Shown in pieces: positions 1 to 19,241 of a stretch of DNA of 19,241 nucleotides. The stretch lies in contig JBEQLE010000018.1 of assembly GCA_040326155.1 (NCBI GenBank), positions 41,826 to 61,066 on the forward strand, given 5' to 3'. Under the pieces are notes generated by a model that made no database searches, had not been told where the DNA came from, and saw nothing but the letters and a program-made list of their open reading frames with translations. Source of the DNA: Leptospirales bacterium. GTDB lineage: Bacteria; Spirochaetota; Leptospiria; Turneriellales; JAOUFE01. The translations under genes were made by a program, and so were the position numbers. The stretch's first letter is position 1. Each line of letters begins with the position of its first letter.

Positions 1-910
1 CATGCGCATACACAGTTAAATAACCGTCTTTATGCTTTAAAATAATCATGTTGCCATAAGAACCGCCATCACCGGCAAAGATCACCACTCCATCTGCAGC
101 TGCGTAAAAGGGAACACCTGTTTTTGCCCCAATGTCGATACCTGAATGAAAATGACGTTTTCCTGAAATCGGGTGAATTCGCCTTCCATACCCACTGGTG
201 TACCGACCTCGAAGAGGCCATCGAAAACGATTTTTTACCACGTAACGAGTTTCGGCAAGCGGTTTAGCGCCGGGTAAAAAGAGATATTCCCCGGTGTTAA
301 TATTCGAACCGCTTAATTTATTAGCTTCGCGTATAAGTGGAACCTGAAGTTTATATTTTTTGGCTAACCCTGAAAGAGTGTCGCCTTTTTTAATTTTAAT
401 ACGAACGCCAGTAGCGCTGGCAATAATGAGTTTATCACCTGGTTGAATTACTTTATTTGCCTTGGTTTTGTTTAACGAGACAATGGTATAAACTGGAATA
501 TTATATTGATTTGCAATTCGCCATAATGACTCCCCTTTAGCAACGACATGGGTAATATAACGAATAGATTTATCGGCAGGCTCTTTTACCTCATTCTTTT
601 GAATCGCTTCTTTGAGGTTATCTTTAGAAATTGCATTGGAATTTTCTGTAATAAGACGTTGCTCTTCTTCGCGTTGCCCAGGATTGTTTTCTATATTTTT
701 AAAGTAATTATCAATAACCTTGTCAATGTCTTCGCTGTAAACGACAATGTCTCCTGTTGCCCCAGAAGATCGAATTTGTTCGGAAACCGGCAGGGAACTT
801 TGCGGTGGAGCTGTATAGGCGTAACTGATTTCACCGCTAAACAAAATAATAATTATACTGAAAAAACATGTACCGGCAAAAAACATTAAAATCTTATCAA
901 AGAGTCTCAT
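1..910 (-). CDS. LysM-LysM-M23 family metallo-endopeptidase (peptidoglycan hydrolase), 3' end truncated by window edge
   Basis: Hand translation from ATG at 910 is open to base 1. It gives MRLFDKILMFFAGTCFFSIIIILFSG (hydrophobic anchor/signal), LysM1 HVVAKGESLWRIANQYNIPVYTIVSLN...IQPGDKLII, LysM2 IKIKKGDTLSGLAKKYKLQVPLIREANKL...INTGEYLFLP, then an M23 domain FRWPLRGRYTSGYGRRIHPISGKRHFHSGIDIGA (HxxxD) ... YGNMIILKHKDGYLTVYAH. Not in the ORF track because no stop lies in the window. Confidence 0.95.
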   Translation of the reverse strand, partial: MRLFDKILMFFAGTCFFSIIIILFSGEISYAYTAPPQSSLPVSEQIRSSGATGDIVVYSEDIDKVIDNYFKNIENNPGQREEEQRLITENSNAISKDNLKEAIQKNEVKEPADKSIRYITHVVAKGESLWRIANQYNIPVYTIVSLNKTKANKVIQPGDKLIIASATGVRIKIKKGDTLSGLAKKYKLQVPLIREANKLSGSNINTGEYLFLPGAKPLAETRYVVKNRFRWPLRGRYTSGYGRRIHPISGKRHFHSGIDIGAKTGVPFYAAADGVVIFAGDGGSYGNMIILKHKDGYLTVYAH

Positions 911-968
911 AACTAGTCTCTTATCGGTTGAAACTACGTTTTTCGCAACTCAATTTTTAAGATTTACT

Positions 969-1811
969 CTATTCAGATGCGGTAATAAAATAAAACTTTT
1001 CGATTTTTTCGATTCTTTGACGGGCTTGCAAGTAATACCGACTCTCCGGGGGAATTTTTTTATACGCCCTTAACGCTTTGTACAAATCTCGGTGTTCTTT
1101 AGATTTTTCAAGAATAAAACCGAGATAAAACCAGGCACGATCAATTTCGGTATATTCCAAATCGGGGTTACCTTTCGCATATTTAAGATATTGTAAAAGG
1201 TAAGACAAGGCTCGTTCATACTTCTTTCCATTTAACAATAAAGAAACAAGCTGCATGGTGGCTCGAATGGACCATTCTGAATCTGGATATATTGCAATCA
1301 ACTTTTCTCTCATTTCCAATGATTGTTCATAAATATCTTTTTTTTCCGGGTGAGTATCTGTATAGCCATGCCAACCATCGGCAGTAAAATACATCGCTTT
1401 CGCCTTAGTCACATCATCGAGCACTTCGATCTCATCTACCATATCTGTATGGCCCTGCAACGCTCTTACATAATACGCTAAAATAGTAGCTTCCCAGTAA
1501 ATATCTTCATCGCCCTCTTCCATAGCCAGGTTCAAAAACTTTACAGCGGCAATAAAATCGTTTCTATGAATGGAATCTATAGCAATTTCAAGAAATTTCT
1601 TTCCAGGGTCAGGTTGCATGTCATCTGCTTCAAAATCAGCCGGGTAGCCGGAAAAATCAGTTTTCGTATCGTCATTTTCATTATCCGTACTTTCTATAGC
1701 AAAATCGTCGTTATTTAAAGTGGGATAATCTGATGAACCCTGTGCGGACAATACCAACATCGGGAAGATAAACAGAGAAAGGGTAACAAAGGACTTTAAT
1801 CTTTTATTCAT
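969..1811 (-). CDS. Exported TPR-like helical-repeat protein with acidic N-terminal linker
   Basis: N-terminal signal-like sequence MNKRLKSFVTLSLFIFPMLVLSAQG, a D/E-rich linker, and TPR-like helices (YPDSEWSIRATMQLVSLLLNGKKYERALSYL; RAWFYLGFILEK...ALRAYKKI..ESRYYLQARQRI). Overlaps the upstream gene stop by 8 bp (ATGAATAA). Confidence 0.8.
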   Translation of the reverse strand: MNKRLKSFVTLSLFIFPMLVLSAQGSSDYPTLNNDDFAIESTDNENDDTKTDFSGYPADFEADDMQPDPGKKFLEIAIDSIHRNDFIAAVKFLNLAMEEGDEDIYWEATILAYYVRALQGHTDMVDEIEVLDDVTKAKAMYFTADGWHGYTDTHPEKKDIYEQSLEMREKLIAIYPDSEWSIRATMQLVSLLLNGKKYERALSYLLQYLKYAKGNPDLEYTEIDRAWFYLGFILEKSKEHRDLYKALRAYKKIPPESRYYLQARQRIEKIEKFYFITASE

Positions 1812-2466
1812 CGGTATTCAGGAATTTCGAATCATTTCCTGCTCCCTTTTTATCGTCTGGTGATTTCATTGGTTTATCGGGTTGTTTTTCTGTAGTGTTT
1901 GTTGTTGTTGGAATATTTTCAGGAGTTCTCTCTATTGGAATATCACCCTTTTCTGTGGGCTCTCCAGCCATTTCGGTTTCAGGAGTGGGTATTTCGCTAT
2001 CTTCCCTTTTACCCGATTCTGTTTGTGGCAATTCTGGAAGCGCATCATTATTCGTGTTCTGAAATTTGGTATCATCTGTATTTCTATAAGGGTCTTCACC
2101 TAGCTCAAACCCTTCCGGGCGAGTGACAAACCCTTGTTTTTGCTGCTCTCTTATATAATCGGGTACCCGTTCGCCCTCAATATCCGATGACATTTCTTTG
2201 CTGTCAAAATCGAGAGGAAGAATTTCAAGCTCGTTTCGCTGCATATTCTCCTCAATAATTTGTTCTTTGTAAAACATATCAGAAACATCCTCAAAAAGTT
2301 GTTTCCCGCCAGGTTTCGCCGCAGCAGCGCCCATTTTAATACCATACGCGATAGCTACCACGCCAGCAACAGCGGCGAGCATAATGAAAGCCTTCTGGAT
2401 TATGTCTCGAATATGAACCGGGATTTTATCGATATACTTATCTATGAATTGCAAAACTTTGTTCAT
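1804..2466 (-). CDS. Hypothetical single-pass membrane protein with acidic, low-complexity C-terminal region (220 aa)
   Basis: Start reassigned from 2616 to ATG 2466 (MNKVLQF...). It has an SD-like AAGGGG upstream and avoids overlap with bshB1. One TM segment, AFIMLAAVAGVVAIAYGI, followed by an E/D/P/T/K-rich tail. Confidence 0.75.
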   Translation of the reverse strand: MNKVLQFIDKYIDKIPVHIRDIIQKAFIMLAAVAGVVAIAYGIKMGAAAAKPGGKQLFEDVSDMFYKEQIIEENMQRNELEILPLDFDSKEMSSDIEGERVPDYIREQQKQGFVTRPEGFELGEDPYRNTDDTKFQNTNNDALPELPQTESGKREDSEIPTPETEMAGEPTEKGDIPIERTPENIPTTTNTTEKQPDKPMKSPDDKKGAGNDSKFLNTDE

Positions 2467-2504
2467 TTTTCTAATTATCGCCCCTTTTTCGAGTGGCCTT
2501 ATTA

Positions 2505-2533
2505 AAAATACGCAAGTATCATAAAAAGTGCAA
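2505..2533 (-). promoter_or_regulatory. Putative sigma70 promoter for the membrane protein-TPR unit
   Basis: Minus strand TTGCAC (2533-2528), 17 nt spacer, TATTTT (2510-2505). Back-to-back with TTGACT at 2541 on the plus strand. Confidence 0.5.
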
Positions 2534-2540
2534 AAAAAGC

Positions 2541-2570
2541 TTGACTTCGGCCAATCCTGAGAAGCCATTT
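2541..2570 (+). promoter_or_regulatory. Putative sigma70 promoter for bshB1 (divergent; possibly leaderless)
   Basis: TTGACT at 2541-2546, 34 nt upstream of ATG 2575. The -10 is poor (GCCATT/CCATTT) and there is no SD. Confidence 0.35.
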
Positions 2571-2574
2571 TCTT

Positions 2575-3303
2575 ATGAATAAAATGGCTAAAAAGGTGAT
2601 GGCAATAGGAGCTCATCCCGATGATGTTGAATTTGCCATGGGTGGTACCATTACATCTATGATCGAGAATGGTTATGAGGTTATGATTCTTGATTTAACA
2701 AACGGAGAGCCAACACCGCATGGTAGCCCTGAAATAAGAGCCAAAGAGAGTAAAAAGGCCGCCCACCTGCTTGGTGTAACCAGAAAAACTTTAGAGTTTG
2801 AAAACCGTTTCTTATTCGACAATATCGACGTTCGAAAAGCCGTAGCCGGTGAAATACGTGAATTTCGCCCCGACATGCTATTTGTCCATTATCCAGATGA
2901 CGCCCACCCTGACCATTGGGCCGCTTCCATTCTATCGATGGCTTCTAGATTTTACGGTAAATTAAGTAAAGTCGACATTAAAGGGGAACGGTTTTTTGCG
3001 CCTCGCATATTTTATTTTTTTTCTGTCCATTTGCGCATAGCGCCGGTACCCGATTTTTGTCTCGATATTTCACAAACCTTCGACAAAAAGTTAAAAGCGG
3101 TACTGTCTTATGAATCACAATTTCACAACCTGCAAAATAAATATAAAACGGATAAGGAAGATAGCTCTAAAGAACAAGTTCTATCTAATTTTTTGAAAAC
3201 CCAGAATGCGTATTGGGGAAGTAAAATTGGCGTCGCTTACGCTGAACCTTTTTATTCGCCTGAAGTACTTGGTTTTCATAACTTAGATAATCTAGTCTTA
3301 TAA
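2575..3303 (+). CDS. bshB1: PIG-L family N-acetylglucosaminyl deacetylase, bacillithiol BshB1-like
   Basis: GAHPDDVE metal motif, DLTNGEPTPHGSPEIRAKE, DAHPDH, DISQTFDKKLKAVLSYESQF and GSKIGVAYAEPF, all typical of BshB1/LmbE deacetylases. Confidence 0.85.
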   Translation: MNKMAKKVMAIGAHPDDVEFAMGGTITSMIENGYEVMILDLTNGEPTPHGSPEIRAKESKKAAHLLGVTRKTLEFENRFLFDNIDVRKAVAGEIREFRPDMLFVHYPDDAHPDHWAASILSMASRFYGKLSKVDIKGERFFAPRIFYFFSVHLRIAPVPDFCLDISQTFDKKLKAVLSYESQFHNLQNKYKTDKEDSSKEQVLSNFLKTQNAYWGSKIGVAYAEPFYSPEVLGFHNLDNLVL

Positions 3304-3308
3304 AACGT

Positions 3309-4649
3309 ATGAGCCAAAAAGAGGATCTAACCGGGCCTAATCGTGAGATTTCTCAGATAAAATACCCAAAAAACATCCAGTCGATACGCACTGTTTTGCA
3401 GGGGCAGTTTACAAAAAAAATTCAAGCGAAACGTGGTTCACCCGTAATCGTTTCGGGGCACCAGGTCGGCGTTTTTCATCCTGGTATATTGGCTAAAGAG
3501 GTTTTGGCTGGCAAACTGGCCAAAGAGCAAAACGGCATAGCCATCACTCTTGTTCTTGATCACGACCCTACTCATGTCTATTTTAACTACCCTGACTGGA
3601 ATTTAAAAATGGACCACCACCGTTTGGTTAAAAAAGATTGTCATCTGGGCGATATTTTTTTAAAGAAAAAAGGTCTTGCCCGAATTCATTCGGAGCGGTG
3701 GCAATCTCATTTAATAGAATTGTCTAAAAACTGTGAACACTATTTGAACCGGGAAACAACGGAAAATGCCAGGCAAAGCATAGAGACCTTGCTGGATAAT
3801 CGAAACAAATACGATAATTTAATCGATTATCTGGTTTTCAGTCGTATGCAAGACCTTCAAAAAGAGAAGATAGAAATTTTCCCCGTTCGCACGAGTGACC
3901 TGATCGCAACCCCGGAGTGGAAAAACTTTGCCAATGATATTTATGAAAATGGTTCTCGCTTTCGTGAAATATACAATCGAGCTCTTTCTATGTATCGTAC
4001 AGAGCATGGAATTATTAATCATGCTCAACCAGTCCCCGATTTACATGAAGAAGAACTACCCTTTTGGATCTATACGAACCCTGAACTAGAAAGTCGTGAA
4101 AAAGCGTACAAAAATAATTTTGACGCTCAAAAGGCTCTGCCAAGAGCTATTACTTTAAGTTTATTTGTTCGCTTATACCTCTCGGATATTTTTATTCACG
4201 GAACAGGAGGGGCAAGGTATGATGTAGTCACGAATCAAATAATGCATGAATATTTTAATGTTTCGATTAGTCCATATATGGTGGAAACCAGAACTCTGCA
4301 AATTCCTCTTCTTAAAGATTCCACTTTGAATGAAATAAAAATGCTACCAACACTTTCAAATTGGACAACAGAGTATCGCCGTTTTCAATTTCACCCGGAA
4401 CGCAGCCTAAACAAAAATCACCCTTATAGACAAAAAAGAGCAGAATTGATAAAAGAGTTTAAAGTGCAAAAGGGAGCCAAGAAGAAGATACACGATGAAC
4501 TTGAGAAAAATCGAAAAACCATTCTGAATGATTTAAAACACGAAAATGAAACAAGGTTGGCGACAAGATCAAAAATTCTAGAATACGAAAAAGATCGCGA
4601 AGCTCTATATAATCGTACTTTTCCCTATTTTTTTTATGACTGGCGATAA
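3309..4649 (+). CDS. Divergent BshC-like protein (putative cysteine/amino-acid ligase, Rossmann/HUP fold)
   Basis: Starts 5 nt after bshB1. Motifs in BshC-like order: VIVSGHQVGVFHPGILAK (cf. TGQQxGxxxGP...K), LVLDHD (cf. EDHD), IFIHGTGGARYD (cf. FxxGPGExxY), then a basic helical/coiled-coil region and terminal NRTFPYFFY. The CDS is certain; the function is inferred. Confidence 0.6.
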   Translation: MSQKEDLTGPNREISQIKYPKNIQSIRTVLQGQFTKKIQAKRGSPVIVSGHQVGVFHPGILAKEVLAGKLAKEQNGIAITLVLDHDPTHVYFNYPDWNLKMDHHRLVKKDCHLGDIFLKKKGLARIHSERWQSHLIELSKNCEHYLNRETTENARQSIETLLDNRNKYDNLIDYLVFSRMQDLQKEKIEIFPVRTSDLIATPEWKNFANDIYENGSRFREIYNRALSMYRTEHGIINHAQPVPDLHEEELPFWIYTNPELESREKAYKNNFDAQKALPRAITLSLFVRLYLSDIFIHGTGGARYDVVTNQIMHEYFNVSISPYMVETRTLQIPLLKDSTLNEIKMLPTLSNWTTEYRRFQFHPERSLNKNHPYRQKRAELIKEFKVQKGAKKKIHDELEKNRKTILNDLKHENETRLATRSKILEYEKDREALYNRTFPYFFYDWR

Positions 4650-4746
4650 GATCACCTGCACTTTTCCTTTAAAGTCAGGGGAACTTTTAATTCTAACAAT
4701 GTTTATTCGTTTACAAACTGCTATTTAATATGTTTTTGATCGAATA

Positions 4747-5835
4747 GTGAAAAACCAATTATCAGTAAAGTTAGAGTCCAACTCATACACTATCCAATGG
4801 GATCCCGATTTTGACGCTCTGGCTGAGTGGGTTCTACGTAATAAAAACAAACAAAAGAATGGTCTAATTACGAATGAACTGGTTTATAGTTTATATAAAG
4901 ATAAAATAGCAAAACTTTTTCCAGATTTCGAGATTTTCACCATCCCTGATGGCGAAGCGCAAAAAAATATTCATACTGTAGAATCTTTGGCGCAACGTTT
5001 GCTTGAGTGCGGTTTTACCCGAAATTCTTGTTTATGGGCTTTGGGCGGCGGTGTAATTGGCGACATTACAGGTTTTTTAGCCTCTATATATATGCGCGGT
5101 ATCGATTATTTTCAAATACCAACTACTCTTTTATCTATGGTCGATAGTTCTGTTGGCGGTAAAACTGGTGTAAACTTACCCAAAGGTAAAAACATGATTG
5201 GGGCATTTTACCAGCCTCAAGGTGTATTTATAAATATAACTTTCTTAAACACACTCGAACAACAAGAGATTAAATGCGGTCTAAGTGAAATTATAAAAAG
5301 CGCCCTTATACTTGATAGTGAATTTTACGAATACATTGAAAATTCCTGTGAAAAAATTCTGGAAAAAGACCTGGATGTGTTTTCTCAGCTCTCTTATCGT
5401 TCTGTTGCCATAAAAGCCTTTGTGGTAGGGAAAGACGAAAAAGAACAAGGGCTTCGAGCCATCTTGAATCTAGGCCATACTCTTGCCCATGCGCTCGAAA
5501 GTCATTATGGTTATAAAGCTATAAAACATGGTGAAGCGGTTTCGGCCGGTATTCATTTTGCCACCCTTCTCTCTTCAAAAATAGAGGGCTTTTCGGACCA
5601 GAAAAGAGTAGAAAATCTTTTGGATGCTCTAAAATTAACTAGCCGGTTTTCCCAGCTGCCTGAAGAAAACCGTCCACAAATAGATACTTTAATACAATTC
5701 ATGAAAGGCGATAAGAAAAATATTGACAGTGATATTCGATTTGTTTTATTGAGGCAGATTGGAAATTGTAAATTACCTGAGAAAATCGCCGATAAAGAGA
5801 TATGGGAAATACTGGAAACATACCTAAAGAGCTAA
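4747..5835 (+). CDS. aroB: 3-dehydroquinate synthase
   Basis: GTG start. Motifs PDGEAQKN, ALGGGVIGDITGF, PTTLLSMVDSSVGGKTGVN, KNMIGAFYQP, LNLGHTLAHALE, HGEAV and DKK. Confidence 0.97.
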   Translation: MKNQLSVKLESNSYTIQWDPDFDALAEWVLRNKNKQKNGLITNELVYSLYKDKIAKLFPDFEIFTIPDGEAQKNIHTVESLAQRLLECGFTRNSCLWALGGGVIGDITGFLASIYMRGIDYFQIPTTLLSMVDSSVGGKTGVNLPKGKNMIGAFYQPQGVFINITFLNTLEQQEIKCGLSEIIKSALILDSEFYEYIENSCEKILEKDLDVFSQLSYRSVAIKAFVVGKDEKEQGLRAILNLGHTLAHALESHYGYKAIKHGEAVSAGIHFATLLSSKIEGFSDQKRVENLLDALKLTSRFSQLPEENRPQIDTLIQFMKGDKKNIDSDIRFVLLRQIGNCKLPEKIADKEIWEILETYLKS

Positions 5836-6257
5836 ATATAACCGTAATACACGGCCCGAACTTAAATATGCTGGGTCGACGCGAGAAATCGCATTACGGA
5901 GATTTCTCTTTGGCCGATCTTGAGAAATATCTAATAGACGATAATACAGAAGTCAACTTGACTTTTTTTCAAAGCAACTCTGAAGGTGAACTTGTTTCAT
6001 TTATTCAGAATTTGAAAAAGCAAGACGGCATAGTCATAAACGCAGGCGCTTATACACATACCAGTATCGCGATGCGAGACTCTTTTTTAAGCGTTCAAAT
6101 ACCATTTGTCGAAGTACATATTAGCAATGTTTATTCCAGAGAAGATTTTAGAAAAAAATCATACCTTGCAGATATTGCCGTAGGGGTAATTTCAGGGCTC
6201 GGCAAAGAAAGTTATAATTTGGCTATCAAATATTTTATATCTTGTAAGCGCCCATGA
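5802..6257 (+). CDS. aroQ: Type II 3-dehydroquinate dehydratase
   Basis: HGPNLNMLGRRE..HYG, QSNSEGEL, INAGAYTHTSIAMRD and EVHISNVYSREDFR. Overlaps aroB by 34 bp. Confidence 0.97.
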   Translation: MGNTGNIPKELNITVIHGPNLNMLGRREKSHYGDFSLADLEKYLIDDNTEVNLTFFQSNSEGELVSFIQNLKKQDGIVINAGAYTHTSIAMRDSFLSVQIPFVEVHISNVYSREDFRKKSYLADIAVGVISGLGKESYNLAIKYFISCKRP

Positions 6258-7540
6258 ACGACCTCGCCGTAAAAAATGAATTCGGTAAGTATATTCTCTC
6301 TGATTTGGGAGATAGAAAAGCATATATCTCAACGACAGAAAAACTTTCGAAATATTACATGGTGAAAGCGTTAAAACGCGACGCCGTGTTCATACAATCG
6401 AAATTAAAAACACTGCATGTTTTTCTGGAAAGTAACTTTAATAATTTAAACGACTTTTTAACTAAGCTTGATCTGCTCAGTGAATTTCTAGAAGAAAAAA
6501 ACAGTGCTGATTTTTCAAAATTTATGGGGAAATACTTTCTTTCTACGCTGGAAAAAGAGAAGGCAGCTATTTTAACAATTGAAGTTCCAAAAATCAGTTA
6601 CAAATTCGATAATCCCTATTATGCTCCCGGAAATGATATGCTGCTGCGCTTTGCGCAAGCTTTTCAAAAAGCTCCGCCCTTGTCCGCTCTACCCGAATCA
6701 TCATCTACAGATACCGACGCCGGTAAAGTTCCAGCACCAGTTAAAAAAATTATCGTAGTGACACCGGCAGACCCTATGGCGATGCCAGGAAAACATGTTC
6801 TCGAGCGTTTTACGACAGATTTTGCCTCGGCTGCAGTTCTTGATTTATCTAAAAAAGAAAAATCTGTGGAAACTTCAGTTACTAAACGGGTTGTAGAAAA
6901 GAAAACCAGCGTAGTGACTATCGATGCTTCCGATATGCCTGGTTTAATATTACTTAAAAAATTCGGTCCCCTGTTCCACGGTGCCCCGATTTTAAAAGAA
7001 GAAACAGAAGAAGATGCAAAAGTAACAATACCGTCTGCGGTACGCACCATTAGTTTTCAAATGTATGTAAATATTACAAACAAGATGACGCGCTTTTCTC
7101 GAAATAAAGATCAGAATGGTTACAAACAGTGGTACATTACTCTTTCAAAAGAACATAGAATTGCTCTTCAAATTAACAACTTAATTAATAAAGAAAAAGA
7201 CGGCCCGGTCCAATGGAATGCTTTTTTTCATAAAATTACTTATATGGAAAAAATAGATGTTATGCTTTTGGAACGAATTAAATTTGATATTGAATATTAC
7301 AAAATTCTACTTATAAAAATTAAAACTACCTTTCAAAAAGCCATTACTCAGGGCGAACCCATCGCTCAGGTCCAGGCTTTGTATGCTCCTCTCGTTAAAC
7401 TACTCGACCTGGCTTCTTCTTCGGAAGAAAAAGCAATTACGCTTCAAATGACGTTACTTCAATTATCGAACGCCAATGCGAAAGAATACTTAAAAACAGA
7501 ACTACTCAAACTAATAAGCGAATTTGATTCTCGTAGATAA
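6254..7540 (+). CDS. Hypothetical cytoplasmic protein (428 aa) with three central 20-aa repeats
   Basis: Long ORF with an ATGA overlap on the aroQ stop. No signal peptide or TM segment. Repeats xPGxxhLx(R/K)FxxxFxxAxxL at aa 124, 177 and 228. Confidence 0.85.
   Translation: MNDLAVKNEFGKYILSDLGDRKAYISTTEKLSKYYMVKALKRDAVFIQSKLKTLHVFLESNFNNLNDFLTKLDLLSEFLEEKNSADFSKFMGKYFLSTLEKEKAAILTIEVPKISYKFDNPYYAPGNDMLLRFAQAFQKAPPLSALPESSSTDTDAGKVPAPVKKIIVVTPADPMAMPGKHVLERFTTDFASAAVLDLSKKEKSVETSVTKRVVEKKTSVVTIDASDMPGLILLKKFGPLFHGAPILKEETEEDAKVTIPSAVRTISFQMYVNITNKMTRFSRNKDQNGYKQWYITLSKEHRIALQINNLINKEKDGPVQWNAFFHKITYMEKIDVMLLERIKFDIEYYKILLIKIKTTFQKAITQGEPIAQVQALYAPLVKLLDLASSSEEKAITLQMTLLQLSNANAKEYLKTELLKLISEFDSRR
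6623..6994 (+). repeat. Three protein-level repeats in the hypothetical gene (6623-6682, 6782-6841, 6935-6994)
   Basis: APGNDMLLRFAQAFQKAPPL / MPGKHVLERFTTDFASAAVL / MPGLILLKKFGPLFHGAPIL, with start-to-start spacing of 53 and 51 aa. Confidence 0.8.
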
Positions 7541-7541
7541 T

Positions 7542-8327
7542 TCAAGTTCCGGTAGAGTGGTATTTTCTCATCCCAAAACGAAATAATACGAATGCAATTG
7601 CAAACATACCTATACCAACCGGTAGACTCAAGTATTTTAGATAATCGCTAAAAATCATTGTTTTGTCTAAAAATATATGGGCCGGGTAGTAATTGATAAA
7701 TGCCAACGGAAAAATAAACGTCAATACAAAAGGGATTGGAAATTGATAAATATTTACCGGATAAATAATGAACTCTTTAGCACTATACACAAAAAAATGA
7801 ACCAGGGACTCCGTAGATACAGCCCAAAAAGCAAACGAGGCGACAGTTAATCGAATGGCAGCTAAAATCAGTGTTCCCCCCGCCCAGAGTCCGATTACTG
7901 TAATAACGGCGTTCAATGTAAGTTCTATATGCAGGGTCGATGCAGAATACATAAAGAATAAAACACCTAATATAAGATGGGCAATGGCAGCCGGATCAAA
8001 TTTCATACTCAGCAATGCGCCCAACGGACTAACCGGACGAATCAAAAGATAATCCCAGCTACCCGTTTTAATAACTTCGTCAAATCTGACCAATGGGCCA
8101 AACAACAAAGTGTTCATTCCCTGCGCCATTAATATAAATGAATATAAAAATGCCAGCTCGTAGATGTCCCACCCGTTTATTTCATTAAATGCATTTACAG
8201 TAAAACCAACTATAGAAAATTGTGTAATATAATACAGCACCATGGTTAACAGCGAAATAAAAAATGACCCTCGGTATTCTAACCGCGTCAAAATTGATTT
8301 CTGTATCATTGCTGCGTAAGCACGCAT
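7542..8327 (-). CDS. ABC-2 type transporter permease (ABC2_membrane_6/DUF990-like)
   Basis: About six hydrophobic segments. Family-like motifs LEYRGSF, INGWDIYE, IKTGSWDYLLIRPVSP, YPVNIY, FIFPLAFINYYPA, and a C-terminal GMRKYHSTGT. Confidence 0.9.
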   Translation of the reverse strand: MRAYAAMIQKSILTRLEYRGSFFISLLTMVLYYITQFSIVGFTVNAFNEINGWDIYELAFLYSFILMAQGMNTLLFGPLVRFDEVIKTGSWDYLLIRPVSPLGALLSMKFDPAAIAHLILGVLFFMYSASTLHIELTLNAVITVIGLWAGGTLILAAIRLTVASFAFWAVSTESLVHFFVYSAKEFIIYPVNIYQFPIPFVLTFIFPLAFINYYPAHIFLDKTMIFSDYLKYLSLPVGIGMFAIAFVLFRFGMRKYHSTGT

Positions 8328-8328
8328 T

Positions 8329-11300
8329 TTATGAAACTGTTAAAACTGGCTGGGTATTTACCGTTTCTTCTTTTTTGCGGCGAAGTTTTTCGGTATACTC
8401 TTTTAAGAAATAATCGATGGTTTCGACTCTAATCTTTATGGAACCGGTCGGATTATTTTCATCAATATCTTTAAAAGAAAAATGTGGAGTGTTTTGCGTC
8501 TCGACAATTTTTTCAATAGCAGAATATAAAGTGGAATCGTGTCCGCATTTAAAGCTGGAAAGTTCCAGTGGAATGAGGTTCGGGTGACGGGCTGTAAACT
8601 TCGCAGCCCAGATTTTCTGGGAACTGGCGGCTGAATATGAATTTTTCCAGACATCGGTAATATCCATGGGATGGTACTGCTCATCTCCGGGGTAGGAAAA
8701 CAGCTCTTTTAAAAACTCAGGATCTGTCGGAAGTGAATTTGTGGTCAAGATCGGATAACCCCGGCTCTGAAACTGTTCCAATATGGAATGATTCAGACCT
8801 TCATCATTATGATACACTCTTCCGAGCATTACAATGGCTACTCGCTTTTCTCGCTCCACCTGCCGAATAATTTGCAAGCCTTTTCTCTCCATGGATGATT
8901 TATATTTTTTAAGGGCATGAAAACCGGCTTTGACCGCAAAGTGGTTCTCTCGAATGTTCATATTAAACCGTTCACCAAAAGTATTGAAAAGTCCTTTTTC
9001 AGCAATGCCGGGAGAATCAAGAAACAATACGGGTTTTAAAAACTCTATATTTTTTTCGGCAAAAACATCCTTTTCTTTTGTATATGCTGAATAGGCCATT
9101 TCAGGGCCACCATTTGCAGTCGGACAAGCCCTGTGGTCAATGGCATTTACAATGCCCGAGTCGTAAGCGCTGATCATTGGAAAGAAAAGATAATTGTAAT
9201 GAGTTTGTTCCCATTTTTTTAGCAGGTTATAAATATGCGCCATAGATAACTTGGCAGGAAAACATGGATCGACAATACCGTTTCTAGAACCGTCTTTATA
9301 TAACTTTTCCGTAGAAAGATCACTGAAGATAATATTTTCAAAGGGAATACCCAAAAATTGAAAGTACGCCGTAAAAAATGGCTGTAACCCATACAGGTCT
9401 AAAGTACGCGGTATGGCAATTTTAATTTGATTACGATTTGTCTTCGCGCGATTCTTATTTGTTTTTTCCGCTTCCAGTTTCTTTTTATAAGAAAAAACTT
9501 TTTGCATGCGAGTTGCAGCGAGAGTTTGATCTTCCCAGACCACACGAGCCGCGACTTCAGATAGATTAAGATTCTCTTTCTTAATTTTCTCTGACTTCAA
9601 GCGAATTTCGCGTAGATCATTTTTTTCTTCCACTTCGCCTTTCTCACAAGGCGCAACAATAAAACGACGCGGTTGTGTTTCATGTTCCGTGTTAATATCG
9701 ATAAATGTACGAATGCATTTGTTTTTGCAAAAATTGCAACGAGTACTTTCATTGTATGTTGTTTTATACTCGATTGTTTCCGTTTCATCCAGGCCCAGAA
9801 ATGCTGTATTACCTTTGTTGGTTACCTTGGTTACCCTGGCCGCTTCTAGAGCCGCTCCTATAGCTCCACATACACTGGTGTGTCGGTGTATTATAACTTC
9901 CGGAGTTATGCCCGTCCCCTCAAATTTATCATGTAAATAGTCAACTTGAGATTTCGCCGCAGCAATATTTTTTTGCGTTCCACCCTGCAATACAAACCGT
10001 TTTCCCAAAATTGATGGGTTTGGTATCTGTGCTACATATTGCCAGATGTTTCGCGGTAAAACTTCCGCCAGGCCGGCCATAATTTCAGGGGCTTCCCAGC
10101 CCTGTCTTTGAAAATCTACGATATCTGTTTGTAAAAAAACTGCGCAACCATAACCAAATCTGGGGTTACGTTTCGCAGAAAAGGCAATCTGGGCATAATC
10201 TTCAACTTTATAACCAAACCCTTCTGCTGTGTTTTGCAAAAAGTATCCATTTCCTGCTGAACACTGGGTATTGAGTTTAAAATCTTTCACTTTTCCATTT
10301 TTAATATGAATTAATTTAATATCCTGTCCGCCGACATCTACAATAACGTCGATATCATTATAATAATGTTTTGCTGCAAGCGTATGCGCTACAGTTTCAA
10401 CAACAGCAACATCGCCGCCAACAATTTCTTTAATAAGGTCTTTCGCATAACCGGTCGTTCCAACGCCGAGTATTTCAAGTGTTGCGCCGGAACTCTCGAT
10501 GCTACTTCTCAGTGATTTTATAATTTCAATAACATCATCAATGGGGTTACCTTTCGATAATAGATACTCAGCGCCAATTAACTCTCCTTCGGGGTCAAGT
10601 AAAATGCCTTTGGTACTGGTAGAGCCGCCGTCTAAACCCAGATAAGCGATGACATTTTCTCCTTTGTAAAAAATGGGAGCTTCCCACTCAGGAGGAACAA
10701 ATTTATTCTTAAAATCGTAATACTCTGAGGTACGATCGGGCAAGTTCGAAGGTCCCTCAATGGATAAACGTCTTTTATCGATAAACGCCTTAAAATGTTC
10801 AGAGCCAGTGTACGTTGAGTTTACTTTATCAATATCATATTCACGGCGTACAAGAATGGACCCCATGGCTGCAAAATACTCACCCATATCAGGCGCATAA
10901 ATAAGTTCCTCAATAGAACGTGAAGCTACGTCCATTTTTTTTTCTTTCCATAGTAAAGAAAGATTATGGCGCCACGCTTCTTGCATGCCGGGTAAAAAAG
11001 TATTGGGTCCGCCAAGTAACATTACTTCGGGAGCCATCGTATTTCCGCGAGTCAAAACGCTGAGATTTTGTTGCACAATCGCGTCAAACAAAGATATCAT
11101 TAATTCATTTGGGGGAACGCCACTTTTTTGAAGAGAATTAATATCAGTTTCAGCAAACACACCGCATTTTCCAGCTACGGGATGAACCTTTTCAGGATCG
11201 TAGTGAATCTCTTTTAATTGATCAGGCGTGAGATTTAATTTCCCGGCAATTTTATCGATGACTGCGCCAGTACCGCCAGCGCATTTATCGTTCATGGTCA

Positions 11301-11703
11301 TTATCTTTTTAGTGCGATCTGTTTTTTCATCTCGCTTCAGTATAATAATTTTAGCATCTTGCCCGCCCAGCTCAATAACCGAAGAGACATTTGGGTATTG
11401 CGTTTGTACGGCGTTACTCACACAAAGGACTTCCTGAAAATATTGTGCGCCAACCGGTTCTACCAGGCCCGATCCACCGGAACCTGTAATCGAAATAGCA
11501 ATTTTGTCACTACCGGTATAAAACAGGTCGGGAAATTTAATTTCAAGATCGACAAGGTATTCCCAGAGCTTTTCAGCTTGCCGGGTTTCGTGTCTTTCAT
11601 AGCGCTGCCAGTGAGTTTTTAATTCACCATCTTCTTCTTCCTGAAAAACTCCTTTTACGGTAGTGGACCCAACATCGAGTCCAAGAAAATATTTTTTATC
11701 CAT
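8329..11703 (-). CDS. Tandem BadF/BadG/BcrA/BcrD (ASKHA) ATPase activator domains fused to a DUF2229-like reductase domain; PlsA/Ger-like
   Basis: Domain 1: GLDVGSTTVK, ITGSG, ELGGQDAK, MNDKCAGGTG, CGVFAETD. Domain 2: GLDGGSTSTK, GTTGY, ETVAH, DVGGQDIK, NTQCSAGNG, CAVFLQTD, QGGTQKN, GAIGAAL. Linker CNFCKNKC...PCEKG. C-terminal region IAIPR, CFPAKLSMAH, CPT, GRVYH, SFKCGHDS, IDEN. Start placed at ATG 11703, 1 nt after the upstream stop; 11730 is an alternative. Confidence 0.92.
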   Translation of the reverse strand: MDKKYFLGLDVGSTTVKGVFQEEEDGELKTHWQRYERHETRQAEKLWEYLVDLEIKFPDLFYTGSDKIAISITGSGGSGLVEPVGAQYFQEVLCVSNAVQTQYPNVSSVIELGGQDAKIIILKRDEKTDRTKKIMTMNDKCAGGTGAVIDKIAGKLNLTPDQLKEIHYDPEKVHPVAGKCGVFAETDINSLQKSGVPPNELMISLFDAIVQQNLSVLTRGNTMAPEVMLLGGPNTFLPGMQEAWRHNLSLLWKEKKMDVASRSIEELIYAPDMGEYFAAMGSILVRREYDIDKVNSTYTGSEHFKAFIDKRRLSIEGPSNLPDRTSEYYDFKNKFVPPEWEAPIFYKGENVIAYLGLDGGSTSTKGILLDPEGELIGAEYLLSKGNPIDDVIEIIKSLRSSIESSGATLEILGVGTTGYAKDLIKEIVGGDVAVVETVAHTLAAKHYYNDIDVIVDVGGQDIKLIHIKNGKVKDFKLNTQCSAGNGYFLQNTAEGFGYKVEDYAQIAFSAKRNPRFGYGCAVFLQTDIVDFQRQGWEAPEIMAGLAEVLPRNIWQYVAQIPNPSILGKRFVLQGGTQKNIAAAKSQVDYLHDKFEGTGITPEVIIHRHTSVCGAIGAALEAARVTKVTNKGNTAFLGLDETETIEYKTTYNESTRCNFCKNKCIRTFIDINTEHETQPRRFIVAPCEKGEVEEKNDLREIRLKSEKIKKENLNLSEVAARVVWEDQTLAATRMQKVFSYKKKLEAEKTNKNRAKTNRNQIKIAIPRTLDLYGLQPFFTAYFQFLGIPFENIIFSDLSTEKLYKDGSRNGIVDPCFPAKLSMAHIYNLLKKWEQTHYNYLFFPMISAYDSGIVNAIDHRACPTANGGPEMAYSAYTKEKDVFAEKNIEFLKPVLFLDSPGIAEKGLFNTFGERFNMNIRENHFAVKAGFHALKKYKSSMERKGLQIIRQVEREKRVAIVMLGRVYHNDEGLNHSILEQFQSRGYPILTTNSLPTDPEFLKELFSYPGDEQYHPMDITDVWKNSYSAASSQKIWAAKFTARHPNLIPLELSSFKCGHDSTLYSAIEKIVETQNTPHFSFKDIDENNPTGSIKIRVETIDYFLKEYTEKLRRKKEETVNTQPVLTVS

Positions 11704-11704
11704 A

Positions 11705-13360
11705 TTATAGTATTTTTCCTTTTTTGCCATTCATTGTCCAATAAAAATAATGGCTAAAATTCATTGCGTGACCTTTTTTTTCGGGAAATTTTTCAATAGC
11801 CGAAATGGGATTAGACATACTTTCTTTTAACTTGTTCCAGTCATCTAATGTATAATCGAATTCACCTAAAACCGCTTCAAGCTCATCGCGCATTTTTTCC
11901 CGGGCTTCACCCAAAGCCATCTGCACCCTGGAAAGAGCGTTAATCTTACCTTCACCTGAAGTTTCGACGGGTAAAAAAACCATATTGTCAAAATCTTCCA
12001 CAACTTTTGCTTGAATTGCATCTGAAATAGTCGAAGGCATACAACCAAACGGTTTTATCGATAAAACCATATGAGCTAATCTGTTTTTAGTATAATAAAT
12101 ATTTTTTGCAACTTCCAGAAAACCTTCACCGGAATCATATAACCGATCCATATATTTATCCCCAATTTTGGCAAGATACTCAATAGATGGAGTTTTACGT
12201 ACAAAACCTCCCATCCAGTCTGAGAAACGACTATAATAACGTCTGTAATACCAGTCGGCAAAGTCAATTTGCAGACGACTGACTTGAAATCTCCACTTTT
12301 TCTTTATAATCGAAATAGGGTTAAGCACAGAAAATTTATTGTCACCATTATTACCGGGTGAAATAAATTTTTCTTTTTCGAGACTTTTGGATAGCCACAA
12401 CAAATATGAAATCCAGGTACTGACTGGTTCTACAATAATTTCACAACCCTCTTCATGCAGATAAGAAAACATTTGGTAATTCCCGTCACCCTCGGTTAAG
12501 GCAGCCCAGAATTCTCCTGTAATTTTGACTACAGGTTTTGGGTTCATATAATCTACTTTTATATTTGCTATTTTTTGTTTACAGATTTCAAGAGCAGTTT
12601 TAATTTCGCCAGATTTTTTCTGATCTATTAAATTAACAATGATATCACCCAGGCCGCTTTTCAACAATTTTCTGGTTAATTTGCTTTCTAATTTTCTCAA
12701 TGGAGTTTTTCTGGAAAGATGTTCAATAACGATAGATTTACACTCTTTATAGACTTTTTCAGTTTCACCGGCATTTACTTCATATGGTTGAACTCTATAC
12801 CTCATGGCATTTAGAATATCGCCTACCATGACAGCATTTAAAATTGTACGATAAAACTCTAGATCCATTTTGATGCCAACATCATCACTGCTTGACTCCA
12901 TCCCTTCTCCGGTAGAGTTAATTAAGATCATCCGAAAGCCATGATAACCCGCTTTTTCTAAAGCATTCTGGTATTGGTATTCATACATACCAAAACGACA
13001 TGGTCCGCAAGAGCTGGCAAAAAAGAAGGCATAGTTTTCGACAATTTCCTGGGCGCTTAGCCCCTCTTTTCGAAGATTTTCAAGATAATGAAGTAAATTA
13101 CCTACCACAAAATAGGTTGGACTGCAAAGTCCAGAATCGCAAAACTCTTTACCACGTTGCATGGACTCATTGCGAGGTATGGGCAAAGCGGATGTATTAT
13201 AACCTAACGCACAAAAACTAGCCGCAATAATCTCATCAATGGCATTTGAAAGTCCGCCAACAAGGAACTTCATGTTCTTTTTTTTATTTGTGCTGAGCCT
13301 GGCAGGCTCTACTCGACGATAAGGAATCGATTTATTTTTTTCAGCGAAGGTGTTTTCCAA
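11705..13360 (-). CDS. 2-hydroxyacyl-CoA dehydratase (HgdAB/D)-like Fe-S reductase subunit; PlsR-like
   Basis: TTG start. Motifs GLCSPTYFVVGNL, SSCGPCRFGMYE, KPVVKITGEFW, GEGFLEV, KPFGCMPS and ETSGEG..NALSRVQMAL. Directly coupled to the activator gene. Confidence 0.88.
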   Translation of the reverse strand: MENTFAEKNKSIPYRRVEPARLSTNKKKNMKFLVGGLSNAIDEIIAASFCALGYNTSALPIPRNESMQRGKEFCDSGLCSPTYFVVGNLLHYLENLRKEGLSAQEIVENYAFFFASSCGPCRFGMYEYQYQNALEKAGYHGFRMILINSTGEGMESSSDDVGIKMDLEFYRTILNAVMVGDILNAMRYRVQPYEVNAGETEKVYKECKSIVIEHLSRKTPLRKLESKLTRKLLKSGLGDIIVNLIDQKKSGEIKTALEICKQKIANIKVDYMNPKPVVKITGEFWAALTEGDGNYQMFSYLHEEGCEIIVEPVSTWISYLLWLSKSLEKEKFISPGNNGDNKFSVLNPISIIKKKWRFQVSRLQIDFADWYYRRYYSRFSDWMGGFVRKTPSIEYLAKIGDKYMDRLYDSGEGFLEVAKNIYYTKNRLAHMVLSIKPFGCMPSTISDAIQAKVVEDFDNMVFLPVETSGEGKINALSRVQMALGEAREKMRDELEAVLGEFDYTLDDWNKLKESMSNPISAIEKFPEKKGHAMNFSHYFYWTMNGKKGKIL

Positions 13361-13470
13361 AATTCGTACGTTACCTATAAATGTATTATATGTAATCAGG
13401 TAGATTTAAGATAGAGTTACAAGTCTTTTTCTATAAAAATAATATTATTCTCGTCGGTTCCTTGAATAAC

Positions 13471-13500
13471 TTGACGCGGTATGAAGTAGAGAAAAAACGT
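13471..13500 (+). promoter_or_regulatory. Putative sigma70 promoter for purH
   Basis: TTGACG at 13471-13476, 18 nt spacer, weak -10 AAACGT (13495-13500). The ATG is at 13509 and there is no clear SD. Confidence 0.4.
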
Positions 13501-13508
13501 TTCTACAT

Positions 13509-15062
13509 ATGAATGGAAAAAAAATTACTAGAGCTATCATCTCAGTTTCTGATAAAACCGGACTTGTCGAATTTGCCGAAGAATTACGAAAATATGGAAC
13601 GGAAATTTATTCAACCGGAGGGACGTTAAAAGCCCTTTTAGACGGCAATGTGGAGGCCAAATCAATTGAAAGTTACACCAATTTTCCTGAGATTCTCGAC
13701 GGACGTGTAAAAACACTTCATCCCAAAATCTACGGCGGTATTCTTGCTCGCCGAGATATTGAAAGTCATGTGGCCAGCCTCACCGAACACGATATACTGG
13801 AATTTGACCTGGTTTGCATTAATTTATACCCTTTTGAAAAGGTAGTTCAAAGTGCCGATTTTTCCTTCGAAGACGCCATTGAAAATATCGATATTGGCGG
13901 ACCTACAATGATCAGAGCCGCTGCAAAAAACTACAAAGATGTTGCCGTGGTTATTGACCCATCCCAATATAATCTTATTATGGAACGTCTGAACGAAAAT
14001 GAAGGCGCTCTTTCAACGGAATTTCGATTTGAACTTTCCATAAAAGCATTTAACCGAACCGCAGTTTACGATTCAGTAATTTCTGGCTACTTAAATAAAC
14101 TACAAGGTGACGATCTACCGAATGATATGACGATTGGCCTTAAAAAAGTACAGAATCTTCGATATGGTGAAAACCCTCATCAAAAAGCGTCTTTTTATAC
14201 TCCAAGTAACCAGAAAGACTTACCCTGGAAATGCCTTCATGGAAAAGAGTTATCTTTCAATAACCTTCTCGATTTAGACGCAGCGATGCGAATTCTGGTA
14301 GATTTTAAAGAACCTTTGTGTGCTATCTTTAAACATACGAACCCATGTGGTGTTTCTGCGGCAAAAACACAGCCAGACAGTTTAAAAGAAGCAATGGCTG
14401 CAGACCCCGTCAGTTACTTTGGCGGAATTATCGCTTTTAACACTCGACTTGAGGCAGCTACAGCAGAAATTTTGAGCAAAGAGTTTGTAGAAATTATAGT
14501 CGCGCCTTCCTATGAAGAAGAAGCTTTTAACATTTTAGCCAAGAAGAAAAATGTACGAATCGTAGAAACAGTCAATTTAGATACTTTAAAAATAAATCAG
14601 ATGGATATGCGGACCTCCTCTTTCGGGTTTTTACTACAGGAGAACGACCGACGCAGTTCGACGAAAGAAGATATAAATATTGTATCCAAAGTTCAACCCG
14701 ATAATGAACAACTCGAAGAATTACTATTTGCCTTTAAGCTTGTTAAATCGATTAAATCGAATGCGGTAGTTTTTGCGAAAGGAAAACGAACACTCGCTGT
14801 GGGTGCCGGGCAAATGAGTCGTATTGATTCCATTAAAATAGCCATTGAAAAAGCGAAACAAGCGGGTCTTCCTTTAAAAGACAGTTATTTTGCTTCAGAT
14901 GCTTTTTTCCCATTTCGCGATGTAGTTGACCAGGCTGCCGCCATTGGCGTAAAAGGAATAATTCAACCAGGTGGCTCCATGCGAGATGAAGAGTCTACAG
15001 CAGCTGCCGATGAAGCCGGTCTCATTATGATACATACCGGAATACGACACTTTAAACATTGA
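13509..15062 (+). CDS. purH: Bifunctional AICAR formyltransferase / IMP cyclohydrolase
   Basis: RAIISVSDKTG, STGGT, GRVKTLHP, IDIGGPTMIRAAAKN, LRYGENPHQ, KHTNPCG, GAGQMSR, SDAFFPF, IQPGGS and TGIRHFKH. Confidence 0.98.
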   Translation: MNGKKITRAIISVSDKTGLVEFAEELRKYGTEIYSTGGTLKALLDGNVEAKSIESYTNFPEILDGRVKTLHPKIYGGILARRDIESHVASLTEHDILEFDLVCINLYPFEKVVQSADFSFEDAIENIDIGGPTMIRAAAKNYKDVAVVIDPSQYNLIMERLNENEGALSTEFRFELSIKAFNRTAVYDSVISGYLNKLQGDDLPNDMTIGLKKVQNLRYGENPHQKASFYTPSNQKDLPWKCLHGKELSFNNLLDLDAAMRILVDFKEPLCAIFKHTNPCGVSAAKTQPDSLKEAMAADPVSYFGGIIAFNTRLEAATAEILSKEFVEIIVAPSYEEEAFNILAKKKNVRIVETVNLDTLKINQMDMRTSSFGFLLQENDRRSSTKEDINIVSKVQPDNEQLEELLFAFKLVKSIKSNAVVFAKGKRTLAVGAGQMSRIDSIKIAIEKAKQAGLPLKDSYFASDAFFPFRDVVDQAAAIGVKGIIQPGGSMRDEESTAAADEAGLIMIHTGIRHFKH

Positions 15063-15085
15063 TCTGTTTTAGGCGAAACCACTGA

Positions 15086-16456
15086 GTGCAAACAAGAAAA
15101 CTACGTAAATTCCAGATTATCGAAGCAGAGTGCGCCGACTTCGTATCCGAAGGGCTTGGGCTTTCGCATATTAAAGCCTCCGCAGACGATTTTAAACCAT
15201 TAACCGGTTTTGTCTGGGGTGTTCTACCTGGAGAAAGGTTTCTGGCGAAAGTACTGCGCGTTCGCTCCAACCACTTTCACGCCTCGGTATTAAATTTAAA
15301 AGAAATTCCAGATGATGAAGAGTGGATTGGAAAAACCGACGGTAAATTAGAGTTTAAACACGACCGGTGGGCTCTGTTTAACGTTTCACCGGAACGCAAC
15401 GACCCTCCCTGCATAAGATTTACCGAATGCGGTGGTTGCAAAATGATGCATATGCCTTATGAAAAAACCGTCGACTTGAAAACCGACTGGTTTAAAGTTC
15501 AACTGGAGCGAGCGAATGTTACTTATAGCGATGATATTCAATCGATAAAATCAGATTCTCCGTTTTATTACCGCAACCATGTACAAATACATATTAATAA
15601 GCACAAAGAAAGGGGTTTTTACGCACCTGGTTCATACCGAACGATACCTTTTCCAGAAAAAGGGTGTCTTTTATTTCGACAAGACCTGGTGGACGCGGCA
15701 TTTCCTGAAGAACTTGAACTCGAAAGATGTGTACGTGTTCGTATCGACCCAGCGACAGGAAAAACACTTACCTGCTCGTTGAATACACCGGAAGACAAAA
15801 CGTCTGAATTCAAATACACCGTCGCCTACCCTGCACAAACATTGACCACGGTTGAAATTCCCAACCCTTCTTTTTTTCAGGTCAATTTAGAGTTTATCCC
15901 GATCTGGCTCGAAAAGATAAAACAACTTTTCGACAGTTTCGTAACCGAGAACGACCAGCCGGTTCGTGTTTTAGAACTTTTCTCTGGTGTAGGCTTTATT
16001 ACGAAAATGCTCTCTTATGATCGCAAGATTGAGTCACTGGGTGTTGATATCTTAAAGCCGACAGAAATAGAAAAAGTAAAAATAACAAACAATAAACTGG
16101 CTCAACCATCCATAGAAAACTTTGCCCGTAATTATATTCAATGTGACTTAAACAGGCTCGAAGCAATGGATGCTACGGATATAGAGAAAATACAAAATTT
16201 CAGTCCGCAGCTTTTAATTATTAATCCACCAAGAGGTGGTTTTGTACCAGAACAGTTTGAATTCTTACTGAAAGATATTTTAAAAGACAAACGATTACCG
16301 ATTATCTTTTCATCTTGTAACGGGTCAACACTTGCCAGAGATATAGCTTTTTTACAGACTAAAGAGTACCAGATGGAAAATACAACCCTGCTTGATTTTT
16401 TCCCATGGACATCTCACTATGAAATTCTAACTACCCTGCATGTTGCAGGTTCATGA
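15086..16456 (+). CDS. RlmD/TrmA-family RNA (uracil-C5) methyltransferase with TRAM domain and Fe-S motif
   Basis: TRAM-like N-terminus (EGLGL...GVLPGE), CIRFTECGGC Fe-S motif, YYRNH, SFFQVN, SAM motif LELFSGVG, NPPRGG, catalytic SCNGSTLARD and DFFPWTSHYE. The target nucleotide cannot be determined. Confidence 0.9.
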   Translation: MQTRKLRKFQIIEAECADFVSEGLGLSHIKASADDFKPLTGFVWGVLPGERFLAKVLRVRSNHFHASVLNLKEIPDDEEWIGKTDGKLEFKHDRWALFNVSPERNDPPCIRFTECGGCKMMHMPYEKTVDLKTDWFKVQLERANVTYSDDIQSIKSDSPFYYRNHVQIHINKHKERGFYAPGSYRTIPFPEKGCLLFRQDLVDAAFPEELELERCVRVRIDPATGKTLTCSLNTPEDKTSEFKYTVAYPAQTLTTVEIPNPSFFQVNLEFIPIWLEKIKQLFDSFVTENDQPVRVLELFSGVGFITKMLSYDRKIESLGVDILKPTEIEKVKITNNKLAQPSIENFARNYIQCDLNRLEAMDATDIEKIQNFSPQLLIINPPRGGFVPEQFEFLLKDILKDKRLPIIFSSCNGSTLARDIAFLQTKEYQMENTTLLDFFPWTSHYEILTTLHVAGS

Positions 16457-16467
16457 TCTAATTAGAT

Positions 16468-16725
16468 TTATCCCTCTTTAAGGGATTGAATAAGTTCATC
16501 GGCTTCCTTTTGTGAAAGCCATTTGGTCATTTCAGAAACTTCGGCCCCGGTTTCGTCCATAAAGTTTTGAATATACTTCAATAATTCATTATTTTCCAAC
16601 ATCCGATGCGCCACTAGAACCTCACCTAATTTTAACGTAGGGTTATCTTTTTGAATATTCAAAGCTTCTTGCAATTGCACGGGAGAAACGATATGTTTTT
16701 CGATTAAAAATTCACCAAACTTCAT
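16468..16725 (-). CDS. Small stand-alone MshEN-like (putative c-di-GMP-binding) protein, 85 aa
   Basis: Two tandem MshEN-type motifs, KFGEFLIEKHIVSPVQLQEALNIQ and KLGEVLVAHRMLENNELLKYIQNF, compared with the consensus RLGxxLLxxGLIxxxxLxxxLxxQ. It has its own TTGACA promoter. Confidence 0.75.
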   Translation of the reverse strand: MKFGEFLIEKHIVSPVQLQEALNIQKDNPTLKLGEVLVAHRMLENNELLKYIQNFMDETGAEVSEMTKWLSQKEADELIQSLKEG

Positions 16726-16730
16726 ACAAT

Positions 16731-16759
16731 AGGTTTTACAGCGGTTGTAAAGTTGTCAA
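16731..16759 (-). promoter_or_regulatory. Putative sigma70 promoter of the MshEN-like gene with an internal inverted repeat
   Basis: Perfect TTGACA (16759-16754), 17 nt spacer, AAACCT (16736-16731), then 5 nt before the ATG. Palindrome TTTACA-N5-TGTAAA at 16735-16751. Confidence 0.5.
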
Positions 16760-16850
16760 TTAAAAAATGCTTTTTGCCCATAACAAATAAATTAATTCTA
16801 ATTTCTGTAATTATAAGTCACGTATCGGTTTTAGTTCCACTTTATAAAAC

Positions 16851-16879
16851 TTGATTTACAAAAAACAGTTACGTTTAAT
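16851..16879 (+). promoter_or_regulatory. Putative sigma70 promoter for the MscS gene
   Basis: TTGATT (16851-16856), 17 nt spacer, TTTAAT (16874-16879). Confidence 0.5.
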
Positions 16880-16888
16880 TTTGCCCGA

Positions 16889-17761
16889 TTGGATAGTGCA
16901 ATGGAAATTCTTGACCAGATAGATAAATATTGGAATACCCTTTTTGAAGATACGGCTGCCCCCGCCCAACGTATTTTCATTACCATTGCAAGTCTTGTGA
17001 TTATTCTAATCATTCAGTATATAATCAATAAATCTATTCTAAGAAGATTAAAACCTTATTTAAAACAAACCTGGAAAAAGAATATTTCTTACTCTGGCAT
17101 GGTTCTATTTTTTATTATTATTCTAATTATCTGGTTGCCCCACCTTCGTGGTTTTTTTACTCTTTTTGGAATTATCGGTACGGGTATTCTAATTGCCACA
17201 AAAGAAGTCATTGTCAACTTTCTCGGATGGTTCTATATTGTGATTCGACGACCGTTTGAAATCGGGAACCGCATCATGATTAAAGACTTTGCCGGTGATG
17301 TTACGGACATTCGACTGCTGGAATTTTCCATGATTGAGGTAAAAAAACGGAATGAAGGCGGCCAGAGTACGGGCCGTATTATTAGAGTGCCAAATGGACT
17401 TTTGTTCACTCACCCTATGGCCAACTCCAGTAAAGAGTTTTCATTGTACTGGAATGAGATTATTGTGACACTCACACCAGATAGTAACTGGAAAAAAGCG
17501 CATAAAATACTGGAACAACTGTCTAAAAAGAATATTCTTCAAATTCTGCCAAGCGACCCGCGGTTAAAAACGGCAAAAAACAAACATGCCATATTTTACC
17601 AGAGAACCGAACCCAAAATCTACACCGAATTCCAAAATGGAAAGATTGTATTGACTTTAAGGCACTTAAGCCAGCCGAAACAGTTACGCGATATCAGTGA
17701 CGCAGTCTGGAAAGAGCTGCTCGATAAGTTTTCTAAACATAAAGATATCAAGTTAACGTAA
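16889..17761 (+). CDS. mscS: Small-conductance mechanosensitive channel (MscS family)
   Basis: Three N-terminal hydrophobic helices, then RRPFEIGNRIMIKDFAGDVTDIRL and GRIIRVPNGLLFTHPMANSS. The start may be TTG 16889 or ATG 16901. Confidence 0.9.
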   Translation: MDSAMEILDQIDKYWNTLFEDTAAPAQRIFITIASLVIILIIQYIINKSILRRLKPYLKQTWKKNISYSGMVLFFIIILIIWLPHLRGFFTLFGIIGTGILIATKEVIVNFLGWFYIVIRRPFEIGNRIMIKDFAGDVTDIRLLEFSMIEVKKRNEGGQSTGRIIRVPNGLLFTHPMANSSKEFSLYWNEIIVTLTPDSNWKKAHKILEQLSKKNILQILPSDPRLKTAKNKHAIFYQRTEPKIYTEFQNGKIVLTLRHLSQPKQLRDISDAVWKELLDKFSKHKDIKLT

Positions 17762-17800
17762 AAAAGAATGACAATACGTTCACCTATACTTAATTAACCC

Positions 17801-18448
17801 ATGGAATTTTTTATAGATACTGCTGATATTGACGAGATAAAGAACGCTGAGGCACTTGGCATACTAGATGGGGTGACTACGAATCCTACTCTCATAGCAA
17901 AAGCCGGAAAACCTCTTAAAACGGTAATTAAAGAGATTGCTGCCATTGTAAAAGGCCCTATTTCTGCGGAAGTTCTCTCTACCGAAGCCCCGGGCATCAT
18001 TAAAGAAGCCGAAGAGCTCGCTCAAATTGCCTCTAATATTGTAGTGAAAGTACCTTTAATAACAGAAGGGTTAAAAGCGGTTAAAGTTCTTTCTGGAAAA
18101 GGTATCCAAACCAATGTAACGCTCTGTTTTTCAGCGATGCAGGCTCTACTTGCCGCAAAAGCCGGAGCCACGTATGTTTCTCCATTTGTAGGACGCCTGG
18201 ACGATCGAGGCCACGACGGAATGGAACTTATTCAGGAAATTGCAACAATTTACCGAAATTATAATTACAATACTAAAATAATTGTAGCCAGTATACGACA
18301 TCCGATTCATATGAAAGAGTCTGCGCTAATTGGGGCTGATGTTGCGACTATCCCGCCAAGTGTATTTAACACATTAGTGAAACACCCTTTAACTGACCTG
18401 GGGCTCGAAGCTTTTTTAGAAGACGCAAAAAAATTCGATTGGGAGTAA
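17801..18448 (+). CDS. tal: Transaldolase (short TalC/MipB-type)
   Basis: [15 protein letters not shown], Schiff-base lysine in [20 protein letters not shown] and ASIRHP. Glu in SAEV and Phe in SPFVGR indicate transaldolase rather than fructose-6-P aldolase (Gln/Tyr). Confidence 0.95.
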
Positions 18449-18461
18449 ATGGCTCATAAGA

Positions 18462-19238
18462 ATGAATGCTGTATTGTCCGTAACCAACCAAAAAGGGGGG
18501 GTTGCTAAAACAACCACCGCTTTACACCTGGCAGTAGGTCTTGCCAGGCAAAATCCTAAAAAAAAGACACTATATATTGATTTAGATCCGCAAAGAAACG
18601 GTACGGACGTTTTACTCAAAGAGTCAGATTTTGACGCAGAGCGTACGGTATTCCACCTTTTTCAAGGTAACCCTGTTACAAGCCTGCAACTGCATGAAAC
18701 AGAACAAAAAAACTTAATGGTCATCCCCTCCTCTTTGCAACTTGTTGAAGTAGAAACGATGCTATCCAATGCACTGGACGGTTTTTTTCGGTTAAATGAA
18801 AACCTGGCGCCGCTCGCAAATGAATTTGATTTTACAATTATCGACTGTCCTCCAAGCTTGTCAGTTTTAACAATTAACGCACTCGTAGCAGCCCGAGGTA
18901 TATTAATACCATTGCAGGCATCTAAATTTTCAGTGGACGGAATACAAGGTTTAGTCAACGCAATCAATACTGTTCAAAAAAGATACAATGCAAACCTGGA
19001 AATTATCGGTGGAGTTTTTACAATGTTCAATGAAAGAACTACAATCTCTCAAATGATGACCGAAGAGATCTCTCAGAATATGAAACTTTTTAATACAAAC
19101 ATACCGAGTTCGGTTGCCGTTGAAGAGGCTCATTTATTAAAACAGAGCTTGTACGATTATGCGCCAAAGAATAAGGTGGCAATCGCATATGAACAATTAA
19201 CTAAGGAAGTATATAATGTCCTCCAAAAAATCGGGTAA
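18462..19238 (+). CDS. parA: ParA/Soj family ATPase
   Basis: Deviant Walker A NQKGGVAKTTT, IDLDPQRN, IIDCPPSL, NALVAA and IPSSVAVEEAH. Confidence 0.95.
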   Translation: MNAVLSVTNQKGGVAKTTTALHLAVGLARQNPKKKTLYIDLDPQRNGTDVLLKESDFDAERTVFHLFQGNPVTSLQLHETEQKNLMVIPSSLQLVEVETMLSNALDGFFRLNENLAPLANEFDFTIIDCPPSLSVLTINALVAARGILIPLQASKFSVDGIQGLVNAINTVQKRYNANLEIIGGVFTMFNERTTISQMMTEEISQNMKLFNTNIPSSVAVEEAHLLKQSLYDYAPKNKVAIAYEQLTKEVYNVLQKIG

Positions 19239-19241
19239 CTC
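19216..19241 (+). CDS. Probable start of a downstream gene overlapping parA (ParB-like by position only), truncated
   Basis: AAGGAAG at 19203-19209, then ATG at 19216 reading MSSKKSGN... open to the window edge. Only 8 codons are visible. Confidence 0.4.

Follow-up and report, generated by a model that had tools for sequence, protein, structure and literature searches.

What is made by a bacterium in which the gene for a BshB1-like deacetylase is directly followed by one for a protein of no named family? The two genes lie within the window (i.e. the whole stretch of DNA that was analysed, 19,241 nucleotides in length). A preliminary description of the pair suggested that the second protein belongs to an alternative family of ligases, acylating the free amine that is exposed by the deacetylase.

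The deacetylase gene and its neighbour

The relevant features of the window are as follows.

2575 to 3303, + strand: BshB1-type PIG-L/LmbE N-deacetylase of 242 aa, with PF02585 and TIGR04001 matches
3304 to 3308, + strand: intergenic spacer of 5 nt, read from the sequence
3309 to 4649, + strand: member of a BshC-like family, 446 aa, putative ligase from its fold match and hhalign alignment to BshC

The deacetylase ORF ends with TAA at 3301-3303, and the ATG of the 446-aa ORF follows after 5 nt at 3309; the short spacer suggests that the two genes are co-transcribed. The deacetylase matches the PIG-L model PF02585 with 88.1 bits and the BshB1 model TIGR04001 with 188.4 bits, passing the cut-off of 182.5 bits by a narrow margin. 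TIGR04001 scores of the copies in relatives of the same family are 173.9-185.8 bits, and those in five Planctomycetota genomes that carry the 446-aa family are 201.7-216.6 bits, the latter five being above the cut-off. The translation contains AHPDD and HPDH; we take AHPDD and HxxH to be the metal-binding motifs of BshB1/PIG-L deacetylases. The ORFs, the spacer and the TIGR04001 score therefore confirm the initial reading of a BshB1-like deacetylase with a 446-aa protein encoded 5 nt further on. The 5′ part of the deacetylase ORF (2575-2616) overlaps a divergent ORF (1804-2616), so that translation may in fact begin at another ATG, several codons inside the ORF. A scan of 2300-4900 for promoters and terminators gave sites no more numerous than in shuffled sequences. 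A search of sequencing runs returned no matching RNA run, and two DNA runs with small shares (0.08 and 0.05).

Relationship of the 446-aa protein to BshC

No Pfam or NCBIfam family is matched by the 446-aa protein. At E ≤ 10 only PAS_2 appears (E 0.12), and the BshC models TIGR03998 and PF10079 do not match even at this threshold; nor is any aminoacyl-tRNA synthetase (aaRS) family matched at the sequence level. Searching the PDB with the protein by phmmer gave no match, and the profile of the family alignment (A1) returned coiled-coil noise only (E 0.33-6). The unnamed family comprises 2569 clusters at 50% identity. A Pfam scan of all 44 family members gave no family in common, and a second homologue search with the family alignment added four proteins (P0188-P0191), none of them annotated as BshC. 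The TIGR03998 profile found nothing in the whole source genome.

The protein contains the motifs GHQ (50-52), HPG (57-59), LDHD (83-86) and HGTGGARYD (297-305). These had been proposed to follow the order of the BshC motifs, given as GQQ, xGP, EDHD and GPGExxY. The consensus of five canonical BshC sequences from the same phylum (TGQQCGxLTGPLYTIYK, ASEDHD and AGPGEIAY) demonstrates that these BshC motifs are real, and the two sets are paired by hhalign. Alignment of A1 with 14 spirochaete BshC sequences gave a probability of 71.7% and E 3.5e-5 over 367 columns; with the five canonical sequences alone the probability was 11.4%. The motif pairs (446-aa protein first) are G50-G99, H51-Q100, Q52-Q101, K63-K114, D84/D86-D143/D145, G298-G354 and Y304-Y360. 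Thirteen of the 19 columns that are invariant in A1 coincide with invariant columns of BshC (i.e. G-x-Q, K, D-H-D, G-x-G-x-x-x-Y and three Arg positions), and in 11 of these the residue is identical (G50, Q52, G59, K63, D84, D86, R263, R288, G298, Y304 and R436). By contrast, the family has H51, T88 and G301 where BshC has the invariant Q100, E148 and E357, and H57-P58 stands for T106-G107, the triplet H57-P58-G59 taking the place of T106-G107-P108. The family also has invariant residues that are not those of BshC, i.e. P95, E249, P251, F295 and H297, with E249 and P251 forming part of an invariant E249-x-P251-x-W253. The protein had been described as shorter than typical BshC. Compared with canonical BshC, at 520-541 aa, this is correct, but BshC proteins of 408-476 aa are found in genomes with complete BSH pathways, so that length alone says little.

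The AlphaFold (AF2) model of the 446-aa protein (pLDDT 94) has a Rossmann-like HUP catalytic domain and a C-terminal helical/coiled-coil part. Its top structural match is BshC of B. subtilis (YllA; 4wbd; TIGR03998/PF10079 with PF24850), with a Foldseek E of 3.7e-10. VIA-align superimposes 403 of the 446 residues on 4wbd_A with Z 22.7, and the overall architecture is common to the two, the predicted model having the 4wbd-like layout of a Rossmann-like core with connective-peptide inserts and a C-terminal coiled-coil. The 4wbd structure has ADP and citrate as ligands. A structure search of the ESM Atlas reaches a canonical BshC cluster (TM 0.74 over 409 residues). The match to class I LysRS (1irx) is weaker (Z 16.0 over 249 residues) and confined to the Rossmann-like catalytic core, with no anticodon-binding domain matched and no KMSKS motif. 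MshC (3c8z) follows with Z 9.7, much weaker than BshC, then CysRS with 9.4, and other HUP-fold proteins, including PanC and universal stress proteins, lie at Z 6.5-7.3. The comparison with BshC and MshC/CysRS that had been recommended thus places BshC first, as judged from the predicted model. Taking alignment and predicted fold together, we conclude that the 446-aa protein is a very divergent BshC homologue, in a large family for which current libraries hold no model.

In the model, DSSP places the near-invariant H57-x-G59 at the N-terminal end of the helix that follows strand 1, the first after that strand, which is presumably where HIGH sits in the class I aaRS. Because the family keeps this aaRS-like H-x-G at the site of HIGH, in place of the T-G-P of BshC, it may be a conventional ATP-dependent ligase. 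In MshC and CysRS the cysteine substrate is bound by a zinc site with conserved cysteines. No cysteine is invariant or near-invariant in the 44-sequence family alignment, and so a zinc-thiolate site of this kind is not available to the 446-aa family. The step assigned to BshC is the addition of cysteine to GlcN-malate. We note that the name ligase is inherited from an unproven assignment, since the activity of BshC is itself not biochemically known; in one account the reaction is 'yet to be reconstituted in vitro' (PMC5790435). That uncertainty, the lack of an invariant cysteine, the occurrence of PanC and universal stress proteins among the fold matches and the failure of bacillithiol accessory genes to track the family (see below) would all be consistent with some other HUP-fold activity, such as nucleotidyl transfer, regulation or scaffolding, the product then being a non-thiol aminosugar glycoside, e.g. 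a compatible solute. We consider this improbable. The whole-length match to BshC is far above the other HUP matches, the active-site columns are common to the family and BshC, and the order of the genes, with an amine-exposing deacetylase directly before this one, is that of both the bacillithiol and the mycothiol pathway.

Distribution of the family and its partner glycosyltransferase

Genomes carrying the 446-aa family (carriers) were compared with non-carriers in samples of 151 genomes from the window's phylum (11 carriers and 140 non-carriers) and 151 Planctomycetota (24 and 127); among the non-carriers BshC was called at E ≤ 1e-20 and E ≤ 1e-10, respectively. BshC was found in none of the 11 carriers of the window's phylum compared with 14 of the 140 non-carriers, and in 0/24 carriers of the Planctomycetota compared with 79/127 non-carriers. 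The mutual exclusion with canonical bshC that the preliminary description had put forward for checking is therefore complete in both phyla, the overlap being zero. In the sample of the window's phylum BshA scores above its cut-off in exactly the 14 BshC genomes. No bshA had been seen in the window, and there is none over the cut-off in the source genome either; in that genome (94.66% complete) the best match to the BshA model TIGR03999 was 90.8 bits, against a cut-off of 273.7. Absence of bshA from the genome had been named as evidence against the proposed pathway, and it is indeed absent at this cut-off from all 11 carriers and from the source genome. Of the computational checks that had been proposed, this is the only one with an unfavourable result. 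What keeps the idea alive is the perfect co-occurrence of the putative ligase with one particular GT2 glycosyltransferase, usually its direct neighbour.

This GT2 is present in all 35 carriers (11 of the window's phylum and 24 Planctomycetota). The 11 best GT2 matches in the former sample (161-268 bits; the next has 126) are exactly the 11 carriers, and all 24 Planctomycetota carriers are among the 26 best matches there. The 446-aa family is thus paired with a GT2, whereas BshC is paired with the GT4 enzyme BshA. A BshB1-like deacetylase is present in 11/11 carriers of the window's phylum. Of the five Planctomycetota carriers tested, all have BshB1 above the cut-off, and none has BshC or above-cut-off BshA. 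Two Planctomycetota genomes pair the GT2 with a BshC of the TIGR03998 class (adjacent in genome G323), both without above-cut-off BshA; in the same comparison 3/3 BshC genomes without the GT2 have above-cut-off BshA.

The linkage to bshB that had been suggested is found in 10 of the 11 carriers of the phylum sample and in 3/3 genomes of the window's own family, where the BshB1-like gene lies directly upstream of the putative ligase gene. In 8/11 carriers GT2, deacetylase and ligase genes are contiguous in this order on the same strand. The partner GT2 gene of the source genome is unlinked (G000:C129:3579-4445), lying among unrelated genes. Related loci were sought with a narrower family alignment, giving at least 589 matching stretches from which a sample was taken. 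Of 39 metagenome loci with full flanks, 35 have the GT2 upstream, 13 an adjacent PIG-L and five a GNAT. In 78 Planctomycetota loci the GT2 occupies position -1 in 57, and position +1 is taken in 38 by a GNAT that is Eis-like (Acetyltransf_9 with SCP2_2). A cultured carrier, Lacipirellula limnantheis I41, has the GT2, ligase and GNAT genes together (locus L031). Across the 78 Planctomycetota and 80 metagenome loci GT2, PIG-L and GNAT are the only recurrent neighbours; no redox enzyme, flippase or GT-C recurs. Two further observations were made on these flanks. In 18 Planctomycetota loci a secreted-looking protein of 965 aa is encoded upstream, and a cluster of neighbours at -1 on the opposite strand seems to consist of ORFs antisense to the GT2, in DNA of high GC content.

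The partner GT2 lies far below the cut-off of every NCBIfam family. Its best match is PpgS (94.6-95.5 bits against a cut-off of 370); AglJ, dolichyl-phosphate hexose transferase and ArnC rank next. By fold it is closest to ArnC (E 3.5e-10, TM 0.62), GtrB and DPMS, and the soluble-acceptor enzymes MpgS/GpgS match with E 1e-8 to 6e-8 and TM 0.54-0.58; the GT-A fold is common to all of these and PpgS. ArnC, GtrB, DPMS and PpgS are polyprenyl-phosphate glycosyltransferases, and PIG-L itself, the first member of its family, deacetylates lipid-linked GlcNAc (GlcNAc-PI). Together with the sub-cut-off match to PpgS this could indicate a lipid-linked envelope route, where the GT2 would make polyprenyl-phosphate-HexNAc in the manner of PpgS, ArnC or DPM1, the PIG-L enzyme would deacetylate it and the BshC-like enzyme would aminoacylate it before flipping and transfer to a surface glycan. 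However, no transmembrane segment is predicted in any of the four module proteins, so that the partner GT2 differs from the ArnC/GtrB/DPMS/PpgS group in this respect as well as in its low scores. MpgS/GpgS, with a soluble acid acceptor, match it almost as well, the conserved neighbours do not include a flippase or GT-C gene, and the deacetylase scores at the level of the BshB1 equivalog. That the family and bshA or bshC strictly exclude each other points rather to a replaced cytoplasmic thiol pathway, and we regard the lipid-linked route as unlikely.

It might also be that ordinary bacillithiol is made, the GT2 providing the GlcNAc-malate of BshA and the 446-aa protein being a fast-evolving BshC orthologue. 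This would fit the deacetylase scores, which exceed the BshB1 equivalog cut-off both in the window and in 5/5 Planctomycetota carriers, the lack of bshC in the carriers, and the two genomes with this GT2 and BshC but no BshA. The source genome also has a YpdA-like reductase of 305.3 bits (below the cut-off of 339.9), but a YpdA-type reductase is present in just one of the 11 carriers (with these 305.3 bits), and in 5/14 BSH genomes. YtxJ and YphP/YqiW were searched for in the source genome and not found. The bacillithiol accessory genes do not track the 446-aa family, and speak neither for nor against a thiol function. Glycosyltransferases of the GT2 class are inverting enzymes, and a beta-linked product would therefore differ from the alpha-linked substrate of BshB. 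Bacillithiol requires the alpha linkage, which is made with retention by the GT4 enzyme BshA (for the mechanism of BshA see PMC5790435). The replacement of three BshC-invariant residues, the private invariants of the family and the downstream GNAT of Planctomycetota, which has no counterpart in bacillithiol synthesis, add to the case against ordinary bacillithiol, which we judge to be unlikely.

A possible pathway and its product

We favour the reading, which seems to us reasonably probable, that the GT2, the BshB1-like deacetylase and the BshC-like enzyme replace BshA, BshB and BshC, and make a bacillithiol-like aminoacyl-aminosugar. In the first step the soluble GT2 would transfer an N-acetyl-hexosamine (in all probability GlcNAc, with UDP-GlcNAc as donor) onto an acceptor that is small and probably anionic. 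The deacetylase (2575-3303) would then expose the 2-amino group, which the BshC-like enzyme (3309-4649) would acylate with an amino acid. The analogy with BshC and MshC favours cysteine, and activation would probably be ATP-dependent. In Planctomycetota the Eis-like GNAT encoded just downstream would N-acetylate the product, as does MshD for mycothiol. The analysis demonstrates the homology and fold, the conservation of active-site columns, the linkage of the genes, their co-occurrence and the mutual exclusion; from these we infer in which order the steps occur, which donor, acceptor and amino acid are used, that ATP is consumed and that the product is a thiol. The original suggestion of an alternative ligase family gains support from the predicted BshC fold, the linkage with bshB and the exclusion of bshC, from which a ligase role may be deduced.

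The logic resembles that of the mycothiol pathway (MshA-MshB-MshC-MshD), with a glycosyltransferase, a PIG-L-family deacetylase, a class I aaRS-like ligase and a GNAT, and the GT2-ligase-GNAT operon of Planctomycetota mirrors it. The systems differ in that the first enzyme of mycothiol synthesis is the GT4 enzyme MshA, and in that the Planctomycetota GNAT is Eis-like and not MshD.

Since the genomes that have the module lack bshA and bshC, and it takes the place of BshA/BshB/BshC there, its product most likely differs from bacillithiol, and a bacillithiol-like compound with a different glycosidic linkage, aglycone or both is the most likely outcome. By analogy, a thiol is plausible. More specifically, and tentatively, the product could be a new low-molecular-weight thiol, i.e. 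a cysteinyl-glucosamine with a non-bacillithiol linkage or aglycone, N-acetylated by the linked GNAT in Planctomycetota. It would then be the principal redox buffer in Planctomycetota of the Pirellulales type and in several lineages of spirochaetes.

Literature searches found no published description of this GT2/BshB1-like/BshC-like variant. Among the thiols of bacteria, those of the bacillithiol type are considered to be the most widespread. Two surveys of bacillithiol producers rely on BLAST-based homology to BshA, BshB and BshC (PMC6282198, PMC12719100), and surveys of this kind would miss both the new family and its GT2 partner. The 446-aa family is large, with its 2569 clusters, and occurs in 24/151 Planctomycetota and 11/151 genomes of the window's phylum, always instead of bshC. 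We are probably dealing with a second, previously undescribed version of the bacillithiol pathway, probably with a related but different sugar-amino-acid product. Comparison of two divergent versions of the enzyme offers a new handle on the actual reaction of BshC, and if the 446-aa family is a conventional ATP-dependent ligase, its in vitro reconstitution could succeed and would reveal that reaction.

The deacetylase and ligase gene pair

Two genes on the same strand are considered here.

2575-3303 (+), PIG-L/LmbE protein of 242 aa (PF02585, 88.1 bits)
3309-4649 (+), BshC-like protein of 446 aa, starting 5 nt past the deacetylase stop codon

The deacetylase narrowly exceeds the NCBIfam cut-off of TIGR04001, the equivalog of the bacillithiol deacetylase BshB1 (188.4 bits against 182.5), and AHPDD and HPDH motifs are seen in its translation. 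The 446-aa protein matched no Pfam or NCBIfam model, even at E <= 10, and a PDB sequence search with it gave no match. The motifs attributed to it in the preliminary description are all present, i.e. GHQ at 50-52, HPG at 57-59, LDHD at 83-86 and HGTGGARYD at 297-305. A promoter and terminator scan around the pair gave sites not above those of shuffled sequence, and the 5-nt spacing is the sole local sign of deacetylase-ligase co-transcription. We note that the start of the deacetylase is overlapped by 42 nt by a divergent annotated ORF (1804-2616, -) with a LIC_11485-family N-terminal domain; this gene is kept upstream of the deacetylase in all three same-family genomes (L005, L007 and L008).

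A word-indexed homologue search with the 446-aa protein returned 45 proteins. Precomputed Pfam domains were absent from all of them, and the few named entries belong to metagenome bins of Spirochaetia, Lacipirellulaceae and Actinobacteria. Exhaustive phmmer against 1.84 billion cluster representatives found 2569 family proteins at E <= 1e-3 and 1695 at <= 1e-10, many of them 520-560 aa in length. In an alignment of 44 members (A1) there are 19 invariant columns: G50, H51, Q52, G59, K63, D84, D86, P95, E249, P251, W253, R263, R288, F295, H297, G298, G300, Y304 and R436. None of these is a cysteine. Short members of 344-378 aa occur at loci L094-L098 (G167, G160, G174, G114 and G074, family f15); these cover profile positions ~73-399 only, without the C-terminal helical/coiled-coil part, and still lie within clusters of a family-2 glycosyltransferase (GT2), the deacetylase and the ligase.

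Relationship of the ligase to BshC

An AlphaFold2 model of the 446-aa protein, with A1 as input, had a pLDDT of 94.0 and a pTM of 0.89. The resemblance to BshC proposed from motifs was borne out by Foldseek against the PDB, for which the best match was B. subtilis BshC (4wbd; E 3.7e-10, TM 0.50 by query), followed by class I LysRS (5.3e-6) and then other class I aminoacyl-tRNA synthetases. Among 48,161 representative chains compared by VIA-align, 4wbd_A again ranked highest (403 residues aligned at Z 22.7 and rmsd 7.0), ahead of LysRS-I (Z 16.0), MshC (9.7) and CysRS (9.4). The nearest ESM Atlas structures are unnamed clusters, mostly of Planctomycetota; a second tier comprises Nitrososphaerota clusters in which just 14-49% of members carry PF10079, and the canonical BshC cluster forms a third (TM 0.74 over 409 residues). 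The archaeal Nitrososphaerota clusters (543-607 aa) are structurally intermediate between the new family and canonical BshC.

Alignment of A1 by hhalign to five canonical BshC sequences of the window's own phylum alone was weak (11.4%, E 0.0026). Alignment to 14 BshC sequences, including 408-476-aa forms taken from genomes having complete bacillithiol pathways, gave 71.7% and E 3.5e-5 over 367 columns, almost end to end. The BshC motifs given in the preliminary description agree with the consensus of own-phylum BshC (TGQQ, GPLYTIYK, SEDHD and GPGEIAY), and its motif equivalences are correct by column pairing, since 13 of the 19 A1-invariant columns fall on BshC-invariant columns. The residue is the same in 11 of the 13 (G50-G99, Q52-Q101, G59-G107, K63-K114, D84-D143, D86-D145, R263-R294, R288-R338, G298-G354, Y304-Y360 and R436-R504), and the other two are substituted (H51-Q100 and W253-F287). 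By DSSP of the model, residues on the BshC-invariant columns map to the loops after strands 46-49, 77-82 and 294-297, which probably form the C-terminal sheet edge, the place of nucleotide binding in HUP-fold enzymes. Three arginines common to the ligase and BshC suggest an anionic substrate. Where BshC has T-G-P the new family has a near-invariant H57-x-G59, at what we take to be the site of HIGH in class I enzymes; by analogy this suggests that the ligase may use ATP conventionally.

In the window's phylum, the BshC forms of 408-476 aa at L105 and L106-L113 fall below the cut-off of the BshC model TIGR03998, often as two partial matches. Their genomes have BshA over cut-off and a BshB1-like gene (over cut-off in most), and in several the BshC form adjoins these genes. 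The curated cut-off thus misses working-looking BshC variants.

Partner genes and mutual exclusion with BshC

Each of the three further genomes in the window's family has a BshB1-like gene (173.9-185.8 bits) immediately before the homologue, and the genes after it differ. Among Planctomycetota loci a PIG-L gene lies within 7 kb of the ligase in only 1 of 80; a GT2 of ~270 aa is at -1 on the same strand in 57 of the 78 analysable, and a GNAT acetyltransferase of ~475 aa is at +1 in 38. The GNAT has an Acetyltransf_9 domain, sometimes with SCP2_2, an Eis-like architecture. Full flanks were available for 39 of 80 diverse metagenome loci, and among these GT2 is upstream in 35, PIG-L is adjacent on either side of the ligase in 13 and GNAT is present in five; no other neighbour of the ligase was recurrent.

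The window's own genome has a single strong match to the GT2 HMM, on another contig (C129; 160.7 bits, the next GT2 scoring 74.9), where lexA and a phosphopentomutase-like gene adjoin it and lpxA is near on the opposite strand. An HMM of the Planctomycetota GNAT partner did not match the following ORF of the window.

6254-7540 (+), 428-aa ORF straight after aroB-aroQ, no Pfam or NCBIfam match

Elsewhere in the window (8329-13360, -) two BcrAD_BadFG activase domains and DUF2229 are fused in a 1133-aa protein, whose ORF is preceded, with a 26-nt overlap, by a 551-aa ORF with no family match.

Co-occurrence in both phyla is given as counts, not statistics, related genomes being non-independent. 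Of 151 genomes from the window's phylum, 11 carry the new family, and these come from five taxonomic families. The expected co-occurrence with bsh genes held for bshB, a BshB1-like gene being present in all 11 carriers (immediately upstream of the ligase in 10, the eleventh being fragmented), and failed for bshA: BshA over cut-off is found in precisely the 14 strong-BshC genomes and in 0/11 carriers. The anticipated mutual exclusion with canonical bshC was observed, with no carrier among the 17 genomes matching TIGR03998 at E <= 1e-3 (14 strongly). The 11 best GT2 matches (161-268 bits; next 126), obtained with a profile made from Planctomycetota sequences only, are exactly the 11 carriers, and GT2, deacetylase and ligase are contiguous in that order in eight.

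Exclusion is likewise complete in Planctomycetota. The family is present in 24 of 151 genomes and TIGR03998 in 79, 34 of them over cut-off, with zero overlap. A statement in a 2018 BLAST-based survey (PMC6282198) that Planctomycetota are without a predicted low-molecular-weight thiol is therefore dated. Five carriers tested all had BshB1 over cut-off, with BshC in 0/5 and BshA over cut-off in 0/5. The 26 best GT2 matches are the 24 carriers and two BshC genomes, a partly circular result since the profile came from this phylum's carriers. Both of the latter lack BshA over cut-off; in G323 (C1:2952016-2954297) the new-type GT2 directly adjoins a TIGR03998-class BshC (319 bits) in a hybrid arrangement, and in G303 the same two genes are unlinked. 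Three BshC genomes without GT2 have BshA at 491-540 bits.

A proposed variant pathway and its product

Taken together, these genes look like a variant of the pathway, in which a GT2 would substitute for BshA (a GT4 enzyme), the deacetylase would still be of BshB1 type, and a distant homologue of BshC would carry out the ligase step. The GT2 model (pLDDT 87.7) best matches the folds of polyprenyl-phosphate transferases (ArnC, E 3.5e-10, then GtrB and DPMS), with the soluble-acceptor enzymes MpgS and GpgS close behind (1e-8 to 6e-8); no transmembrane segments are predicted in the module proteins. GT2 enzymes invert configuration, and the glycoside should therefore differ from alpha-GlcNAc-malate.

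Three points argue against a thiol product. The invariant positions of the family include no cysteine. Its distribution does not match that of bacillithiol accessory genes: of the 11 carriers just one has a YpdA-like gene, as do only 5 of 14 bacillithiol genomes of the window's phylum. That one carrier is the window's own genome, which encodes a full-length YpdA/Bdr-like flavoprotein (G000:C93:5512-6483; 305.3 bits with TIGR04018, cut-off 339.9); neither YtxJ nor YphP was found there. Finally, according to PMC5790435 the reaction of BshC itself was never reconstituted. A literature search returned no description of a GT2/BshB/BshC-like variant, and a 2025 survey (PMC12719100) still relies on BshA/B/C BLAST.

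The reading of bshB1 and a BshC-like ligase as a variant bacillithiol-type pathway is upheld as far as genomics reaches. The evidence supports the module as a previously undescribed pathway of the bacillithiol/mycothiol kind, with a putative product and chemistry, carried by an unannotated enzyme family.

Follow-up and report, generated by a model that had tools for sequence, protein, structure and literature searches.

Do two adjacent genes of a Leptospirales bacterium encode an enzyme that reduces the acyl esters of membrane lipids to ethers, and how do they relate to the enzymes known to do so? A first-pass annotation of the window (the whole stretch of DNA analysed, 19,241 nucleotides) had read the region 8329-13360 as an ether-lipid module of the plasmalogen synthase (PlsA/PlsR) or glycerol ester reductase (Ger) type, hidden under a generic 'CoA-activase' label and with the reductase gene first. 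ORF calling across the window confirmed the two-gene observation, with two minus-strand ORFs (P0001 and P0002) spanning the whole of that range, and every motif that had been quoted was found again. The two genes, the domains of P0002 and the gene that follows are these:

11705..13360, minus strand: P0001, the Red2 subunit, equivalent to PlsR and of the 'long' type; 551 aa, TTG start.
8329..11730, minus strand: P0002, the Act1-Act2-linker-Red1 protein; 1133 aa from the ATG at 11730.
10882..11682, minus strand: activator domain 1, residues 17-283 (the NCBIfam stretch, 17-283), ASKHA/BcrAD_BadFG, with C150 and C189.
9841..10641, minus strand: activator domain 2, residues 364-630 (the best Pfam stretch), with C490 and C529.
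9646..9738, minus strand: four-Cys linker, C665-x2-C668-x3-C672...C695, a presumed extra Fe-S site (predicted cluster binding).
8332..9423, minus strand: Red1 domain, residues 770-1133, with invariant C823, C869 and C1062.
7542..8327, minus strand: P0003, an ABC-2 family membrane protein; 261 aa, PF06182 at 7.4e-39.

The longest P0002 ORF, from the ATG at 11730, overlaps P0001 by 26 nt, and the ATG at 11703, which would give 1124 aa and has the stretch AAGGAAAA upstream of it, is the more likely start. The 1 nt spacing reported earlier holds with the ATG at 11703 and is lost, in favour of the overlap, with the ATG at 11730. P0003 begins 1 nt past the P0002 stop and is probably a third, lineage-specific operon gene: the order Red2-BBD-ABC2 is retained in 3/4 loci of same-family genomes (59-64% identity) and the ABC-2 gene is found in 0/80 distant loci. 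Here BBD denotes two PF01869 domains plus PF09989, which the parts of the survey literature drawn on here describe as the core that Ger homologues of all alkyl-ether producers have conserved. The functional linkage of P0003 is weak because the same-family relatives also keep general synteny. A promoter and terminator scan of the window gave a site count not above that of shuffles, searches for tRNA genes and Rfam families came up empty, and no meaningful repeat turned up. A look-up of sequencing runs covering the operon gave none.

The modules claimed for P0002, namely two ASKHA domains with Fe-S cysteines, a CxxC linker and a DUF2229 domain, were all recovered by sequence, Pfam and NCBIfam. 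The activator cysteines lie in the motifs KCAGG (C150), KCGVF (C189), QCSAG (C490) and GCAVF (C529). In the HMM scan that had been proposed, Pfam matches P0002 twice with BcrAD_BadFG (PF01869, 2e-73) and once with DUF2229 (PF09989, 7.7e-41, residues 770-999), HGD-D giving no match, and the protein passes the NCBIfam cut-off of TIGR00241. Among PDB chains, Act2 matches HgdC (1hux_A, 2.2e-23) and MbdQ (9gai_D, 1.6e-20) by sequence. All 11 Fe-S cysteines of P0002 are conserved across the three clades compared here: those of activator 1 in 100%/100%/97% of members, and those of activator 2 and the linker in 100% of all three. For Red1, an AF2 model of residues 740-1133 (pLDDT 86.1) matches the folds of BzdNO (8s02_B, Z 13.3), HadBC (3o3m_D, 12.8), DCCP (7yyl_A, 12.2) and MbdON (11.1) over about 270 aligned residues each, the set as a whole spanning Z 13.3-11.0, with unrelated rows at Z <=7.2.

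P0001 had been called HgdAB-like, and its cysteine motifs, GLCSPTY (C79), SCGPCR (C118 and C121) and PFGC (C440), are as described, but the likeness itself is not visible by sequence and appears only through fold and PlsR-type homology. The protein matched no family in Pfam or NCBIfam. Searched against the PDB at E<=10, neither P0001 (HAD, BCR and DCCP chains) nor a 42-sequence Red2 profile (HAD/BCR/DCCP chains, HadB/C, BzdN/O and MbdO/N among them) found such a chain, and both searches returned chance matches only, at E>0.5. An ESM Atlas search returned nothing beyond the family itself and a single 13%-DUF2229 cluster, and hhalign of the Red2 against the Red1 profile was not significant (E 0.25), the first-Cys motif alone being aligned. 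The AF2 model of P0001 (pLDDT 82.8) matches HadC (3o3n_B, Z 8.7, 286 aligned residues), BzdNO (8s02_B, 7.8) and DCCP (7.5). Within the range Z 8.7-7.2 only the BzdNO, HadBC, DCCP and MbdON entries align about 275-291 residues, while other rows of like Z align a single domain of ~110-140 residues, and the fold support for Red2 is middling. C79, C121 and C440 are conserved in all three clades; C118 is present in 97% of one of them, the long-Red2 clade described below, against 17% and 6% in the other two.

Activators with a conserved cysteine pair and two modules of the HadB/C fold with cysteine ligands, the features that define the superfamily, are both present. The pair is an ATP-driven low-potential reductase of the BCR/HAD/DCCP superfamily and a distant relative of the ester-to-ether lipid enzymes, in a large sister branch of their family. 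It shares with HadBC/HadI, BzdNOPQ/MbdONPQ and DCCP/DCCP-R the fold of the catalytic subunits and an ASKHA activator with a bridging cluster, but unlike in HadBC, BzdNOPQ and DCCP, Red1 carries both activators as a tandem fusion, no similarity between its catalytic modules and theirs shows at sequence level, and there is no CoA-substrate pathway context.

Since superfamily folds and activator domains are common property, the pair might still be a true 2-hydroxyacyl-CoA dehydratase or class I benzoyl-CoA reductase, an identity to which we give hardly any credence. The benzoyl-CoA reductase equivalogs of NCBIfam reach 82-115 bits against cut-offs of 313-578, HGD-D (PF06050) has no match anywhere in the 94.7%-complete genome, and the Red2 profile, as noted, finds none of their catalytic chains; no grouping with such enzymes was seen. 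Nor does the annotation of the window place any CoA-transferase, dehydrogenase, fermentation or aromatic-degradation gene near the pair. The first-pass annotation was right that amino-acid fermentation and benzoyl-CoA genes are missing here: around the pair lie housekeeping genes (LysM/M23, PIG-L, aroB, aroQ, purH, a methyltransferase, MscS, transaldolase and ParA), and no lipid-synthesis gene adjoins the pair within the window either. PF06050 is itself a weak discriminator, missing the PlsA-type protein of Listeria and having no match in the T. maritima and L. lactis control genomes; its absence was dropped as a clade marker, since the Listeria protein shares it. The pair is the sole superfamily member in the genome, accounting for its single DUF2229 match and its two BcrAD_BadFG matches, which together with the lack of CoA-substrate pathway genes nearby fits a ubiquitous substrate such as a membrane lipid.

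The fold searches also raise a small-molecule reductase like DCCP/YjiM with a fused activator, since DCCP is among the top matches of both modules and Act2 has a sequence match to the DCCP-R activator (7yyl_E, 2.4e-12). A double cubane [8Fe-9S] cluster requires six cysteines per subunit. Red1 conserves only three and Red2 three plus one. HAD and BCR chains do as well or better by fold, neither P0001 nor the Red2 profile matches DCCP at sequence level, and sequence homology points instead to proteins of the PlsA/PlsR type, so we regard this reading as quite unlikely.

That homology runs along the whole of both proteins. P0002 is colinear with residues 5-979 of Listeria PlsA (29.4% identity) and with a Fusobacterium BBD protein (29.2%), while P0001 aligns over its full length with a PlsR-like protein of Fusobacterium (19.7%) and with the C-terminus of Listeria PlsA (20.9%). 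Scored with an HMM of the Red2 clade, the C-terminal parts of activase-DUF2229 proteins of ~1400-1490 aa reach 47-125 bits. As claimed, the combination of Act-Act-Red1 with a Red2 of its own is the domain set of PlsA/PlsR, going by the domains found here and the architecture given in the sections of PMC12838417 and PMC13159169 drawn on; C. perfringens carries it as CPE1194/1195, and single-gene PlsA occurs in E. faecalis, L. cremoris and Listeria. Like PlsA/PlsR, the present system has the four modules Act1, Act2, Red1 and Red2 with all Fe-S cysteines kept, and stands alone without pathway neighbours. It differs in belonging to a separate clade at 29% (BBD) and 20% (Red2) identity, in a DUF2229 score of 140 bits versus 245-286, in a Red2 that lies upstream rather than downstream or C-terminally, and in the size of that Red2, which is ~120-190 aa longer (523-590 versus 404 aa), is extended at the C-terminus and has the fourth cysteine.

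Trees built from Red2 and from BBD agree with each other, and both place the pair in a separate 'long-Red2' clade (SH-aLRT 100 in both), mainly of Acidobacteriota, Ignavibacteria and Myxococcota and common in aerobic or microaerophilic groups. Its stems are long (1.92 and 1.21 substitutions per site), and an AU test rejected a grouping of the window protein with five named PlsA-type proteins (p 2.6e-51, the group having been named after the tree was seen). The distinct sub-clade suggested earlier thus emerges from both trees and the AU test. The phylogeny that had been called for is one of named PlsA-type anchors (Listeria, Fusobacterium, Acetoanaerobium, Haliovirga and Collinsella, the named genes coming from PLSDB records), and the separation of the clade is relative to these.

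Within this clade the two genes keep close company. The BBD gene lies downstream of Red2 on the same strand in 75/80 genome loci, and each of the 5/80 genomes without BBD nearby has one DUF2229 gene elsewhere. Fused proteins carry Red2 either at the N-terminus (P0124, P0125 and P0150) or at the C-terminus (nine proteins), and because fusions occur in both orders it is near-certain, judging from these architectures, that the two halves associate. The reductase-first order, correctly described as reversed with respect to plsA-plsR as published, and reversed also with respect to the split pair of Fusobacterium, is the common, derived arrangement of the long-Red2 clade. A sister subclade has Red2 fused to a GltD-like NAD(P)H/FAD/Fe-S oxidoreductase, with the BBD gene directly upstream in 11/12 of the metagenome loci having at least 2.2 kb of upstream sequence, and the fusion suggests true (net) reductase chemistry.

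How much of this was already known? The Ger proteins of T. maritima (Tmari_0479/AGL49404) and D. alkenivorans (SHJ90043) are described, in the sections consulted, as one polypeptide of the form BBDHDDH or BBDHDHDH. P0002 has the same BBD core by Pfam but stops after Red1, the second reductase being a separate upstream gene unseen by Pfam. In the parts drawn on, published surveys already class the BBD protein as a 'Ger homolog', listing a 'BBD' homologue for the ether maker Edaphobacter aggregans and one for Sporomusa ovata, which in that listing, our only source for it, has no reported ethers; PlsAR homologues have likewise been hypothesised for acidobacterial ether lipids and for brGDGT synthesis in Solibacter usitatus. 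The module is therefore less hidden under its generic label than had been supposed; Red2 has no Pfam family. Of BBD-only matches ('ger architecture 2') a sponge-symbiont preprint states, in the part used here, that a second reduction domain 'is not present'; here that module is present, in an adjacent gene without a Pfam model. A BBD protein of E. aggregans (compared as WP_125484386.1, which differs from the Table S21 accession WP_064742671.1) shares 87% identity with a member of the clade and 54%/44% with P0002, and loci of Solibacteraceae and Bryobacterales carry the pair. Judging by that identity and these loci, the 'BBD-only' Ger homologues of E. aggregans and of sponge-symbiont MAGs and the PlsAR homologues proposed for S. 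usitatus very probably belong to the same clade as the pair.

We therefore propose that P0001 and P0002 form one ATP-driven Fe-S reductase whose substrate is most likely the sn-1 acyl ester of a membrane lipid, converted to an ether, and put the probability of this reading at roughly 55%. For ester substrate and ether product the grounds are homology, at 20-29% identity, and correlations reported in the literature; these make a role in ether lipids likely, and complex formation, electron path, substrate and product are all predicted. Within P0002 the two ASKHA domains would pair as a pseudo-dimer, with a [4Fe-4S] cluster bound by C150/C189 and C490/C529. Red1 would be a catalytic module with a three-Cys cluster site, the linker would add a four-Cys site, and P0001 would supply the second catalytic module, the counterpart of PlsR, with the same three-Cys site and the clade-specific fourth cysteine. 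Hydrolysing ATP, the activators would drive an electron into a heterodimer of Red1 and Red2. There the carbonyl, by homology most likely that of the acyl ester at sn-1 of a membrane glycerolipid, would be reduced via a ketyl radical. Either a vinyl ether (plasmalogen) or an alkyl ether would result, in line with PlsA/PlsR and Ger.

The same machinery may act on something else, a different lipid ester or a non-lipid carbonyl compound, reduced or dehydrated; candidates include sn-2 esters, cardiolipin, a membrane-spanning tetraester, wax, ornithine lipid and a non-lipid metabolite. We consider this possible, though on the unlikely side. The deep separation of the clade in the trees and AU test speaks for it, as do the clade-specific fourth cysteine, C118, which may alter the Red2 cluster chemistry, and the C-terminal extension of ~50 aa. 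A genome of the same order (G029) carries this type alongside a classic one of 1458 aa, a sign that their roles are not identical, and a radical SAM/SPASM gene and a conserved 93-aa ORF, each in 19/80 loci, hint at a wider pathway in some lineages; queries with both found neither in the present genome (best radical SAM score 19.8 bits). Brevibacillus laterosporus also holds a clade member, and to our knowledge no ether lipids are reported for it. Against another substrate, identity across the three clades is 90% or more at every cluster ligand and in 34 columns of Red2, no conserved substrate-pathway genes stand beside the pair in the window, the GltD-type loci or most of the 80 loci, and the literature drawn on here correlates such proteins with ether producers.

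The deep clade separation, the 29%/20% identity, the extra C118, the two types side by side in G029, the Sporomusa ovata listing and the lack of an adjacent lipid-synthesis gene speak against an ether reading. The genome encodes three heme-copper oxidase homologues and the clade is common in aerobic or microaerophilic groups, which sits uneasily with the oxygen sensitivity of PlsA and Ger, reported in the consulted sections along with one PlsA that functions aerobically.

By itself this window adds one more family member, known from sequence alone. What the analysis shows is that the second module is a separate, Pfam-invisible gene that nearly always adjoins the BBD gene, and that the pair forms its own clade with a sister subclade wired to an NAD(P)H oxidoreductase. 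The pair bears on which enzymes make bacterial ether bonds outside strict anaerobes, including those of brGDGTs, which serve as palaeoclimate proxies. Tentatively, the long-Red2 clade might serve aerobic and facultative bacteria (brGDGT-making Acidobacteriota included) as their ester-to-ether lipid reductase, and differ from anaerobic PlsA/Ger in a fully Cys-ligated Red2 relay cluster and, in one subclade, a GltD-type donor. If so, the fused NAD(P)H-GltD-type donor would show where the electrons come from in the cell, a radical SAM gene next to the pair (in 19/80 of the fetched clade loci) would be a candidate partner in membrane-spanning lipid synthesis, and unreported ether lipids would be predicted in a respiring, probably spirochaete-related lineage. 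The outcome is a defined two-gene construct and a sequence signature with which 'Ger-like' metagenome matches can be sorted.

The two genes of interest lie next to each other on the minus strand of the window, where they and their neighbours are arranged as follows.

11705-13360, minus strand: P0001, the Cys-rich second catalytic module (Red2, counterpart of PlsR); ORF of 551 aa from TTG
8329-11730, minus strand: P0002, the BBD protein; longest ORF, 1133 aa
7542-8327, minus strand: P0003, an ABC-2 family membrane protein gene (PF06182), starting 1 nt past the P0002 stop
6254-7540, plus strand: ORF without Pfam family, with homologues at syntenic positions in family relatives
4747-6257, plus strand: aroB (3-dehydroquinate synthase) and type II dehydroquinase, overlapping by 34 nt
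3309-4649, plus strand: ORF without Pfam family, with homologues at syntenic positions in family relatives
1804-2616, minus strand: ORF without Pfam family, with a weak match to the LIC_11485-family N-terminal domain (33.9 bits; cut-off 80)

The cysteine motifs quoted in the first-pass annotation are present in the translations of both minus-strand ORFs: GLCSPTY, SCGPCR and PFGC in P0001, and KCAGG/KCGVF and QCSAG/GCAVF spread over the two ASKHA domains of P0002, beyond which come a C-x2-C-x3-C...C linker and a C-terminal domain. The separation of 1 nt that it gave for the genes is obtained when P0002 starts at ATG 11703, with AAGGAAAA upstream; the longest ORF instead overlaps P0001 by 26 nt. 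Its two activator domains and DUF2229-like domain were recovered by the HMM scan it had proposed, Pfam matching BcrAD_BadFG twice and DUF2229 at residues 770-999 of P0002, while an NCBIfam acyl-CoA dehydratase activase domain scored above its cut-off. The benzoyl-CoA reductase equivalogs of NCBIfam scored far below theirs, and that identity is very unlikely for P0002. No family in Pfam or NCBIfam matched P0001, and the window's genome (94.7% complete) yielded no HGD-D gene and no further DUF2229 or BcrAD_BadFG gene; it has three heme-copper oxidase matches and two of the pyruvate:ferredoxin oxidoreductase type.

The flanking genes on both sides of the pair are housekeeping genes, and neither RNA genes nor meaningful repeats were found in the window. 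The three ORFs without a Pfam family encode 270-446 aa, and the aroB and dehydroquinase genes are convergent to the reductase operon. The ABC-2 permease is an orphan, without an ABC ATPase nearby; the order Red2, BBD, ABC-2 is kept in three of four loci of same-family genomes, where wider synteny is equally kept, and a P0003 homologue is absent from all 80 loci fetched for the clade to which the pair belongs (the long-Red2 clade).

The homology to PlsA and PlsR that had been proposed held over the full architecture. For comparison we took named homologues in chromosome-like PLSDB records: single genes in Listeria monocytogenes (1475 aa), Haliovirga, Collinsella, Paraclostridium and Acetoanaerobium, and a split pair in Fusobacterium animalis (975 aa, then 404 aa after 1 nt). 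The Listeria pls orthologues are active anaerobically, according to the portion consulted of a review (PMC9702350). Colinear alignments of P0002 cover Listeria residues 5-979 at 29.4% identity and the 975-aa protein of Fusobacterium at 29.2%; P0001 can be aligned over its whole length both to the 404-aa protein of Fusobacterium (19.7% identity, E 4e-16) and to the Listeria C-terminus, residues 981-1403 (20.9%). The gene order is reversed, as had been noticed, since in Fusobacterium the activator (BBD) gene comes first, whereas in the window Red2 does. Scored with an HMM of its family, the clade of P0001 reaches 480-970 bits and the C-termini of activase-DUF2229 proteins of 1400-1490 aa reach 47-125 bits, while the family alignment, searched as a profile against PDB sequences, found nothing at E<=10; by these sequence comparisons the catalytic modules are thus far closer to proteins of the PlsR type than to 2-hydroxyacyl-CoA dehydratases, benzoyl-CoA reductases or the double-cubane cluster protein (DCCP).

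At the level of fold, the wider superfamily comes into view. The AlphaFold model of P0001, built from a 42-sequence alignment (pLDDT 82.8), matched DCCP, HadB/C, MbdO/N and BzdN/O chains at Foldseek probabilities of 0.95-1.00 among the best 15 rows, and a second aligner gave middling Z scores of 8.7 for 3o3n_B (286 residues aligned, rmsd 5.0), 7.8 for 8s02_B and 7.5 for DCCP. Only these superfamily matches align about 275-291 residues; other rows at similar Z align a single domain of about 110-140. The matches are clearer for the model of Red1 (P0002 residues 740-1133, modelled separately; pLDDT 86.1), which aligned about 270 residues each with 8s02_B (Z 13.3), 3o3m_D (12.8), 7yyl_A (12.2) and 9g87_B (11.1), unrelated rows reaching at most 7.2. 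The activator domains of P0002 have sequence matches to HgdC, MbdQ/P, HadI and DCCP-R.

The family itself is large. A word-indexed search scored 8000 candidates, of which 6526, with lengths of 303-965 aa, passed E<=0.001, and most of the matches listed are about 590 aa long and either unnamed or called activator of 2-hydroxyglutaryl-CoA dehydratase. When phmmer was run exhaustively against 1.84 billion cluster representatives, the counts were 1500 for E<=1e-3, 762 for E<=1e-10 and 159 for E<=1e-30. Longer relatives of P0001 (63 at E<=0.001) are of three kinds: activase-DUF2229 fusions, with the P0001-like part N-terminal (P0124, P0125, P0150) or C-terminal (nine proteins); fusions to a GltD-like NAD(P)H/FAD/Fe-S oxidoreductase; and classic 1400-1490-aa proteins, whose C-terminus is 20-24% identical.

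Two quick IQ-TREE trees (LG+G4, with SH-aLRT as the sole support) were built, one of Red2 with 118 rows (P0023-P0123 thinned to every eighth, two partial proteins dropped) and one of BBD with 48 rows (12 of 19 tagged loci, and every odd-numbered classic protein). Both recover the same three clades, a classic one that is mostly planctomycete-type, a named PlsA-type one and the long-Red2 clade, whose stems are 1.92 and 1.21 with support 100. The suspicion of a distinct sub-clade was borne out, the window's pair falling in the long-Red2 clade, apart from the named PlsA-type group, in both trees. Grouping its BBD with five named PlsA-type rows was rejected by an AU test (p 2.6e-51), for a grouping chosen after the tree had been seen. 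Within the clade the window sits with reductase-first forms (support 95, BBD tree); the activators come first in Brevibacillus and in both the GltD and the C-terminal fusions. The Fe-S cysteines C150, C189, C490, C529, C665, C668, C672, C695, C823, C869 and C1062 of P0002 and C79, C121 and C440 of P0001 are kept across all three clades, while C118 of P0001 (97% versus 17% and 6% in the other two) and some 50 additional residues at the C-terminus of Red2 are specific to the long-Red2 clade.

Most of the 80 loci, fetched through the Red2 alignment, are from Acidobacteriota, Ignavibacteria and Myxococcota; Nitrospiraceae, Phycisphaerae, Binatia and Dadabacteria contribute one each. A P0002-like gene lies downstream of Red2 on the same strand in 75 (best tblastn piece 36-62% identity, or 46-62% where the locus covers more than the first ~150 residues), with a gap above 0.7 kb in 13; the other five, from Myxococcota or 'proteobacterium' MAGs, have no BBD nearby and exactly one DUF2229 gene elsewhere in each genome. 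Within the window's own lineage 11 of 41 genomes (its own included) match at E<=0.001, eight at E<=2e-41 and three weakly, to 1445-1447-aa classic proteins. All three same-family genomes carry the pair, one as a 1683-aa reductase-first fusion. In three same-order genomes (G030, G021, G029; loci L108, L109, L110) the BBD match after Red2 falls into two separate pieces, residues ~2-729 and 768-1121, which suggests a putative three-gene split into Red2, Act-Act and Red1; G029 carries both types, with a 1458-aa classic-type gene on a separate contig. Brevibacillus laterosporus has an activator-first pair of this clade (L082:5971-9477 and 9506-11143), 43% and 35% identical to the proteins of the window; its PLSDB record, of 1.38 Mb, is classed as a plasmid and annotates neither gene.

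Other genes recur beside the pair. A radical SAM/SPASM gene (~414 aa, PF04055 6e-17, e.g. L016:11970-13214) adjoins it in 19 of the 80 loci, 10 times upstream, four times between the halves (L064, L072, L079, L080) and five times downstream; it reached no NCBIfam equivalog, and a search of the window's genome did not find it (best match 19.8 bits). A conserved ORF of ~93 aa without family stands just downstream of BBD in 19 of 80 (e.g. L002:11408-11689), and its query found no copy in the window's genome. Eight of the 80 have a glyoxalase/VOC-family gene (PF00903) between the two genes or beside them (e.g. L003:8101-8604).

Whether such a pair is a reductase or a redox-neutral dehydratase is addressed by the GltD fusions (L111-L124, e.g. 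L112:8001-11864), proteins of ~1270-1300 aa with Fer4_20, Pyr_redox_2 and 2x[4Fe-4S] ferredoxin domains. A metagenome scan gave 19 loci. The match has 2.2 kb or more of upstream sequence in 12 of them, and in 11 of these 12 (the exception is L128) the gene directly upstream is a BBD gene with 42-43% identity to P0002; at one such locus the remaining neighbours are unrelated. Having an NAD(P)H-flavin-Fe-S module covalently joined to Red2 argues for a stoichiometric electron supply and so points to a reductase rather than a dehydratase, on reasoning that comes from this sister subclade and not from the window.

In the parts of PMC13159169 consulted, Thermotoga maritima Ger (glycerol ester reductase) is given as BBDHDDH, BBD is described as conserved in all alkyl-ether producers, and Table S21 lists 'BBD'-only homologues in Edaphobacter aggregans, which has ethers, and in Sporomusa ovata, for which none are reported. 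A homology search turned up E. aggregans WP_125484386.1, which shares 87% identity with a clade member and 54% and 44% with P0002; it is a possible counterpart of the homologue that Table S21 lists under another accession (WP_064742671.1). A 2026 sponge preprint, in the part seen, has BBD-only hits said to miss the second reduction domain; at the loci here the neighbouring gene encodes this second module. PlsAR homologues are hypothesised for the brGDGT ether bonds of Solibacter usitatus (excerpts of PMC10087280), and passages of PMC11868695 and PMC13274423 hold that alkyl and alkenyl products are indistinguishable from sequence and that diagnostic features of Ger are still undetermined. None of the literature searched reports an assay of a long-Red2 clade member. 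We put the predicted lipid function of the pair at slightly better than even odds, roughly 0.55; the pair itself is a variant that has in part been noticed in print already.
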